Source of the DNA: a virus
Length of the DNA: 64,000 nucleotides
Reading direction: 5' to 3' (one strand)
Virus record (IMG/VR): IMGVR_UViG_3300025121_000027
Span: 1-64,000 of that record
A program made the position numbers and the translations under genes. Position 1 is the first letter of the stretch; every line of letters begins with the position of its first letter. This document shows positions 1 to 64,000 of this stretch, piece after piece. Under the pieces are notes generated by a model that was not told the origin of the DNA, did no database searches, and saw only the letters and a list, made by a program, of their open reading frames with translations.

Positions 1-878
1 CACCTCCATATAATATTTTTTACATTATCTTCTGTCTTATTCGCATTTGTATGCTCTTGCATATTCTTTCTAAAATTTAATTTAATGGAGTAATCCATTT
101 TCATCGAATCGATATAAGTATCTATTCTTTCGTCCATCTCTTTTTGTACATTGATATGAGTCCTAACAACAACCGATTTGTCTATTGGTATTTTTATCTC
201 TTCAATGGAATTATCTTCTGCATACCAAAGATAAAAGCATGGCTGATGGTCGATCTGATCTGCATCCATTCTCATTACAGAACCAGCATTGACAATCCTT
301 CTGTTATTAACTTCTATATCGAATCTTGTATGATTGTCTCCGCTTAGAATTAAGTCGTATCCTTTTAACTCTTCCAAAATGTCATACGCATTTCTGGTTT
401 CAAACATTGCTTTTTCTAAACTGATTTGCATATGAACGAGACAAATATATGGCTCTTCGTCTCTTCTCTTTCTTCTTGGTTTTGGCTCTATTCCATAAGG
501 AAAACCTACTACTTTAAAACCATCGCAATCTATTGTTGTTTCATGATTTAAAATAACTTCTGCTTTGTTTGCTTCTTGTAATACTGCAAGGCCGGACTTA
601 TTAAATAGCTCCAAGTTATGGTTTTGGTTGTCATGTTGACCTGGAATACAAATAAATTCCGGCATATATTCAAGAGCAATGCGAAGTAGCTCGGGAGAAG
701 GCTTCCAATAATTAAAGACATCCCCAGCGATTAATAAGGGAATATTATATTTGTCGCATATCTGATTAGCGTACTTTGCTTTATTTATTTGCGCTTGCAT
801 GAAATCATCTACACGACAAGTAGGGGTATCTTCTCTCCAGTGCCAATCAGAAGCAAGTAGTGCGGAAGGTTTTTTCAT
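1..878 (-). CDS. Mre11/SbcD-like metallophosphoesterase nuclease (3' end runs off the window)
   Basis: Not in the ORF track. ATG at 878 overlaps the upstream stop (ATGA). Reads MKKPSALLASDWHW...IAGDVF...IPGQHD, matching calcineurin-like DxH/GD/GxHD motifs. Adjacent to the Rad50-like gene. Confidence 0.85.
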   Translation of the reverse strand, partial: MKKPSALLASDWHWREDTPTCRVDDFMQAQINKAKYANQICDKYNIPLLIAGDVFNYWKPSPELLRIALEYMPEFICIPGQHDNQNHNLELFNKSGLAVLQEANKAEVILNHETTIDCDGFKVVGFPYGIEPKPRRKRRDEEPYICLVHMQISLEKAMFETRNAYDILEELKGYDLILSGDNHTRFDIEVNNRRIVNAGSVMRMDADQIDHQPCFYLWYAEDNSIEEIKIPIDKSVVVRTHINVQKEMDERIDTYIDSMKMDYSIKLNFRKNMQEHTNANKTEDNVKNIIWR

Positions 879-1969
879 TTCCAGTCTCCTCCGCACAAAG
901 GGCATTCCTTCGGTGCCATCAGTTTATATTCTGTAGCCACTTTCTTATATTCTTTTTCTGCTTTCTCTAACTCTTCTTTGGCATCAATTATTTTATTCTC
1001 TATTTCTATAAATTGGTCTATCTCTTTTCTAAGAGAATCAATTTCATTTCTTTGCTTTAGCAATAAAGATATATCTTCTTTTGCTTTAACAATAGAATTT
1101 GCTCTTTCTATTTCATCTTCTAAATCAGCTATCTTATTTTCTATTGATTCTAATTCTGCTATCTTGTTTTCTATAGTAGATATTTCTTGCTTCAAAGATA
1201 TAAGTTGTTCGATTTCTTTCTTGGCATTTACTGTAAGTGGTTTATATCTGTCTATCTCTTTTTGAAGTTCTATTATTTTGCTTTTACCATTTCTTAATCT
1301 CTGCTCATCATTTCTAATAATAGATAAACTGGATTCTATTTGCTCAAGTTCCGTTAATTCTTTTTCAGCAGAATCAACCCAATTAAAATCTTCTACTTGT
1401 AGTTCTGCTCTTATTAGTTCTGCTTCTTCTCTTTTTATTGTTGCTCTTGTATCCCTTATTTCACTATCAGCATTTCTAAATGATGTATCTATATCTGAAA
1501 GCGAAGCAATTTGATTTAGCTTCCTGCCTATTTCTCCTGGCTTATCTCCTACAAGAAAATGTGGATTGTCTTGCTCTTGAAAATTAATCTCGCTCATATT
1601 CAAGGGATTAGATACTTCATCTGGTACTCTTGTTCCTACTGCTTCAAGTGGTTTTGTTAATGTAGATATTCTATATTCATTTGACTTTGGTCCTTTGACT
1701 CTTGATATCTCTGTTCCGTCTTCAAATACAACAGTAAATATACACTCGCCGGTTAATTCAAAATCGCCATTTTTCTTTTTCTTCTTTATCCAATCAGAAG
1801 CAAATTCGTTTCCGCTTGGATCATTATCTTTAAGCCATTTAAGTCCTTTAAGTATTGCCGATTTGCCTTTATCAGAAACACCGCAAATTATATTGACATT
1901 GGGAGAAAGATCGAAAGTCTCTTTCTCCCATGACATAAAGTTTTGGATTTTGAATTGCTTAAATTTCAT
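875..1969 (-). CDS. Rad50/SbcC-like ABC ATPase, N-terminal half (Walker A, coiled coil, terminal CxxC hook)
   Basis: Likely start MKFKQFKIQNFMS at 1969. Contains G-VSDK-GKS and a coiled coil, and ends CPLCGGDWK. Confidence 0.85.
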   Translation of the reverse strand: MKFKQFKIQNFMSWEKETFDLSPNVNIICGVSDKGKSAILKGLKWLKDNDPSGNEFASDWIKKKKKNGDFELTGECIFTVVFEDGTEISRVKGPKSNEYRISTLTKPLEAVGTRVPDEVSNPLNMSEINFQEQDNPHFLVGDKPGEIGRKLNQIASLSDIDTSFRNADSEIRDTRATIKREEAELIRAELQVEDFNWVDSAEKELTELEQIESSLSIIRNDEQRLRNGKSKIIELQKEIDRYKPLTVNAKKEIEQLISLKQEISTIENKIAELESIENKIADLEDEIERANSIVKAKEDISLLLKQRNEIDSLRKEIDQFIEIENKIIDAKEELEKAEKEYKKVATEYKLMAPKECPLCGGDWK

Positions 1970-2169
1970 TTTATTAAGTCTTTTAAATCTAAAATTCCTT
2001 TTGGTTTTTCTATAGTTGGATCTCCTGCAACAATCCAATACGCATATGTTACTGCTTGAAAAATATTTGCTGCTTTTAATTCCCCAATATCAACAAAGTA
2101 TTTATAAACAATAGAATCAATTTGCTGTTTTTCTTTTGCTGCTTGTTTTAAAGCATCTTATTGGCTCAT
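1966..2169 (-). pseudogene. 67-codon hypothetical gene with an in-frame TAA at codon 4
   Basis: ATG AGC CAA TAA GAT GCT... then open to TGA at 1966. Both ends form ATGA overlaps with the neighbouring genes. Confidence 0.6.
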
Positions 2170-2741
2170 TTCTTCATTGCCTCTTTCGCTTTTTTAATCA
2201 GTTCTTTTTCTTCTTTAGAAAACTTATTCCTACAAATAAACGGATATACTTTCTGATAAATCTTTTTCCATGTTTCATTCCAACCAAATCTTGGATACTT
2301 AGGCAAAGCTTTTCTTTTAGGAAACGCCAAAAAATAATACTTACAAATTCTTTTGTATTCAGGAATTGTTATTCTCTTGCGCTCTATCTTTCTTTCATTA
2401 GGATGGATTATCAACTCCTTAATTGGTGGTTGTTCTATATAATCAGCACATCTTCTTAATAGTTCTGGAAGAGATATTACTTTATGTAATCCATATCTGC
2501 GCCAACTTCTTTCTAATTTACCTTCAAATGAATTTGCGTTTCTATGAATGACGCCTCTTAAACAACCAAGTCTATCTTTACCGCCACACTCTTCTGATTT
2601 AAGTTTATGTTTATGATCCAGTACACACTCGGCTTTATCAATACAAACTCCAAGAATAGCACACTTGCCATCTTGCTTTTTAAATTGCTTCTCTCTTAAC
2701 TCTGCAAGTTCTTTTGAAGTAATAGATATAAGTTTAGACAT
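2166..2741 (-). CDS. Recombination endonuclease VII-like Holliday junction resolvase
   Basis: QDGKCAI...VLDHKH...LRGVIHRNANSFEGK resembles the T4 gp49 motif. Confidence 0.8.
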   Translation of the reverse strand: MSKLISITSKELAELREKQFKKQDGKCAILGVCIDKAECVLDHKHKLKSEECGGKDRLGCLRGVIHRNANSFEGKLERSWRRYGLHKVISLPELLRRCADYIEQPPIKELIIHPNERKIERKRITIPEYKRICKYYFLAFPKRKALPKYPRFGWNETWKKIYQKVYPFICRNKFSKEEKELIKKAKEAMKK

Positions 2742-2749
2742 TTACTTTT

Positions 2750-3325
2750 TTACTTTCTATTATAATATACATCATAAAGTTTCTCTGCATATCCATTCTT
2801 TTTATACTCTGGCCCATTATACTTATAAGCAAAGTCATTCCAATTTCTGTCTTGTAGCTCATAGGCAAGACCTACATTCTTAATGTAGTTACAGAAAGAA
2901 ATTAGATGTTCTCTTTCAGAATCTTCCATTGCATTTACAAAATCGTAAACATCTGCAAAGCCACAATAAGCATGATTAACTCCGAGAATTTGAAACTTGC
3001 CCCACGAAGCAGACATATAAGCACAAGCTGGATTGCATAATTTTGCTGCGTTTAATCTCTTCCATTCTTCTTTTTGATTCTTACCATAGAATTTCTTTGT
3101 CCATTTAGGATAAGAAATAGTCGGATACTCTCTATCATATTTATGTTGTGTTAAACGAGAAAACCAATGGCCTTCAAATAGAATAACAGGAAGGCCATCT
3201 TCAGAGAATCCTCCATTCGGCGCTTCTACTTTTGCTACCGCTTGAATAGCGGCAACTTCACACTTCAAAATTTTAGCAGCTTGTTTATAGTCTGCTAATG
3301 TCAGAGTATTATTTTTACTGCTCAT
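2750..3325 (-). CDS. N-acetylmuramidase (DUF3380 family) endolysin
   Basis: AVAKVEA..GGF, ILFEGHWF, SASWGKFQILGVNH and YNGPEY motifs. Confidence 0.88.
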   Translation of the reverse strand: MSSKNNTLTLADYKQAAKILKCEVAAIQAVAKVEAPNGGFSEDGLPVILFEGHWFSRLTQHKYDREYPTISYPKWTKKFYGKNQKEEWKRLNAAKLCNPACAYMSASWGKFQILGVNHAYCGFADVYDFVNAMEDSEREHLISFCNYIKNVGLAYELQDRNWNDFAYKYNGPEYKKNGYAEKLYDVYYNRK

Positions 3326-4510
3326 TTAAAATCTCCTTGGAGTTTTAAACATAAGCATTTTTTCTACTTCTTTCCAAACAGAGCCAACAATATCTTGCAA
3401 CTTATCTTGTAGATTATTATCTTCGATATACTCTATCAAATTATCTTTACTCTTTTTTATATCAAATTCTTTTGCTACAATTCCTTTTGTATCGCTTGCC
3501 CAATGCTCTGTTAATTTTAAGAAGTCAATGCAAGATTCAACATCATGCAGACCATAAGATTCATAGATAGGAATTACAACTCCGCTCTTTCTTTTCTTTC
3601 CTGTAAGCTTATTTTTAATAACTTCAATTTGCGCCATACTCCCTATCTTATGTTTTAAATTCATTGCTTCTTCTGTAATACTTTTAATTGAATTAAGATA
3701 CAGTTGATGAAATGAATAGAAGAACGGAGCATCCCCGCCAGAAGTTACCCAATCAGTCTGGCCAAAACCACTTTTAAATCTTTGTCTTGTTTGCTGAATA
3801 ATAAATAGAGCACTATCTGTGCGCTTTATATTGCCATTAATCATTCGCAAAGCTTCTCCTATATGCTTTGCTTTCTCTGCTTTATATGATCCTTTAAGTT
3901 CTGTTACCGCTTCTGCACTCTTAGCGTTTTTGATAGCGTTCTTATATTCTCTTTCCATTTCTTCATCGGAAGTTAGAGAATCAAGACTATCCAAAACCCA
4001 AATAAAAGGTCTTCTCTGTTTACATTTAATTAAGATATTGCCTTTAAAATCTTGGATAGTCTCAGAAGGAACTGGTTCTCCATCGTCATAGTTCGGTGCT
4101 TTCAATCTACCTGAAGTAAGGTCTTCTGGGTCTTTTGGTGCTAACGGAGGGAATAAATAATCAAGATCAAAAGAAAGAGATTGCTCCCCATCATCATAAA
4201 TAAATTCATATTCTTTAAACTTAGGATCGACAGCGCAACACGCAAGCATAGTTAGCATCAATACAGTTTTTCCAGAAGCAGATTTGCCTGGAATAGTATT
4301 GATAGAGCCTAAAGCAAAGGCTCCCTTTGGGTTGTCGCTACAAGCACAGTTGACCAAAGTAGAGCCAGAAGGAATCAATCTATCTTCTGTTATCTTTTTA
4401 GGGTCTGGACCTACATACTCTTCTGGCTCATTCTCTTTTGTTCTGTCTCTATTCTCTATCTGCTCTGCCGCCGCACTTCGTCTTCGTCTTTTTTGAATAA
4501 GTTCTGCCAT
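3326..4510 (-). CDS. recA: RecA/UvsX-like recombinase
   Basis: PSGSTLVN, Walker A GKSASGKT, VLDSLDSL, TSGGDA and VIKNK motifs. Confidence 0.88.
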   Translation of the reverse strand: MAELIQKRRRRSAAAEQIENRDRTKENEPEEYVGPDPKKITEDRLIPSGSTLVNCACSDNPKGAFALGSINTIPGKSASGKTVLMLTMLACCAVDPKFKEYEFIYDDGEQSLSFDLDYLFPPLAPKDPEDLTSGRLKAPNYDDGEPVPSETIQDFKGNILIKCKQRRPFIWVLDSLDSLTSDEEMEREYKNAIKNAKSAEAVTELKGSYKAEKAKHIGEALRMINGNIKRTDSALFIIQQTRQRFKSGFGQTDWVTSGGDAPFFYSFHQLYLNSIKSITEEAMNLKHKIGSMAQIEVIKNKLTGKKRKSGVVIPIYESYGLHDVESCIDFLKLTEHWASDTKGIVAKEFDIKKSKDNLIEYIEDNNLQDKLQDIVGSVWKEVEKMLMFKTPRRF

Positions 4511-4516
4511 CTAATT

Positions 4517-4738
4517 TTATTCTCCATGATTGCCATATCTCAAAAAATATAAAAACTTATCCTTGTCCACATACCATCGGCCAAATACTTTCTTGCCGAT
4601 GCCATATTTGGCAAGCCATTTTATTAGTGTTGGTAGGGTAATTTTATAGCCTCTGGCCCTGGCAATTTCTAATGCTTCTGTAGTAGAAATTCCAGGGCCT
4701 TTAACTATTACCCCTATTTTATTTGGGGGGTCTGTCAT
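4517..4738 (-). CDS. Small helix-turn-helix (excisionase/MerR-like) DNA-binding protein
   Basis: ISTTEAL...TLIKW...GKKVFGRWYVD pattern. Confidence 0.6.
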   Translation of the reverse strand: MTDPPNKIGVIVKGPGISTTEALEIARARGYKITLPTLIKWLAKYGIGKKVFGRWYVDKDKFLYFLRYGNHGE

Positions 4739-4741
4739 AAG

Positions 4742-5923
4742 TTATCGCCGTCGTCTACGAGTTGTAGTTTCTGGTTCTGGTTTACTTTCTTCTTTTGTGA
4801 CAGGCTTTCTCTGTCTGCGCTGTACTTGCGGTTCTGGTTCTGGCTCCGGTTCTGGCTCCGGCTCATCTTGCGGATTATTAAATGCTTCTTCGCAAGCATT
4901 GTAATCTTCATCCGCACACTCATTACATTCAGGATGCTGATTGAAGTCTACGCCAAATTCTCTTTTCTTAGGGCATTTGCATTCATTATCATCAGGCGGG
5001 AAAGAGCCTTCATCTTCTGTCTCTTGCTTCTCTTCTTTCTTGAATCGACTGCTCCGATTAGGCTTTTTCTCTTCCTTGCTTTCTTTGCTTTCCTTATCGT
5101 CTTTCTTTTGGTTCTTCTCTTTGTTCTTTGTATGGGCTTTGGTTATATCTCCAGTGCCACCAGTAAGAACAGAAGTCAATTGATCGTAAGTAGGAATTAC
5201 AAGTAATTGATCCAATGGATAGACTTCATCAAGAATAGAGTCCTCATAAGAACTTCGCTTTGCAAAATCAACACGATCCGCTTTAACAAAAGGAAATTTA
5301 CCGAGCTTCTCTTCTTTGCCGCGCCACTCTACTGTTTTACCATCTTCCAAATCCCAAAATAACTCCAATCCTTTTTCACCCATGTAGACTTCACCCATGA
5401 GGATTTTTTCAAATAGATGATAGGAGTGCTCCCACAATCTAATTTCATCATCAGCATTAAGATCAATGATGTTATACAAGCAACGCCATTTTGGCTTCAA
5501 GCCTTCAGCAAGTTTTCCATCCGGGTCTTCTTCTGGGTTGTCAAGCAGTCTTGCTCTCTCTTCACATACAGGGCAAGGCAAGCCAAATGTCTCAAGAAGA
5601 CAAAGTGTCTTCTGTTGCTCTGGTCCTACTCCGTTGTGAATAGCAAATTCAAGTTTATAATCTACATCACCAGGAACAAGACCGGTCGGCTTGCCTGAGA
5701 ACTTCCGCATTGTTTCATACCAATCCATCGAAACTTCAAACGGTAGAATATCAAACTTATTTGGTTCCCTGCCATGCTTTACTTTATCTACCCACTTAAC
5801 TTCACGATCTCCTAATGCTTTGAAGGAAAGAATAGTGGATGCTTTTCCTTCTCTGTTCTCAGCGCTGTCTTTGGTTTTGTTTTTTAGCTTCTCTCTTCGC
5901 TCTTTCCAACTTGGCTTTGCCAT
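4742..5923 (-). CDS. Single-stranded DNA-binding protein (gp32-like) with long charged tail
   Basis: H..C...CPVCE zinc-site pattern, FWDLEDGK, acidic/EP-repeat tail. Lies between recA and uvsY. Confidence 0.65.
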   Translation of the reverse strand: MAKPSWKERREKLKNKTKDSAENREGKASTILSFKALGDREVKWVDKVKHGREPNKFDILPFEVSMDWYETMRKFSGKPTGLVPGDVDYKLEFAIHNGVGPEQQKTLCLLETFGLPCPVCEERARLLDNPEEDPDGKLAEGLKPKWRCLYNIIDLNADDEIRLWEHSYHLFEKILMGEVYMGEKGLELFWDLEDGKTVEWRGKEEKLGKFPFVKADRVDFAKRSSYEDSILDEVYPLDQLLVIPTYDQLTSVLTGGTGDITKAHTKNKEKNQKKDDKESKESKEEKKPNRSSRFKKEEKQETEDEGSFPPDDNECKCPKKREFGVDFNQHPECNECADEDYNACEEAFNNPQDEPEPEPEPEPEPQVQRRQRKPVTKEESKPEPETTTRRRRR

Positions 5924-5948
5924 AATAATTCTTGCTCCTTTTATTTAA

Positions 5949-6152
5949 TCATTTACATGCATGTTTGTGTGGCCGATGTCCTATGTGTATTCCTTTGCAA
6001 TACTCACAATAATAAGGGCTTAACTTCCACACTAAAACAGATTCTTTCTTTTTATAAATCTCTTTGATTGCTACTTTTGCTTCTTCTATTGAAGCATATT
6101 TTTTCTTTCCCTTGCAAGCATTTCTTTTCTTTCTGGCATTTTTAGAGGCCAT
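5949..6152 (-). CDS. Small basic Cys/His zinc-binding hypothetical protein
   Basis: GKKKY...PYYCEYCKGIHIGH; GAGG RBS. Confidence 0.6.
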   Translation of the reverse strand: MASKNARKKRNACKGKKKYASIEEAKVAIKEIYKKKESVLVWKLSPYYCEYCKGIHIGHRPHKHACK

Positions 6153-6167
6153 TAAATTACCTCATAG

Positions 6168-6653
6168 TTATTTTCTCCTTCTTTGATTAACTGCATTCCT
6201 CGTTTCTTCATCTGCTTTTTCAAGCTGAACTTTCCTTACGCCTTGTGTTTTAGAAGTAGTTGCCCAATAGCCAAGAGCAAGAAGTTCTCTCTCTTCCCGA
6301 AGAGAATCGCTTCTTGCTCTGAAAACATTTATGCATTCTTTCAACAATTCCAAATCGTATTCAAGAACATTGATTTCAGCTACCAGCTTTTGATACTTAT
6401 CATCAATTTTAATTTCTGCATCTACTTCCGATACTGTCATTTTTTTATTAGCCAAATTAATAGTAGTTATCCTTAGTTTGGCTTCATATACTGCCATCTC
6501 CTCTTTCTTGTCTCTTAAATCTTTAGAGACTTTTGTTTTCTCTTTTGCATACTTCATAATCAATTCTGGATTATCTTGATTGTTTAGTTCAAGACTATCT
6601 AAATTGATTTTAATTTCGTTTTCATAATCAAAATTAGTCCAGTCAACAGACAT
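6168..6653 (-). CDS. UvsY-like recombination mediator
   Basis: Real start is MSVDW at 6653, since the track start overlaps the tRNA. Helical protein with TVSEVDAEIKIDDKY; sits next to SSB and RecA. Confidence 0.6.
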   Translation of the reverse strand: MSVDWTNFDYENEIKINLDSLELNNQDNPELIMKYAKEKTKVSKDLRDKKEEMAVYEAKLRITTINLANKKMTVSEVDAEIKIDDKYQKLVAEINVLEYDLELLKECINVFRARSDSLREERELLALGYWATTSKTQGVRKVQLEKADEETRNAVNQRRRK

Positions 6654-6670
6654 TACTTCTCCTTTTCTTT

Positions 6671-6747
6671 TGGTGCCGCTGCCTGGACTCGAACCAGGAA
6701 CCAAAGCCTTATAAAGACTACGCTCTAACCTATTGAGCTACAGCGGC
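6671..6747 (-). tRNA. tRNA-Ile, anticodon UAU
   Basis: GCCGCTG acceptor stem, D arm GCTCAATAGGTTAGAGC, anticodon loop TTTATAA, T loop GGTTCGAGTCC, A73 and encoded CCA. Confidence 0.9.
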
Positions 6748-6751
6748 ATAG

Positions 6752-6788
6752 TTTGCTTATGCCAAGAATTAGACTTGGCATAAGCAAA
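6752..6788. repeat. Perfect 15-bp inverted repeat immediately 5' of the tRNA (terminator or processing stem)
   Basis: TTTGCTTATGCCAAG-7nt-CTTGGCATAAGCAAA. Confidence 0.75.
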
Positions 6789-6808
6789 TAGTTGAACTTA
6801 ATTACTCC

Positions 6809-6964
6809 TTACTTTACAGGATCAAGTTCTTTGGTGCGCTTAACAACTACCTTGACGTCCCCGCCAACAGCTTTAGTAACAGCATCCTTGATAGACGCCA
6901 CCAACTTGCCATCAGCCATTTCAGTCTCTTTACTTCTAATAACGATAGAAAAAGCTTTCTTCAT
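6809..6964 (-). CDS. 51-aa hypothetical protein
   Basis: Below the track cutoff. MKKAFSIVIRSK...ELDPVK with a strong GGAGGTG RBS. Confidence 0.65.
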   Translation of the reverse strand: MKKAFSIVIRSKETEMADGKLVASIKDAVTKAVGGDVKVVVKRTKELDPVK

Positions 6965-6988
6965 TTAATCACCTCCCTTCTATATTAA

Positions 6989-9067
6989 TTATCCTGCACT
7001 CAATTGATACAATGGAAACACAATATCTCCCCATCCGTTAGCATAAGTAACAGTTTTCAAGGCTTCATAAACATCTGTCAATCTTATCATCGGGTCTTCA
7101 TCCCCTCTTTTCTTTTTCTTTTGATCCGATGAAAGAGCTATCTTTGTAATGTATCCTATGACTGCTCGGCGAACGTTCTCTGCATCTTCTCCCTTTTGTT
7201 TTATCTTGTATATAATATCTTTGATTCGCGCCCAGGATTCGCCGTTCGCTAATGACTGGCATAAATCCTTTATCTCTGCTTCAAGCGGCGTAAAACTGTT
7301 AATAGCTGTTATGATCGCTTCATCTTCAAGATCGATTACTTGGTCCAGTATTTTCAAAGCATCTCTCGGACAGCCATCGGCAGTATCTATAATTGCTTGA
7401 ATAGCTTTATCTGGAAATGAGCCAACATCTTCTTTCTTTAGAGTTCTGAGAAGAAGGGTTTTCATTTCTGTATCATTCAAAGGGTTGACTTTAAATGTAT
7501 GGCATCGGCTATGAATGGTTCCGATAAGTCTTTGCGGGTCTGTAGTACAAAGAATAAAATAAACCCAAGGCGGTGGCTCTTCCAAAGTTGTCAAGAAATT
7601 ATTCTGTGGAATGTTCTTCTCGGACGCACCGCCAGAGCCTATCATATGGCAATTATGAACAGGTAAACCGTTAGCGAAATAAGACGGATGATTTTTAACT
7701 TGCAAATCATAACAAATTACATATCCTTGATCTTTTTCTTTATCTCCGATAATACTTTGGAAACATTCGTCATTATTTCCTCGTTTGTAAATCTCAGAAT
7801 TTGCCAGCCTAATTCCTTTAGTTTTGCTGTTTTCTTTATATCTCTCAATATAATTTTTTTCGCACCGTGACTCTTTCCATCTACTTCTATTGCAAGCTTC
7901 AGTTTCTTGTTGCCAATATCTACTTTGTAGCAAGTTGGATAGCCAGGAAATCTTCCACCAAGCGGAATAGCAACTTCCATAGGCCAATTCAATGCTTTTG
8001 ACAATAAGACTTGTGGCTTTGTGAACTCCCCATTCCCTCCACGAGGAACAGGGCACAGGTGCAATGTTCCATTTGTCTCTTTTGTAGATTTCATTTTTTC
8101 TACATACTCTAAATTGAACATGGGATTTTTCTTTTTCATTCGCTTGGAATGTTTCTCTCCTATATAATCTCTCATTTCTTGAGACATATTTTTCCAAGCT
8201 TTTGCTACGCTCTTGCTGCGTTTTTTTCTGGCTTGTTCTGTATTGCATGTCGCTCTGTATTCTGGATGCTGCCGCAAATTCTCGTTGGCACATTTCCTCC
8301 CACAAAATCGATTCCCCAATTTTTTGACAGGCTTGCCGCATATCAAACATAAAGACCGAGATTTTGTCATTGATAAATTGTGACATTCTTTGGAGCAATA
8401 TTTCTGCCATTTCCGAATTACTTTGTTGCACGTCGCGCAATATTTGATTTCTCTCATTTGTTATTCCTATAAATTCAGAATCAAGCGGATAAATTATATC
8501 ATCAGAAGTAAGGTTTTGCGCTTCTACCCATCCCTTTGAAGTAAAAAATAAATGATCTTTAGTTGTATAAATATTTCTATCTTCTGAAAAAGTTAATTTA
8601 ATAAGTCTATCAAAAGATATTTTATTTTGCGATACAGCGACAACTTTATCTTTGCCATATAAAGAAACAATATCTTGATCAACTTTAATTTGTTCAATTG
8701 GGATATTGCCGCTTGGCGTTTCGATCATAGTTCCAGCAGGAAAACATTCTTCGATAAGCCAAACCCTACACTTTGCAACAGATGGTTTATAAGAGATACT
8801 TCTTTTCAATTCCTTAATGGTATCTGCTTTAACATCTCCACCATCAATCTGATAGAAGTCTGGACATTCATCGATAGGCATACCAAGAAGCTTCTCTGCA
8901 ACGATTCTTCCTGTTGTGCTCTTGCCGCTTCCTTTTGGACCCATAAACAACCAAGCGTGTGGCAAGTCTTTTTCTCTGGAAAAGATTGTCTTAATACTAT
9001 TGACCATATCTACATTACCAACAATTTCATCTAATGTCTTTGGTCTGTATGTAGTTTGAAGCGGCAT
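6989..9067 (-). CDS. dnaX: DNA polymerase III gamma/tau-like clamp loader, intein-containing
   Basis: YRPKTLDEIVG, Walker A GPKGSGKST, Walker B WLIEE|CH, LEEPP, SRC and GCPRDA motifs. Confidence 0.92.
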   Translation of the reverse strand: MPLQTTYRPKTLDEIVGNVDMVNSIKTIFSREKDLPHAWLFMGPKGSGKSTTGRIVAEKLLGMPIDECPDFYQIDGGDVKADTIKELKRSISYKPSVAKCRVWLIEECFPAGTMIETPSGNIPIEQIKVDQDIVSLYGKDKVVAVSQNKISFDRLIKLTFSEDRNIYTTKDHLFFTSKGWVEAQNLTSDDIIYPLDSEFIGITNERNQILRDVQQSNSEMAEILLQRMSQFINDKISVFMFDMRQACQKIGESILWEEMCQREFAAASRIQSDMQYRTSQKKTQQERSKSLEKYVSRNERLYRRETFQANEKEKSHVQFRVCRKNEIYKRDKWNIAPVPCSSWREWGVHKATSLIVKSIELAYGSCYSAWWKISWLSNLLQSRYWQQETEACNRSRWKESRCEKNYIERYKENSKTKGIRLANSEIYKRGNNDECFQSIIGDKEKDQGYVICYDLQVKNHPSYFANGLPVHNCHMIGSGGASEKNIPQNNFLTTLEEPPPWVYFILCTTDPQRLIGTIHSRCHTFKVNPLNDTEMKTLLLRTLKKEDVGSFPDKAIQAIIDTADGCPRDALKILDQVIDLEDEAIITAINSFTPLEAEIKDLCQSLANGESWARIKDIIYKIKQKGEDAENVRRAVIGYITKIALSSDQKKKKRGDEDPMIRLTDVYEALKTVTYANGWGDIVFPLYQLSAG
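7652..8746 (-). mobile_element. 365-aa intein in DnaX
   Basis: Starts CFPAGTMI, block B TKDHLF, ends YDLQV...YFANGLPVHN followed by Cys+1. Confidence 0.93.
7717..8457 (-). CDS. Zinc-finger + Vsr/DUF559-like (EDxHD-type) homing endonuclease nested in an alternate frame of the DnaX intein
   Basis: Two CxxC..FCS/YCS..C modules; YKVDIG..LAIEVDGKSH..D..LKELGWQILRF. Offset 610 nt from the dnaX start (different frame); AGGA upstream of the ATG. Confidence 0.85.
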   Translation of the reverse strand: MREIKYCATCNKVIRKWQKYCSKECHNLSMTKSRSLCLICGKPVKKLGNRFCGRKCANENLRQHPEYRATCNTEQARKKRSKSVAKAWKNMSQEMRDYIGEKHSKRMKKKNPMFNLEYVEKMKSTKETNGTLHLCPVPRGGNGEFTKPQVLLSKALNWPMEVAIPLGGRFPGYPTCYKVDIGNKKLKLAIEVDGKSHGAKKIILRDIKKTAKLKELGWQILRFTNEEIMTNVSKVLSEIKKKIKDM

Positions 9068-9092
9068 AATTTAAACTTTCCTCTTATTACTT

Positions 9093-9121
9093 ATTATAAT
9101 AAAGAAATTTAGAAAAATAAA
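9093..9121 (-). promoter_or_regulatory. Phage promoter motif TTTATTTT-N12-TATTATAAT, copy 1 (upstream of dnaX)
   Basis: One of five near-identical copies with the same spacing. Confidence 0.75.
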
Positions 9122-9152
9122 GATTGCTTATATTCACGTAACAGTTTGGAGT

Positions 9153-10466
9153 TTATCCTCTGAAAAAGTTTGCCATTCTATAATTACTATTTCTTTGTTT
9201 TCTAATTTTATGAATAGTAGTTTTTTGTTCTTCTGGTAGTGTCTTTTTAACTTCTTTCATTTGCATTCTTCTTGTTCTAACAATCTCTTTATACTTTTGA
9301 TAAGCATCGCTTTTTGGCTGTGCCTGTCCAAGACCTTTACACCAATAATCATTTCTTAATAATACTTTACACATTCTACGCCATGATGGAGCCCAGCATT
9401 TACTTTCAAGTTCTGGCGGTGCTTCTTCTGGAATAATCGGATAACCCCTTCTGTGCCACCCGTGAATAAACTTTTTAAATCTAAGCGTGTAATGACTTCT
9501 CGTTTTCTTCGGCATTGTTTGCAGAAGCAAATTACAAAAGCTTTTCCATGTATGGTTATCAGGTTTTGTTATTTTATTATAACCACTAATGTTGCCATTT
9601 TCTTGAACATAAAGCGCTCCAGAATTTGCTCCATTTACTCTTGCAACTAATTTAAACCATGTATTCGGTTCTAAAATATGATAAAGCCACAATCCTCTTC
9701 TCTGATCGTCTCCAAATGGTTGACACAATCTTTGATGCGATAAAGGGACACCCGCCATTTGCATCTTATCATATATTTTATTGTGAGGTTTTTCTGGATA
9801 TTTAGCGTGATACTTCCAAATGTCTTGAGTAAGCCAATCGTAAATAGGATATACGTTATAAACATTATCTGCTATTTTTGTTGTCCATCTATAGTTGTTG
9901 AACATTAAATCTCTTTTTTCCCAAGTAGCAATAGCACAATATCTATGGAGACTTTCTTGTGCTCTGATTCCAATAAAAGCAGCAGTAGGTTTGTCTTGGC
10001 TATACCACTCTCCAAACAAAACAATAAACTCTTCAAACTCCATCTTAGCAACGCCAAACGGATAGTCTTTTTCTGTTTTTATATATGGATAATTTGGCTT
10101 TTCTCTTATCCAAATATCTTTCTTTTCTTCATCCCAACAAACCCATCTCGGCTCATAATTTGTAACAGCATTTCTTAAAAGCATTGGAATACAAATCCAA
10201 TGCGGATCAATATACTCTTTGTAAATCTTGAACATTTCTTTTGCGTGTTTTATAGTCTCTGCATATTGTGCTTCAAAGTCTATATACATGACTCCAACTT
10301 TTCGCTTCCTACGCATTGCTTCTTCCATAACAAGATGAAACATAACACTACTGTCTTTACCGCCAGAAAAAGCAACATAGATTCTCTCAAAATTATCAAA
10401 TACTATTTTAACTCTTTCTCTTGAAGCCGTTAATACATTGTAGTTTTTATATCTTTTTACACCCAT
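9153..10466 (-). CDS. PAPS-reductase-like / DUF3440 protein (IbrA/YbdN family)
   Basis: PP-loop AFSGGKDS, GIRAQESLHR, YPIYDW and WAPSWRRMCK..LRNDYWC. Confidence 0.88.
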   Translation of the reverse strand: MGVKRYKNYNVLTASRERVKIVFDNFERIYVAFSGGKDSSVMFHLVMEEAMRRKRKVGVMYIDFEAQYAETIKHAKEMFKIYKEYIDPHWICIPMLLRNAVTNYEPRWVCWDEEKKDIWIREKPNYPYIKTEKDYPFGVAKMEFEEFIVLFGEWYSQDKPTAAFIGIRAQESLHRYCAIATWEKRDLMFNNYRWTTKIADNVYNVYPIYDWLTQDIWKYHAKYPEKPHNKIYDKMQMAGVPLSHQRLCQPFGDDQRRGLWLYHILEPNTWFKLVARVNGANSGALYVQENGNISGYNKITKPDNHTWKSFCNLLLQTMPKKTRSHYTLRFKKFIHGWHRRGYPIIPEEAPPELESKCWAPSWRRMCKVLLRNDYWCKGLGQAQPKSDAYQKYKEIVRTRRMQMKEVKKTLPEEQKTTIHKIRKQRNSNYRMANFFRG

Positions 10467-10478
10467 AATAAACCGCCA

Positions 10479-11627
10479 TTAATAAATGTCAGATTGTCTA
10501 TTTGCATAAGCTTCGTCCATGGTAACTTCTTCACGGTCATTAGCTTTAAGCCATTTATTCAAATATTTTAGAGCAACTTCGTTTGCTTCGTTCTGTTGTT
10601 TCTCAGACATTAGAGAAAATCCACCTCTAAATGTAGACGGAATACCTGTAGCATAACACATGGCAGCTTGTCCAAGCCATGCTATTCTGTTCATGGCGCT
10701 ATTTGTTAGGTAGTGTTCGCAAGAATGTTTCCACTCCTTTATAACATGTTCAAGTGTAGCAGCAAATTTCTTTGGGTTAGATAAAAACTTTTTATACTCT
10801 TCTTCGCACTCGCTTTTAGTTTTTCCATGCATTGTAGTATTATAAAAACCAGCCTTATAACATTCCCATTTTTCATATGTGTGGAAAATCCTATTTTCAT
10901 CACTCGTGTTTACTGTTCTAAATTCTTTATCTTCTTCTTTAAAATCGTCTACATCATCGCTCAACTCTTCAAAATCAGATTCGGTTACTTCTCCTTCAAC
11001 ATCCCATGCTTTTGAAAATTCTTGATCTGAAAATAATTCGATAAGCCCTGTTATTTGACACAAGCGCAAAATTTCATCTTCATCCATTCCAAGTTCTCTT
11101 GAAATTTTTTCATTGTCCCAATTTCTTCTTTTTAATTCTAAGACAATATCAGACATCTTTTCTATCTGATGTTTGCCCCTTGCGCGATTATGTCTAATAG
11201 TTGCCGCTATTCTATCTGATTTTGATTCTCTTTCATGATTTATAATAGCAAGAGGAAGATAACCTAAAATTCTTTTCTTCGCTTCTTTTGATTCTTTGCC
11301 GACTCTATTTCTATGAAAGCCGTCTACTACTTCGAATATATCTTGTTCATTTCTCCATGCGACAATTGGTTGCGTATAGCCGTCTTCACATATTGATCTT
11401 TCAAGCAGTTTCATTTCTGGAGGAGCTACAGAATTTGGATTATAATCATTTGCATGAACCATGTCTGATTTAATCCACTGCACACAATCAACAGGCTCAT
11501 TTTTAAATGGACTATACTTGTGAAGTTCTTTTCTTATTTCATTAATTGCTTCGATTAAATCTCTTTGGTTTAAAATATCAAGAGATTTAAATAAGTCTTT
11601 CGATTTCTTAATAACTTCTTTTTTCAT
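10479..11627 (-). CDS. ParB/Srx-like protein (IbrB/YbdM family) with extra C-terminal domain
   Basis: NDYNPNSVAPPEM, DGYTQPIV, VDGFHR and TIRHNRARGKH, plus about 130 extra C-terminal residues. Confidence 0.88.
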   Translation of the reverse strand: MKKEVIKKSKDLFKSLDILNQRDLIEAINEIRKELHKYSPFKNEPVDCVQWIKSDMVHANDYNPNSVAPPEMKLLERSICEDGYTQPIVAWRNEQDIFEVVDGFHRNRVGKESKEAKKRILGYLPLAIINHERESKSDRIAATIRHNRARGKHQIEKMSDIVLELKRRNWDNEKISRELGMDEDEILRLCQITGLIELFSDQEFSKAWDVEGEVTESDFEELSDDVDDFKEEDKEFRTVNTSDENRIFHTYEKWECYKAGFYNTTMHGKTKSECEEEYKKFLSNPKKFAATLEHVIKEWKHSCEHYLTNSAMNRIAWLGQAAMCYATGIPSTFRGGFSLMSEKQQNEANEVALKYLNKWLKANDREEVTMDEAYANRQSDIY

Positions 11628-14600
11628 TTTGTCGCTTCCTTAAATGCTTTGCTGAACTCTTCGATTCCTTTTTCAAACAGTTCTCTATTTCTTGGATTTC
11701 TCAATACCGCAGATGGATGAAGGCTCCAAACTACATATGCTTCTAAAGATTTAATCCATTGTCTTTGCCCTGCTAATGTAGTAATGCCTCCATCCTTTCC
11801 TGTAAATGCTTTCAAGCAAATGTTACCACAAGCAAGAACGAGTTTGCATTTAGTCTTCTTTAATTCATCCATTAACCAAGGAAGACATGCTTGTATATGA
11901 TCTTCTTTCGGCGTCTTTGTTTTTGAAGGATAGCATCTACAGGCGTTTGAAACATATACATCCGATCTATTGATATTATACTTTGCTAAAGTACTCCAAA
12001 GCAAATCGCCAGCGGGACCAATAAATCCCATTCTTTTAATTGAACCATCTCTCATTTGTACTCCAATGTCTTCTCGTCTTCCTGGCGCTTCGCCGATTAC
12101 AAATATATTATACTTTCCAATGCTCGTTAATATTGGCTCTTGCGCTTCTTCTGCTAAACTGCATCGCTTGCACTTTGATATTCTTTCGCTTCTATACTTT
12201 ATCTTTTCAGCTTTCAAAATTCTATCTTGCTTCTGTATTAGTTTATTTGATCCTCGCCCACATTCAAAAGGCAAGTACTCACTTAGGTTACTTGGAATTG
12301 ATTCTGGATCATAGGCATCTATCTTTTCTAATGTCTCTTCTATTTTTGTTTTCTTCTTGGCAACAGGATTAATATTAAAAAAGCCTTTGTTCTTTGGTTT
12401 TGCTACTATCTTATTTTCTACACACTTTAAAGCATTACTTTCTCCAAAAGATTTAATTTCTGCAAACGGAGTATAAAGACAATTATCTTTTATTGTCCAC
12501 CTTAATGCATCTGATATTCCTATCTTCGGCGGCATTATAGATAAGCCAATTTCTTTTGCTTCATCTATGATATGTTGTTTATGCTTTTGAACATCTTTCT
12601 TCTTTTCATCATATTCACCATAAGATAGAGTAGCACAAAAAAACTCTACTGGATAATGCGCTTTTAAATATGCAGTACGATAAGCAATCAAAGCATATGC
12701 AGTACTATGCCCTCTTCCGAATCCATAACGTGCCCAATGAAGAAGACCGTCCCAAAATTCTCCAGCTTCTTTAGGGCTAAATGTTTTTTGTTTAGCACAA
12801 CCATCAACAAATTGCTTTTTATATGGCTCGAATTCTTTAGGGTCTCTTTTCTTTCCTATAACTCTTCTAATACTATCTGCATCTGATTCTGACATTCCAG
12901 CCATTCTGGAAATTACTTTCATCACTTGTTCTTGATACACGAGCTGGCCGTATGTATCTTTTGTAATATCTTCATATATAGGATGATCTTTATCCCAATG
13001 CTTTCCTTTCTTTCTTTCAACATATTCTTCCGTCATGCCGGATTCCGATGGTCCTGGTCGTATAAGAGCAAGTGCAGCGTTAAGATGTTCAAAGCAAGAG
13101 ATACCCATTTGAGTACATAATTCTGTCAACGGCCTTGCAGATACTTGAAACAAGCCAGCAGTTTTTCCAGAATCAATAAACTCAAATGCTTCAGGGTCTT
13201 CTTCTGGTATTGTTTCTATTTCAAAGCTTGAGTTGGATTGTTTTATTAAAGTTCGGCACTCTTCTAATACAGATATTGTAGCAAGACCGAGCACATCAAG
13301 TTTCATAAGTCCTTGATGCTCGCAGTTTTTCATATTCCAATTTACTACTTGATAATCTCCACGCTTTACAAGAACGCATCTTGTTCCTTGTGTTAAATCT
13401 TCTCCACTTATAATTACTCCAGCGGCATGTCTTCCAGCATTTCTAAACTGTCCTTCAAGTTTTAAAGCGAGTTTAATTTGCTTTGGATGTTTCTCTGCAA
13501 ATTGTTTTGCTTCTGAATTTCTTTCAACAGCATATTCTATTGCACTTCCTTCGTGATCTGGATTGTCCCATATAGAGTTTGCCATATCCGATACTTCATC
13601 ATTAGGCAAATCAAATACTCTTCCTATATCACGAATAACCGCTTTACTTTTCATCTGCATTTCAGTAGAGATATAAGCAACATTATTCTTACCGTAGATT
13701 TCAAATAAAGCATCTACTGCTTGCTGTCTATATCTCTTTTCAATATCTAAATCAATATCTGGTAGATCATTGCGGTCCTCAGAAAGAAATCTTGAAAAAG
13801 GAAGATCATATTTAATTGGATCAAGTCCTTCTGTAATATGAAGTAAATGAGCTATCAATGCTCCAGCTACACTTCCACGACCAGGGCCAACTCCCCATCC
13901 TTTACTCTTACAATATAAAACAAAATCTTGAACGATTAGAAAGTATCTTGAGAAGTCTTTCTTGCCAATCAAAGCAAGTTCTGTTTCTAATCGTTCTTTG
14001 TATTCTGTTTTTCTATCAAGGCCAAATTCTCTCAATCCAATTAAGCATCTACTTTTTAATTCTTGAAATTCACTTTGCTCTGATATTTTATAAGGAAGAT
14101 TGGGAAGAGATATATTTTGTTTCTTTATTTCAAAGTTAGAACATCTTTCAGCTATTTGAACGGTTCTTTCAATTGCTTTATATACTTCTCTCTTTGTAAA
14201 GTCTCCTTGCTTTTCAAAGGCTTGAAGCATTTCATCTGCTGTTCTCAAATGAAGACCCTTAAATCCAAACCTCCATCTATTAGGATCATTCCACTTAGCA
14301 TTACTTTGAATAGCTAAAAGAACTTCTTGCGCTTCCCAATCTTCCTCAAGGATATAGTGATTGTCATTGGTTGCAACTAATGGCCATTCACTATAATCTT
14401 TTTTTATCTTTGCATGAAGTTGTTTCTGGCTCTTGATATTGTGCGGCATAACTTCAATAAATACAGAATCTTTATTTGCTTTCTCATCTAAGTCTCTAAC
14501 AAATCTATCAGAAGCATTTATAACAGAAGCAGCGCAACCAGTAAGAAAGATCAAACCATCAAGATTAGAATTTAGAATTTGTTCATAATCGCATCTTGGC

Positions 14601-14947
14601 CGATGATAGAATCCTTCGAGGCTTGCTTTTGTTAACCACTTGCAGAGAGTTCTCCACCCATTTATATTTTCTACAAGCACTGTTAGATGGCTTCGCTTTT
14701 CTCCTTTGTCTTTCTTATTCATATCCGAAACTACATAGAGTTCGCAGCCGACAACAGGAAGTATATTGGCTTTCTTACATTCCTGCTGCCACTCAATTGC
14801 GCCGTCTACATTTCCGTGATCTGTTAAAGCAATAGATTTAAAGCCAAGCTCTGCTGCTCTTTTAATGTAGTTAGCAGAAGTACCAAAGCCATCAAGCCAG
14901 CTCCGGGTGGAGTGCAAATGCAGATGAACAAAAGAACTGTTATCCAT
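11624..14947 (-). CDS. dnaE: DNA polymerase III alpha (family C) fused to a C-terminal family-4 uracil-DNA glycosylase
   Basis: PHP motifs HLHLHS/TDHG/TNDNHY, GPGRGS, PDIDLD and VYQEQ. C-terminal CxxC, GEAPG, NACRC, C and HPSAVLR. Confidence 0.93.
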   Translation of the reverse strand: MDNSSFVHLHLHSTRSWLDGFGTSANYIKRAAELGFKSIALTDHGNVDGAIEWQQECKKANILPVVGCELYVVSDMNKKDKGEKRSHLTVLVENINGWRTLCKWLTKASLEGFYHRPRCDYEQILNSNLDGLIFLTGCAASVINASDRFVRDLDEKANKDSVFIEVMPHNIKSQKQLHAKIKKDYSEWPLVATNDNHYILEEDWEAQEVLLAIQSNAKWNDPNRWRFGFKGLHLRTADEMLQAFEKQGDFTKREVYKAIERTVQIAERCSNFEIKKQNISLPNLPYKISEQSEFQELKSRCLIGLREFGLDRKTEYKERLETELALIGKKDFSRYFLIVQDFVLYCKSKGWGVGPGRGSVAGALIAHLLHITEGLDPIKYDLPFSRFLSEDRNDLPDIDLDIEKRYRQQAVDALFEIYGKNNVAYISTEMQMKSKAVIRDIGRVFDLPNDEVSDMANSIWDNPDHEGSAIEYAVERNSEAKQFAEKHPKQIKLALKLEGQFRNAGRHAAGVIISGEDLTQGTRCVLVKRGDYQVVNWNMKNCEHQGLMKLDVLGLATISVLEECRTLIKQSNSSFEIETIPEEDPEAFEFIDSGKTAGLFQVSARPLTELCTQMGISCFEHLNAALALIRPGPSESGMTEEYVERKKGKHWDKDHPIYEDITKDTYGQLVYQEQVMKVISRMAGMSESDADSIRRVIGKKRDPKEFEPYKKQFVDGCAKQKTFSPKEAGEFWDGLLHWARYGFGRGHSTAYALIAYRTAYLKAHYPVEFFCATLSYGEYDEKKKDVQKHKQHIIDEAKEIGLSIMPPKIGISDALRWTIKDNCLYTPFAEIKSFGESNALKCVENKIVAKPKNKGFFNINPVAKKKTKIEETLEKIDAYDPESIPSNLSEYLPFECGRGSNKLIQKQDRILKAEKIKYRSERISKCKRCSLAEEAQEPILTSIGKYNIFVIGEAPGRREDIGVQMRDGSIKRMGFIGPAGDLLWSTLAKYNINRSDVYVSNACRCYPSKTKTPKEDHIQACLPWLMDELKKTKCKLVLACGNICLKAFTGKDGGITTLAGQRQWIKSLEAYVVWSLHPSAVLRNPRNRELFEKGIEEFSKAFKEATK

Positions 14948-14949
14948 TA

Positions 14950-15228
14950 TTACTTTTCTTTCCTAACTCTTTTCACTTTCTCAACTGGCTTTTTCTTATC
15001 TGCCCACATCTTTTTAAATCGTTCTGATGCTGTTGCCTTTTGTTCTTCTGTTCGCTTTCTCATACTGAAAGGATTCTTGCCTGTACGATAAGCAAACAAA
15101 GCGCAATCTTTACTTTCGCATTTAACTATCATTCTTTGTCCACCAATACAAGAACTACAAAACTCTTTGATAGCTTTCATCGGCGACCCAAACTTCTTAC
15201 CGTGTTCTGTTTCTGTGAACTTATTCAT
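14950..15228 (-). CDS. Conserved-type phage hypothetical protein (AIKxFCxxC...C..C.L..YR.GKNP)
   Basis: ORF tiles with its neighbours; Cys-rich motif. Confidence 0.65.
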   Translation of the reverse strand: MNKFTETEHGKKFGSPMKAIKEFCSSCIGGQRMIVKCESKDCALFAYRTGKNPFSMRKRTEEQKATASERFKKMWADKKKPVEKVKRVRKEK

Positions 15229-15445
15229 TTAATTTTTTTCTCCTGTTGAAATAATTTTTATTCTTCGGCATCTTGATAGGTCTTATTGCGTACTTGCTCG
15301 TTAGTACTTTCTTATTGTCTTCAAATTGAATTAGTATAGAGTTCATATAGCCTTTAGCCAATACTCTACATTTGTTCCCCTTCCTTTCCGGCAAATGAGA
15401 AGTCCAATGCCATACATAATCGAAGTTATTACTGACAAGATTCAT
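15221..15445 (-). CDS. Hypothetical protein
   Basis: Likely start MNLVS at 15445 (ATGA overlap). Confidence 0.55.
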   Translation of the reverse strand: MNLVSNNFDYVWHWTSHLPERKGNKCRVLAKGYMNSILIQFEDNKKVLTSKYAIRPIKMPKNKNYFNRRKKLNE

Positions 15446-15669
15446 AGTGGATTCTCTACTGTGACAGATAGCGGTTGTAATGGTAAATTGAAAGTCAGCA
15501 AACTGATATAGATAATTCCTGTTTCTGCAATTACTTTCTTTTCCTCTGTTGTAAGTTGCCAACAAGTAACGACTATGCCGGTTTCATCTTTATGCGCTGG
15601 CAACGGTTGATATTCTGGTTGATCTTTTGCATAAATACAATTCTCTTCTTTGAAATGAATAGGTATCAT
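15442..15669 (-). CDS. Hypothetical protein
   Basis: AKDQPEYQPLPA; GAGG RBS. Confidence 0.65.
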   Translation of the reverse strand: MIPIHFKEENCIYAKDQPEYQPLPAHKDETGIVVTCWQLTTEEKKVIAETGIIYISLLTFNLPLQPLSVTVENPL

Positions 15670-15711
15670 AATTTATCCTCTATATTCTCTTGTTGATAAA
15701 TTGTCATTTCT

Positions 15712-15978
15712 TTATCTCATAGCAGATGAAGTATACGAACCAACACCAAGAACAAAACCGAAGTCATACCAGCTGCCATTATTATAGACAGCATAGACAG
15801 CAGTAGAATCACTAAACAAAGATACAATAAAAGAAATAGGAATAATCATTCCATGCCATAAGCCACTCCAGAAACCTACTTGATTCATAGTCAATGCAAA
15901 TTGACAATCAACTTTATCTGCACAAGAAGTAATAAGCAATAAAAAAAACAAAGAAGTAATCAATTTAATGTGTTTCAT
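15712..15978 (-). CDS. Putative membrane lipoprotein
   Basis: Lipobox-like ITSC, GFWSGLWHG, hydrophobic segments. Confidence 0.65.
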   Translation of the reverse strand: MKHIKLITSLFFLLLITSCADKVDCQFALTMNQVGFWSGLWHGMIIPISFIVSLFSDSTAVYAVYNNGSWYDFGFVLGVGSYTSSAMR

Positions 15979-16226
15979 TTTTTTCTCCTTTCTTTTTCAT
16001 CATTTCTATGCCAAGATTTTTCGCATGGCCAGCACGTTAACATAAGATTGTCAGGATCATTTGTTCCGCCATCTTTTCTATGCTTTATATGGTGGATATG
16101 CCCTTTCATTTTTCCATTGTTCTCTTTGCTGCCTTTCTCCAAATACAATGCGCAGCCACATCGCTTGCATTTTTTACCATCTCTTTCAAAGACAAATTTC
16201 TTTCGTGCTTGAGATTGTCCAGACAT
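15975..16226 (-). CDS. Small HNH endonuclease
   Basis: VFERDG..CKRCG...HIHHI...GG.N..NL..TC..C...H. Confidence 0.8.
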   Translation of the reverse strand: MSGQSQARKKFVFERDGKKCKRCGCALYLEKGSKENNGKMKGHIHHIKHRKDGGTNDPDNLMLTCWPCEKSWHRNDEKERRKK

Positions 16227-16234
16227 GGTACTCT

Positions 16235-16263
16235 ATTATAATAGATTTAGTTGAAAAAATAAA
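16235..16263 (-). promoter_or_regulatory. Phage promoter motif, copy 2
   Basis: TTTATTTT-N12-TATTATAAT. Confidence 0.75.
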
Positions 16264-16265
16264 AG

Positions 16266-17159
16266 CTATGTAGGCATGAGTCTAAGCATGGAGTCGATAT
16301 CGTTTAAAGCTTCTCTCATATCTAATTCTTTAAATATCTCTTTTAGTTTTGGCTTATTCAAGACTCCGCGCTTTATATTCTTAGATATGTTTTCTGGCTT
16401 ATCTACCATCTCTGTATTTTTTAAATCCATTAATCTCTTTGACAATTCAAAAGACTTTAAATCATCAAATGCTTTTCTTTCAAATTTATTTGGAGAGTAT
16501 TGGCCAGCCATAACAGCTTTTCTAAACGCTCTATAGGAGCCGAACTTTTGCATAATAGACAAAGCTGTTTTTTCTCCAACACCAAAGCAGCCTGGAATAT
16601 TATCTCCACTATCTCCTGTCATGGATCGATAGTCCAACCACTGACAGGGGCGCAATCCTTTTACTCTTTTGAAGTTGCTTGAATTTAGATATCTGACTTT
16701 GGCAATCGATACAGGGTTATATATACTGACATCTTCGTTTATTAATTGATAGAAGTCTTTGTCAGAAGAAACAATTACTACATCCTGCTCTTTAGTTTCT
16801 TGGGCGAAAATAGCAATGACATCATCTGCTTCGGTATTGTGTAGCTCAAAGTAGTCAATAGGAAAGCATAGCAACATCTCCTTAATCTTAGGCATTTGTA
16901 AGTGTAGTTGTTTGATCTTTTCTTCATCTTTGATTTTGTCTCTTTCTTTATAGGCAGGATATAGCTTCTTTCTTTTGATGGAGTGTCCCCCATCAAATAC
17001 TATCATTACTTTGTCAACATGACTAAATTTATCTAAGTAATGATATAGCGATTCAAAGAAGCCATATATGGCTTGGGTAGGAAAACCTTTTTTGGAGGAA
17101 AGTGTTTGGGAGGTATTGCAAACGAAAGCAATATTGTTTCCGTCGAGGATTAGAATCAT
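16266..17159 (-). CDS. 5'-3' exonuclease / flap endonuclease (T4 RNase H-like)
   Basis: LILDGNN, VFDG, YK.R, EADDVI, SSDKDF and GDSGDNIPG..GVGEKTA. Confidence 0.92.
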   Translation of the reverse strand: MILILDGNNIAFVCNTSQTLSSKKGFPTQAIYGFFESLYHYLDKFSHVDKVMIVFDGGHSIKRKKLYPAYKERDKIKDEEKIKQLHLQMPKIKEMLLCFPIDYFELHNTEADDVIAIFAQETKEQDVVIVSSDKDFYQLINEDVSIYNPVSIAKVRYLNSSNFKRVKGLRPCQWLDYRSMTGDSGDNIPGCFGVGEKTALSIMQKFGSYRAFRKAVMAGQYSPNKFERKAFDDLKSFELSKRLMDLKNTEMVDKPENISKNIKRGVLNKPKLKEIFKELDMREALNDIDSMLRLMPT

Positions 17160-17411
17160 TTAACTAATCTTCCATTTCATTTGTCTACACAAACGAACCG
17201 CTTCTTTCTTTGTCTTCTTTGCATCCATCCAAAAGTCATAATTATCAACAACAAAAATTGCCCATAGTGTTTCGCCGGTTTCGTTTGTTTGAGAAATGTG
17301 TACGTTTAGATTTCGCTTCAAGGCATATTGAATTGCTTCTTCATAAAAATAAGAAGACTTTTCTTTAAGTTCTTTTGCCCATTCTGTTTGTTCTATTTCT
17401 TCTCTGGTCAT
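17160..17411 (-). CDS. Hypothetical protein
   Basis: ORF tiles within the operon. Confidence 0.55.
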   Translation of the reverse strand: MTREEIEQTEWAKELKEKSSYFYEEAIQYALKRNLNVHISQTNETGETLWAIFVVDNYDFWMDAKKTKKEAVRLCRQMKWKIS

Positions 17412-17414
17412 ATC

Positions 17415-17774
17415 TCACACAAGAATAATTTTGTTTTTAGGTTTCAACTTCTTAAACTTCTTTATTGTATCTTCTGTTCCGCCTGTTCTGTCTTGCGAAA
17501 CACAAGCAATAAGTATATCTGAATCTTGAGCAATGAAAGAATTTCTAATGTGGCCAGCAGACTTTCCAAGCAAGCTCCACTTAGCATAATAAATTGTAAT
17601 AGGAACTTGCTTGGATTTAGCTATGTACTCTGCAAAGGCATCACCACCTTCAGAACAACCACCAGAAACGATTTCATCTCCATCTTCATATATAGATTGA
17701 AATGCTTTGATGACTAAGTTTTTATCAGCAAAAGTGTTTCTTCTTCTTGAGCCGATGATGCCTATCTTTTTCAT
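17415..17774 (-). CDS. SLOG superfamily protein (DprA/YspA-like)
   Basis: IGIIGSR, IVSGGC.GGD, AGHIRN and GGT motifs. Confidence 0.8.
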   Translation of the reverse strand: MKKIGIIGSRRRNTFADKNLVIKAFQSIYEDGDEIVSGGCSEGGDAFAEYIAKSKQVPITIYYAKWSLLGKSAGHIRNSFIAQDSDILIACVSQDRTGGTEDTIKKFKKLKPKNKIILV

Positions 17775-17776
17775 AA

Positions 17777-18994
17777 CTACTTTTTCCTTCGTCTTGTAGT
17801 TACTGGTTTTTCTTCTTCAATGACTTCCTCTTCGCCGCTCATATCCACAGTTTCAACTTCTTCTTCTACAGATGATTCGTCCACAACTTCATCTTCAACA
17901 GTCTCTTCTGTTTCTTCTTCGGTAGATTCAAACAAGCATACGCAATGTTCAAAATCTTCGGCACAGAATTTCAGACGTTCTCCAAGTTGAACAGTTGAAA
18001 GATGCTTCAAAATATCTGCAAGTAAAGTAGGATGTACTTTGATTGAATTTTCTTTTCCTTTATAATCGATTTCAATCTTTTCTGTAACAGAACCGAGAGG
18101 GCCTTTGCCAATACAAGTAAGTTTATCTTTGGAGAATACCATTTCAATAGCGCGGTCTTGGTCAAACTCTTCTGTAACAAGAGTTTCAACACGCCGAATA
18201 ACATCTCCAGTTCCTTGCGGCAATGCTACTTGATCCCCATCGACATCAAAGAACCCCCAAATCTGCTCTGGATATTCTCCGCCAAGAACACGACAAGAGA
18301 TAACTGTGTTCTCGTTATTCATGAAGTGCATCCAGGCATCTTCTACAATATACTTTGTAGGATTGTATGTCTTCATGTGCTTGGCAACATTAGCGGGCAG
18401 CAGAAAGTCTTTAGCAATGTTGTCATTGAGATAGAACATAGTACCCCTGTAGCCGTCACAGGAGATAGCAAAAGCCTTATCATCGTCTTGCACAAAGAAA
18501 ATGCAAGTCAGTTCTGGCTTTGTGATATTCTTCGATGCAGAGAAGACGCAAAACGTAGCCGCCTTAGAAAAGTTCGAAGGAAGCTTCATCCACTTTTTAC
18601 TATTGCTTTCTGGCGGATTAGCTCCTTGCTGTCTTGTAGTTTGAATTGTTTTAATGATAGCTTCGAATCGATTGTTGTCAGAGATAAAAACTTTATCTTC
18701 TTTCTGGTCAATAAAGACTTCATCAAAAGGAAGTTTGGCAATCAAGTCGTAAAACTCTTGCGCTTTAATACTTCCAGTAATGCCTGAATTGAACTTCTGA
18801 GCTACAGAGATTTCATCATTGTCAGTCCAGATTCTATCTGGAGAAAAGTTAAAGTGAGTGCTGTTCTCTACCACCTCCTTATTTGCAATTCCTGGGCGCA
18901 CTTTTACCAATGCGTCAAGCAGATGCTTTCGATTGATTTTGTTTTTCGTTTCTGTTTCTTTTTGCTGAGTTGTTGCAGTTTTTCTTTTAGCCAT
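17777..18994 (-). CDS. dnaN: DNA polymerase III beta sliding clamp-like protein with acidic tail
   Basis: INRKHLLDAL, SCDGYR, LLP and CRVLGGEYP patterns; about 350-aa core; replisome context. Confidence 0.75.
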   Translation of the reverse strand: MAKRKTATTQQKETETKNKINRKHLLDALVKVRPGIANKEVVENSTHFNFSPDRIWTDNDEISVAQKFNSGITGSIKAQEFYDLIAKLPFDEVFIDQKEDKVFISDNNRFEAIIKTIQTTRQQGANPPESNSKKWMKLPSNFSKAATFCVFSASKNITKPELTCIFFVQDDDKAFAISCDGYRGTMFYLNDNIAKDFLLPANVAKHMKTYNPTKYIVEDAWMHFMNNENTVISCRVLGGEYPEQIWGFFDVDGDQVALPQGTGDVIRRVETLVTEEFDQDRAIEMVFSKDKLTCIGKGPLGSVTEKIEIDYKGKENSIKVHPTLLADILKHLSTVQLGERLKFCAEDFEHCVCLFESTEEETEETVEDEVVDESSVEEEVETVDMSGEEEVIEEEKPVTTRRRKK

Positions 18995-19910
18995 TTAAGT
19001 TAGTCTCCTTTTTTATTTTAGAAAAAAATGATTTCTTGATATACATATTTGATTTTTTGGTATGGCCGCTTCCTAAAATAGTGCGATTATAAAACCAAGA
19101 CATTATTCTTAATCTCTCTTGCTCGGACCATCCAAGTTCTTTTTGTTCTTCTGTTATCTTGTTTTTATACATAGCGTCCGATCTTCTAAACCACATAGGA
19201 ATAGGCATGATGCCACTTTTTTCTATAAACATGCATCTTGCCCATGCCTCTTGCGGATCGGAATTAAAACCAATAAGAGCATAAGACCTTATATTAGAAC
19301 GCTTGACGCCTAAATCAGTAAGCAGTTTGACCGCTGAAATCCATTTGTCTATATAAGAATTATCATCAAGGGCTATTCGTAAAACAGCTTTTTTGATTCT
19401 GGCGAATTGTCTCGCGTGATACTTCGTTAAAATTCTAACGTCGATGCCGCCATTAAAATCAGCCCATCCCCACTCATCTACCAGCCCATTAATAACCTTT
19501 TGAAAATGACTTCCAGACGAAGCCAAGATATTGTTGTCGCAAACGATAGGTAGGTTTGGCCATTCATCAAGTTCTGTAAACTTGCCTTCTGTTTTTCTTA
19601 CAAGACAGAACTTGCACTTCCTTATACACCCATAGGTTGTTTTGGTTGCCAGCGGTTCGAATCTCTGTAAAACTCCTTTGATATCTCCCGTATCGACAGT
19701 AACTCCAGAAATACCAGAAAGAAAAGAAGGCATAGCCTTAACAGCAGGGCCACCAACTACAACAGGAGAAAACTTATAAGAAGTTTTCAAGTGTGATTTT
19801 AATTTAGGAAGTAGCCAAGTGAATGGGACGCTTATAAAAGTCGTCCCATTCACTTCCCACTGTATCCAAGACTTTGGCCACTTTGCTTTTCTATACTTTT
19901 GCTTGTTCAA
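18987..19910 (-). CDS. Radical SAM protein
   Basis: VGGPA; TTYGCIRKCKFC (CxxxCxxC); DNNIL. Confidence 0.85.
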   Translation of the reverse strand: MNKQKYRKAKWPKSWIQWEVNGTTFISVPFTWLLPKLKSHLKTSYKFSPVVVGGPAVKAMPSFLSGISGVTVDTGDIKGVLQRFEPLATKTTYGCIRKCKFCLVRKTEGKFTELDEWPNLPIVCDNNILASSGSHFQKVINGLVDEWGWADFNGGIDVRILTKYHARQFARIKKAVLRIALDDNSYIDKWISAVKLLTDLGVKRSNIRSYALIGFNSDPQEAWARCMFIEKSGIMPIPMWFRRSDAMYKNKITEEQKELGWSEQERLRIMSWFYNRTILGSGHTKKSNMYIKKSFFSKIKKETNLNG

Positions 19911-20596
19911 ATTTTGCCTTTTTCAATGCGATATTTATAGGTAGCAACATGCAGGTGGGTGGTTACGGCGCCTTGGAAATTCTTTCTAACAAGGTCTGCA
20001 ATTTGTTGATTGGTCATACTTTTAAACTTGCCAGACTTGACACCTTCAGCGATGAATTTGCCGACTCCAATGGGTTTTTTGCCATTTTGTTTGTCTGGTT
20101 TTTTTGTTACTTCTTTTTCTACATCATTCTTTTTTGTCTCTGCCTTGGTGTCTTCTTTCCCCTTTTCTTTTTTAGGTTTTTTGGTTTCCGCTACTTTCTT
20201 TTCAGGCTCCGGCTCGACTGGTTTGGTTTCAACTACCGGCTCCACTTTCGCTTTAGCTTTCCCGCCTTTCTTTTTCGCGGCTTTCTCAACAACAGGAGCT
20301 TCTTCTACAACAGACTCATCAATCTTTTCAGGTTCGCATACACAGGGGACTCCAAACAGATTGGCAACATCAATATCAAGAACGCGCATCAATTCAATTT
20401 CATCAGCAGAGAATTTGTCCTTGTCTTCTGGAAGCAGATCTTCATTTGCAGTTTTAATAATCTCTTCTGTCATTGCTTTTATAGTATGGGTTTTCTTTGT
20501 ATCATACATAATAGGATCATCTGGAGAAAGAATCTTCTCGTTAAAAGTCTTCACCAGTCCAGCAAGCATAGCTTTTGTAACATCGGATTTGTTCAT
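19907..20596 (-). CDS. Lys/Glu-rich hypothetical protein, possibly DNA-binding
   Basis: Start reassigned to MNKSD at 20596 (AAGGA RBS), because promoter copy 3 overlaps the track start. Confidence 0.6.
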   Translation of the reverse strand: MNKSDVTKAMLAGLVKTFNEKILSPDDPIMYDTKKTHTIKAMTEEIIKTANEDLLPEDKDKFSADEIELMRVLDIDVANLFGVPCVCEPEKIDESVVEEAPVVEKAAKKKGGKAKAKVEPVVETKPVEPEPEKKVAETKKPKKEKGKEDTKAETKKNDVEKEVTKKPDKQNGKKPIGVGKFIAEGVKSGKFKSMTNQQIADLVRKNFQGAVTTHLHVATYKYRIEKGKI

Positions 20597-20647
20597 GAAG
20601 CATTCCTTTCGAGTATGTTTTTTAGTATGTGGTAGCGGATTCATATC

Positions 20648-20676
20648 ATTATAATAAGACATTCCAAAAAAATAAA
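20648..20676 (-). promoter_or_regulatory. Phage promoter motif, copy 3
   Basis: TTTATTTT-N12-TATTATAAT. Confidence 0.75.
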
Positions 20677-20701
20677 GGGCATCAAAAAATAAATTTATTT
20701 T

Positions 20702-21316
20702 TCAAAAGCTATTGATTTCGTTGCATTTTTCCTCGGCTATTCTTTTTTTAACTATTTGGTAACACTCGTTTGAGCAATACTTTCTTTTTCTAAAAGCCCA
20801 AATTTGTTCAAGTTTGCCACTGTCATATCTTTTTCTTTTGATTTGTTTCTTGCATTCTTCACAATATATAATAGGTTCACAAAATTTGCGCGGTCTATTT
20901 GTTCCGCCAATTGGATTTATATCACCTGTTTTTGCAAGCTTTCTTCTTATCGTGCCGGTACTAACTTTTATTTTTTTGCTTATAGCTGTCAGGCTCATTT
21001 TCTTTTCATCATATAAATATCTAAGCCAAGCACAAAAATCATCCTCAAAGCCAGCTTCTCTGCTGAGAAACATTAGTTTATAATCTGTTTGATTCTTTGT
21101 TTGGTATGTATCATCTATAGATACATCTTTTAAAAGTTCCCATCTTTCTTTATCTTCTAATATATATCGAGGCAGCAGCCGAGAATCTTCGATAGAATAA
21201 TCATATAAAATTCTTACGATGCAATAAAGACAATCATGGAATTTATCTTTATCTTCGTCCTTATTTTCACAATCAGCGCAAGGACTTCTTCTGGCTGGTG
21301 GAGTCATTGATATCAT
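20702..21316 (-). CDS. Zinc-finger/HTH hypothetical protein
   Basis: SPCxxC..CxxC, HTH MSLTAISKKIKVSTGTIRR, C-terminal CxxC..YCS.EC. Confidence 0.6.
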   Translation of the reverse strand: MISMTPPARRSPCADCENKDEDKDKFHDCLYCIVRILYDYSIEDSRLLPRYILEDKERWELLKDVSIDDTYQTKNQTDYKLMFLSREAGFEDDFCAWLRYLYDEKKMSLTAISKKIKVSTGTIRRKLAKTGDINPIGGTNRPRKFCEPIIYCEECKKQIKRKRYDSGKLEQIWAFRKRKYCSNECYQIVKKRIAEEKCNEINSF

Positions 21317-22857
21317 TTACCCCACCATGAATCCAGATATGGCCTTCCGATAGAAAGACAATTTAAAATCCACAATTGACCAGTAGCAGAGTATTCGTCA
21401 TCTCTTTTTTTGCCCAATAGAATACGGTATAAACCAGAATCCTTTTCTTGTTCTTTCTGATTTACCATCATAGATAAATCGCATTCGTTTAAACCAGCAA
21501 CACCTTCTTGCCAGTTACCACGCTTTAAATCTTTGCCGTCTCTTACTGTGTTTCCTTGGTGGCCTGTTATGGCGAGTATATTTCTTTCCTGCGCGATAGA
21601 TTTATGATCGATAAAGACATCTTCTATTCCATGTCTTTTCTCTGAATATCTTTGGGACGGTATCATCTTATTTGCATAGTCTGTTATCAGAATGCTTGGG
21701 ATAATATTCTCATACTCTTCTAAGTTTTGAAGATACATTCTCAAATCATCCATGGACTTTGATCTGGCCGGCCAGCGAACAAAGATAAACTTTCCTGCTC
21801 TCTTGTTTATTCTATCAAACAAATTGCGAATTTTTAGAGCACTTGGTAGGTCCAGCTTCTTTCTCTTCTCTTTCTTCATAAAAGTCGAAGGCTCGAAAGA
21901 AAACCTTTGTTTATTATTAGTGTTCTGGCAAGCTGTACACGGTTTATAATCCGTTGGATAGTTATCAGGGGTGCAAGCAGTACCAGCTAAACTTATTAAA
22001 CTCTTTTTATTTGTTCTACTGTTCGGATGTGGGCACAACCCGTTCTGATTTAGATTGCAGTCCCATTGCGGAATATAAATACTGCCTTCTTTCTTCGGCA
22101 GTCCAGTTACCCATTGATAAGAGCGAGTAACGATCTGTGGCTGGCTCATTTCAAAAGAGACATAAAGAACATCTTGCCCGCTCATGACTCCCCACCAAGC
22201 ACACTGTAGGAGCCACCAGGACTTTCCTACTCCTGTATTACCGACAAAAGCGACAAGCATTTCTCTTTCAAGATCGCCAACTATTCTACCAAATTCTCCA
22301 GGAAATTTGAGCACTACCCGATTAGAAGAGTTTTCGGAAAAGGTTTCTACCAGCGGATCAATATCTCTAAATATATCTATTCCTCTTGTCTTTTGGCGAA
22401 CAACTCTTTGGTATGTTTTCGCCAGCGCTTCTCCTTCTTCTATATTATTGCTTATGATAGATTTATTTAGAGACACCCTCAAATCGTCCAAAGAACAAAG
22501 CCTGAAATGTTCTTCGGTTTGTTTGAGAAGATATTCAACATTTAAATTTCCTGCTTGCTCATACTCTTCTGATATCTCTGTGAGAAAGTCTGTTATTTCA
22601 TCTGCTGTTTCTTGCTGGAAATTTACTTTTGTTTTTGCGTGAAAGATATCTTGAATGTGTAGTCCTGGGCATAGCTTAAACTCTTGATAGTATTCAAGGC
22701 ACCATTCCGCAATCGTCTTTACGAATTTAAGTTTTAAAGAGTTTTGTCTGTATATCTCTTTTACTTGCCTCAAATAGTCCGAGTTGGTAATCATCGCTGT
22801 TACGATACGCCGTTCAAGCCTATTATCCGGCGGCTTTAACCTTGAAATGATTGGCAT
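21313..22857 (-). CDS. dnaB: DnaB-like replicative helicase
   Basis: GNTGVGKS, VSFEMS, ITDYA and GHQGN motifs. Confidence 0.85.
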   Translation of the reverse strand: MPIISRLKPPDNRLERRIVTAMITNSDYLRQVKEIYRQNSLKLKFVKTIAEWCLEYYQEFKLCPGLHIQDIFHAKTKVNFQQETADEITDFLTEISEEYEQAGNLNVEYLLKQTEEHFRLCSLDDLRVSLNKSIISNNIEEGEALAKTYQRVVRQKTRGIDIFRDIDPLVETFSENSSNRVVLKFPGEFGRIVGDLEREMLVAFVGNTGVGKSWWLLQCAWWGVMSGQDVLYVSFEMSQPQIVTRSYQWVTGLPKKEGSIYIPQWDCNLNQNGLCPHPNSRTNKKSLISLAGTACTPDNYPTDYKPCTACQNTNNKQRFSFEPSTFMKKEKRKKLDLPSALKIRNLFDRINKRAGKFIFVRWPARSKSMDDLRMYLQNLEEYENIIPSILITDYANKMIPSQRYSEKRHGIEDVFIDHKSIAQERNILAITGHQGNTVRDGKDLKRGNWQEGVAGLNECDLSMMVNQKEQEKDSGLYRILLGKKRDDEYSATGQLWILNCLSIGRPYLDSWWGK

Positions 22858-22863
22858 AGTATA

Positions 22864-23604
22864 TCAATTTTTCCCAAGATACCAGTTTTGAATAAACTCT
22901 TCTTTTGAAGAGTTTTTAATTTTTTGATCTTTCCATACTCTTGCCTCAAAGAGTTTTGACATTGCTCTTTCAAAAGCTAAATACATTTTCGGCCATTTGT
23001 TTTTATGTTTAAGCAATTTCGCTTGATTTTTACCGCATATAAAAGGACAAACTACACAACCAATTCTATTAAATCCTTCATCATATAAATTACAATACTT
23101 TAAATTATTTATTTCTATATAATCCCATATTTCCCACTCTGAAAATTTAAATATAGGTTTATAAATAATATTCTTTTGAAATTTATCTATTCTTGGTTTT
23201 TGTCTTCTTTTAAAAGATTCTTCTGCCCTTAGCCCCATTAATCTATGTTTAAGTTCTATTTTTTTTGCAGGAATCTTTTTCAGGGCATCGCAACACCATC
23301 GAAACTTCTTCGTAGGATATCCCTTTTTTACAATCAATTCATAAAAAGATTTCTCTGGCCTTAAAAATATTACTTCTGGATAATTTTGTTTAATGAATTT
23401 AACAACTTCTGGAGGATCAATTCCGGTTGCAGAATAGTAGCTCTGATATTTAACTCCAGAAACTTTCGTTAAATGCTCAAGAACAACAGAGTCTTTACCT
23501 CCAGAAAATCCAAGAAAATAACCTTCAGGCGGTTCATTCTTTTTTATAAACTCTATCGCTTCTATATAAGGATCAAAATAACATCTTAGTTTATCTTTTG
23601 GCAT
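22864..23604 (-). CDS. Phosphoadenosine phosphosulfate reductase family (PP-loop) protein
   Basis: GFSGGKDS, RWCC..LK, GLRAEES.RR and RIGCVVCP. Confidence 0.88.
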   Translation of the reverse strand: MPKDKLRCYFDPYIEAIEFIKKNEPPEGYFLGFSGGKDSVVLEHLTKVSGVKYQSYYSATGIDPPEVVKFIKQNYPEVIFLRPEKSFYELIVKKGYPTKKFRWCCDALKKIPAKKIELKHRLMGLRAEESFKRRQKPRIDKFQKNIIYKPIFKFSEWEIWDYIEINNLKYCNLYDEGFNRIGCVVCPFICGKNQAKLLKHKNKWPKMYLAFERAMSKLFEARVWKDQKIKNSSKEEFIQNWYLGKN

Positions 23605-23612
23605 AGTATATC

Positions 23613-23858
23613 TTATCTTCTATCAGAAGCATAGATTATTTGTTGAATAGGAATACCGAGAAGTTCTTTTAATTTTCTATCTATAAATGGGTGTGTATAT
23701 GAACCAGCTTGAATTAAATTATCATAGCTTTCTCTGGCTTTACACGCTCCGCAAGTAGCATTGCGGACTTTAGAGATGCCAAACAAATGAATACCGCATT
23801 CATTGCATGGGCTAACCGGCTCTATACCTTTGATCGCGATAGTGCGTACTTGTTCCAT
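23613..23858 (-). CDS. Small Cys-rich hypothetical protein
   Basis: SPCNEC...CGACKARESYD. Confidence 0.55.
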   Translation of the reverse strand: MEQVRTIAIKGIEPVSPCNECGIHLFGISKVRNATCGACKARESYDNLIQAGSYTHPFIDRKLKELLGIPIQQIIYASDRR

Positions 23859-24832
23859 TGTTCTCTCGTTTCTATGAAATTATTACAACTTTCCTCAAGG
23901 AAAAATAATATTTGATCTTCAACACTTCTTCTTTCTGCTTGCGCTATTACCTTTATATCTTCTGCTAAACCATGATCTTTTTCAAAAGATAGAATAATAA
24001 ATTCTTTTTTATTTAATTTAGATATCTCTTCTTGTTTTTGTGTTTTATTTTCTTGTATTTGCTTTGGTTTATTTCTTTGCTTACCCCAACAATTAGCGCA
24101 AACTTTAACTTTTCTATTAGTTGGAATCATAGCTCCGCATTTACATCTTCGCGGAGGAACAACTCCTTCAATTGCTTCTATATCTTTTTCTTTTTCTGGC
24201 AGATAAGTAATAATTCCTTGTGGTGCTGGGCAACCTTCTACTTTTAGCGCCGTTATACTTTGATTGTCTTCCATATATTTTTTGCCTCTTTTTACAATCA
24301 TAATACAGGCTTGAGCATATATTTGACTAATTCTGGATTCTGTAACTCCAAGCTCAAAACCAAGTTCTTTCATTGTTTTTTCTTCGCTTACAATACTTTT
24401 AACAATATATCTTTTTCTTTCTGAAAAAGTATCTATCAAATTAGATAGTATTTTTGAATGTTGTTTTGAACAATATGATTCTTCTGTATTTATTTTAGAT
24501 TTGACAGAAAGACAATTTTCAATTGGAACATGTGTTGGGTTATCTTCGCCATTAATTTTTATTTTGATTCGATGATTTCTGGATAAATAATCATTGTCTC
24601 TTAAGAAGTTTAAAATCTCAAAATTAACTTTATGGAAAAGATATGATTTAATATTCATCCCTTTTGATGGATCAAAACTATCTACAGCTTTTATTAAACC
24701 TTCATATGCAGTGCTTTTAATTTCATCGCGTAGATTATATATGCCAGTTTTCTTAACAAACAAATAAGCGATTTTATCTGCATACTTGATATGGCTTTCT
24801 ATGGTCTGCTCTCTGTTAGGTGAACTGTACAT
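23822..24832 (-). CDS. Sigma-70 family factor (FliA/WhiG-like) with C-terminal extension
   Basis: Region 2 GLIKAVDSFDPSKG...EILNFLR; region 4 TMKELGFELGVTESRISQI. Confidence 0.88.
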   Translation of the reverse strand: MYSSPNREQTIESHIKYADKIAYLFVKKTGIYNLRDEIKSTAYEGLIKAVDSFDPSKGMNIKSYLFHKVNFEILNFLRDNDYLSRNHRIKIKINGEDNPTHVPIENCLSVKSKINTEESYCSKQHSKILSNLIDTFSERKRYIVKSIVSEEKTMKELGFELGVTESRISQIYAQACIMIVKRGKKYMEDNQSITALKVEGCPAPQGIITYLPEKEKDIEAIEGVVPPRRCKCGAMIPTNRKVKVCANCWGKQRNKPKQIQENKTQKQEEISKLNKKEFIILSFEKDHGLAEDIKVIAQAERRSVEDQILFFLEESCNNFIETREQWNKYALSRSKV

Positions 24833-25126
24833 TGTAGATTATATTTTCGCCTCTGAAATCGCTTTTCTCTAACTAACCCATAGTCAGCTATGGGTTGATA
24901 CTAAATCAGAGCATAATCGGCTTTAAATATGTTCTCTTAATCATAGACACTATAAATATTCCCAAGATCGTCCACGTCCGTTATATCAATGTTTGTTATT
25001 TTACCATTACAGACTGCCGAATATACCGAAAGAAAAAGAGTTCCTTTAAAATATCTCCAATCTACCCAAGCGCCATAAGTTTCATTTTTCGTATCCTCCA
25101 TTCTCATGTTTCCTTATTGTTATTTC

Positions 25127-25155
25127 ATTATAATAAACAAAGCTGAAAAAATAAA
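25127..25155 (-). promoter_or_regulatory. Phage promoter motif, copy 4
   Basis: TTTATTTT-N12-TATTATAAT. Confidence 0.75.
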
Positions 25156-25156
25156 A

Positions 25157-26779
25157 CTATTCGTTGTACTTCAAATATTCAACGTACTTTTTAAATGGCG
25201 CAGAGTCTCTTCCTATTCTATCTGGATCAGCATTGGACCAATTATAAGAAAGCCAATCTGCATATTCTAATATGAATTTGCGGGCAGATATAATATCCAT
25301 TTTTAAAGCTTCTTCATCTTTGTCGTTTATCTTTCTATTGTTTTTATATTCTATGATACTTCTAATTCCATATTCTAATTTACCAAGAGAAAATGGTTTG
25401 CTTGGTTTATCTAAAGCTTTCAAGATAGTACTTTGTAGATAGGCAATATATGGATACTTTGAATATTCATTTTTATTGTTGGTTTCTGATAATGGCTTTG
25501 GCGGATGTGACATTGCTTCTACAAGCCAGGATTTTCCTGTGCGCGGATTATAGATTAAGTTTTCTAAATCTCTAAAAGCTGTCTTATTCTCTGGCCAATA
25601 ACCAGGCATACTATATCGAGTCAAATGTGTTACAGCTTCTTTTAATTCTTCTAAGGGCCATTTCAAATCGAATACGTCCGCAGGCATTCTTTCCTGCCAC
25701 TTCGGATCAAAGTATTTATTCTTGCCAAACGTGCCATCGATCAATTGTTTAAAGTATAATTCTATTGTGGTGTATTTCTTTGTGCCAGTTCTATGCTTTG
25801 ATACTGTATCGCAGTCGTTCCAGATTTGAATAATAGATGGTATGATTCTATATGCTCTATTGGCCACTCTACTCTGGCGCGGCGGGCTGGCCGACGGCGG
25901 CGCGGAACATTCTACGCTTAGAGCGTTTACGCTCTTAACCGTATCAGAAAGTTTTTCAATGTTTCTTTTTGAATTTCTTTCCTGAGAATTTGTTTTTTTA
26001 TTTATGAAAGTTTTTTTGTCTTCTTGTATTCTTTGTTTTAAAAGTTGTCTTTTTTCTTTATAAGTTTTTTTCTTATTTTCATTTAAAACTTTTTCATTAG
26101 AAAAAGTTGTTATATTTTTATTTATAAAAATATTACTGTCTTTTAAAGAACTGTTTTCTATATTACTATCTTCTATATTGGGTGTGCAGGTTCTGAGTCC
26201 CCGAATACTCAGATTCTGAAGTTTCTCAATACTCAGATTCTGAAGTTTCGTATTCTCATTTTTCTTAATTTCTTCGTTTGTTTTAAAAATGTTTTTTGCG
26301 CTTGAAAATATACTATCTGTAAATCTATTTTTTTCCGATAAAGGTTTTATCATTACTTTTGATTTTGTTGATGATTGTTTTTCTCTTAAATCGTTAATCC
26401 TATCAACTGCCTTTTGTATGTCTATATTTTCTACATCCATCAATGTATAAATGCATGGCTTATGCTGAAGTTTATCTTGTCCTGTTGGTTTTAAAATACT
26501 CATAAGTCCTGCCGCTTCCATATCTTCGCAAGCAGAAACAAAAACATTTGTACTTATGCCTATGTATTCTGCCCAATCTGCTTGAGATACTCTCGGGAAT
26601 ATAGCATGGCTGTTGTTGTTGCAGAATCTTTTCATCGTAGACCAAACACTAAATGCTGTTGGTCCTATTATTCTCAGCCATTTATCTATCATATAATTAT
26701 AGGTTATAAAAAAACTTCCTGTTCGTTTTACTTGTTCATCTTTAATCTGAATAAAATTCTCTTCTTTGTGTTCTCTCAT
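25157..26779 (-). CDS. Putative replication initiator (N-terminal winged HTH)
   Basis: WLRIIGPTAFSVW..FP..S..A.YIGIS winged-helix start; internal DNA direct repeats; upstream of the helicase. Confidence 0.55.
   Translation of the reverse strand: MREHKEENFIQIKDEQVKRTGSFFITYNYMIDKWLRIIGPTAFSVWSTMKRFCNNNSHAIFPRVSQADWAEYIGISTNVFVSACEDMEAAGLMSILKPTGQDKLQHKPCIYTLMDVENIDIQKAVDRINDLREKQSSTKSKVMIKPLSEKNRFTDSIFSSAKNIFKTNEEIKKNENTKLQNLSIEKLQNLSIRGLRTCTPNIEDSNIENSSLKDSNIFINKNITTFSNEKVLNENKKKTYKEKRQLLKQRIQEDKKTFINKKTNSQERNSKRNIEKLSDTVKSVNALSVECSAPPSASPPRQSRVANRAYRIIPSIIQIWNDCDTVSKHRTGTKKYTTIELYFKQLIDGTFGKNKYFDPKWQERMPADVFDLKWPLEELKEAVTHLTRYSMPGYWPENKTAFRDLENLIYNPRTGKSWLVEAMSHPPKPLSETNNKNEYSKYPYIAYLQSTILKALDKPSKPFSLGKLEYGIRSIIEYKNNRKINDKDEEALKMDIISARKFILEYADWLSYNWSNADPDRIGRDSAPFKKYVEYLKYNE
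26204..26249. repeat. Two 22-bp direct repeats (24-nt period), iteron-like
   Basis: AATACTCAGATTCTGAAGTTTC at 26204 and 26228. Confidence 0.8.
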
Positions 26780-26823
26780 TTAAGTTTTCCTTTGGTTGTC
26801 TTACTATTCATTTTTATTTTTCT

Positions 26824-27192
26824 TCATTTGCAAAATCTAAGAATAGCCTTAAATTTATCAAATTGTTCGTGATTTGTTTTTAAATATCTATGTCTTCCGT
26901 CTGTCTTTTTAACTTCTTGAATAAGTCCTAATTCTTTTAGATTTAGAATATATCTTGTTATAGATGCTTCACCGACACCTAAAAAATCCGCGAAATAAGA
27001 ATTGCTTGCAACACATACTCCCCCATCTTGGGATAGACAGTCTATTTCAAGCCATAATATTTTTTCAGGCCAGCTTAATGAGGATAGATGTATTTCCTCA
27101 GGAACCCAAATACCTTTCCGCAATCTATTCTTTCTTATCGCGTTTAAATTTATAGATAGTTCTTTGTTTTCTTCTTTCATTTTTTTCTCCAT
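26824..27192 (-). CDS. Winged HTH DNA-binding protein
   Basis: GIWVPEEI..LSWPEKIL..CVASNSYFADFLGV..I.NLKELGLI. Confidence 0.75.
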   Translation of the reverse strand: MEKKMKEENKELSINLNAIRKNRLRKGIWVPEEIHLSSLSWPEKILWLEIDCLSQDGGVCVASNSYFADFLGVGEASITRYILNLKELGLIQEVKKTDGRHRYLKTNHEQFDKFKAILRFCK

Positions 27193-27215
27193 TTTTTTTG
27201 ATTTGAAATTTATTT

Positions 27216-27262
27216 TCGGCCAAATCCAGAATTAAACCACATCCAATTCTGGATTTGGCCGA
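27216..27262. terminator. 18-bp perfect hairpin (terminator or regulatory stem)
   Basis: TCGGCCAAATCCAGAATT-11nt-AATTCTGGATTTGGCCGA. Confidence 0.65.
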
Positions 27263-27268
27263 CTTGTT

Positions 27269-27778
27269 TTATTCTTGAATTTTCAATATCGGAATATAAA
27301 TCTCACTTCCATTCGACATTTCTACTTCCAGAATATCAATAACTCTTGTTGATTTAAATCCATCTCCATTCTTTATATTGTTAAAATAAGACAATGGAAC
27401 CTTACCATTAAAGGCATTATGCTTTTTAGATATCTTAAAATACAACTCTTCGGACACTTGAACGGAAATAAATCCCCAGTTTGTTCTATTGGAATGAGCA
27501 CACTCACTATTTGGCATGTAAGAAAAGATAAGATTATTCGGCTTGACGGCTTGAATTAAACTAAAATACCCTTCACAGAAAGGAGCGAACACTCCGCTTC
27601 CTACTTGATCATTTCCCAATGTATAAAATCTTCCGACTATTGCGCGGATATCATCTTCATTCTTTGCGCTTTGAATATCGAAACATAAAGAGATAAGACC
27701 TTTGTTTTTGGCGAGTGAGATAGGCGGGAATGATAGAAGCTGAATACAAATAATTACTGCAAAAAATAATGTCTTCAT
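27269..27778 (-). CDS. Secreted hypothetical protein (moron-like)
   Basis: Signal peptide MKTLFFAVIICIQLLSFPPISLA; GGAGG RBS; own upstream leader and downstream hairpin. Confidence 0.6.
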   Translation of the reverse strand: MKTLFFAVIICIQLLSFPPISLAKNKGLISLCFDIQSAKNEDDIRAIVGRFYTLGNDQVGSGVFAPFCEGYFSLIQAVKPNNLIFSYMPNSECAHSNRTNWGFISVQVSEELYFKISKKHNAFNGKVPLSYFNNIKNGDGFKSTRVIDILEVEMSNGSEIYIPILKIQE

Positions 27779-27976
27779 AAAAACCCCTCCTTTCAAGGGT
27801 TAAAGTTATATGAGGGGTGGAAAGGCACCCCTCATATTTGGAAACTTTGGAGCATTGCGCTCCTCCGGTAGCTAACCGGGTTGGAAGAGATGCTACTATA
27901 GCACAAGTTGGAGCTAAATGTAACAAATAATTTTATTTGTAGTAATTTCAAACCACTACATAGTACTATAGTTCAT

Positions 27977-28189
27977 TTATTCTTCTACTTGTCGGTAGAA
28001 TACCCACTCGGCAGGGAAGTCTTTCGGCTTTAGCTTTATGGTATCTTTTCCGACAACCGCTTTCATCTCTCCTTGTTGAAATGATTTGAAAGCGTTCTTT
28101 CCAATAACTTCTTTATTACCAATCTTCCTGTAATACTTTCCATCCTTTTCAATAACCAAATCTTCAATTGTTTCAATTGCTTCTGTCAT
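27977..28189 (-). CDS. Hypothetical protein
   Basis: ORF with AAGGA RBS. Confidence 0.55.
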   Translation of the reverse strand: MTEAIETIEDLVIEKDGKYYRKIGNKEVIGKNAFKSFQQGEMKAVVGKDTIKLKPKDFPAEWVFYRQVEE

Positions 28190-28203
28190 TTTAGTTTCCT
28201 TTC

Positions 28204-28698
28204 TTATAGTAATGATGTAAGTTGTTGAATTACTTTATCTCTGTCGTAAACAATACGTTTGTTTGGATTTCTCCCTATCTTATCCCATCTTGCAAGTAAA
28301 CATAACTCTTTTAATCTGTATTCATATTCGGTTATTTCAAGTACTTTAGATAACTTATTCATTTCTCCAAGTTGAAAATGCCAAAACCTCATATGATTCT
28401 TTACAAGATAAAGAGTTTCTTTTGATACAAAACCTTCTATCAATGTCGCGCCAAATGATTCGTGCTGCTTTGTCTCTTGAATCTTTCCTATATCGTGTAA
28501 GAGAGCGGCAAGCGCAACATCGAATCTTGCAAAGTAATCTACCGCTTTTATTTCTCTTATAGCAATAGAGAATACTTGCAAGCTATGATTTAAAACACTT
28601 CCTTCTGGATGGTGGATTGGGTCTTGTATTCGATCTTTTCCAAACTCAAGCAGGTCCAATAAGTGATCTAAGTTAGGTATTTTTTGATAGTATCGCAT
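28204..28698 (-). CDS. HD-domain phosphohydrolase
   Basis: HHPEGSVLNHS, AALLHDIGK, HE..GA, VKNHM and D..GR motifs. Confidence 0.85.
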   Translation of the reverse strand: MRYYQKIPNLDHLLDLLEFGKDRIQDPIHHPEGSVLNHSLQVFSIAIREIKAVDYFARFDVALAALLHDIGKIQETKQHESFGATLIEGFVSKETLYLVKNHMRFWHFQLGEMNKLSKVLEITEYEYRLKELCLLARWDKIGRNPNKRIVYDRDKVIQQLTSLL

Positions 28699-29684
28699 AG
28701 CCACCCCTCCCATCTTTTTCTATTTATCTTTTCTGGTAAAGTACACAATTCGGAAAGCTTTTCTACCTTGTTCATAATCTCTTCAAGAGTAGGCGCAACA
28801 TCGGATTGATAGTCAAGTTTGCCTTGCTTAACATCTTTAAGATATTGAGCGCAATGCAATGGATAAACAATATCTCCGATAGTGTAGATTTGTAGAAGTT
28901 GATTGGCTGCCCTCAGTGCATGGGAGATTGCTTTCCAATCGATACCTTGGTTTTGTTCTGCAAGTTTTGCTCTATGTCCATATTCGTCATAGAATTTTCT
29001 CAATGAAAGATATACTTCTTTAATTGATACTGTTTCAAGAAAGTATTTCCCGCATACTTGATACATTCTAAACGGTGTTATTTCATTTTTATCTATGAAA
29101 TGAATATGTTCTCCTGTTGGTAGATGTTCCCAAACATGTTTTAATCTTGTAGTATCTATCTTATCCGAATGTACAGAGTCCCACAAAAAATCTGCTACTC
29201 TTTTCGCTGCCGATAATCTGCTTCCCTTTATTCCATACTTGGCGGCTTGTCTCCTGCAATAGCCAACAAATGCTTGCAGATTTTTGGTATAAAATTCTGC
29301 TCTGTGCTTTCTTAAATATTGCCACTCTGTACTTGTGATTATGGAAAATGGTTCTGGACAATGGAGCATATCTATTCCGATTGTCTCTCCTTTAGAAGCA
29401 AGTTCAAGAAAGTAGTGCAAGCTATACATTTCAATATCAATATCCTTACTTGTGTTTTTATCGCGCTTGTTTTCTTTTGAATTATATCTTAAATGCTTAG
29501 GTATTTTTCCTGTTAATATTTCTTCTTCGGTTGGGATAAATACTCCTTTATAATCTGCATCGCTTTGCTCTGTATTTGTTCCGTACAAGTGAGAGCCAAA
29601 TGGCATTAAGACAATAATTTTTCTTCCGTCTACAATAGATTCAACAAGTTTTGTTGTTTCAACAATAGATTCAAGGCCATTCAT
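28668..29684 (-). CDS. Pol-beta superfamily nucleotidyltransferase (T4 NrdC.11/YcgL-like)
   Basis: FGSHLYGT....SDADYKG and DWKAISHALR motifs. Confidence 0.85.
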   Translation of the reverse strand: MNGLESIVETTKLVESIVDGRKIIVLMPFGSHLYGTNTEQSDADYKGVFIPTEEEILTGKIPKHLRYNSKENKRDKNTSKDIDIEMYSLHYFLELASKGETIGIDMLHCPEPFSIITSTEWQYLRKHRAEFYTKNLQAFVGYCRRQAAKYGIKGSRLSAAKRVADFLWDSVHSDKIDTTRLKHVWEHLPTGEHIHFIDKNEITPFRMYQVCGKYFLETVSIKEVYLSLRKFYDEYGHRAKLAEQNQGIDWKAISHALRAANQLLQIYTIGDIVYPLHCAQYLKDVKQGKLDYQSDVAPTLEEIMNKVEKLSELCTLPEKINRKRWEGWLCDTIKKYLT

Positions 29685-30571
29685 AATCCAAAGTCTCCTC
29701 TGATTTCTTTTGCTTGTTTGTCTGTTAGTTCTCCTGGGTCTTTGCCTGTATTCAGTGTTGCTATTTCTCCATCTAAACCTCTTGCAGTTAAATATCCATA
29801 TAACTCGGATGCTTTTTCTTGCGCTTGCTCTTCTGCATCAAATAAAATAATGAAACTTTTAAATCTATTTGCTATCATTCTTGCTTGAGCAGGCATCCAT
29901 TCAATGCCGAAAGTAGAACCGCAACCTGGCCCTATTCTCCATGTATCTGTTATGCCTTCAACTATTAGTATTTTGTCTCCTTTACATTTATCTATTCCGT
30001 AGATAGTAGATTTACATGGATAGACTTCCTCTTCCAACTCACACATTTTATAACGCTGCTTGCTGTGGCCTGTAACGTCTCTGCCTTGATATGATATTAG
30101 TACTCCATCAAGACGAATGGGAGCTACTATTCTAAATGCTTGCTTGCCGTGTAAGCCGCCGCCTAATAACTCCCATTCCCGTGCAGTAGAAGCAGAAAAA
30201 TTTCTGCTCTTTAAATAATCCCAATGCATCTTTTGCATTGGCCCAACACCCGCTGGTAGTTCTAATTTGTCTTTTCTTTTTATCTGTGTTTTATAATCTT
30301 CTAATACTTCTCCTGTGCTGTATTTTGTAAGGATAATAAAAGCTTGTTGCAGTGTTGTTCTGGCAAGTGCTGCAACTGTTTTAGGTAGCCACGAATAGCC
30401 GTGCTTGTAGCATACTGAATACCCCTTTAGCATATTAATTCCCATGTGATAGCCAGAAGAAGGGCCACAAAAAGGGCAGCATACATTAGCCCACCCTCTT
30501 CTCTTGTGTTGATGTCCTCTTGGCGCTGTTGCTATGGAGTACTCCATGCAAAATCGTTCTGCATCAAACAT
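29681..30571 (-). CDS. DNA primase (zinc finger + TOPRIM)
   Basis: CPFC..HMG..C, YQGR, VEGITD, FDAE and DPG motifs. Confidence 0.85.
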   Translation of the reverse strand: MFDAERFCMEYSIATAPRGHQHKRRGWANVCCPFCGPSSGYHMGINMLKGYSVCYKHGYSWLPKTVAALARTTLQQAFIILTKYSTGEVLEDYKTQIKRKDKLELPAGVGPMQKMHWDYLKSRNFSASTAREWELLGGGLHGKQAFRIVAPIRLDGVLISYQGRDVTGHSKQRYKMCELEEEVYPCKSTIYGIDKCKGDKILIVEGITDTWRIGPGCGSTFGIEWMPAQARMIANRFKSFIILFDAEEQAQEKASELYGYLTARGLDGEIATLNTGKDPGELTDKQAKEIRGDFGL

Positions 30572-30572
30572 G

Positions 30573-31292
30573 TTACTTCTCTTTGTTAAATGTTTTAATT
30601 TGGGAATTGACTCGTTCTAAATTTTTTTTCATCTTATTAAGTTTTTCTTTTACAAAATCAACTGCTTCTCTAAAAGATAAAAACCATCTATGTGGGAAAT
30701 AATAATCATAGGTGATTTTATTTTCAGAGGTGTTCTCGAAATAGACTTTTGCAAGAGTTTCTTTTATAATTTCTTTCTCTTCTATTCTGATGTTATATAT
30801 CGTACTCCCGTACCCACTAACTCTATATGCTTTCATATTACTTCTCCTTGCTAAATGTTTTGAATGTTAAATATACATCAAGGTATTTTGGATCATCATT
30901 TCTTGTTATGAATAATTCTTCACCTTTCTTAAAAAAGATAATAGATAAAAAGATAATAATGAAAATAGCGATTAAACCACAAATAGAAATTATCATTCTC
31001 TTCTTCTCCTTTTTGGTTTTGTATTGCAGCATATAGGACATTTTATATCTTCTTCTTTCCCATAACAATCCATAAAGCCATGAGCAAAATTTAATCCGCA
31101 ACGAGTATGTATTCCTTTTAGATCATGATATTTTAACAAGTGCCAAGCATCTCCATTCGTTTCTTTGCAATACTTTCCAGTTACTAAATACTTATTTGCA
31201 TCTATTGCTTTATGTAGCGGTTTATGTTGTTTATGATCTTCTATTGTACATTGCTTTTGGTCTTTCTTCTTTTGATCGAAAAAGTTCTTCAT
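30573..31292 (-). CDS. Three small hypothetical ORFs (30573-30836, 30838-about 31040 membrane, 30993-31292)
   Basis: Tiled ORFs from the track; one has a transmembrane segment. Confidence 0.5.
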
Positions 31293-32640
31293 CGCAATTG
31301 AACTCCTTTCTGTAAATTCTTGCTCGTTCTTTTGCAGAATTTACAAGCTGTCTAATATGTATATCTACATAATCATAAATCATTGCTTTCTCTTTTCCTT
31401 TTGCTGGTCGCAATACTCTGCCAAGATATTGAAGCAATCTTCCAGAAAATCTAATAGGCGTTGAAAGAAATAAAGAAGATAAGTTTTTACAATCAAAACC
31501 TTCTCCTATCAACTGGCCTGTTGCTATGACGATTCGCTCTTTATTCTGGCCAATTCTTTCAATGATTTGTTTTCTTTCTTGCGAAGAGCAATCTCCTGTA
31601 AGCAATACAGACTCTATACCTTTTTCAGAAAGCATTGTTTGTAAAGTTAAGCAATGTGTTTTTCTATCCGAAAGAATAAGAGCTACACCATTGTAAGCTT
31701 CTTCTGCTGCATCATTTATAATTAGCTTGTTTCGTTCTTCATCTTCTGTTAGTTCTTTAATCATTAACGAGTATTGGTTTATTGGATCATAGTTTGTTTT
31801 GAAAAGGGATTGCCTCATGATAACATCGATTGGCAGGATTGCTTTCTTCTCTATCATCTCTTCTATTCTGATTTCATGTATCTTTGGTCCGATAAACCAC
31901 CATATAAGATTTGTCAGCTTGTCTCTTCTAAATGGTGTAGCAGACAAGCCAAGAAAATATTTACAATCAAAATAAGATACTGCTTCGTCAAAGCATCTTG
32001 AAACGACGCGGTGGGTTTCATCAACTACTAAATGTCCTATCTTTGGTGCAACTTTATCAGCGCATTTAAAAAGAGTTTGAACCATTGCAACAGTAATTTT
32101 TTTACCAACTGTTTTCTTTCCGTCTCCAATTTGGCCAATATCTTCTTTTGGAATAGATAGAAATGTTTCTATTCTATCCTTCCATTGGTAGAGTAATTCT
32201 TTTGTATGAACTATGATAAGTGTTGGTTGGCGGCGAGCAGCAATAATGCTTAATGCCATAATGGTCTTCCCGCTACCCGTTGGCGCTTGCAATACTCCTT
32301 GGTCATGACATAGCATTATAGCAATTGCTTCATCTTGATATGGTCTTTCTTCTGTGTTGAATGTAAAAGACACAGGCTTTTGAACACTTCTTAAATCAAG
32401 TATATCTGGTTTCTTATCGCACATGGAAATTAGTTCAGAATAAAAACCTCTTGGAACAGCAAAAGAAATTTTATCTTCCATAAAGTATTGTAGTACTTTA
32501 GGAACTCCTCTGTTTAGATAACCCATCCTTTCATTTTCAAACCATTTAGGGTTAAACATAGTTAAGCGTTGTCTTATCTTTTCGAGTAGTTCTTTCGGCG
32601 CTTTCTGTATTTCAATGTCATTGGATAGAATTAGTTTCAT
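31231..32640 (-). CDS. SF2 DEAD/DEAH-box helicase (UvsW/RadD-like)
   Basis: RPYQ, APTGSGKT, DETH, SAT, GEGFD and Q.LGRVLR motifs. Confidence 0.92.
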   Translation of the reverse strand: MKLILSNDIEIQKAPKELLEKIRQRLTMFNPKWFENERMGYLNRGVPKVLQYFMEDKISFAVPRGFYSELISMCDKKPDILDLRSVQKPVSFTFNTEERPYQDEAIAIMLCHDQGVLQAPTGSGKTIMALSIIAARRQPTLIIVHTKELLYQWKDRIETFLSIPKEDIGQIGDGKKTVGKKITVAMVQTLFKCADKVAPKIGHLVVDETHRVVSRCFDEAVSYFDCKYFLGLSATPFRRDKLTNLIWWFIGPKIHEIRIEEMIEKKAILPIDVIMRQSLFKTNYDPINQYSLMIKELTEDEERNKLIINDAAEEAYNGVALILSDRKTHCLTLQTMLSEKGIESVLLTGDCSSQERKQIIERIGQNKERIVIATGQLIGEGFDCKNLSSLFLSTPIRFSGRLLQYLGRVLRPAKGKEKAMIYDYVDIHIRQLVNSAKERARIYRKEFNCDEELFRSKEERPKAMYNRRS

Positions 32641-32809
32641 TTCTTCCCTCTTTTATGGTTTTGTACTGGGGCAATTAGCATAATCATTTCTTCGACTGCG
32701 ATTAAGCCTTCACCATCAAGCCAGCTCCAAATTTCTTCTGATTCTTTTTCATTCAGCGATCTTAGAAACTCTACTAATTTTTTCGGCATGGTATGTTCTC
32801 CTTTTAAGA

Positions 32810-32856
32810 CAAAATAAAAACCCGACGAAAGATTTTGTTAACCCTTCGTCGGGTTT
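32810..32856 (-). terminator. Rho-independent terminator-like hairpin
   Basis: AAACCCGACGAAG...TTCGTCGGGTTTTTATTTT on the minus strand. Confidence 0.65.
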
Positions 32857-32865
32857 ATGTAATGA

Positions 32866-32894
32866 ACTATAATAACAAAATACATTAAAATAAA
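32866..32894 (-). promoter_or_regulatory. Phage promoter motif, copy 5 (TATTATAGT variant)
   Basis: TTTATTTT-N12-TATTATAGT. Confidence 0.7.
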
Positions 32895-32910
32895 ACCTTT
32901 ACAGAAATAT

Positions 32911-33438
32911 TTATTGTAAAGCCTTTCTAATCTCTGCAAAGCTACGCCAGCAGCGGCCCACTCCCCATCCGCAATGATCTATCAAATATCTTTGGATTCT
33001 TTTCTTGCAGATATGAGCAGAGCCGGTTTCTTTCTTGGCTTGCCTAATCATCTCCATCGGTGTGTCTAATGCGCTATTTACGACAAATTGCGCATCATCT
33101 GATAGTTTTTGTATGGTGTCTTTAAGTTGCGCGCATGACTCTGGATGGTTGCAATCCGGGCAAGCCAAAAACTGTTCTTCTGCCTCCTCTGTTTGTGGGT
33201 GTTTTTTTCTGAAGTTACATTCGACATTGAATCGGAAGTTTAAATGCTTCCACAGAAAAGTACTGAACTTTGATTTTGTTGGATCATAATTCTTTACACA
33301 ATCAAGAAATGCTTCTGCTCCGATTGATTCTAAATCTTCTTGCTCAAGGCCAACAACTCCAGGTCTTGCCCATGCTTTAGCTCGTTTCTTAATAAGTAGA
33401 AAATACTTTTCGTATTCTATCTCATTTTTCTTTAGCAT
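32911..33438 (-). CDS. Phage sigma-70-like factor (region 2 recognisable)
   Basis: EQEDLES.G.EAFLDCVKNYDPTKSKFSTFLW. Confidence 0.75.
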   Translation of the reverse strand: MLKKNEIEYEKYFLLIKKRAKAWARPGVVGLEQEDLESIGAEAFLDCVKNYDPTKSKFSTFLWKHLNFRFNVECNFRKKHPQTEEAEEQFLACPDCNHPESCAQLKDTIQKLSDDAQFVVNSALDTPMEMIRQAKKETGSAHICKKRIQRYLIDHCGWGVGRCWRSFAEIRKALQ

Positions 33439-33545
33439 TTGGGTTTGCTTCCTTCTAAGGCAGTATAGTAGTTTGTTGTATGTGATTGGCTTAGTCGATT
33501 GGTTTTTTCAAGGTTCAAGAACAAAAACTTGGAGCAGAATTATTG

Positions 33546-34400
33546 TTACTCTTCCCACTTCATACCGTGATTTTGGCCAGAGCAAGAACAACGACAAAGA
33601 AAGCCTTTTGCTTCTTGGCATTTCTTCCCGCACTTTGTTTTAGTTGTACTTGCTATCAGCTTTTTAACTTTCATTTTTTTACTGCATATTGGACAGCGAG
33701 TATTTAAAGTTTTGTTATCTTTTAAATACTCGCCCTTCCAACTGGTTGTTACTTCATACCGCTTAGTTGTTTTGCATTGTTTGCATTGGCATATTACTAT
33801 CAATCTTTTCTCCTTTCATTTTGCAATTATCGCATGATAGTTTATTGCAATAGAAGCACTCTTCTGAAAAAAGGGAAGTCATCTATCAAATGTCTTTTGA
33901 TGAACGATTTAAACATATGTTACTCTTTCTATTGTTCTTTTAAGTTCTTTGTTTAGTTTTTCTATTACTTTATTTGCATTTTCGATTTCTATTAGTGTTG
34001 GGTTTCTTCCTTCTTTGTTGTATATTTCTTGCAAAGTGTTTCTTCTTTGCTCCCACCCGTTGATCTTTTGAATAATTTTAGCGGCGATAAGATTCATTTG
34101 TCTTTTCTCCTTTTAATTGTTATTGTTTAGTTTTACTATTACGTTGATATTATATTCATATTTATCAAATTCTAATTCTGAAATAGAATCATCGATATTT
34201 ACTTCATTGACTTCCATTCCAGTTTTATTATAAAAATGCAGAATTTCTTCTTTAATTTTTGCTTCAAGCCTTTTCTTTTCTTTATTGATTTTATCTTCAA
34301 TTTGCTTCAATTGAAGAGCAAGGTTTAAAGTTTTTTCATGCTTCTTGAGAAAATAAGAAAGCTCTGCATCTTCATTTTTTCCAAGTGTTTTCTTTTTCAT
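33546..34400 (-). CDS. Small hypothetical ORFs (33546-33803 Cys-rich, 33909-34097, 34113-34400)
   Basis: AAGGAG RBSs; C-rich CxCxC.G.NHG motif in the first. Confidence 0.55.
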
Positions 34401-34413
34401 TGTCTTTTCTCCT

Positions 34414-35571
34414 TTATTTGATTTGAATTACTTCTCCAAATGGCGGGTGAAATCTTTCAGCACTTCCAATGATACACCATAGAACAGGATAGTTAGGATC
34501 ATTTGAAAAACTGCTGCATTGCCCATCTGTCAAATAGATAAAGCAAGATGGGAGCATTCCCTTTTCTTCTAAATGATTAAATGGCGGCCTAAAGTCTGTC
34601 CCTCCACCTCCTTGAGCATTTAGTTTTAACGGTATATCATAAGCTGTAAACTCTTCTACTCCTTGCAAAGCATTATTAACATACATAACATAAGCATTTG
34701 AATCATATGCTTCCATAATTGCACCCAATTCAGAAACAAACTCTTTTAGAACTTCTTGATTGATACTGCCAGAAGTATCAATAGCGACAGCAATGTTTTT
34801 CAACTCCTGTGATCTTAATGATGGCATGAACAACCCCATGTGGATATATCTTTTGTTCGGAGGCATCCAAGCATAATCATTTTTGGCATTCTGATCTACA
34901 AAGCGGCGAAGCAATTCTTTCCAATCCAGAACTGGCTCAAGAGTATCTTCGACCAGTCTTGCAATATGAGCAGGGAGTTTTCCGCACATTTTAGCTTGCT
35001 GCGATGCTTGCGCGATCATTACTTTAGCTTCTGCTTCTGCTTTTGATATATCCGCTTCGCTTGGTTTTTGCCCATCTTGCCCTGGTGCATCTCGTACTTC
35101 GCCACATCCACCTGGATCGCTATTTGAACTACCATCTTTTGATTTATTTGAGCCGCTACCCGACCCGCCACTTTGCTTCTCTGGTTTTGGAAGTTTAGAA
35201 TAGATCGCTTCCGCTGCTTCGTTTGGAAAGCCTTGCAATGCTCCTTTCGGTAGAGTAAATTTTGAATTGGTTAAAAGATAGTTGATGGCATAATCTGCTG
35301 CCGCATTCCATGTTTCGTGGTCTCTATCTTGTCTTCTGACATGATGTAACGCTGCAATATGCATTACTTCATGAGCAATTAATCCTTTCGTTTCGTCTAA
35401 TGTTAAGGACTCGATAAATTCTGGATTGTATCCTAAAGATACTCCATCGGTCCAAGCTGTCTTACATGTTCCATCTTCTTTAATGAGAAGCCTTAAAGCA
35501 ATGGAAGCAAAGAACGGCTCGTCGAGTACTAAACCTGCTTTTGCTTTTGTTATTTTATCTTTTGCTTGCAT
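34414..35571 (-). CDS. Metallopeptidase-like (HExxH) + VWA domain protein (DUF2201 type)
   Basis: TAWTDG, AHEVMH, WN.AAD..IN, MIDAS DTSGS, GGGGTDF and LTDG. Confidence 0.88.
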   Translation of the reverse strand: MQAKDKITKAKAGLVLDEPFFASIALRLLIKEDGTCKTAWTDGVSLGYNPEFIESLTLDETKGLIAHEVMHIAALHHVRRQDRDHETWNAAADYAINYLLTNSKFTLPKGALQGFPNEAAEAIYSKLPKPEKQSGGSGSGSNKSKDGSSNSDPGGCGEVRDAPGQDGQKPSEADISKAEAEAKVMIAQASQQAKMCGKLPAHIARLVEDTLEPVLDWKELLRRFVDQNAKNDYAWMPPNKRYIHMGLFMPSLRSQELKNIAVAIDTSGSINQEVLKEFVSELGAIMEAYDSNAYVMYVNNALQGVEEFTAYDIPLKLNAQGGGGTDFRPPFNHLEEKGMLPSCFIYLTDGQCSSFSNDPNYPVLWCIIGSAERFHPPFGEVIQIK

Positions 35572-35572
35572 G

Positions 35573-36463
35573 TTATTTCCCTCCCAAATAACCAGACATA
35601 GCAGACAGTAAATCGTCTGCTGTTTTAGCCGTTTGCTTTCTTGTCTTTTTATTCTTTCTCAAATCCTCTGGATCAAAAGAACAAAGTTTTTGCTCTACAT
35701 CCTTTCTCATCTCTTCCAGATTAGGATCATTAGAAAGATTCAAGCGCGGAAGCAAAGAGCAAAGTTCTGCAATGTTTGAAATCATACTGTTTTTAAATAT
35801 CTTTTCTGGATCATTAAGGCGCTCGCTCATATGAGAAACAGAATCATAAAGCCGTTGCCACAAATCCTTCATTGCTACCGCTTGGGCTTGAATCAAACCC
35901 TCTTCAATGTTCTTCTTGATTATGCTTGCATCTTCTGCTCTAAGCTTTACTCTAAAATCGTTTGATGTTGGCAGTGGATAGATAGCCGTTGTCACATCAA
36001 ACTTTTCTTTGATTTCATCTTCTTTCGGATAGTCCATCTCATTAAACAATGAGCCGAGCCTTTCTTTGCTATCTTCTACATAGGTGTTGTAGCCTTGCAC
36101 AAACTCTCTTGTTGCATTTTCAAAATCTGATTTAAGACTTCTGATTTTTTCAGAGTACTTACTGAAGTTAGCAGAGGTCAAAATCCTCATCCCTTCATCT
36201 GACCACGGAAGAGTATTAGCATAATGAAAAATTCGAATTTCGTTTGAAATACTTTGAAGCTTTTGCAAAGACTCCTTTGCGATTAGTGCTTTGTTATATC
36301 TTCCTGCATCTTGCTTGGCTTGGTGTTTATCTGCTATCTCTTTGGACGCTTTCTTGTCGTGTTTTCTTGCAGCCCACATAGAGATTGACAACCGCACCAG
36401 CATTGCTTTGCTGGCAAGTTCTTTACTTTCAATTGTCTGAGATTGCTTAGTGGTAGTTTTCAT
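35573..36463 (-). CDS. Conserved helical protein of the MoxR-VWA module (DUF3150-like)
   Basis: LSISMW, TLPW..G.R.L, DYP; lies between the AAA and VWA genes. Confidence 0.55.
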   Translation of the reverse strand: MKTTTKQSQTIESKELASKAMLVRLSISMWAARKHDKKASKEIADKHQAKQDAGRYNKALIAKESLQKLQSISNEIRIFHYANTLPWSDEGMRILTSANFSKYSEKIRSLKSDFENATREFVQGYNTYVEDSKERLGSLFNEMDYPKEDEIKEKFDVTTAIYPLPTSNDFRVKLRAEDASIIKKNIEEGLIQAQAVAMKDLWQRLYDSVSHMSERLNDPEKIFKNSMISNIAELCSLLPRLNLSNDPNLEEMRKDVEQKLCSFDPEDLRKNKKTRKQTAKTADDLLSAMSGYLGGK

Positions 36464-36522
36464 TTGTTATTCTCCTTTTGTTTTTAGTAGATTGTATTGG
36501 CGATAGTAAATAGTTAAAATTC

Positions 36523-37020
36523 TTAATCTTCAATATCTAATGGGATCAAACGCGCCTCATGCTTTTCGAGCATGTCAATTTCCCCGCCAGCTTCAACATG
36601 TTTCAAGTCTCTTTTTGTGAATTTTTTACCAGTGATACTGTGCATCCTGGTTAAAGCGATATCTGCTTTTGAATAAGCACTCATTCCATAACCGTAATGC
36701 TGGATAATATAGACTTTTTTCATTTACTATTCTCCTTTCATTCTTTTCTCTATAAGTTTTGCAATTACTTCTGGACGATTCTTTTTCAGCCATTCTTTTC
36801 CAACTTCTACTCTATAAGTACTGTGGCAATAAACCATATTAGAGAAGCCCTTTTTTGCATAAGCACTCGGATGGCGAATATAATCTCCACTCTTTGTTTC
36901 ATAGTACCAACCTTGGCCCTTTTCTTCTGGTTCAATATCTCCTTCGACCACCTTGACTGGACAATTCCAATTTGCTTTCGCTTGCTTTCTTATTTCGTAA
37001 AAGAAGTGTCTTTTAGCCAT
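36523..37020 (-). CDS. Two small hypothetical ORFs (36523-36723, 36727-37020)
   Basis: AAGGAG RBSs; tiled. Confidence 0.55.
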
Positions 37021-37034
37021 TTGCTATCTCCTTT

Positions 37035-38045
37035 CTACAGCATTACGCTTTCATGTTTAACCGCCCAATCGATATAAGCCTTGGTATCATATAGTTCCGG
37101 CTTGCCCATAGTACAATCTCTAATGCCAAGCACGCTAAATTCATCAGGCATCCGATTCAAATATTCTACTATTCTACCGAAAGTCTGCTCTGTTGCCCTG
37201 CTTGCCAGTGCTCCGCAGATAGCATAATTAACTGCTGGATCATTACTAATTTCTGCTTTTGTAGGATTCATCAAGATAGCATCTGGAGAAGGTATCTTTC
37301 TACAAATACGGAGAAAGCCAATGAACTCTGCTGCGGCTGCTTCACCAACGGTTCCTTTAATCAGTTCAAACTCTATATCTTTTGAAGGTGAAGTAGAAAG
37401 AATGTTAGAAACAAATTCCCAAGAGCGCGGAGAAGGAAAGGCTTTTTCGTCTGACTTCTTGGGGTCAAATGAGTGAAGTAGATTGGTTCTATACCTCAGA
37501 AAAGCAATTACTTCTGTCTTGATATTGTTTTGCATTGCCCATCGTACCCAATCATTTATATCTACTTCAAAATTAAGATGGACAAAGCGATTGGCCAGAG
37601 CAGAAGGTATCCTGTGTACTACCGCTTTGTCGTTTTCTCTATTGCCCGCTGCAATTACCATCCAGCCATCTGGCAAAGTATATTCACCAAGCTTTCTATC
37701 CAATACCAATTGATAACATGCTGCTTGTGTCAAGGGCGGTGCAGCATTTAATTCGTCCAGGAAGAGTATGCCGCAAGATGAAGAGTCATGCGGAAGAAAA
37801 GCAGGAGGACACCAATGAGCCATGTTGTCTCCGTTGATATGCGGCAAACCCCTCAAGTCCACTGGATCAAGAAGTACTGCGCGGACATCGATAAGAGTAA
37901 AAGGCTTTTTCTTATTTGGCTTTTGCTTCTGAGCTACTTGCTTAACTACTTGAGACTTGCCGACACCAGGAGCACCCCAAATAAAAACTGGTTGCTTGAT
38001 TTGAATAAGAGCGGATAAGCTGTCAATGACTTGAGAAGGTTTCAT
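37035..38045 (-). CDS. MoxR-family AAA+ ATPase
   Basis: GAPGVGKS, DLRGLP, FLDELN, AAGNR, ALANRF and PSPRSW. Confidence 0.9.
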   Translation of the reverse strand: MKPSQVIDSLSALIQIKQPVFIWGAPGVGKSQVVKQVAQKQKPNKKKPFTLIDVRAVLLDPVDLRGLPHINGDNMAHWCPPAFLPHDSSSCGILFLDELNAAPPLTQAACYQLVLDRKLGEYTLPDGWMVIAAGNRENDKAVVHRIPSALANRFVHLNFEVDINDWVRWAMQNNIKTEVIAFLRYRTNLLHSFDPKKSDEKAFPSPRSWEFVSNILSTSPSKDIEFELIKGTVGEAAAAEFIGFLRICRKIPSPDAILMNPTKAEISNDPAVNYAICGALASRATEQTFGRIVEYLNRMPDEFSVLGIRDCTMGKPELYDTKAYIDWAVKHESVML

Positions 38046-38247
38046 TGTATTAATTCCTTTCTATAAGTAGTATTTGGTATGAAGTTAATTGTGATTCTAC
38101 AGTACAACCAGCCAAATAAATATGTTTAGAACAACCAATAAAACAGCAACAACTTCTCCTGTCATTATCTTTCTTTCCTGTTTATATGGTTTGTATTCTT
38201 GAAACATAATTACTCCTTGTCTGGCCCGGTCGTGCCGGGCCTTGGGG

Positions 38248-41200
38248 TTAAATCAGGTTGGACAGCGGAACGTCCAGAATCCACACTTCGCCCTCAGTGT
38301 TGACAGCCAAGAAAGCCGCCAACTCCTCGGGTACGTCCTCAATACGGGCTACGCGGATGGAGGTCTGAATGAAGGGTTTTTCAGAAACCGCTAAGTCAAA
38401 ACGTACCTCTAAAGTTTTCATGGGTCTTTCCTTTCTGGCCCGAGGGCCGGTTAGTTGACATTTTGCAGAGCTTTAATGATTTTTTCAGCATCTTCTCGTG
38501 AAGAGTAGATTCGGCAAATAGCGATGTCTGGAAAACGTCGATCTTCAGGAGTGAAATTAATGTCTCGAACGAATTTGCCTGAATAGTTCTTTCCTAGTTC
38601 CTCAAAATCGTCAGTAAGTTTATATGTTCCGTTCATTTTTACTTCTCCTTTATACTATCGGATTTACAAAAACATGATTGAAGAATGTTTCAACTTCATA
38701 TTGGCACGAGTCATATCCAGCACTATCTAATGCTTGTATCACTTCTTGTTTTGTTGTGATTCTAGGAAGGTCTTCGCACCTTACTTCTTCTTCTGAAAAA
38801 CAAATTTTGTGTTTTAGAAGTTCTTTTCTGAAAGCATTTACTCTTTTCATTCTGCTTGATTTTGTTGGCTTGTTTCTGGCTCCGATATCATGATGAGCAA
38901 TGATTGCGAAGTTATTCATTGTGCTATCTCCTTTCTTGGCAGATAGCATTTAATTAACATATCATTGTTATTCAATGCATCAAGTACAGATAGAAAAGCA
39001 TTTATCTCTGCATCCGTTCTGGAATATAGTTCTTTAACTTGTGGGTTTTCTTTTCCTTTGAATACTTCTAAAAGTTCTCTTTTGGCTGTTAGAATATCGC
39101 GCAATGCTTGCTTCAATTCTTTTGTTTTCATTATGCCTGCCTCTTTTTAGCATTGATAATTGCTTTTTCTGGAGTAGTACGCTTTAGACTTTTGTTTTCG
39201 CATCGTGGGCAAGTAAAGATATATTCAGGACTTGGCCCATGGCCTTTTGGCTTTTGCTCCATATAGCCGCATCGTGAACAAGAATAAGTATTCATTTGTT
39301 ATGCCTCTCATTGATTCATTTTGAAAAACAATTTTACAGACAAGCTTGCATCAAAATCTTCCATTGGGATGGTAAATCGAGTGTCTTCATAATCTGGTTG
39401 AAATATACTTCCATCCATATCTTTTTCAGGAAATATAGGAAGATTTGCTTTCTCTGCCATTTCGTTTAATCTATAATCTACCCAGTGTTTCATAGTCTTA
39501 TCTCCTTTATGCTTCTGTATGAGAAGCGAGAATGTTTAGGGCAAGCCTTAACCCAGGAACATTAATTCTTTCTACTGTTTTAGAATTGTGCAAATCATGA
39601 TGAATATGGTTGATAATATCGTTTGAAATATTCGCAGCAAGAATACTATCTACACTTCCCCAGGGATATAATTCTGGAAATTGAGGATTGAAGTTGCAAC
39701 AATCTTTTACTTTCATTTTCTTATCTCCTTTTCTTAACAATCTTTTGCCCAAGAAAACAAATCCCGATAAACAAGCCAATGAGCATAGGAACATTCCCAT
39801 CTTTTAGACATTGGACAACCGAATACATCTAATTCAGATGGCCTTGAACGATAAACTTCATTTCCGATTTTCCAGAACTCCCAAAAAGAATCAGGGAATC
39901 GATAGCCAGAAGCAATCAATTTAATTTCCATAAATCATCTCTTTTTAAAAATTTGTTATATATTCATTCCATTCCATTTCTTTCATAAAATTCCATCTTT
40001 TCTTATTTCTTCCATGCGTCAAGTACTTAATCAGAAGAAAGCCAGGACTCCAATCTTCTGATTCTGGATCAATCTTGCAATTTAGATCGTCGAAAACGTG
40101 TAGGATAAAGGCGTGACCACTACCATTTGGAATGCTTTCCATGTTTATCCTCCGATTAAATTTATATCGAGACATAAATAGTATACTGTCGGCCGCCAAT
40201 AATTGCAGTATAAATAAACTCTCCGCCGTTTCTACTTTTTTGCATTTCAACATTTTCACAAGCGGAAACATATCCAGCAATGCGTTTTACTATCGGTGAA
40301 TCAGCTTCATAATACTTTCCAGAACAACCACACATGCACTTGCCGGGTTTTCCGGCATAAGCGCGATTGATTTTAACAGGATCAATAATTGGGCAATAAA
40401 TGATTTGCGTCATGATTAAGTCTCCTTTTCAAAGTTTATCGATGAAGTTTTTAATATTTAGAATTTTGAGTTGGCATCGTAATAGTACTTTTTGAAATGG
40501 TCTTGATGAAATTTCAACAAATCAATCTCCCAGGCAGTCAAAGTATTGCGTACTATCTTTTCTTTAAAATCAGATGTGATGACTTCTTTATGCTCATGGA
40601 AACCACAGGGGATCATGATGCGGTATTCAATAGTATAATAGTCATAGATTGCTTCTATGCTAATCTTCCTTCTGTTCAAAATTTCTTGAACAATACCCAG
40701 TGTATCATCGCCGATTTTAAAGATTGCATTTGCATCATTTCCTGTTTCAGCTTGCTTCTTCATGATTAAATCTCCTTTTCAAAAGCGGCTTGTGCTTGCT
40801 TGCCACTGATTTTTTCTTCGGCTATGACGATTGCATGAGTATCACCGTTGGTATCTACTTCTCGAATAACTCCTTTAAAGCCAAGACCATTTAAGATTCT
40901 GGTTAGCGAATTGAAATCAATCTGTTCTTTATAATCCCAGACCATCGAAACTGTTTTGATTTCTTTTTTCTTCATGGCTTTATCTCCTTTGTTTGATTTT
41001 GGTTAGTTTTCGGTATTTAGTCCTGAATGAACATTGCCATTGAGCGGCGGATAGCATCGGCGGATATGTAGAGCTTTTCGGCCAGTGCACGGTCAATCAT
41101 GTCAATGTGGTCATTTTTTTCCAGCAAATTGATGATATGCTCGGCGTGCTCCATATTGTGCTTTGCTTCTTTTTTCGTCATGATTTTATCTCCTTTGCTT

Positions 41201-42080
41201 CTGTATTTAAAATATTGTAAGCAAATTCATATGCATCAAATACTCTTTGGTCATTGATTTGCACACCGCCCATTGCCGTGTTGTGCTCTAATGAGAGGCG
41301 CAGCAATTCTCTCATCTTTTCATATCTCAAAGAGATAGTTTTTGTTCCAACTCCTTTTCGACGTACTACTTCGTTAAATGAAGTAGTTAGCAAATCTTTT
41401 ATTGCGAATTCTTTAGCATTAGGATAATTTGTTCCCATTTTTTTCTCCTTTAATTTGTTAAAATATGTTTTAAAACTTTTTCGCCTCTGAACTCCACTTC
41501 AATTGTGGAGTTTTGATTGGAATATCCTAACTTTTCTAACATTCCAACCATATCTTCTGTTACTGCAAAAAGAACTTTGAAGCTTGCTTTTCTAAGTTCT
41601 TTCAGCATTTCTACTCCTTCTCGCTTTGAAAACGGACAAAAGTGAGAAACACAAAAATAATTAGAATCAAATCGACCAATACAGATCGATTTGTTGAAGA
41701 GAAATACTTTTTCTCTTTTGAGATACGATCCAAATCTATTGTGGTCTAAAATAGATTTGGGTCTTCTTATTTTCATGACTTTGGAATATTGCTTCCAAAG
41801 TTTGGAAGCATCTACTATTTGCAGAACGATTCTTCCGTCAAACAATCCAGAAATCATGATTTTATCTCCTTATTTAGTAGATTGCAGTTGCACATTTTTC
41901 ACAGTAGATTTTATCGTCTGTAGTGCAAGTCATTTCCCACATCGGCTTGACAACTTTACATAAGCAGCATGTAGCAGACATTAATTTGGTACATGCTTTA
42001 CAGAAACAATCTCCATTTTCATTTACTGCTGATTTGTTGTCATCTATTTTCTTTCCACAACTATTGCATGTTGTTTCCAT
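38248..42080 (-). CDS. Array of about 15 short early-region hypothetical genes
   Basis: Densely packed 50-135 aa ORFs, most with AAGGAG RBSs; includes a sub-threshold 57-aa ORF at 38248-38421. Confidence 0.6.
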
Positions 42081-42115
42081 AAAAATCCCCCTATGATGTA
42101 TGCAGAAAAGTTCTT

Positions 42116-42396
42116 TTCTTCTTTGTGGGCATTAATTTAGTAAGGTTTTTATAAGAGGCCTTTTTTGGCTAATATAAAATTGATTTGATCGACGGTTAAT
42201 GGACTTCCATCGATATTTGTTTGGCTTTTAATGTAATTAATTTTGGCTTGTTTAGAGCAGGCAGGACACCGAAGAAGAGCAATTTGCTCCTCTCTTTTAA
42301 GACGAGATTGACCTCTGCCAAGCCGTAAATTACATTTGCATCCGCATTTATAATTTGCCATAATAATTCTCCTTTACTAATGCCCACAAAGAAGAA
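42116..42396. repeat. 19-bp perfect inverted repeat pair bracketing ORF 42149-42361
   Basis: TTCTTCTTTGTGGGCATTA (42116-42134) and TAATGCCCACAAAGAAGAA (42378-42396). Confidence 0.85.
42149..42361 (-). CDS. 70-aa Cys-rich protein, first gene of the early transcript
   Basis: CGC..CPAC motif; AAGGAG RBS; flanked by inverted repeats. Confidence 0.65.
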   Translation of the reverse strand: MANYKCGCKCNLRLGRGQSRLKREEQIALLRCPACSKQAKINYIKSQTNIDGSPLTVDQINFILAKKGLL

Positions 42397-42434
42397 GGAA
42401 AAAGGAATAAAGCTCTCTTTCCGTCTTCTCTGCA

Positions 42435-42935
42435 TTTAACACACTCGCGTCATTCTGTTCGCCTTTACTCTTATTGTCCAGCAATGCTCAAAAGACTTAC
42501 TTAAAACAACAATTCCATGGCAAGGTCTTTGACCTCATATCATTTAAAAACAAATGATACTTCGACGGCTGTTATGCAATGGACTGTTTATTCGGCCTTA
42601 CGATTACATGAGCAGGAAAGCGCTTGGCGCGCTGTTAGAAAGGTTGTTGATGGACTAAGTAAGGTGGACTATGACTTCGGCTTAACGACGATAGGCGCTT
42701 GTCTCAAGTATGTTTTTATGGGGTTTACTCGCTGGGCCGTTTCCCCTGCCCGATCTTGAGATAAATTGGATCGGCTCTATCTATCGTTATTTCTGAATCA
42801 AATGCGCGGAACATGATCCAGTGCTGACAAAACCCAGTGGAGCGGTTTGCGGTGGTTTCGTCGGCTTGTCAAAGAACCTTCAGGAGTTCGCCTGGGGTTG
42901 GATCGGTGTAGCGCGTGTGAACCAAGGAACTGGTT
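42435..42935 (-). ncRNA. Candidate large structured leader or ncRNA with a boxA-like site
   Basis: GC-richer stretch with no convincing gene; several nested stems; GTTCTTTGACAA at 42866-42877. Confidence 0.45.
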
Positions 42936-43087
42936 CCTTTCTATCAGAAAAAATTAAACTTGTAAACAAAATTAACACACATATTTAAAATAATTTTAAT
43001 AACAAAATCAACAATATACAAGCCAAAAATATGGTATTTTCCAAAAGCCCACCCATCTAAAACGAAAAAAAGAGCTATTATCACGTC

Positions 43088-43163
43088 ATTAACAGTTAAC
43101 ACATGTTAACTGAACTGTTAAAAACATTAACACATGTTAACCAATCAAATTAACACATTAACA
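43088..43163. repeat. TTAACA / TTAACACATGTTAAC repeat cluster upstream of terS
   Basis: TTAACACATGTTAAC at 43096 and 43127, plus further TTAACA copies. Confidence 0.75.
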
Positions 43164-43196
43164 GAAGTATAAAACAATCATAAAATACTAATAACC

Positions 43197-43997
43197 ATGC
43201 GAAAAAGAAGAGACATTCCAATTATAAAACCTGCCGATGCTCCTAAGGGAAGAGGTAGGCCAAGCAAGAAGCCCAAAGTAAAGAAGAGTTATCTATATAA
43301 ACCACCAGAAGCACGAGACTTATCCGATTTACAGATGCGATTCTGTGAAGAGTACATAGTAGATTTAAATGGTGTACAAGCGGCAATACGATCCGGCTAT
43401 AGTCCATCAAGCGCAGGCATAACAGCAAGCAAACTTTTAGCAAATACTTCTATCATTAGATATGTACAACATCTTAAGATAGAACGCGCCAAAAAATTAG
43501 AAGTCTCCCAGGATAGAATAGTACAAGAGTTAGCAAGAATAGCTTACAGCGACCATAGAACATTTTATGATAAAGAAGGTTGGCCGATACCGATAGAGCT
43601 ATTGACAGACGATCAGCAAGCATCGGTAAGGGACATTCAGTGGGGAGAAGAAGTCCAGAAAGATAGAACTGGCGAAACAATAAAAGATCAAAATAACCAA
43701 GATAAGATTTTTAGATATGTAAAGAAGTATGCTTTTTATAATAGAGTAGATGCGCTGAGAATGCTCGGGCACCATTTGGGAATGTCTCTTGATAAACCAT
43801 CGGAAAGATTTACTGGAAAAGATAAACCGCAGCAAGAGATAACATTCGAACATTTACTTAGAAGATTGGATGCAGCGAAGTTGGAACAATTAACACAATG
43901 GTTAGTATCTGCCGCGCAGCCAATTAAAAGTGCTCATCCTGTAGATAAAGAAGATATTCCAGAATGGCCGGATGAAACCCTTGGCGGTATGCAATGA
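43197..43997 (+). CDS. terS: Terminase small subunit
   Basis: LSDLQMRFCEEYIVDLNGVQAAIRSGYS, VQELARIAYSD and AL..LGHHLGM motifs. Confidence 0.9.
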   Translation: MRKRRDIPIIKPADAPKGRGRPSKKPKVKKSYLYKPPEARDLSDLQMRFCEEYIVDLNGVQAAIRSGYSPSSAGITASKLLANTSIIRYVQHLKIERAKKLEVSQDRIVQELARIAYSDHRTFYDKEGWPIPIELLTDDQQASVRDIQWGEEVQKDRTGETIKDQNNQDKIFRYVKKYAFYNRVDALRMLGHHLGMSLDKPSERFTGKDKPQQEITFEHLLRRLDAAKLEQLTQWLVSAAQPIKSAHPVDKEDIPEWPDETLGGMQ

Positions 43998-44361
43998 CAA
44001 AATGCCCAAGATGCAATGGTGAAGTTTTTAAGGTAATCTATTATGGATTGCCTTTTTCTTTATGCAAAGAAGAAGATTGCAGTTGTTTGTTTGGTTTCTT
44101 TGATTTCATTGCAAGATATCTTCCTTTTAATGGATGGTTTTATGCATATGAAGGAAGTTATCTGATTGCTTTAATATGTTGGTTGTTTGGGATGGAAACT
44201 GGAAAAGACGAATGAAAAAGAAATTCTTTATTGCATTTATCTTTATGCTATTTGTTTTTATAAGTATTGGCTTGAAGTGTTTTATCTTTTCCAATAGTTC
44301 TACTGGAATGATTGCGGATGATAGTAGTCATGTAATAGACAGTAGAGAGTATGGAAAGTAA
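43994..44361 (+). CDS. Two small hypothetical ORFs, one membrane-anchored
   Basis: Tiled between terS and terL. Confidence 0.5.
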
Positions 44362-44364
44362 TTA

Positions 44365-45270
44365 ATGTTTAATGCTTTTGACATATCCAGCTATACACCA
44401 AGACAGCTAATGGATTCAATTCCACCGAATCCTATTCCGATAGCCGAAAGAATACTGGCAGAAAAATCATTAAAGCATTTTGTAATGCAAGCCTGGCATA
44501 TACTTGAGCCGAGAAGCCCTTTGATTTGGAATTGGCATCTTGATGCAATCTGCCAACACTTAGAAGCAGTAACAAACACCTATCTTATTAAATCAGGAAT
44601 AGCTGGAAGAGAAATAGACAACCATTTCTATGAAGCAAATTATTCCATTCCTTCTATAAACTACTTATGGATAAATATGCCGCCGAGACATGGTAAGAGT
44701 TTGCTTGTTTCTGTCTTCTGGCCATGTTGGGAGTGGGGTCCGAAAAACCTTCCAGACTTACGATATCTTTTCATCTCATATGCACAGCCACTATCTACCA
44801 GAGACAATTTAAAACGAAGAAGATTGATAGAGTCCAATTGGTATAGAGAAAGATGGGGAGAGCGTTTTCATCTTACTACAGATCAGAATGCAAAAACTCG
44901 CTTCGATAATGACAGAACAGGAGTAATGATTGCAACTTCTATCTCTGGTCTTGGAACGGGCGAAGGCGGGCAACGCGTTTGTCTACCATATAACCAGAAG
45001 ATAGATACAGAAATTGGTAGGGTCGAGATCGGAAAGATCGTCAAAGAAAAATTAGAAATCAAAGTTGTTAGTTTTAATCATAAGACAAATAAAACAGAAC
45101 TTTCTAAAATAGAAAAGTATTTTGAAAATGAAGGCCGAGATATTTTTGAGATAGAACTTGAAGACGGCACGACATTTCGATGTACTGAAGATCATCCTGT
45201 ATATGTTAATGGTAAAGGGTATATTCAAGCAAGAGAATTAACAGAAGAAGATGAGGTGGTCTGCTTATAA
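44365..45270 (+). CDS. terL: Terminase large subunit N-half fused to split intein IntN (44980-45267)
   Basis: WNWHL, Walker A INMPPRHGKS, TGEGGQRV|CLPYNQ...CTEDHPV...ELTEEDEVVCL then stop. Confidence 0.92.
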   Translation: MFNAFDISSYTPRQLMDSIPPNPIPIAERILAEKSLKHFVMQAWHILEPRSPLIWNWHLDAICQHLEAVTNTYLIKSGIAGREIDNHFYEANYSIPSINYLWINMPPRHGKSLLVSVFWPCWEWGPKNLPDLRYLFISYAQPLSTRDNLKRRRLIESNWYRERWGERFHLTTDQNAKTRFDNDRTGVMIATSISGLGTGEGGQRVCLPYNQKIDTEIGRVEIGKIVKEKLEIKVVSFNHKTNKTELSKIEKYFENEGRDIFEIELEDGTTFRCTEDHPVYVNGKGYIQARELTEEDEVVCL

Positions 45271-46280
45271 TGGGTTGTTTATATCAAATAACTTCTCCAT
45301 CTGGTAAGTCTTATATAGGCATTACTAATTTTACCGCTCAAGAAAGATGGTCTCAGCATGTAGGCGAAGCATTAGGGTCAAGGTCTAAAAGAGCAATTTC
45401 TAATGCTATAAGAAAATATAGCTCTGATTTGTTTGATGTTAAAACACTTCTTATTGCAAATGATGCGGCTTATTTAAAGTTGATGGAAGTTAAAGTAATT
45501 GCGGCATTTAAAACGCATACACCTAATGGTTATAATATGACTGCTGGCGGAGATGGTGTTGTTGATTTAGATAGCGAGACTTTTAAAAATCTTCTTGAAA
45601 AACGCTTAAAAACTATAAGGTCGAAAGTATATAGAAAGAAAAATTCAGAAACTCAAAAGGCGCTTTGGACAGAAGAAAAAAGACAAGAAAGATCAAGAGT
45701 TGTTTCTGAATTGTGGGAAGATGAAAATTATCGCAATCATATGTCTGAAGTTCACAAAGGATGGCATTATTCTAAAAGAGAAAGAGAAAAAGCGTCTATA
45801 CGTTCTAAAAAACGCTGGAGTAATCCGGAGTATGTCAAAAGACATAAACTTATGATGAAGAAACTTTGGCAAGATGATGAATTTAAAAAGAAAATGGCTG
45901 AAGCCACAACCGATGAAGTAAAAAAGAAGATAGGTGTTGCTTCAAGAAAGATGTGGTCTGATCCAGAGTTTCATGCAAAAAGAAGTAAGCAAATGAAAGA
46001 GTATTTTAATTTGCCAGAAGTTAAAGAAAAAATAGCTGAAAAAACAAGACAACAAATGGCTGATCCAGAAGCAAGAAAAAAGATTGGTGAAGCCATGTGT
46101 AAGCATCGAGGTTATATCTTTTCAAAAGGTATTAAACCAAAAAATCCGAGAAGCGTGTTTTATAAAATTTGGGACAAGATAGAAAGTAAGATAACATTCG
46201 CAGAGCTTTATCGTTTTGATATTGAAAGCCGTAGAATATCAGAAGCTGTTGATCGTGGCTATTTGGTGATTGTTAAATAA
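45270..46280 (+). CDS. Free-standing GIY-YIG homing endonuclease with NUMOD3-like repeats
   Basis: LYQITSPSGKSYIGIT, RW..H, E...I and GYNMTAGGDG; repeated basic W-containing helices. Confidence 0.88.
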   Translation: MGCLYQITSPSGKSYIGITNFTAQERWSQHVGEALGSRSKRAISNAIRKYSSDLFDVKTLLIANDAAYLKLMEVKVIAAFKTHTPNGYNMTAGGDGVVDLDSETFKNLLEKRLKTIRSKVYRKKNSETQKALWTEEKRQERSRVVSELWEDENYRNHMSEVHKGWHYSKREREKASIRSKKRWSNPEYVKRHKLMMKKLWQDDEFKKKMAEATTDEVKKKIGVASRKMWSDPEFHAKRSKQMKEYFNLPEVKEKIAEKTRQQMADPEARKKIGEAMCKHRGYIFSKGIKPKNPRSVFYKIWDKIESKITFAELYRFDIESRRISEAVDRGYLVIVK

Positions 46281-47389
46281 TGAAGATTAAGAAGATAAAA
46301 AGTATTAGACGAATCAGAAAAGACTCTGCTACTTATAATATTCAAGTAGCAGATAACTATAATTATTTTGCCAATGGTGTACTTGTTCATAATTGTATTG
46401 ATGACGCCCATAACGTGCTTGAAGTAGAATCAGAGCCAAAAAGACAAAAAGTATTAGCTGTCTGGGACGATACTCTTTCAACTCGTGTCAATGATGTAGA
46501 AGTCGGTGCTTATGTCGGCGTCATGCAAAGAACACATTCAAAAGATTTAACTGGTCATATTTTAGAAAAGAGAAAAGATGGGCAGATAGACAATCTTGTG
46601 CATGTATGTCTTCCTGCAAGATACGAAAAGAATCATCCGCACCCTTCTGATACTCCATTAAACTTTACAGACCCAAGAACAGTAGAAGGCGAGCCTTTAG
46701 ATAAAGGAAGACATCCAGAAGATAGTCTAAAGCAATTAGAGGGAAAACTTACTGCCTGGGGTAAGGCTGGTCAGTTACAGCAAAGACCAAGGCCAAAAGG
46801 TGGTCAGATTGTTCAAGCAGGAAAAATTAAGATAGTAGATAACTATAATCATAGATTAGTAAAGAAGATGGTGCGTTACTGGGACAAAGCTGCCTCTGAG
46901 GATAAAAGTGCTTCTCACTCAGTAGGTCTTCTGATGGCATCTATGAGAGATGAATGTATTGACTACGGCTTTATTGTTCTGGATGTTGTCTACGGCCAAT
47001 GGACTTCTGGCGAGCGTGATGTAAGAATGCGTCAAACTGCTCAGATGGATGGAATAGAAGTTGAACATGTAGTAGAGCAAGAAGGTGGCTCCGGCGGTAA
47101 AGAATCAGCACAAAACTCCATAAGAAAAGTATTTCTTGGTTATAAGTGTTCAGCAGATCACCCATCAGGCGCAAAAGATGTAAGACTTGAGCCGTTCGCT
47201 GGCCAAGTAGAAAACAACAATATTGCTATGTTATCTGCTCCTTGGAATAAAAAATATGTGGAAGCATTAGAAGAGTGCTCTGTTGGTTCCGTAACAGACT
47301 TTGGGGATGGTTCTTCTGGTGCTTTTAACTGGCTTAATGGTTTAACTGGTAAGGGAAAGTCTAAAGTAAGAATAGGAGTTGTAGGATAA
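46280..47389 (+). CDS. terL: Split intein IntC (46280-46393) fused to terminase large subunit C-half
   Basis: MKIKKIKSIR...YNIQVADNYNYFANGVLVHN|CIDDAHN; then VMQRTH..DL.G, QLQQRP, RYWDKA and EQEGGSGGK nuclease domain. Confidence 0.92.
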   Translation: MKIKKIKSIRRIRKDSATYNIQVADNYNYFANGVLVHNCIDDAHNVLEVESEPKRQKVLAVWDDTLSTRVNDVEVGAYVGVMQRTHSKDLTGHILEKRKDGQIDNLVHVCLPARYEKNHPHPSDTPLNFTDPRTVEGEPLDKGRHPEDSLKQLEGKLTAWGKAGQLQQRPRPKGGQIVQAGKIKIVDNYNHRLVKKMVRYWDKAASEDKSASHSVGLLMASMRDECIDYGFIVLDVVYGQWTSGERDVRMRQTAQMDGIEVEHVVEQEGGSGGKESAQNSIRKVFLGYKCSADHPSGAKDVRLEPFAGQVENNNIAMLSAPWNKKYVEALEECSVGSVTDFGDGSSGAFNWLNGLTGKGKSKVRIGVVG

Positions 47390-48402
47390 ATGAGTACTTT
47401 TGATGTGGACTTGAGAACAATCAATCCGCAAACAGGAGACATAATAGTTCTACAATTAGACGTGGATAACATTCCTTATTTTGATTTAGACGATTTTATG
47501 GAAATGCAAGATAAGTTGAAAGAAGCATTTCCAAGGAACAAAATAATACTATTGGCTAAAAGCGATAATTTTTTGGTCTGTAAGAATAAGAAAGAAGTTC
47601 AAGAGATATTAAACGAGTTGTCATAAACATTGGATAGTTTGGATAGACAAGTGAATGGGTGCTACAGAACGCAAAGAGAAATAGAAGAAGGCATTTGCAC
47701 TTGTCTACAATACGAGCAAGCAACAGGAAGATGTTTATCAAAGATAGATACAGTATCAAAAATAGATGGTCAGTCAACTTGCCCAAGAAACCCGTTGGCG
47801 ATACCTTATAAAGAGTGGGAAAAAAGAAAATGAATCTTTTCTTTAATCCATTAAAAGCTTTCAGAAGATGCAAAGAACTTGAATGCAGGATTGCAAGAAA
47901 AGAAGAAATGTCCAGACTTTGCGAAGAGAAAGCAAAACTTCTTAAAAACGGAATAAGATGCGATCAAGAGCAGCTTGATAAATTAAGAATTAAAATAGCC
48001 AAGAAAACTAAAAGGAAATAAGCAATGGCATTTACTCCAACATATCTTCCTAATAGCAGAAGCAAGTTTTTTCAGTTCTTTGCTACTGGTAACACAACGA
48101 TGGTTGAAGCATTAAATCTTGGTAAAGCATTTGAACTTGCCGATATTAGATTGATTCTTTCTGCTGCTCATCCTTCTGTAACTTATTTCACCGCTAATTT
48201 ATCTGCTGGTCAAGGTAGTGCTTATAACGTCGTGCTTGCTTCTTTTCTTGCAAGTACTCTAACCAATGTAACAGATAGAGTATGGACACCTTCTGCTGAT
48301 AAAATATTATATCAACATAATGATACTATTCAATTTTCCATGCTTAACAGCGTTGGTGCGATTTGGGGGTTAGTTGTAACTGGTTGGGCAGTACAGGATT
48401 AA
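47390..48402 (+). CDS. Four small hypothetical ORFs
   Basis: Tiled ORFs 47390-47626, 47630-47833, about 47830-48021 and 48025-48402. Confidence 0.5.
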
Positions 48403-48408
48403 TACTTA

Positions 48409-50220
48409 ATGGCAGATATCATTCTATCACAAGAAGGCGAAGTAATACCTTCCAACGAAGGCGATACGGTATTCGATTATTCTGAATATACCTTATCTGC
48501 TGAAGCTGGTAGTATTACTCTTGCTGGTACTGCTGCTGATGTAGTTAAAAACTATGCTGTTTCCGCCGATGCAGGAAGTATTGCTTTAACTGGTACAGAT
48601 GTAGGATTAATTTCCGTATTTATAATTACAGCTGAAGCAAGTAGTATTGCCTTAACTGGTGCAGATGCAACATTAACAAAACAAATACCAATCGATGCTG
48701 AAGCTGGTGCTATATTTTTAACTGGTACCGACATCGATTTAACCGCTACTCGTTTAATTGATATTGAATCTGGAAGTATATCTTTAACAGGAACAGATGC
48801 CTCTCTTGAACGTCATCGAATATTTGACGCTGATTCATCTTCTATATCTATAACGGGTACTGCCGCCGATTTAGTTAAAAACTATGCTGTTGTTGCTGAA
48901 GTTGGAAGTATTGTCTTAACTGGTACAGACATTGATCTAACTGCTACTCGTTTAATCAGCGCGGAATCATCTTCTATATCTATTACTGGTACGGACGCAG
49001 CACTAACAAGACAAATACCAGTCGATGCTGAAGCAAGTAGTATTGTTTTAACTGGTGCGGATGCAACATTTATTTATTTATATCAAATTCAAGCCGACGC
49101 TGGTTTATATTCTACATCTGGCCAAGATGCCTCTTTAGTTAAAAACTATGTTGTAGTAGCTGAAGCTGGAAGCATTTTAATAACTGGCATAGATGCTACC
49201 TTATCAAAGTCCGCTACTGAAAGCGGAGAAGTTGTTTGGGACACTCAAGGGGATAGAATCCCGTCAGATGATGGCGATAGAGTATTCGATGGAATAGATG
49301 CTCCAGATAGCTATGCTGTTTCCGCCGATGCTGGAAGTATTGCTTTAACTGGTACAGATGCTACTTTAACAAAAACAAAGACAATTTCCGCAGAATCATC
49401 CTCTTTTATTATTTCTGGTACAGATGCTTCTCTACAAAGACATATAGTATTTGCCGCCGAAGCTGCATCTGTATCTATTACAGGCACAGATGCTACACTT
49501 ATAAGAAACCGTTCTGTTGCCGCTAATGCTACAAGCTTTATTGTTTCCTCTATTGGCGCAACTTTACAGAAAACGACTATATTTGATTGTGATAGCGCTC
49601 AAATTTCGCTTTCAGGAGAAGACGCTGCTCTTATACGCGCCTTTGTTCAATCGGCAGAATTTGGCTCGATTTCATTATCAGGTAATAATGTTGATTTATT
49701 AAAGTCTCTTTCTCTGTCTGCTAATGCAGGAAGTATCTTAATATCTGGCAAGGCCGCTGATTTATCTCAGCTTGCCGCTTTAAGTATTTCTGCTGATTCT
49801 GGAAGTATTGCTCTAACTGGTACTGATGCAAGTTTAGATTTTACTTTAAGAGTTCTTCAAGCAGAGCCAAGCAATATATCTATTATTGGTAAAGATGTAG
49901 AATTAACAAGAGCACTAACTGTTCAATCCGATCCTGCATCTTATTCTATTGTTGGCAGCGATACCCCTCTTACCAGAGGAAGATATATTGCGGCTAATGT
50001 TGGCAACATATTTTCTTCCGGCAAAGATGTTGATTTTATAAGAAGTTATGTTTTTGATGCAGAATTAGGACAATATGTTTTAACAGGAAGTAGTGTTAGT
50101 TTGGATTTAGCAGTAGTTATGTTACCTCACGGGTTGGCAAGTCTTTCTGTTTCTGCAAAGCTACCAGTAATATCGGCAGAAGCAAGAAGACCTGGAATAA
50201 CAGCGACATTGAATTTATAA
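48409..50220 (+). CDS. Repetitive beta-rich virion protein (A-[ED]-AGSI-x-LTG-x-DA repeats)
   Basis: About 19-20-aa unit repeated more than 20 times; DNA-level repeats near 48552 and 49312. Confidence 0.7.
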   Translation: MADIILSQEGEVIPSNEGDTVFDYSEYTLSAEAGSITLAGTAADVVKNYAVSADAGSIALTGTDVGLISVFIITAEASSIALTGADATLTKQIPIDAEAGAIFLTGTDIDLTATRLIDIESGSISLTGTDASLERHRIFDADSSSISITGTAADLVKNYAVVAEVGSIVLTGTDIDLTATRLISAESSSISITGTDAALTRQIPVDAEASSIVLTGADATFIYLYQIQADAGLYSTSGQDASLVKNYVVVAEAGSILITGIDATLSKSATESGEVVWDTQGDRIPSDDGDRVFDGIDAPDSYAVSADAGSIALTGTDATLTKTKTISAESSSFIISGTDASLQRHIVFAAEAASVSITGTDATLIRNRSVAANATSFIVSSIGATLQKTTIFDCDSAQISLSGEDAALIRAFVQSAEFGSISLSGNNVDLLKSLSLSANAGSILISGKAADLSQLAALSISADSGSIALTGTDASLDFTLRVLQAEPSNISIIGKDVELTRALTVQSDPASYSIVGSDTPLTRGRYIAANVGNIFSSGKDVDFIRSYVFDAELGQYVLTGSSVSLDLAVVMLPHGLASLSVSAKLPVISAEARRPGITATLNL

Positions 50221-50238
50221 CGAAAGGATTTAAAGAAG

Positions 50239-50667
50239 ATGGCATCATTTAATAAATTTCAGGATTTCGCAGAGCAGTTGGCAAAAGGTATTCATCAGCT
50301 TCATGCTGCTGGTCATACTCTTAAGGTCTACTTGAGTAATGCTGCACCGTCTGCTTCTGCCGATGCGGTTAAAGTTGATCTTGCAGAAATTACCATGACT
50401 AATGAAACAACTCATGGTGCTGGTGGTGGAGATATTCAAAATGACTACACCGAGACTGCTGGCGTTGGGACTTTGACTGGTACTGATGTTACTTTTCTTG
50501 CTACCGGCGCTCTTGGCCCATTTAGATATGTAGTACTTTATAACGATACCCCTACCGATCCTGCTGATCCTTTGATTGGCTGGTGGGATTATGGTAGTGA
50601 AATCACTCTAAACGCTGGCGAATCTTTTACTGTAAACTTTGGCGCATCTATTCTTACGATAGAGTAA
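50239..50667 (+). CDS. Putative phage structural protein
   Basis: MASFNKF..., GPFRYVVLYNDT and LIGWWDYGS..TL..GESFTV.F pattern typical of phage virion-associated proteins. Confidence 0.6.
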   Translation: MASFNKFQDFAEQLAKGIHQLHAAGHTLKVYLSNAAPSASADAVKVDLAEITMTNETTHGAGGGDIQNDYTETAGVGTLTGTDVTFLATGALGPFRYVVLYNDTPTDPADPLIGWWDYGSEITLNAGESFTVNFGASILTIE

Positions 50668-50680
50668 TAGGTAAATAATA

Positions 50681-51031
50681 ATGATATCTATCTCTGAAAC
50701 AGCAAAAGAAAACAGTACTATTATATTTGATGTTTCTTTTACAGATGAAGATGATGCAGATGTAACGCCAGAAAGCATTGCATGGACTCTTGTTGATTCT
50801 CAAGACAATGTTATAAATAGTAGAGATGGTGTTTCTGTATCTGTACCAGCGCCGACTGTTTCAATAGTACTTACTGGAGACGATTTACAAATACAGACTT
50901 CAGAAAGATATCAGAAGAAGGTTTATAGATATCTTATAGTCGAAGCAATTTATAATAGCGACGCTGGAGATGGTTTATCTATTACAGAATCTATCAGATT
51001 TAAAGTTGAGAACTTGATCCATCTTGTTTAG
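50681..51031 (+). CDS. Hypothetical Ig-like/BppU-like protein
   Basis: Beta-strand pattern. Confidence 0.45.
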   Translation: MISISETAKENSTIIFDVSFTDEDDADVTPESIAWTLVDSQDNVINSRDGVSVSVPAPTVSIVLTGDDLQIQTSERYQKKVYRYLIVEAIYNSDAGDGLSITESIRFKVENLIHLV

Positions 51032-51044
51032 AGGAAAACATATT

Positions 51045-52196
51045 ATGAAGAAAATGTTTTTTCTTATTTTAGCGTGTTTTGCGCTAATGCTGAATACAAG
51101 TACCCTTTTTGCTGCCGCGCGTCCTGACGGCAAAAAGACTATGTATTTAGCTACTGCTTTATCAGGCGGTGCTTCTGGCGCATTAGATGCTTTTGATATT
51201 ACTGGAGCTGGCACTCCAAATACTTATGATTTGGTAGATGGCGACACTTGTATTGTTACTACTTTAAGTAGTACTACTGGTACTTCTTATAGTTATGTTT
51301 TTGATGTTGATGGGACAGATGCAGAATCTTCTCCATCTATAATTAGGCCAGACGATTATGATACTGCTGGTGTGTGGCGTCTTGCAGTAGTATCAATGGA
51401 GTCTTTAGCTCTCGTTCCTTCTACTTCTCCAGGCTTTGATCTTTATGATTCTGATAATCCGGGTACAGATAAATGGACAGCATCATTTGAAGCAGCCTAT
51501 GTGGATGGAGCAGACGGAGCAGAAAATAGCGATATTTTGATTTATATCAATCAGGGCGGTACAAAAACGCTTGTTCTCCAGTTTGATGAATCAGATGATC
51601 AATGGGAGACTTCTAAAGCGATTAACTCTTCTGGTGGGTTTGTAGGGGCTTTAACTGGGAATGCTTCTACGGCTACGGCAGCAGCTTCTCAAGCAATCAC
51701 GGATAATGCTATCATCACGGCAGATGCGGCAGATATAGCAGATAATGACTATGCCAAGTTCACAGCAAATGGTGTAGAGGGCCGATCTTATTCCGAAGTA
51801 CTTTCAGACATCGGAGCGGCGGCAACTGCACACACTACGCAGTACTCGGCAACTCCTGTAGTCGATGACGCCGATAACTTTGATGATAACTTCACCAGTG
51901 ATAATCTCTACGGCGGGACTTTCATCGCTAACGCTGCCGGAACCATTATACTTCCCGATCCCGCCGTTGGCATGAATTTCACAATAGTACTGGAAACGAC
52001 CGGCGCAGTAATCGTTGACCCGCTCGACACCGGAACCGCCGACACAATCGTAATGAACGGGCTTGCTGCTGCCGCTGATGAAAACATCACGGCGGGCGCT
52101 ACGGGTGCATTAGGGGATATGTGTGTCTTCCAATACAGAGCCGCAAATAGTTGGATGGCGACTTGTACCGGATGGGCTGAAGCTACACCTCCGTAA
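51045..52196 (+). CDS. Signal-peptide fibre-like protein
   Basis: MKKMFFLILACFALMLNTSTLFA; GALTGNASTAT fibre-like motif. Confidence 0.6.
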   Translation: MKKMFFLILACFALMLNTSTLFAAARPDGKKTMYLATALSGGASGALDAFDITGAGTPNTYDLVDGDTCIVTTLSSTTGTSYSYVFDVDGTDAESSPSIIRPDDYDTAGVWRLAVVSMESLALVPSTSPGFDLYDSDNPGTDKWTASFEAAYVDGADGAENSDILIYINQGGTKTLVLQFDESDDQWETSKAINSSGGFVGALTGNASTATAAASQAITDNAIITADAADIADNDYAKFTANGVEGRSYSEVLSDIGAAATAHTTQYSATPVVDDADNFDDNFTSDNLYGGTFIANAAGTIILPDPAVGMNFTIVLETTGAVIVDPLDTGTADTIVMNGLAAAADENITAGATGALGDMCVFQYRAANSWMATCTGWAEATPP

Positions 52197-52208
52197 TAAG
52201 GGGATTAT

Positions 52209-52982
52209 ATGAAAAGAATAACATCAGTAGTTTTAATACTTCTGGCTTTCGCGGCTCTGGCTTATGGCGGGTTGCTGCAAGAACGGCAGGCGGCTGTGGT
52301 TGCGGCGCGGTCGGTGCCGGTGGCTTCCAGTTATACTGATGTTCTATTCCATTGGGGCGCTGAGAACACCATGGACGCAGATAAGGGTAGTGTCACCGGC
52401 ACAAATAACGGCGCTGTTTTTGATTCGACAACCTACAAAGTTGGGTCTTATTCCATCGAGCGCGATGGTAATAATGATAATGTTGTTTTTGCTATATCTA
52501 CTTCGCACTTAGAAAAGGAGGGCGGGCAGATAGGGTTTTGGTGGTACAACGGCAACGGCTATCAGGCAGCCTCCCTTAATCGCATCCTGACGATTGTAGA
52601 CACAGGCGGTGACGATTCAATTGTTTTGAAAGTGCATTCCAGCGGCGGGCTTTCGCTTTATTGGGACTCGCAAGCCGCATCTTCGGACGCAGCAGAATAT
52701 ACAGCCGCCGCCCTATCGACATCAACATGGTATTACATCGTGCTTTTTTGGCATCAAGGCGATGCTGGAAATGATCTAATCCTGACAATCTATGATGAGG
52801 CGGGGTCGGTGGCTGGATCGGCTACCGATGCGAATATCACCGCCTTTACTGATGATCCGAGCACACTGACAATTTTTACTGCAACATCCGACGCTCACCG
52901 ATCCAATGTAGACAACTTCATAATTTCAAACGACGAAACCAGGGATATGTTGGCGGTGCGTGATGTTACGAATTTTAATTAA
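52209..52982 (+). CDS. Signal-peptide LamG/concanavalin A-like protein
   Basis: Signal peptide; KVGSYS..DG, IGFWW, STWYYIV..W and VDNFII. Confidence 0.65.
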   Translation: MKRITSVVLILLAFAALAYGGLLQERQAAVVAARSVPVASSYTDVLFHWGAENTMDADKGSVTGTNNGAVFDSTTYKVGSYSIERDGNNDNVVFAISTSHLEKEGGQIGFWWYNGNGYQAASLNRILTIVDTGGDDSIVLKVHSSGGLSLYWDSQAASSDAAEYTAAALSTSTWYYIVLFWHQGDAGNDLILTIYDEAGSVAGSATDANITAFTDDPSTLTIFTATSDAHRSNVDNFIISNDETRDMLAVRDVTNFN

Positions 52983-54435
52983 ACTTGCGGCTTTATGCCT
53001 GTTACTGCCGGCTGTCTGCCTCGGGGAAACGTACCTTGACTTTGAGGAGTTTCCCGTAACAACCGGCAGCGTACCTGGCGATTCAACAAATTGGGAGTAT
53101 AGTTCAAACACTACAAACAACTACCCAGCGAATGTCGAGTCTAACACTTCTGGATGGAAAACGAAGAGTTATTTATCCGATGGGTATAATTGGTTTTACA
53201 GGGTCCAATCTTTTCAGGGTGATGGGTGTGATGACCATTATGGCCTAAAGACCTTCGGATACTTAACGATTTCATCAAATGGGTATACCGGAAATGCTCT
53301 CCAATACACCGTAACAGGTGGTCTTAGGGACGGAAATTGCTCCACGCTCTATGGCACCGAACTATATTGCAGAGAGCAGTATAGCGGGCCTGAAGATGTC
53401 TATACATCTGGCGAAATCGGGCATCCTTATATCTATTTCAAAAAGCTGAATAGCACATTGACGGCGCGGAACACGTCGGCTTTTTCTCAGATCACAGATA
53501 AAAACAGGTGGTCAGTTTATGTTTATCTGCCGAGTGGGTATGATAATGGGGCTGGTGGTAGTTCGCCGGTAGGTGCTTCTGCTGTTAGCAAGACTTCGCA
53601 GGTTGGTATATTCCGCGACCCTGCCAGCACCGCGTATCATCATTATTTCAACTTCTGCACGCAGGGCGGTGGTTGGGCAAAGTTCCAAATAGAAGAAACC
53701 ACCAACGGCGATAACGCTACAGACGGATCGACACGATACATCCCCAACCTCCTGACAAGCACATGGCAATTTTATATCACAACCTTGCCATATGCCGGAA
53801 ATGCCACTCCACCATATAATGTTCTTTACGATAATTTGTCTTTTGATTCGGACGCATACGCCAATCAGAACAACGAGACTATCTCGAACATCGCCATTAT
53901 GTATAACGGTAGCGGCGGGTGGGAAATTTCACTGAATGATAAATATAAAGATGCGACGACTGTCCGCTCGTATGCGACCTATGAACTTCGTTACTCCTTG
54001 TCAGGAGCTATAACAAACGAGAATTGGAATAGTGCCACTCCCGCTCAAATTACAGCAGACAGTAGATTCAGAATCCTCGCTCGGACTGACGGAAAATTCC
54101 AGAAGTGGGTAACGTACAGTCAATTTGTGTGGGCTCCATTTACCTTAGAGGTAGAAGACACGGCAGCTTTAACAGGTGGATCAACTGTGTACTTCGCGGT
54201 TAAAGATATTAGTCAAAATCCGGCAGATTTAACAGACCCAGTTGACGGAATCAACGGCTATTGGGCGACAAGCCAAGGCGGTAGAGATTATGTCGCTCAG
54301 TCAGCATACTTCGATTATGCGAACGACGAAGCCGCATTACCACTGATAAAAAGGATCAGCTACACCATCGCGGGGGTCGGAATCCGCCGCATGTCCGGCT
54401 CAGGCGCAGTAATACGCGGAGGAAGTTATAGATAG
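52963..54435 (+). CDS. Signal-peptide, beta-rich putative carbohydrate-binding protein
   Basis: MLRILIKLAALCLLLPAVCLG; rich in Y/W/G/S/T. Confidence 0.55.
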   Translation: MLRILIKLAALCLLLPAVCLGETYLDFEEFPVTTGSVPGDSTNWEYSSNTTNNYPANVESNTSGWKTKSYLSDGYNWFYRVQSFQGDGCDDHYGLKTFGYLTISSNGYTGNALQYTVTGGLRDGNCSTLYGTELYCREQYSGPEDVYTSGEIGHPYIYFKKLNSTLTARNTSAFSQITDKNRWSVYVYLPSGYDNGAGGSSPVGASAVSKTSQVGIFRDPASTAYHHYFNFCTQGGGWAKFQIEETTNGDNATDGSTRYIPNLLTSTWQFYITTLPYAGNATPPYNVLYDNLSFDSDAYANQNNETISNIAIMYNGSGGWEISLNDKYKDATTVRSYATYELRYSLSGAITNENWNSATPAQITADSRFRILARTDGKFQKWVTYSQFVWAPFTLEVEDTAALTGGSTVYFAVKDISQNPADLTDPVDGINGYWATSQGGRDYVAQSAYFDYANDEAALPLIKRISYTIAGVGIRRMSGSGAVIRGGSYR

Positions 54436-54489
54436 AAAGGCGAACATGAAATGAATAGCAGCAACTTTTACTTTTAGGACATTAAAATA

Positions 54490-54939
54490 ATGTTTTATCT
54501 TATATCTTCAGAAGCAATAAGAAAAGAGTTGAAACAGTTTGATATCTTCTTTGGAAAGAAGATATCAACAACTGAAAGTTTACTTGATACAAAATTTATT
54601 CTCTTATCAAAAGAAGAACTAAAAGAAACAATACAATGGGCTAATGGTAGAATAGCAGAAAATTACAATGTAAAACCAGAAGAAGTAAAGAGTTTGTGGA
54701 AATCATTGAAACATGATTGTGATGATTTTGCTAACGAACTTTGTACTTTTTCAAATATGCGTTTTGCTTTAATGAAAGAAGCAACTGCTTCACCAGCAAT
54801 TTTTAGAGTGATAGTAGATAGAAATCCACTTCCTCATGCTTTCAATATGTGTTTTACACAGCAAGGAATTTGGTATGCTGATCTTTCAAGAGGTGTAGAT
54901 ATATGGCAGGAAAATCCAACCATATTAGGATTCGGATGA
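54490..54939 (+). CDS. Papain/transglutaminase-like cysteine-protease fold protein
   Basis: DCDDFA and HAFN motifs. Confidence 0.55.
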   Translation: MFYLISSEAIRKELKQFDIFFGKKISTTESLLDTKFILLSKEELKETIQWANGRIAENYNVKPEEVKSLWKSLKHDCDDFANELCTFSNMRFALMKEATASPAIFRVIVDRNPLPHAFNMCFTQQGIWYADLSRGVDIWQENPTILGFG

Positions 54940-55766
54940 TGAAAAAGTATTTTATCATATCTTTTTTTATTCTACTTTGCGCTTGCGGAAAACAATACCA
55001 ATTAGAGCGTACTGGTGTAGAGTTCGATGCAGACAACGATAATGTGTTCGACGACTCTTTCAAATTTGACGTGGATAATCTCTACGACGACGGCTCGGCG
55101 TTGTCTGCGGATATTCTTGCTTTACTTAAAGCAGACTCTGCTGCTGACACGGGAATAGCATTTTTCACAAATGCAAACGCTACGACTATTTTTGGGTTCA
55201 CTTACACCGATCTTGATTTCGGCGCATTTACTGGCTCGACGATTCCAGACGATAGCGATGCGAAGGAAGCATTTCAAGCCCTTGAAACAGAAGTAGAGAC
55301 AAAAGCAGACACCACAGGAACGGTTGGGGCTTTTACTCTTGCCGATCAAACAAGCCAAATAGTGGACTTTCTCAGCCTGACCGCTGGCGAAGCGATTACG
55401 GCAGGAAATCCCGTTTATGCCAAATGGGACGCCGGATTGGAAGAGATATGTATTTTTGCATACGACGCAGACGCGGCAGACGCGGCAGACTTCTTTATGC
55501 TTGGAATAGCAAGCTCAAGCGCAAGCGCAGAAGCCGCAGTACAAGTATGGGTTGGCAAAGCGATGCTGATGAGACGCGATACCTTTTCTTTCCCCACGGC
55601 CACTTACGGAAAGCCATTGTGGTCAACGACTACGGCGGGTGGGATTAGTTCAACACCACCTCCAACAGCCGGAGATCATGTAATCAAAATTGGTACTGCC
55701 GTTGCAGCAAACTACATTCTGTATCGCTTCAGTATTGATGATACTCAACGGGAGCCAGCCCCATGA
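54936..55766 (+). CDS. Lipoprotein-signal protein with C-terminal capsid-cement/fibre-like module
   Basis: MMKKYFIISFFILLCAC lipobox; AGEAITAGNPVY...G....STTTAGGIS.TPP..G..V.KIG.A. Confidence 0.55.
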   Translation: MMKKYFIISFFILLCACGKQYQLERTGVEFDADNDNVFDDSFKFDVDNLYDDGSALSADILALLKADSAADTGIAFFTNANATTIFGFTYTDLDFGAFTGSTIPDDSDAKEAFQALETEVETKADTTGTVGAFTLADQTSQIVDFLSLTAGEAITAGNPVYAKWDAGLEEICIFAYDADAADAADFFMLGIASSSASAEAAVQVWVGKAMLMRRDTFSFPTATYGKPLWSTTTAGGISSTPPPTAGDHVIKIGTAVAANYILYRFSIDDTQREPAP

Positions 55767-58456
55767 AGTATATCCTATCTCTTATTTTTTTACTCTTCGC
55801 GGCTCAAGCAAGTGCTGCAACCTATTACGTTACTCAAAGCGGAGATGGTTCTGGCGATGGTTCCACCTTAGGAAACGCCGCGAGCATAGCAACCCACAAT
55901 GCCGGGACAGGGGTATTTGCCGACCTATCCGGCGATACCGTGAGCATGTCGGGAAATATCACAACAACCCTTCAAGCACGAACCGGAGCCACCTATGGCG
56001 GCACGGCTACCTTTACCACTTACAGCGCGAATTCCACTTCAATAAATATCTCCGGCGTCAGCAACGTCACGGTTCAAGACACCACAGTAGATTGGGACCA
56101 CACCACGGCGATGGGTTCGACCCTTATCAACTTGTATGGTATCAGGGTTATAAACAGCTCCAATATCTCAATTGATCATAATACCATCACCGAAACGCCC
56201 AATGCGATCCTTATTTATACTGATTCTGACACAGTGAGCATCACCCGCAATACTTTCCAAAGAAATACTGAAACCGGCATTTTCATGACGGCGACCTGGG
56301 ACCACCCGATAACCAACGTCACCATCGGCGGTTCGGCGGTCAACGCTAATACTTTTATCGAGAACACCTATAAGACTCTTTGGGGCAGTAATACAGTAGG
56401 TTACGACATTCGGGCCGATCAATCTACTTCTCATTTGGTTGTCAGCCACAACCATCACTACTCCAATACCGCCAACTACATGATGTCCGCGCTACTTTTG
56501 CATGGGACTAAAAACGTGCTGGTCGAACACAACAAGATGCACGCCAACCGCGCTTTCAACGCAAGGCCGATGATCTCTATCAAGGGAGCGGACACCGCAA
56601 CGACGACAGACGCTTATAAGGCTCCATATAATATCATTATTCGCTTTAATGAGTTGTGGGACTTGGACGTAGCGTTGAATCCGTACACCGCTCCGGCTCA
56701 AGATGGTATATCGGTATCCGGCAACTGGCACGACATTTATATTTACGGCAACTGGATTCGTGACGCCGATATGGGGATTGATTTTAACCCCGGCAACTGG
56801 TCGTCTCCTGCGACAGATACAGACGGGGTGCATGTTTACAATGGGTTTGTTTGGGCCAATATAATTCAGGATTCCGTAACTGGCTTGTCGATCACTGAAT
56901 ACTCCGCGACTGACCGTTTCCAAAAGATTTACTACCTAAACAACACCGTCCACAATGCTGGCGCGTTTTTATTGGCAGCATCAGGCAATCGCCTGGAAAA
57001 CGTCTATGTGAAGAACAACATAATCCACACTTCTCCGAACGGTTCTTATACTTTCCGCGCTCCCGTTCCGACAAGCTACACGGTTGAAACAGATTATAAT
57101 ATGCACTGGCCCTCAAGCCATGCCAATGTATACTGGCAAAATTCTGCCTCTTGTACTCCGTGCGCTTATAATTCTGCCAATGTACCAACAGGCCAAGGAG
57201 ACAATGACCTTTCAGCCGACCCTCTGTGGATGAACTGGCACCCAGGAGATTATCGACTTTCGGTCGGCTCCACGGCTATCGGCGCAGGCGTGACAGTAGC
57301 AAATACAGATCTACCATCATTTGACAATCTAATTACGATTCAAGGTGTTACATATTGTAATAATAGTAGCGGCTCTTGCGATCAACTCTTATCTTTCGGC
57401 TATGGCCTGGGGGATGACTCTACTTTGACCATGGAGAGTTACGCTCCAACCTGGACGGCCAGATCGGGGGCATGGGACTTGGGCGCAGTTCTTCACGGTG
57501 GATCGGAAGCAGATATAACCCCACCAACGGTAACGAGCGCAACGATTGATTCGACCGGACTTTTACTGACCATTTTATTTGATGAGTCCTGCACTGGGAA
57601 TGCCGGGTTTACTATCACGCCGTCTGGTGGCGCGGCCACACTGACCTATGCCAGCGGGACCGGGCCAAATCGAGTTTATGATATATCCCGCGCTATCGAC
57701 TATGACGAAACCGTTACCTTTTCTTATACAGCCGGTGATGTTGAGGACATAGCAACCAACGCACTCGCGACCATTACTACCGTAGCCGTTGTAAACAACT
57801 CCAATGAGGGATATACGGCGGCAACGGGATTGATTCGGAACAAAGTGCCTGACCCGGTTTGTAACCTTGTGACAAACCCCACAATTAATAAAGTGGCATA
57901 TGCTCCAGCGCCGTCACCTACTCCGTCATATGCATGTTCCGAAACTGCATACAGATCAGTTACACAAAGCGGAACACTCAAAGACTCTCTTGCTGATAGC
58001 TATCTGAGAATATTTTGGGGGCAAGTAATTACAGCCGGGGAAGCTGACAGGGATATTTGCACAGTCACTTGGGACATTTCCAGAACAGCGGGAGATACCA
58101 GTAGTAAAACGTATGTCACCGAAATCTGGTCACTCGGTGGAAGCAACGAACTTGATACTCTCTTGGGCCAGTCCGATACATTGACCGGGTTCAATTCTGC
58201 GTCCACAACAAGAGTCACTTTTACTTTCAGCCCCGCCGTAACAGCAGCAGCGGGCAACGCTATAATTTTGCGAAGGTACAACACAACAGATGGAGATGCT
58301 TCAAACTATATCTCGGTGCATTACGTGTCCTCAAATGCTGATAGCAGCTACAGTTCAAAGGCCAGATGGCGTGATACGGGTGCGCTTGGCACGTCGGGGA
58401 TTGAAACCACGGTGGATTTAAGTGGAACATTCCACGCGTACGTTTTGGTAGAATAG
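55763..58456 (+). CDS. Signal-peptide right-handed beta-helix (pectate lyase-like) protein
   Basis: MKYILSLIFLLFAAQASA|ATYYV; repeated I..N.I / NNT.. coils; DP.W....GDYRL..GS.AIGAG and WDLGA. Confidence 0.75.
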   Translation: MKYILSLIFLLFAAQASAATYYVTQSGDGSGDGSTLGNAASIATHNAGTGVFADLSGDTVSMSGNITTTLQARTGATYGGTATFTTYSANSTSINISGVSNVTVQDTTVDWDHTTAMGSTLINLYGIRVINSSNISIDHNTITETPNAILIYTDSDTVSITRNTFQRNTETGIFMTATWDHPITNVTIGGSAVNANTFIENTYKTLWGSNTVGYDIRADQSTSHLVVSHNHHYSNTANYMMSALLLHGTKNVLVEHNKMHANRAFNARPMISIKGADTATTTDAYKAPYNIIIRFNELWDLDVALNPYTAPAQDGISVSGNWHDIYIYGNWIRDADMGIDFNPGNWSSPATDTDGVHVYNGFVWANIIQDSVTGLSITEYSATDRFQKIYYLNNTVHNAGAFLLAASGNRLENVYVKNNIIHTSPNGSYTFRAPVPTSYTVETDYNMHWPSSHANVYWQNSASCTPCAYNSANVPTGQGDNDLSADPLWMNWHPGDYRLSVGSTAIGAGVTVANTDLPSFDNLITIQGVTYCNNSSGSCDQLLSFGYGLGDDSTLTMESYAPTWTARSGAWDLGAVLHGGSEADITPPTVTSATIDSTGLLLTILFDESCTGNAGFTITPSGGAATLTYASGTGPNRVYDISRAIDYDETVTFSYTAGDVEDIATNALATITTVAVVNNSNEGYTAATGLIRNKVPDPVCNLVTNPTINKVAYAPAPSPTPSYACSETAYRSVTQSGTLKDSLADSYLRIFWGQVITAGEADRDICTVTWDISRTAGDTSSKTYVTEIWSLGGSNELDTLLGQSDTLTGFNSASTTRVTFTFSPAVTAAAGNAIILRRYNTTDGDASNYISVHYVSSNADSSYSSKARWRDTGALGTSGIETTVDLSGTFHAYVLVE

Positions 58457-58464
58457 GAGATTAA

Positions 58465-59073
58465 ATGCAATATCTCTGGTTCATACTTCTTCTTGCTATC
58501 TATACACCTTCACAGGCAGCACAGGTGGTGCTCCAATGGGATGCTAATAATCCTACGCCGCAGGGCTACCGTATTTTCCAGCGGTCTGAAAATGGGCAGT
58601 ATAACTATCTTCAACCTGTATGGACTGGCACGGCTACTACAACTACTATAGAGAATTTATTTGAAGGTGTTCCGTATTACTTTGTAGCTCGCGCCTTTGT
58701 TGGTTCCGATGAAAGTGGAGACTCAAACGAAGTTATGTTTATTGCTCCTGTTATTCCAATTCCAGTAATTACTCCAGTTCCAAGCTCGGAGCCAACTCCA
58801 ATGCCTCCGAAGTGCTTCCCGATTTCTGGATCAGCTGGATTTATTTCTACCATTGCTCCTGGTGAATATACTATCAAAGACAATGGTAAACTGTGGACAT
58901 TGACTATTGTTGATGTACTACCAAAGACTAACTTTTCCGGCAATATCATTACCAAGACGTTTCACAGAGAAGAGTGTAGATACTATAAATGTTTAACATG
59001 CACCGCTAATTTTGTGACCAGAGAAGCAGCTATTGCAGCAGGATATAAACCGTGCGGAACGTGTAAGCCATAA
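58465..59073 (+). CDS. Secreted fibronectin type III + Ada metal-binding-like domain protein
   Basis: Signal peptide; LQWDAN..GYRI..YYFVARAF..ES.DSNEV; FH..EC...AGYKPCGTCKP. Confidence 0.75.
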   Translation: MQYLWFILLLAIYTPSQAAQVVLQWDANNPTPQGYRIFQRSENGQYNYLQPVWTGTATTTTIENLFEGVPYYFVARAFVGSDESGDSNEVMFIAPVIPIPVITPVPSSEPTPMPPKCFPISGSAGFISTIAPGEYTIKDNGKLWTLTIVDVLPKTNFSGNIITKTFHREECRYYKCLTCTANFVTREAAIAAGYKPCGTCKP

Positions 59074-59092
59074 AAGTATAGGAGATTGGAAG

Positions 59093-59347
59093 ATGGGGTT
59101 TGATAAGTTAAGCGATGCAAAAATAAAATTGCTTCAGTGGATGATAGGAATACTTCTAACAACTCTGACAATTAGTGGCGCATGGACAATGCAGCAAATT
59201 TATCAACTTAAATGCGATCTACCAAAAGAGTATGTTATGCTTGAAAGATATCAAGCGGATCATAACTCGTTAGAAAGAAGCATAGATAATATAGATAAAA
59301 AGTTGGATAGATTAATAGAGAGAAGCGGTTGTATTGATAAGCAATAA
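59093..59347 (+). CDS. Single-TM coiled-coil protein (holin/XhlA-like candidate)
   Basis: Start at 59093 with AGGAG RBS; one TM segment; IDKKLDRLIE. Confidence 0.45.
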   Translation: MGFDKLSDAKIKLLQWMIGILLTTLTISGAWTMQQIYQLKCDLPKEYVMLERYQADHNSLERSIDNIDKKLDRLIERSGCIDKQ

Positions 59348-59362
59348 AAAAGGAATACGGTT

Positions 59363-61864
59363 TTGACAATCTTCTCTAAAATATTTGGATCGAAAAACAA
59401 AAAAGAAAGTCGAATAGCTCGCTTGCTATTTTCTTCTGGTGGCGGTGCTATTTATAGTGAAAAGAACTATGAAAATTTCAGCAGAGAAACATATCTAAAA
59501 AATGTGATTGGTTTTAGATGTATTCTTGAAATTGCTCAAGCTTGTTCTTTTGTGGATTGGTATCTTGAAAAAAGAATATCTCAAGATCAAACAGAAATAG
59601 TAACAGATCATGAAGTAAATAATTTGCTACATAGACCAAATAGAGATAACTCTTGGTCTATGTTAATGTATAGATCGGCGGCATTTCTTGCTTTATCTGG
59701 TAATACTTTTTTTGAGAAAGTACGATTACAAACAAGAAATGCAAAGTTTCCTTCTGAAATGTATGTACTTAGACCAGATAGAATTACTTTGGTTCCAGGC
59801 GATAATGGAAGATTAAAACAATACGAATATACTACAAATCAAGGCAAAGAATATTTTGATATAGACCCTATAACTAATGAATGTGATTTACTTCATGTTC
59901 ATACTTTTCATCCAACAAATGATTTTTGGGGCGCTGGTCCGGTTGAGCCAGCAAGTAGAGAAATAGATATCTCCAACGAAACAACTGATTGGAACATGTC
60001 TTTGATTCGCAATCAGGGGCGACCAGGGATGGTTTTTACTATTGTTGGAGATATGGGAGATGATGATTTTGCAGCTTTTGAAAGAACTTTAAATGAAAAA
60101 TTTACTGGCCCATCTAATGCCGGAAAGAATATAGTAATTACAGGAGACAATGGAACAAAAGCAGAACCTTATTCTTTTACTCCACAAGAGATGGAGTTTG
60201 TAGAAGGAAGCAGAGAATCGGCAAGAAGAATTGCTTTATCTTTTGGTGTTCCGCCTATGCTTCTTGGTGTTCCTGGGGATAACACGTATTGTTTGCCTGC
60301 TGATGCAACAATATCTACTCCTAAAGGGCCAAAAGAGATTGTAAATCTTTCAAAAGGCGATTTTGTTTATTCTCTTGTAGATGGACAAATGAAGGCTATG
60401 TCTGTTTCTTGGCAAGGCAAGGTCGGCAGGAAACAACTTTATAAAGTAAAAACTAAGAATAGAGAAGTTGTTGCTACTTCTAATCATCCTTTTCTTGTTC
60501 GAGAATCATTTAAAATTGAATCTCCTAATATTGGAAAAAGGCGCAGTAAAGAAATTGAATATCGTCTTGTCTATAAGGAACTTAAAGACATTAAAGTTGG
60601 CGATGTATTAGTTCAAGCCAGTAGCCTGCCAACTTTTGAGGAAAGCAATCCTTATAATATCTCTATAGAAGAGATGGAACTTTTAGGACTTTATCTCGGA
60701 GATGGGTATTGTTCTAAGCCGGTAATGATTGGAGACGGCAAAGGATATAAAAGAGGCGGTAGTTTTATTATAGCGGCAAGTCCAAATGCTTCTTATAGAA
60801 ATTATTATTTAAACATAGTGCAAAAACTTACTGGATCAGAAGGCCACATCGGGAAAAATTGTGTTGCTTTTGGAAGTTCTTCATATGTCAGGCGCATAGA
60901 TTATCTTGGCTTTAGCGGTACTGCTCATCAAAAAAGAATACCGGAGTGGGTATTCTCGATGCCAGAAGAATATAAGCTTGCTTTACTTAGAGGTTTGATT
61001 GATTCTGATGGCAGTATTGATAAGAATGGCAGAGCTTCTTTTGCACTTTGTAATAAAAACCTTATCAAAGACATATGGAGCCTTTGTTTATCTTGTAGTT
61101 TGCAAGTCGGAAGTGTTTGTACAAGAGAAAGAGAAGCAACACTTCCGAATGGCAAAAAATTTAATCAAATATATCATATTTTTATGATTTCATGCGCTTC
61201 TGATGTTGCTAAAATAGGAACGCATACGACAGTTTATAAAGAAAGAATACAGGCTAATGTTTTTAAAGATAAAAAGCAACTTCTTTCTGCTACTGGAGGC
61301 AATTCGAGTTTTGAAAAAATTACTTCTCTTTTAAATACAAATGAGTTTCATTTTGCTAAAGTAGTTGATATAGAAAAGCAAGATGTTCAAGATGTTTATG
61401 ACATTGAAGTAAATGGTAGCCACAATTTTATAGCCGAAGGCATTGTTGTTCATAACTCAAACCTCAAGGAAGCGCGTCAAGCATTTTATGAAGGAACAGT
61501 TCAATTCTATTTAAATATGCTTTGTTCCGAATTAAACAATTGGTTGTTTAAGCCAGAGGATAAATTAGCTATCCGATATGATATGGATAATGTTCCCGCT
61601 CTTGAACCAAGATGGGAAAGTAAATGGAAAAGAGCAGAGAACGCGGACTTCCTTACTATCAACGAAAAAAGAGAATTGACTGGTTATGAGAAGTATGAAG
61701 GTGGAGATGTAATTCTTGTTCCGATGGGGATGCAAACTCTTCAAATGGCAACTGAAGAAAAAGAAGAAGAAATAGAAAATATTGAAGATGATGCAAAAAA
61801 AGTATCTGTAACTGATGAAGAGTTTGAACTTCTAATGGGTTTAAGAGAGAAATGGAATGAGTAA
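59363..61864 (+). CDS. HK97-family portal protein, intein-containing
   Basis: LLHRPN, LSGN.F, LRPDRI, WN..LI.NQGRPG and IALSFGVPPMLLG..NTY|...|SNLKEARQAFYE. Confidence 0.92.
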   Translation: MTIFSKIFGSKNKKESRIARLLFSSGGGAIYSEKNYENFSRETYLKNVIGFRCILEIAQACSFVDWYLEKRISQDQTEIVTDHEVNNLLHRPNRDNSWSMLMYRSAAFLALSGNTFFEKVRLQTRNAKFPSEMYVLRPDRITLVPGDNGRLKQYEYTTNQGKEYFDIDPITNECDLLHVHTFHPTNDFWGAGPVEPASREIDISNETTDWNMSLIRNQGRPGMVFTIVGDMGDDDFAAFERTLNEKFTGPSNAGKNIVITGDNGTKAEPYSFTPQEMEFVEGSRESARRIALSFGVPPMLLGVPGDNTYCLPADATISTPKGPKEIVNLSKGDFVYSLVDGQMKAMSVSWQGKVGRKQLYKVKTKNREVVATSNHPFLVRESFKIESPNIGKRRSKEIEYRLVYKELKDIKVGDVLVQASSLPTFEESNPYNISIEEMELLGLYLGDGYCSKPVMIGDGKGYKRGGSFIIAASPNASYRNYYLNIVQKLTGSEGHIGKNCVAFGSSSYVRRIDYLGFSGTAHQKRIPEWVFSMPEEYKLALLRGLIDSDGSIDKNGRASFALCNKNLIKDIWSLCLSCSLQVGSVCTREREATLPNGKKFNQIYHIFMISCASDVAKIGTHTTVYKERIQANVFKDKKQLLSATGGNSSFEKITSLLNTNEFHFAKVVDIEKQDVQDVYDIEVNGSHNFIAEGIVVHNSNLKEARQAFYEGTVQFYLNMLCSELNNWLFKPEDKLAIRYDMDNVPALEPRWESKWKRAENADFLTINEKRELTGYEKYEGGDVILVPMGMQTLQMATEEKEEEIENIEDDAKKVSVTDEEFELLMGLREKWNE
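60290..61456 (+). mobile_element. 389-aa LAGLIDADG (DOD) intein in the portal
   Basis: CLPADATI, TSNHPF, LLGLYLGDG, LLRGLIDSDG and VYDIEV..HNFIAEGIVVHN|S. Confidence 0.93.
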
Positions 61865-62525
61865 AGTAGAAGTTTTTGAAGACTTAAATATAAATGATTT
61901 CCTGAAAGCCGGAAGAGCTAAAATTGGTTCTAATGATGGCTATACAGAGATAGAAGAAGATGGCACTCTTCGCTTTGATGGGGCTGCTGTTGTTTGGGAT
62001 GATATTAGAATAGTTCCTGGTGTTTTTGATTTTCCTGGCATTGCTGATCCGGTTCTTGATAACTGGCAACCAGGGGGGGCAGGAGCAACATATAAAGTAT
62101 GGGTATTTGCTCAAAATGACGAAGTACATACTACTGTTCAACTTCCACACAAATATAAAGAAGGCTCAGATATTTATGCTCATGTTCATTGGACACCAAG
62201 AACAAGAGGAAATGAAGAAATTGGAAAAACAGTTGCTTGGAAAATAGATGTTTCTTGGTCAAACAATGGAGAAGTATTTCCTTCATCTACAACGTATGAT
62301 TTAACCGATACTTGTACAGGTACAGATAATTTACACGAAAAGACTTCTGATGTTTTACTTAGTGGCGTAGATAAAAGAATATCTTCGATGCTTGAAATTA
62401 GATTATATAGAGATGCAACCGATGATTGGGCAGGAGTATTAGCGGCGCAACTTCCAGCATTTCTTGAATTAGATTTTCATTTTCAAATTGATACAGCAGG
62501 AAGCAGAGAAAGTCATAGTAAATAA
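61857..62525 (+). CDS. Hypothetical virion protein
   Basis: ORF between portal and head morphogenesis gene; QLPH.YKEG..I..HVHW. Confidence 0.55.
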   Translation: MSKVEVFEDLNINDFLKAGRAKIGSNDGYTEIEEDGTLRFDGAAVVWDDIRIVPGVFDFPGIADPVLDNWQPGGAGATYKVWVFAQNDEVHTTVQLPHKYKEGSDIYAHVHWTPRTRGNEEIGKTVAWKIDVSWSNNGEVFPSSTTYDLTDTCTGTDNLHEKTSDVLLSGVDKRISSMLEIRLYRDATDDWAGVLAAQLPAFLELDFHFQIDTAGSRESHSK

Positions 62526-63323
62526 ATGTTTAATGTTTCAGATGATAATGCAGCAAAATATCAAAAGTATTTACTGCGATTAATGGGTAAATTTGAAAGA
62601 GGCATGATTCAAAGAATTTATCCAGTTCTTCAATCGACGTATGAAGAAGCATCTAAACTTGTAGAACATGGACAATCTGATTTTTCTATCGTTATAGAAA
62701 AACATAGACAAGCAATGCAGAAACAATTACAGAAAGAATATGACAACCTATTAGCTTATTTTGGTACGTTTACTTTTGATCAATTTAAGAAAGCATACCA
62801 AAAAGAAATAACAGTTTTAGAGACAAAAGGAATGGAAGATATTTATTGGCAAAATATAAAACAGTGGTCTCAAATAAGTGTTTTATATAAGTCCAGAGAG
62901 ATATCGAAAACAACGAACAAACTGATACAGTCCTTAATACGAAATGGAATGAGGGCTGGCTTATCTAATGCTGAGATAGTAAACGAGTTGATGGATAAAA
63001 GAAAGACTTTTAACAAGGTAAGAGCTACAAGGATAGTAAGAACAGAAACACACTCGGCGGCAAACAAATCAATAGATGAAGCGGTAAGAAGCACCGGCTA
63101 TGTTCACGATAGAGTTTGGCGGGCAACATTAGATGATAGAGTTAGAGGGGCAAATCCAAAAGATAGATTTAATCATAAAATAGCAAATGGCCAAAAGAGA
63201 GATTTAAACACTCCTTTTGATGTATCTGGAGACAAGTTGATGTTTCCAGGTGATCCAAAAGGTAGAGCTGGAAATATTGTGAATTGTCGTTGCGTCACCA
63301 GCTATCATACTAAAAGAGCATAG
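62526..63323 (+). CDS. Head morphogenesis / minor capsid protein (SPP1 gp7, Mu gpF family)
   Basis: RATRIVRTE, W.AT.DDRVR, H...NGQ and FPGDP..NIVNCRC. Confidence 0.9.
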   Translation: MFNVSDDNAAKYQKYLLRLMGKFERGMIQRIYPVLQSTYEEASKLVEHGQSDFSIVIEKHRQAMQKQLQKEYDNLLAYFGTFTFDQFKKAYQKEITVLETKGMEDIYWQNIKQWSQISVLYKSREISKTTNKLIQSLIRNGMRAGLSNAEIVNELMDKRKTFNKVRATRIVRTETHSAANKSIDEAVRSTGYVHDRVWRATLDDRVRGANPKDRFNHKIANGQKRDLNTPFDVSGDKLMFPGDPKGRAGNIVNCRCVTSYHTKRA

Positions 63324-63470
63324 TATTGTGCAAAATGAAGAAGATAAAGATAAAGAGAAAAAGAAATCATGCGACACTTGCGCTTATGTAGGTGTTGCAT
63401 TTTGTGATAAATGTAAAGATTTCAGTCTTTGGTATCCAGGGGATAACAACAGCGATGAGGAGAAAAAAAG

Positions 63471-64000
63471 ATGAAAAAAGATTCTAATAATTACTTCGGC
63501 AAAGGTAACACTCCTCCGCCTTATAGTATTTTGGGTTTGCCTTTGGAAATTAAATCCGATGATGTTTCGGATGAAGGCAAATTCAAAGGATGGGGAAGTA
63601 CTTTTGGCGGGAAACCAGATAGTTATGGTGATGTAGTTGTAAAAGGAGCATTCAAAGAAACATTAGAAAATGGAGGGAGAAACGGGACTGGAATTGCTAT
63701 GCTTTATCAACACAATTCCTATGAGCCAATTGGCGTTTGGACCGTAATGGAAGAAAGAGATAAAGGGCTTTGGGTAGAAGGCGAATTAGATTTAAATGTT
63801 CAAAGAGCAAAAGAAACACATTCTCTTCTTCGCAAAGGTGCTATGCGCGGCTTGTCTATTGGCTATGATCTTCCAAGACTACCTGATGGAACAAGAGATC
63901 CAGGTGCTTGTGAATTTATCGAACAAGTAAATGGTCAATACATTAGAGTATTAAAGAAGATTAATTTATGGGAAGTTTCCCCTGTTACTTTCCCTGCAAA
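63471..64000 (+). CDS. HK97-family prohead protease (runs off the window)
   Basis: G.FKGWGSTFG..DSYGDVV.KGAF, MLYQH..PIGVW, GLSIGY and LWEVSPVTFPA. Confidence 0.9.
   Translation, partial: MKKDSNNYFGKGNTPPPYSILGLPLEIKSDDVSDEGKFKGWGSTFGGKPDSYGDVVVKGAFKETLENGGRNGTGIAMLYQHNSYEPIGVWTVMEERDKGLWVEGELDLNVQRAKETHSLLRKGAMRGLSIGYDLPRLPDGTRDPGACEFIEQVNGQYIRVLKKINLWEVSPVTFPA

Follow-up and report, generated by a model that had tools for sequence, protein, structure and literature searches.

Organization of the dnaX-like locus

The window, that is the whole stretch of 64,000 nucleotides analysed here (positions 1 to 64,000 of the IMG/VR virus record IMGVR_UViG_3300025121_000027), carries a DnaX-like clamp-loader gene whose reading frame runs through an intein and, in the interval separating the intein's two HINT halves, a second gene with its own ATG and its own stop. 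Both ORFs lie on the minus strand, a point left unmentioned when this DNA was first interpreted from its letters alone (hereafter the sequence-only reading). The features are as follows.

6989-9067, minus strand: DnaX-like clamp-loader precursor ORF of 692 aa, taken from the ORF list, stop-free across the intein
8747-9067, minus strand: N-extein of 107 aa (from the translation), ending in the Walker B motif '...RVWLIEE'
7652-8746, minus strand: class-1 intein of 365 aa, Cys1 to Asn365, followed by the C-extein +1 Cys (Pfam, alignment A2)
8483-8746, minus strand: N-terminal HINT half, intein residues 1-88 (AF2 model m2f8df406847e, pLDDT 87-93)
8465-8468, minus strand: AGGA resembling a Shine-Dalgarno sequence, with the nuclease ATG at 8455-8457 lying 7 nt downstream
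7717-8457, minus strand: nested gene in frame +1 for a 246-aa zinc-ribbon and Vsr-like/DUF559 homing-endonuclease candidate, stop codon at 7717-7719
7817-8482, minus strand: host-frame linker, intein residues about 89-310, open, weakly conserved and weakly predicted
7720-7816, minus strand: stretch that truly codes twice, for intein residues 311-342 and for nuclease residues about 215-246
7652-7719, minus strand: HINT blocks F and G, which complete the C-terminal half, 'YDLQVKNHPSYFANGLPVHN' (translation, alignment A2, pLDDT 86-92)
6989-7651, minus strand: C-extein of 220 aa plus stop (from the translation), beginning 'CHMIGSGG'

In translation the 692 codons of the DnaX-like frame contain no stop, intein included. 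The ORF matches the Pfam profile DNA_pol3_delta2 (6.3e-18) and an AAA profile, with DNAX_ATPase_lid at 20.6 bits, under its cut-off of 27. An intein-free homologue of 313 aa (L028) reads RVWLIDEAHMIGSGG at the corresponding place, and the predicted 327-aa spliced product of the window gene is 47% identical to this protein; the nearest extein relative of the window's dnaX allele is 47% identical. The intein itself is intact, as the sequence-only reading had proposed. The N-terminal nucleophile Cys1 is present in 'IEE|CFPAGT', the TxxH motif of block B as 'TTKDH', and the terminal His-Asn with the Cys at +1 as 'PVHN|CH', and C1, H65 and V363-H364-N365 are all invariant in alignment A2. Pfam Intein_splicing scores 48.3 bits (cut-off 35.8), and the closest solved intein by sequence is gp41-1 (E 8e-18), a split intein of a fractured gene. 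Confidence in the AF2 model of the intein is limited to residues 1-88 and 311-365, while pLDDT in blocks of residues 81-310 is only 29-74. Folding is predicted by the models for both HINT halves and for the nested nuclease, but not for the middle of the host frame.

The nested ORF is offset from the host ORF by 610 nt, which places it in frame +1. Its product was originally described as a zinc-finger and Vsr/DUF559 nuclease with its own ATG and AGGA motif, a description that holds: the protein matches Pfam DUF559 at 4.7e-13 (49.4 bits, cut-off 20.6), and PDB profile searches return 3hrl (E 6.4e-9) and I-Bth0305I, 3r3p (E 1.7e-3). The AF2 model of the nuclease (pLDDT 89.1) has a Vsr-type nuclease fold by Foldseek comparison, in which the best match is I-Bth0305I (3r3p; E 6e-4, probability 1.00, TM on target 0.61), with further matches to 1vsr and to 3hrl (TM on target 0.72). 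An alignment of relatives shows CxxC..CxxxC, GGNG and CYKVDIGN to be invariant, with RGGNG in 90% or more, and D180, E191, D193, H197 and D206 are invariant in 21 relatives; the window's copy keeps every invariant family residue, including the Cys ligands and these five catalytic-type residues. When the acidic and His residues are compared with D196 and H213 of I-Bth0305I, the HMM alignment is off by one position. The N-terminus carries zinc ribbons of the form CxxC...CxxxC with invariant Cys, the first of them at residue 7; the DUF2116 and DZR_2 matches are weak, and no NUMOD-type N-terminal DNA-binding motif was matched in Pfam. Read by eye, about 17 of 21 aligned relatives have a Shine-Dalgarno-like core ahead of the chosen start, and stops in the nuclease frame stand 2 and 4 codons upstream of the ATG. 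The RNA around the start folds no better than shuffled sequences (z = 0.66), and hence gives no sign of a hairpin sequestering the ribosome-binding site as described for the endonucleases of fractured genes. A scan for promoters and terminators found fewer promoter-like sites than in shuffles and 0 terminators, with no internal promoter detected.

Stop avoidance and conservation of the two frames

By the coordinates, the intein residue number i equals the nuclease residue number j plus 96. The truly dual-coded stretch comprises the first C-terminal HINT strand in one frame and the last strand and helix of the nuclease in the other. Both models are confident here: the intein model has pLDDT 80-92 with a strand at 312-319, and the nuclease model pLDDT 96-98 with a strand at 219-224 and a helix at 232-245. 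With the nuclease protein held fixed and its codons resampled from the usage of the window, a mean of 24 host-frame stops is expected across the nuclease gene (minimum 11 in 5000 trials) against 0 observed, and when the nuclease's synonymous codons are permuted among themselves the mean is 16 and the minimum 8. At the level of single codon junctions, none of the 89 nuclease codons starting with AA, AG or GA is preceded by a codon ending in T, as against 56/156 elsewhere; among 20 nested relatives T is found at 0 of 1540 such at-risk junctions and at 962 of 3175 others, with C enriched at the at-risk junctions. The claim that openness of both frames goes beyond chance is therefore upheld. Chance is excluded as the cause of the stop-free host frame, and these counts demonstrate that selection holds this frame stop-free through the nuclease gene. 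As a host-frame stop requires T at the third position of a nuclease codon, and NNT to NNC is always synonymous, stops can be avoided without cost to the nuclease protein, and the +1 register is cheap to evolve. In other genes of the window alternative frames stay open for at most about 60-136 codons, antisense shadows apart. One such shadow, of a Lys/Glu-rich gene, accounts for a second long overlapping ORF pair (plus strand, 19874-20654), which was rejected as a second case.

Among 104 related loci, in genes for phage clamp loaders and for SF2/SNF2 helicases, 101 (26/26, 69/72, 3/3 MAG loci and 3/3 metagenome loci) show the nuclease nested in an identical relative frame, and nuclease identity across the loci sharing this layout is 33-50%. 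The MAG loci come from a genome-contig scan limited to the CYKVDIGN pattern, and the three that were found give little information on cellular hosts. At E<=1e-30 the nuclease family comprises 837 clusters. The corresponding frame holds 9 and 29 stops in two free-standing relatives (L057 and L099 respectively), and within the linker of the locus L058 the host frame is interrupted by one stop, the sole such stop among the relatives. Thus the expectation that both frames would stay open in homologues is largely borne out. Selection acts on the nuclease frame and is relaxed in the host frame: identity among relatives is 0.39 in the nuclease frame versus 0.23 in the host frame, substitutions peak at the third codon position of the nuclease, and the pair L018 and L022 differs by 71 synonymous and 126 non-synonymous changes when counted in the nuclease frame, versus 16 and 181 in the host frame. 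At the level of sequence comparison, these data demonstrate protein-level purifying selection on the nuclease frame.

Evidence of mobility comes from the helicase relatives, in which the intein is 98.7-100% identical while the exteins are only 81-93% identical, a pattern that indicates recent homing. This signature belongs to the helicase relatives and not to the window's dnaX allele, whose nearest relatives are 44-50% identical, and the 2-kb gene had no blastn match among 50,697 phage records. In the same genome, a split intein flanking a GIY-YIG gene divides the TerL gene into a fractured one; the IntN of this split intein is only 26% identical to that of DnaX, and there is thus no sign of intragenomic spread.

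Proposed mechanism and alternative explanations

The locus is very probably a mobile class-1 intein at the Walker B motif of a DnaX-like gene, with its endonuclease slot occupied by a +1-frame homing-endonuclease gene of the free-standing type. The element would have entered the phage clamp-loader gene at IEE|CH, and the overlapping gene would take the place of the usual in-frame domain. Ribosomes reading dnaX would make the 692-aa precursor, from which the 365-aa intein, with about 220 residues of filler, would splice out to leave a clamp loader of 327 aa, and a minority of ribosomes would start at the internal AGGA-ATG to make the 246-aa zinc-ribbon and Vsr-like nuclease. This nuclease may then cut intein-less alleles, at sites of the type ..IDE|AH.., in co-infecting phages, and repair after cutting would copy intein and nuclease in together; an intein-free allele exists in L028. 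The earlier proposal of a separate homing nuclease in an overlapping frame thus gains support from the stop avoidance, the layout of 101/104 loci, the frame-specific conservation, the two structure models and the homing signatures of the relatives.

An apparent shift produced by assembly or sequencing errors, in which two compensating indels hide a nuclease that is truly in frame with the intein, can be dismissed with near certainty on the sequence data. An in-frame domain read off-frame would hold about 24 stops where 0 are present, the register is the same in 101/104 independently assembled relatives, and the nuclease frame has its own ATG, its own stop and stops 2 and 4 codons upstream. In contigs from other groundwater samples (X5, X7) the region recurs without insertions or deletions, so that the assembly frameshift named earlier as a possible refutation was not borne out. 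Highly improbable, too, is a programmed +1 ribosomal frameshift off the dnaX/intein frame, which would give a fusion of N-extein, IntN and nuclease. In its favour, E. coli dnaX genes use programmed frameshifting, and a database protein of 496 aa (P0008) has a helicase N-extein and IntN fused in frame to a related nuclease. The fusion in P0008 may however be simply an indel, and the locus of this protein was not found in scans of viral and metagenome contigs. The upstream stops together with the first Cys at residue 7 confine any shift to about 6 codons, and no slippery motif was seen there by eye; the presence of a Shine-Dalgarno-like motif and ATG in most relatives also argues against a frameshift origin.

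It is unlikely that the nested gene is here a fixed immobile passenger or a domesticated nuclease, with the intein a mini-intein that tolerates a long linker. Close relatives of the window's dnaX allele that show recent transfer, with or without intein, were not found, which together with the distance of the nearest extein relative and the empty blastn search of phage records speaks for such a reading; against it, the window's nuclease retains all the invariant residues of its family, both catalytic-type and Cys ligands, and the nuclease/intein family overall shows recent spread. Plausible, but on balance unlikely, is a short-lived evolutionary stage leading from a contiguous intein to a split intein in a fractured gene; the sequence-only reading had taken the element for a plausible intermediate towards split inteins. 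Part of that proposal stands: the nearest solved intein is gp41-1, the 3' end of the nuclease gene overlaps the strand equivalent to IntC as it does in fractured genes (overlaps of 6-69 bp; PMC2677866), the L058 linker holds one host-frame stop, and TerL in the same genome is fractured. The supposed transience does not fit the observations, since the layout is kept in 101/104 loci at 33-50% nuclease identity, in several host genes and with perfect stop avoidance; conservation over such deeply diverged loci argues for a stable design under long-term maintenance.

The family offers a clean natural case in which overprinting extends over about 740 nt, and a simple rule explains how one frame stays open without cost to the other. 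Gene callers either miss the nested nuclease or call it and break the host gene, and phage replication genes and mobile elements are mis-annotated as a result. The HINT domains and the nuclease, if active, are possible splicing or cleavage tools.

Relation to other out-of-frame endonucleases and to split inteins

The high novelty first ascribed to the locus does not hold, as intein endonucleases in another frame or on the other strand have been described before. An out-of-frame intein endonuclease was first proposed by Gorbalenya (1998), as cited by Phillips, DeSimone and Gogarten (bioRxiv 10.64898/2026.09.14.751524), who describe a dnaX intein of cyanobacteria whose LAGLIDADG homing endonuclease is encoded out of frame. 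The window's intein shares with that one the DnaX host family, a contiguous intein with a disordered in-frame middle, a complete overlapping-frame endonuclease ORF with a Shine-Dalgarno-like motif, and purifying selection on the endonuclease frame that is relaxed on the host frame. It differs in its enzyme, which is of the zinc-ribbon and Vsr-like/DUF559 type and not LAGLIDADG, and in its bearer, a groundwater phage and not a cyanobacterium, with a family that extends to phage SF2/SNF2 helicases. Gosselin, Arsenault and Gogarten (bioRxiv 10.1101/2025.01.02.630785) report actinobacteriophage inteins in which the HEN is encoded apart from the splicing frame, as antisense LAGLIDADG, antisense VSR-like or frame-3 endonuclease VII-like enzymes, and propose that a free-standing HEG invades the intein and that jumps from gene to gene proceed via shared nucleotide-binding motifs. 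These too are phage inteins with a HEN outside the splicing frame, but their VSR-like HENs are antisense and their sense out-of-frame HEN is endonuclease VII-like, whereas the Vsr-like HEN of the window is on the sense strand in +1; their hosts are terminase, capsid, polymerase and ThyX genes, in contrast to the clamp loaders and helicases interrupted here at Walker B. A sense-strand +1 Vsr-like intein endonuclease was not found in the literature searched. The layout itself is consequently not new, and what the window adds to the non-canonical inteins described of late is a sense-strand nuclease of the Vsr-like type.

I-Bth0305I (PDB 3r3p; Taylor et al. 2011, PMC3239194) is the prototype of the EDxHD (Vsr-like) homing endonucleases. 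In the model of the window's nuclease, conserved acidic and His residues are placed on the core that it has in common with I-Bth0305I, and both proteins have a bipartite build with a DNA-binding N-terminal and a catalytic C-terminal part. I-Bth0305I is however encoded in a group I intron and uses NUMOD motifs, where zinc ribbons of the Cys4 type and a helical region are found in the window's protein, which in sequence lies closer to the DUF559 structure 3hrl than to I-Bth0305I. In phage methylase genes, an HNH endonuclease written out of frame within the ShiLan insertion (Arsenault et al. 2025, PMC11855218) is likewise a homing-type nuclease ORF concealed in another frame of an insertion across which the host frame stays open. 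ShiLan lacks a splicing domain and remains part of the protein, in contrast to the window, where a complete intein is predicted to remove the filler.

The fractured genes of Dassa et al. (2009, PMC2677866) combine split inteins with free-standing Vsr-like or GIY-YIG endonucleases, and Vsr-like nucleases are stated there as not known inside inteins. The window's intein locus resembles them in its setting of phage DNA metabolism, in a same-strand Vsr-like gene at the canonical endonuclease insertion point whose 3' end overlaps the start of the IntC coding sequence out of frame, and in a HINT domain nearest to gp41-1. It differs in that the host frame is unbroken, neither ending in a stop behind IntN nor starting anew ahead of IntC, so that splicing would be in cis. 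Together with the single-stop relative and the fractured TerL of the same genome, the gp41-1-like HINT domains provide material on the origin of split inteins. We tentatively suggest, as a possibility somewhat short of probable, that the loci belong to a large clade of phage inteins, unpublished so far and represented here by at least about 100 loci, in which the Vsr-like HEN is nearly always overprinted in +1, a register that may be favoured by the cost-free change of NNT to NNC. The gp41-1-type split inteins of fractured genes may have in this clade their contiguous sister or source. If this is true, one nonsense mutation in the filler, such as that of L058, would suffice to make a split intein out of one that splices in cis.

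Layout and maintenance of the two reading frames

The virus record is 107,005 bp long, carries direct terminal repeats and is estimated to be complete; the window is its first 64 kb, and the region is present in several groundwater metagenomes as well as one run labelled soil. The features of the dnaX locus are as follows.

6989-9067, minus strand: DnaX-like precursor ORF of 692 aa, with Pfam matches to DNA_pol3_delta2, AAA and the DnaX ATPase lid (the lid below its cut-off)
7652-8746, minus strand: intein of 365 aa; its Cys is ORF residue 108 ('IEE|CFPAGT') and its end 'PVHN' is followed by 'CHMIGSGG'
7717-8457, minus strand: nested nuclease ORF of 246 aa, offset by 610 nt and hence in frame +1; DUF559 match, 4.7e-13
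7 nt upstream of the nuclease ATG, minus strand: AGGA, read from the sequence

An above-threshold Intein_splicing Pfam match interrupts the DnaX-like ORF, and the nested protein has Cys pairs at its N-terminus. The sequence-only reading had placed a 365-aa intein at 7652-8746, in exact agreement with the translation, and a 246-aa ORF with AGGA and ATG in a shifted frame of the same strand, which was recovered here and assigned to frame +1.

That reading also held that both frames are stop-free beyond chance. In this register the host frame acquires a stop only if a nuclease codon with T at its third position is followed directly by one beginning AA, AG or GA. None of the 89 at-risk codons follows a T-ending codon, compared with 56/156 at non-risk positions. 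Resampling codons from window usage with the nuclease protein fixed (5000 trials) gave a mean of 24 host-frame stops and a minimum of 11, while permutation of the nuclease's own codons gave 16 on average and 8 at the lowest, which excludes chance as the cause of the open frame. C takes the place of T at risk positions (25% C against 8% elsewhere in the window; 21% against 13% in pooled relatives). Since NNT and NNC always encode the same amino acid, keeping the host frame open need not alter the nuclease protein, which makes the +1 register workable. This stop avoidance rules out an assembly error behind the layout; frameshift errors had been named as a possible refutation, and contigs from other samples (X5 and X7) match without inserted or deleted letters.

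Conservation, expression and mobility among relatives

A viral-contig scan with the nuclease as query returned 26 loci (36-50% identity), in all of which the nuclease lies within an open frame of 687-1207 codons in the same relative register, with the third frame closed. With 69 of 72 further loci from a profile scan, and 3/3 loci each from MAGs and metagenomes, nesting in this register, with both frames open as the sequence-only reading expected of homologues, extends to 101 of 104 related loci. Natural controls come from two free-standing relatives, L057 and L099, in which the equivalent frame is broken by 9 and 29 stops, respectively. The host genes encode either DnaX-like clamp loaders or helicases of the SF2 or SNF2 type, and nearly all insertions fall at the Walker B or DExH motif ('DE|C...HN|CH'); at L011 (2953-3507) the intein follows 'DEIHK', an SNF2-like site rather than DE|C, and the nuclease ORF extends about 11 codons beyond the intein end into the C-extein. 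At L101 (MAG contig CAMBQV010000099.1, host frame 3-3380) a single helicase ORF holds a pair of inteins: one canonical, with in-frame LAGLIDADG-like motifs and the end 'THN|C', followed by another at 'IIDE|CFPSGT' with a nested +1 Vsr-like nuclease. When 1.84 billion representative proteins were searched with the nuclease profile, 837 clusters reached E<=1e-30, most of them 190-310 aa long.

Within the shared stretch the nuclease frame is the conserved one. When the same aligned nucleotides are translated in each frame, mean pairwise identity reaches 0.39 for the nuclease and 0.23 for the host, and substitutions are most frequent at the third position of nuclease codons. Between L018 and L022, the nuclease frame shows 71 synonymous and 126 non-synonymous changes, the host frame 16 and 181. 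A 21-sequence alignment has CxxC...CxxxC, GGNG, CYKVDIGN, E191, D193, H197, D206 and W218..R222 invariant, with RGGNG in at least 90%. The AF2 model of the nuclease (mean pLDDT 89) best matches the I-Bth0305I homing-endonuclease catalytic domain (3r3p), Vsr (1vsr) and the DUF559 protein 3hrl; at the sequence level the nuclease profile finds 3hrl (6e-9) and 3r3p (1.7e-3). For the host-frame intein, the model is confident at residues 1-88 and 311-365 and poor between, in line with the reading of intact splicing blocks around an off-frame-like middle.

The coordinates place intein residue i over nuclease residue i-96, and intein 311-342, including the first C-terminal HINT strand, thereby shares nucleotides with nuclease 215-246, its last strand and helix. 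As both segments are confidently modelled, about 32 codons are predicted to be truly dual-coding. The overlap is larger in helicase relatives, where about 79% of a 276-aa intein, with blocks B and F, lies under a nuclease ORF of 219 aa. At L015 and L017-L026 the nuclease start codon lies within the N-terminal HINT domain, an SD-like GGAG is made by host Val-Glu codons and the ORF ends 2 codons ahead of 'VHN', so that most of the intein is overprinted. Elsewhere in the window, overlapping ORFs of 253 and 214 aa (19874-20654, plus strand) were considered as a second dual-coding case and rejected as antisense shadows of a Lys/Glu-rich 251-aa gene (19907-20662, minus strand).

In about 17 of 21 relatives, by inspection, an SD-like core stands before the start codon that was chosen, favouring independent internal initiation of the nuclease; a search for a regulatory hairpin or promoter signal found none. 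Production by programmed frameshift from the host frame is unlikely given the nuclease-frame stops 2 and 4 codons upstream of the ATG, although one 496-aa database protein (P0008, from the representative-protein search) joins a helicase N-extein and IntN in frame to a related zinc-ribbon/Vsr-like nuclease and ends at the nuclease stop. An indel or a gene-calling artefact could account for it, or the fusion may be real.

In helicase relatives the intein and nuclease are 98.7-100% identical while the flanking exteins are only 81-93% identical. The tract of low divergence matches the intein in extent, a pattern typical of recent homing, and its identity is too uniform to be caused by overlap constraint. 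No close relatives of the window's own dnaX allele with such a contrast were found; an intein-free homologue (L028, 313 aa, 'RVWLIDEAHMIGSGG') is 47% identical to the predicted spliced 327-aa product.

Relation to split inteins and to known inteins

In the same phage a split intein fractures the TerL gene, so that both arrangements co-occur in one genome.

44365-47389, plus strand: fractured large terminase in two ORFs, the N-part ending in a 97-aa IntN ('...GGQRV|CLPYNQ...' then stop)
within 44365-47389, plus strand: GIY-YIG gene of 336 aa, between the terminase N-part and the IntC ORF
within 44365-47389, plus strand: second terminase ORF, starting with a 38-aa IntC ('...VLVHN|CIDDAHN')

The TerL and DnaX IntN are only 26% identical. 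A link between the dual-coding intein and fractured-gene split inteins is plausible: among solved inteins the nearest in sequence is gp41-1, a split intein from a fractured gene (E 8e-18), with NrdJ-1 and the Spl DnaX mini-intein also matched; the 3' end of the nuclease gene runs into the IntC-equivalent strand, a feature shared with fractured genes; and the fractured TerL gene occurs in this phage too. A DnaX-like relative with the same intein and nested nuclease (L058, IMG/VR contig 3300007537_000440) has, in its host frame (around 3001-3765), a single stop inside the filler between the HINT halves ('...NGTK*KQRN...'), one nonsense mutation thus yielding the fractured layout; it could represent a natural split or fractured derivative, but also an inactive allele or an error in sequencing. 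Against an intermediate, the open host frame is conserved perfectly and over deep divergence, which shows a stable design. Of the proposal of a plausible intermediate on the way to split inteins, the link is plausible and the intermediate unproven.

Endonucleases in overlapping frames are already known in inteins. Out-of-frame or antisense forms are attributed to Gorbalenya (1998) in the citing text of two preprints (bioRxiv 10.1101/2025.01.02.630785 and 10.64898/2026.09.14.751524), of which the former, an actinobacteriophage survey, describes antisense LAGLIDADG, antisense VSR-like and frame-3 endonuclease VII-like endonucleases and the latter, on cyanobacterial dnaX, a LAGLIDADG endonuclease in an overlapping frame. 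Vsr-like nucleases were reported between split-intein halves in a paper stating that none was then known inside inteins (Dassa et al., 2009; PMC2677866). As the literature searched yielded no contiguous intein with a Vsr-like endonuclease in the +1 frame of the sense strand, the present element is new only in its variant features, the sense-strand +1 Vsr-like form of an arrangement with known precedents.

Follow-up and report, generated by a model that had tools for sequence, protein, structure and literature searches.

Fractured genes, in which a host gene occurs as two ORFs that are each joined to one half of a split intein, were described by Dassa, London, Stoddard, Schueler-Furman and Pietrokovski (2009; PMC2677866) with the systems gp41-1, gp41-8, NrdJ-1, IMPDH-1 and NrdA-2. 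The halves are separated by a free-standing homing endonuclease gene on the same strand, of the GIY-YIG or Vsr-like type; that set already contained loci in which this gene was GIY-YIG, one terminase included. The canonical split gives an IntN of 88 to 105 aa and an IntC of 33 to 54 aa, the halves have opposite net charges, and the 3' end of the endonuclease gene overlaps the start of IntC by 6 to 69 bp in 15 loci (PMC2677866). The terL locus studied here, at positions 44365 to 47389 of the window (64,000 nucleotides, positions 1 to 64,000 of IMG/VR record IMGVR_UViG_3300025121_000027), has the same layout, with a GIY-YIG gene between two oppositely charged halves of 96 and 38 aa, which are both inside the canonical ranges. 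The arrangement is therefore already known and the locus is not new in kind. The earlier note rightly stated that fractured genes with split inteins exist, but it understated how close the precedent is, since the 2009 paper already had GIY-YIG genes between the halves and a fractured terminase.

The locus nevertheless differs from those systems in several respects. Its host, broken at Walker B, is a large terminase (TerL) from a different family; endonuclease gene and IntC overlap by 1 nt; there is no intergenic region or hairpin ahead of the endonuclease gene; and it lies in a complete 107-kb genome, whereas the earlier systems came from short read assemblies. AceL-TerL and GOS-TerL are atypically split terminase inteins. 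Like the locus, they combine a naturally split intein in the large terminase of a phage with a mobile nuclease gene close by, but their break follows block A, so that IntN is very short and IntC exceeds 100 aa, and they interrupt gp17-like terminases; the IntC of the GOS "Terminase" locus, for instance, has 122 aa (PMC2677866). Membership in this group was ruled out, because the split is canonical here and the TerL lineage is unrelated to the gp17-like terminases.

We consider it highly probable (about 0.88) that terL is a fractured gene, that is, a mini-intein in the Walker B strand that was broken by a free-standing GIY-YIG gene and whose halves trans-splice to give a whole TerL. This reading is carried by the anatomy of the locus, the homology of its parts, the exact insertion site, the single terL copy and the recurrence of the arrangement, and it includes, as probable steps, co-transcription, translational coupling, splicing and homing. 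The anatomy given in the earlier note, an acidic IntN headed by Cys1 and closed by a stop behind TerL-N, then the endonuclease gene, then a basic IntC ending in HN-C, was recovered in full (Table 1), and the sequence gives good support to its central claim of a naturally split intein.

Table 1. Features of the terL locus and of the neighboring terS gene (positions in the window)
Feature	Positions	Strand	Length	Characteristics
terS (terminase small subunit gene)	43197-43997	+		Start of packaging operon; PF03592 Terminase_2, E 4e-25; phrog_51, E 6e-30
ORF1	44365-45270	+	301 aa	TerL-N (205 aa) + IntN (96 aa)
TerL N-extein	44365-44979	+	205 aa	Walker A PPRHGKS; ends GEGGQRV; phrog_38 267-403, E 2e-20
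IntN	44980-45270	+	96 aa + TAA	Cys1 TGT at 44980-44982; block B T-E-D-H; net charge -7
ORF2 (free-standing GIY-YIG homing endonuclease gene)	45270-46280	+	336 aa	phrog_314, E 1e-20; phrog_5123, E 2e-10
ORF3	46280-47389	+	369 aa	IntC (38 aa) + Cys+1 + TerL-C (331 aa)
IntC	46280-46393	+	38 aa	Blocks F and G; ends His-Asn; net charge +6
TerL C-extein	46394-47389	+	331 aa + stop	Cys+1 TGT at 46394-46396, then IDDAHN; phrog_38 409-713, E 3e-24

IntN (residues 206 to 301 of ORF1, with Cys1 as residue 206 and EEDE in its acidic tail) matched positions 9 to 93 of the Pfam profile Intein_splicing (PF14890) with an E value of 7e-7 and 29.6 bits, and IntC (residues 1 to 38 of ORF3, where VLVHN precedes the Cys in the region of residues 34 to 39) matched positions 121 to 155 with an E value of 3e-5 and 24.3 bits. 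Both scores are below the gathering score of 35.8, as expected, because each half is only half a domain. Among solved inteins, IntN was most similar to the NrdJ-1 split intein (8ubs; E 9e-11), with the DnaE inteins at E 2e-7, and IntC matched mini- and split inteins with E values from 5e-4 to 0.01. The alignment comprised 12 inteins (8 split and 4 contiguous, that of the locus included). In it, Cys1 of IntN aligned with Cys1 in 11 relatives, and IntC with the IntC or C-terminal part of 11 other inteins; the Thr and His of block B (C-T-E-D-H-P here) were kept in 11 of the 12 members, one having Ser, and HN-C was invariant. Block F of IntC carries Asn at a position where many class 1 inteins have Asp. 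The same Asn is found in the contiguous relatives, for which splicing in cis is obligatory. Everything that a naturally split class 1 intein requires is present at the level of sequence.

A large terminase is an ASCE ATPase with Walker A and Walker B motifs, followed by a C-terminal RNase H-like nuclease, and is encoded beside terS. Indeed, both exteins belong to such a protein, as indicated by the GKS and hhhhDD motifs, the phrog_38 match and the position of terS. Against profile A4, the N-extein covered positions 5 to 192 (E 5e-96) and the C-extein positions 191 to 505 (E 1e-150); the phrog_38 match of the latter extended over residues 41 to 362 of ORF3, and its IDDAHN holds the Walker B aspartates, with the C-terminal nuclease domain present. 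The N-extein is 68 to 73% identical to uninterrupted homologues, and the C-extein is 63 to 68% identical to the uninterrupted TerL proteins P0001 to P0006. In all profiles the two pieces abut, with nothing missing or duplicated (phrog_38, 403/409; phrog_4758, 161/163; A4, 192/191). The joined exteins, predicted in the earlier note to restore Walker B, read GEGGQRV-CIDDAHN, where P0001 to P0006 read GEGGSRVI-IDDAHN, again without gap or duplication. Judged against these intein-less homologues, the intein is inserted exactly and in frame, and it lies within the Walker B strand because this is the sequence that the homologues have at the insertion site. No match to the PDB was obtained with the TerL sequence (P0002 or profile A4), and a fold search was used instead. 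In the AlphaFold2 model of P0002 (pLDDT 88.6), residues 200 to 204 (RVIID) form a strand ending at the invariant D204 D205, which stand 97 residues after Walker A K107, and the top matches of the fold were all large terminases (PhiV-1, T4 gp17, D6E, Sf6 and HK97). The break in the strand is thus two residues before the catalytic aspartates. A search with profile A4 found no second terL in the complete 107-kb genome.

The gene between the halves was claimed to encode a GIY-YIG endonuclease, and the profile matches, the catalytic residues and the fold all agree. ORF2 has a catalytic domain (about residues 1 to 97), helical repeats (102 to 276) and a small C-terminal domain (283 to 334). Residues Y5, Y15, G17, R26, H30, E73 and N89 are invariant or nearly so in 23 relatives and align with those of I-TevI; the ORF2 family profile matched I-TevI (1mk0) with an E value of 8.5e-4. 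ORF2 itself did not match PF01541 at E <= 0.1, and 9 of the 23 aligned relatives did, the best with E 1e-7. The AlphaFold2 model (pLDDT 93.6) was matched by Foldseek to 1mk0 and 1ln0 with TM 0.80 to 0.81 and an rmsd of 2.0 to 2.1 A over 94 to 97 columns, and the superposition on I-TevI gave TM 0.80 and 2.1 A. With I-TevI and other phage GIY-YIG homing endonucleases, ORF2 thus has in common the fold and the set of Tyr, Tyr-x-Gly, Arg, His, Glu and Asn, and like I-TevI it is built of modules, an extended DNA-binding part coming after the catalytic domain. Unlike I-TevI, it is not intron encoded, and its middle part consists of the long helical repeats instead of a zinc-finger linker.

The genome belongs to an uncultured phage; it is complete (CheckV 100%) and has direct terminal repeats. 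The three ORFs are in three different frames (frames 1, 0 and 2), without internal stops or frameshifts. At both junctions the sequence is TAATG, as the earlier note had stated, so that the final A of the stop TAA is also the first letter of the next ATG (1-nt overlap); translational coupling across these overlaps is what we infer from them. IntC has its own ATG, and the in-frame stretch upstream of it is one codon only. The intein and the endonuclease gene are AT-richer than the exteins (GC content of 27 to 34% versus 40 to 41%). In the terL locus, promoter-like sites were not in excess (22, with 19.0 expected from shuffling; standard deviation, 4.7), the repeats were unremarkable and no plus-strand terminator-like site was found inside the three genes. 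No cultured phage matched the locus in blastn, and tblastn of ORF3 against cultured phages gave no match above 33% identity and none over IntC. The identical ORF trio is present on 5 to 7 contigs from several sources, one-residue variants occur on contigs of 96.6 and 106.9 kb, and another IMG/VR record contains an identical fragment (L090). Because independent assemblies agree on the three ORFs, the arrangement is not an artefact.

In other sequences, the same TerL site is empty or holds a contiguous mini-intein, a large intein or a split intein. Contiguous inteins were found in P0007, P0008, P0029 and P0045 and in 15 IMG/VR loci, and 22 inteins of the Terminase_6 family have been listed by Novikova et al. 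(2016; PMC4760082). The contiguous TerL inteins have the same insertion point as the split intein, with HN-C followed by (x)DD[PA]HN, and belong to the same family (39 to 91% identity in IntN), but they are one polypeptide (mini-inteins of 134 to 141 aa or inteins of 310 to 397 aa), whereas here a separate gene interrupts the intein. IntN of the locus shares 91% identity with the N part of the P0029 mini-intein; a scan of metagenomes with IntN gave no match above 45% identity and did not find the P0029-type allele as DNA. Between split halves, the relatives carry a GIY-YIG gene of the same family (L112, L093/L096 and L107), an HNH gene, a nuclease remnant or nothing. In L108/L118, L098 and L059 the endonuclease is a remnant or lost, and in L098 and L059 the split state remains without a nuclease.

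These relatives also bear on the charges of the halves. The earlier note saw the opposite charges correctly but took them as a mark of efficient split inteins, and this part does not stand: the contiguous mini-inteins of P0029 (-10/+6) and P0007 (-10/+4), at the same TerL site, show the same pattern. The pattern is therefore older than the split and did not arise as an adaptation to it.

If the opposite charges favour tight association of the halves, the intein could simply be a dimerisation clamp that holds together a non-covalent, two-subunit terminase without splicing, comparable to the split, intein-less NrdA of phage Aeh1. Functional fractured genes without inteins (Aeh1 nrdA and gp43) are indeed cited by Dassa et al. 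(PMC2677866). However, the 8 split loci have kept every splicing residue while diverging to 35 to 60% identity, which points to selection on catalysis. Moreover, the break interrupts the Walker B strand midway, right before the catalytic aspartates, and without splicing the core of the ATPase would still contain a HINT domain of 134 aa. We therefore regard a mere clamp as very improbable.

A decaying terL in a defective phage, or a mis-assembled contig, with the intein halves as relics, has still less in its favour. The genome is a metagenome-derived record without an isolate, and the endonuclease is degraded or lost in some of the relatives just mentioned. On the other hand, the genome is complete, the identical ORFs recur across contigs and in L090, the reading frames are undamaged, catalytic residues are intact in the intein, the endonuclease and TerL alike, and no other terL could take over. 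Finally, one continuous precursor, made by two -1 shifts at TAATG as a cis-splicing intein with a nested GIY-YIG domain or by removal of the endonuclease from the RNA, is hardly conceivable: the frame does move by the same amount at each junction, but neither has a slippery heptamer, the junctions of relatives differ (ATGA overlaps, 25- and 40-nt overlaps, a 35-nt gap) and so fit stop-restart coupling better than a conserved shift site, and the RNA intron, which the earlier note had set against its own reading, was rejected, since positions 44000 to 47800 gave no match to a group I or II intron or any other Rfam family at E <= 1 and the endonuclease ORF fills the entire gap, leaving no non-coding room for a ribozyme core.

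The trans-splicing fractured gene is thus the preferred reading, and it would work as follows. The break in the intein is probably at the loop that usually accommodates a nested endonuclease domain. The three genes would be co-transcribed with terS, with translation coupled via the overlaps, and two proteins would be made, TerL-N-IntN (301 aa) and IntC-TerL-C (369 aa). Acidic IntN and basic IntC would associate to form the HINT fold, and class 1 trans-splicing could then proceed by the N-S shift at Cys1, transfer to Cys+1, cyclisation of the terminal Asn and an S-N shift, to yield a 536-aa TerL in which the two exteins are joined at Walker B. Presumably, terL alleles of co-infecting relatives without the endonuclease gene are cleaved by its product, and the gene is copied into them with the intein DNA that flanks it.

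A wider idea is that the Walker B site of this TerL lineage holds the whole life cycle of a composite mobile element, in a series from the empty allele, mini-intein and large intein to split forms with a GIY-YIG gene, an HNH gene, a remnant or no nuclease, in which the split outlives the nuclease (L098 and L059) and arises or spreads repeatedly among close TerL relatives. We put this forward tentatively, as a possibility that is rather doubtful at present. If it were true, the locus (split) and P0029 (contiguous) would be a natural before-and-after pair for the transition from cis-splicing to efficient trans-splicing.

The locus does not change the current understanding of fractured-gene elements. 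Should splicing be confirmed, this phage would need a protein ligation step to package its genome, a dependence that we infer from the sequence, and the 96/38-aa pair would add a canonically split, Cys-dependent intein to the toolbox, with NrdJ-1, to which the similarity is only remote, as its nearest characterised relative. More useful is the comparative side: P0029 and the allele series at one site offer a natural system for studying by what route a free-standing endonuclease comes to break an intein, and whether the split form outlasts the endonuclease.

The gene for the large terminase subunit (TerL) is broken into two pieces in this phage, with an endonuclease gene between them (see table). 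ORF1, ORF2 and ORF3 follow each other, each in a different frame, and both internal junctions read TAATG, the A of the next ATG being the final A of the TAA stop codon. The terminase large subunit profile phrog_38 was matched at positions 267-403 by ORF1 residues 30-202 and at 409-713 by ORF3 residues 41-362; with phrog_4758, the ORF1 match stops at 161 and the ORF3 match restarts at 163. Since the matches abut, the two terL pieces are adjoining parts of a single protein. They are separated by ORF2 and two further segments, IntN (21 acidic and 14 basic residues, net charge -7) and IntC (2 acidic and 8 basic residues, net charge +6). The three-ORF layout, the TAATG coupling, the 96-aa IntN with its Cys1, the 38-aa IntC with His-Asn before Cys and the opposite charges had been described in an earlier note, and the ORF map, profile matches and charge counts bore this out in every detail. 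The GC content was 33% in IntN, 34% in the endonuclease gene and 27% in IntC, compared with 40 to 41% in the exteins (the flanking TerL pieces) and 37% in the window, and this AT-richness relative to the exteins is consistent with a foreign mobile origin.

Features of the fractured terL locus, of other intein and endonuclease genes of the phage and of split inteins at other loci (L-numbers; positions in their own sequences)
Feature	Position	Strand	Description
ORF1	44365-45270	+	301 aa; N-terminal TerL piece and IntN
IntN			96 aa; first residue Cys (TGT at 44980); between terL pieces, 5' of ORF2
ORF2	45270-46280	+	336 aa; GIY-YIG endonuclease
IntC			38 aa; His-Asn end, then Cys (TGT at 46394); between terL pieces, 3' of ORF2
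ORF3	46280-47389	+	369 aa; IntC and C-terminal TerL piece
Intein plus endonuclease	44980-46393
TerL profile 5-192	44401-44985
TerL profile 191-505	46394-47347
DnaX/clamp-loader gene	6989-9067	-	unbroken intein
DUF559/Vsr-like ORF	7717-8457	-	245 aa; in DnaX intein
Portal protein gene	59363-61864	+	classical intein
Second GIY-YIG gene (L082)	G000:C1:71337-71807	+	whole-genome coordinates, outside window
L090			split; window's own phage
L112, L093/L096, L107			split; same-family GIY-YIG gene between halves (profile E 1e-85 to 6e-51)
L108/L118			split; 136-aa remnant of same-family GIY-YIG gene
L105/L114	11719-12387 (HNH gene of L105)	-	split; HNH gene (PF01844) between halves
L095	9816-10640 (gene between halves)	-	split, different intein; I-HmuI NUMOD-like gene
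L098	2383-4343		split; no gene between halves, which overlap by ATGA
L059	3800-5825		split; nothing in 35-nt gap; from separate viral scan

The phage genome, an IMG/VR virus record of 107,005 bp, has direct terminal repeats and is estimated to be complete. The fractured terL is the only terL in it: a TerL profile found the two pieces and nothing else. Proteins identical to those of ORF1, ORF2 and ORF3 are recorded from 5 to 7 contigs of several sources, contigs of 96.6 kb and 106.9 kb encode same-length variants that differ in one residue, and a 2.4-kb fragment in another IMG/VR record (L090) has the same IntN, endonuclease and IntC. As judged from these sequences, the three-ORF arrangement is real.

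IntN and IntC matched complementary parts of the Pfam model Intein_splicing (9-93, E 7e-7, and 121-155, E 3e-5), each under the gathering score alone, as is expected of half a domain. Among solved structures, IntN best matched NrdJ-1 (8ubs, E 9e-11), a naturally split intein, and next the DnaE split inteins (E 2e-7); IntC matched solved mini- and split inteins at their C-termini, with E values of 5e-4 to 0.01. Cys1, the T-x-x-H of block B, the His-Asn of block G and Cys+1 were all present when the halves were aligned with 11 relatives. Block F has Asn instead of the Asp of many class-1 inteins; the contiguous relatives, whose inteins have to splice in cis, have the same Asn. These features identify the two segments as the halves of an intein. 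The earlier note had regarded an acidic IntN and a basic IntC as typical of efficient split inteins. Split loci do show the pattern (IntN -7 to -20, IntC 0 to +7), but it is not peculiar to them; since the contiguous inteins of the TerL homologues P0029 (-10/+6) and P0007 (-10/+4) share it, it is older than the split.

ORF2 matched phrog_314 and phrog_5123, "homing endonuclease with GIY-YIG motif", and an exhaustive search gave 18,141 relatives at E <= 0.001, the closest outside its own cluster being 36% identical over the full length. Y15, G17, R26, H30, E73 and N89 were invariant in an alignment with 23 relatives, nine of which reached PF01541; the window's ORF2 protein did not. The family profile matched the I-TevI catalytic domain (E 8.5e-4) with the invariant residues aligned, and an AF2 model (pLDDT 93.6) superimposed on I-TevI with a TM score of 0.80 to 0.81 and an rmsd of 2.0 to 2.1 Å. 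By sequence and fold, ORF2 is thus a GIY-YIG homing endonuclease, as proposed earlier for the gene between the halves; homing itself is predicted. C-terminal to the catalytic domain, helical repeats (102-276) and a small domain (283-334) form a putative DNA-binding part, by analogy with modular GIY-YIG enzymes. The family has a second member in the phage, with an open frame of 253 aa and 32% identity to ORF2 over residues 10-170; it is probably a further free-standing homing endonuclease.

Allele types at the insertion site were taken from a homologue search with ORF3 and an alignment of the results. Uninterrupted TerLs (P0001-P0006; 530 to 539 aa, 63 to 68% identical) read GEGGSRVI-IDDAHN, and P0007, P0008, P0029 and P0045 have a contiguous mini-intein of 134 to 141 aa at the same point. 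Met plus an IntC of about 38 aa opens many proteins of 351 to 366 aa (P0027, P0028, P0030, P0031, P0033, P0034, P0037, P0038, P0049, P0085 and P0100) and the 391-aa P0112. P0029, from a 3.5-kb ENA contig and the closest relative with the contiguous mini-intein, and P0036 have a second intein downstream, past the conserved WDKA motif of TerL. The spliced product would have 205 + 331 = 536 aa, with Cys in place of Ile. Since no sequence match to TerL was found in the PDB, the uninterrupted P0002 was modeled (pLDDT 88.6); its best fold matches were all large terminases (PhiV-1, T4 gp17, D6E, Sf6 and HK97). In the model, Walker A Lys107 opens helix 107-120 after strand 96-100, and 97 residues further on a strand at 200-204 (RVIID) ends in the invariant D204 D205. 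The intein is therefore placed by the model inside the Walker B strand, two residues ahead of the aspartates, an assignment based on model topology and established knowledge of ASCE ATPases, not on residue-level superposition.

In IMG/VR, a scan for HN-C-(x)-DD[PA]HN yielded 29 true intein loci at this site, 11 of them split (nine distinct). The HNH gene of L105 (PF01844, 27 bits), which overlaps the IntC start by 40 nt, and the I-HmuI NUMOD-like gene of L095 are different nuclease genes that interrupt the intein in the same loop. The N half of L098 ends in gaATGA, and this end is homologous to the corresponding ends of L118 and L096, in which that ATG is the start codon of the endonuclease gene; this fits endonuclease loss from an already split intein. 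In L098 and L059 a split intein may have persisted after the endonuclease was lost, or they may be mini-inteins with single-base frameshift errors. Extein and intein trees, made with a quick method from 27 rows and short alignments, are indicative only: in the extein tree, split loci with GIY-YIG genes were scattered among mini-intein alleles, the four such rows requiring four changes of state, with P0029 as sister of the window (support 97), P0045 of L112 (99) and L059 of L107 (100). The intein tree also paired P0029 with the window (99). The two are 91% identical in IntN compared with 72% in the N-extein, 65% in IntC and 58% in the C-extein, which points to recent exchange of the N part of the intein or recombination near the endonuclease.

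The TerL pieces could also complement each other noncovalently, without splicing. This is unlikely, since it is the Walker B strand that is interrupted, and split loci that have diverged to 35 to 60% identity still keep the splicing residues. RNA splicing, which the earlier note had set against trans-splicing, was looked for at the locus with Rfam; no family matched at E <= 1, and the gap is wholly taken up by the endonuclease ORF. Recoding was rejected because neither junction has a slippery site, and the varied junctions of relatives (ATGA overlaps, 25- and 40-nt overlaps, a 35-nt gap) fit termination-reinitiation rather than a conserved frameshift signal. A pseudogene does not agree with intact ORFs, conserved catalytic residues and a complete genome.

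Fractured genes were defined by Dassa et al. 2009 (PMC2677866): intein halves are fused to host-gene halves and flank a free-standing endonuclease gene of the GIY-YIG or Vsr-like type. IntN had 88 to 105 aa and IntC 33 to 54 aa, their charges were opposite, and the IntC start was overlapped by the 3' end of the endonuclease gene. The kind is thus already known, and the terL locus described here is another instance. Terminases are a recognized common intein host (PMC4760082), and a gp17-like phage terminase was among the hosts in 2009 (PMC2677866), but that intein was atypically split with a 122-aa IntC, whereas the one here is split canonically (96 and 38 aa). We found no description of a canonically split TerL intein at Walker B in the literature, and none of this family in the cultured phages of the collection searched. 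The fractured terL is real and, from the sequence evidence, its interpretation as a split intein is sound; trans-splicing and homing are predicted.

Two other genes of the phage contain inteins. The unbroken intein of the DnaX/clamp-loader gene (PF14890, E 1e-12) holds a DUF559/Vsr-like endonuclease ORF (PF04480, E 5e-13) overlapping it in another frame, a layout discussed in bioRxiv 10.1101/2025.01.02.630785. The portal protein gene (PF04860, E 7e-57) has a classical intein (PF14890, E 5e-18) with an in-frame LAGLIDADG domain (PF14528, E 1e-5). Together with terL, the 107-kb phage thus combines three inteins, each with its own type of endonuclease and its own architecture: nested in frame (portal), nested out of frame (DnaX) and free-standing with a split intein (terL).
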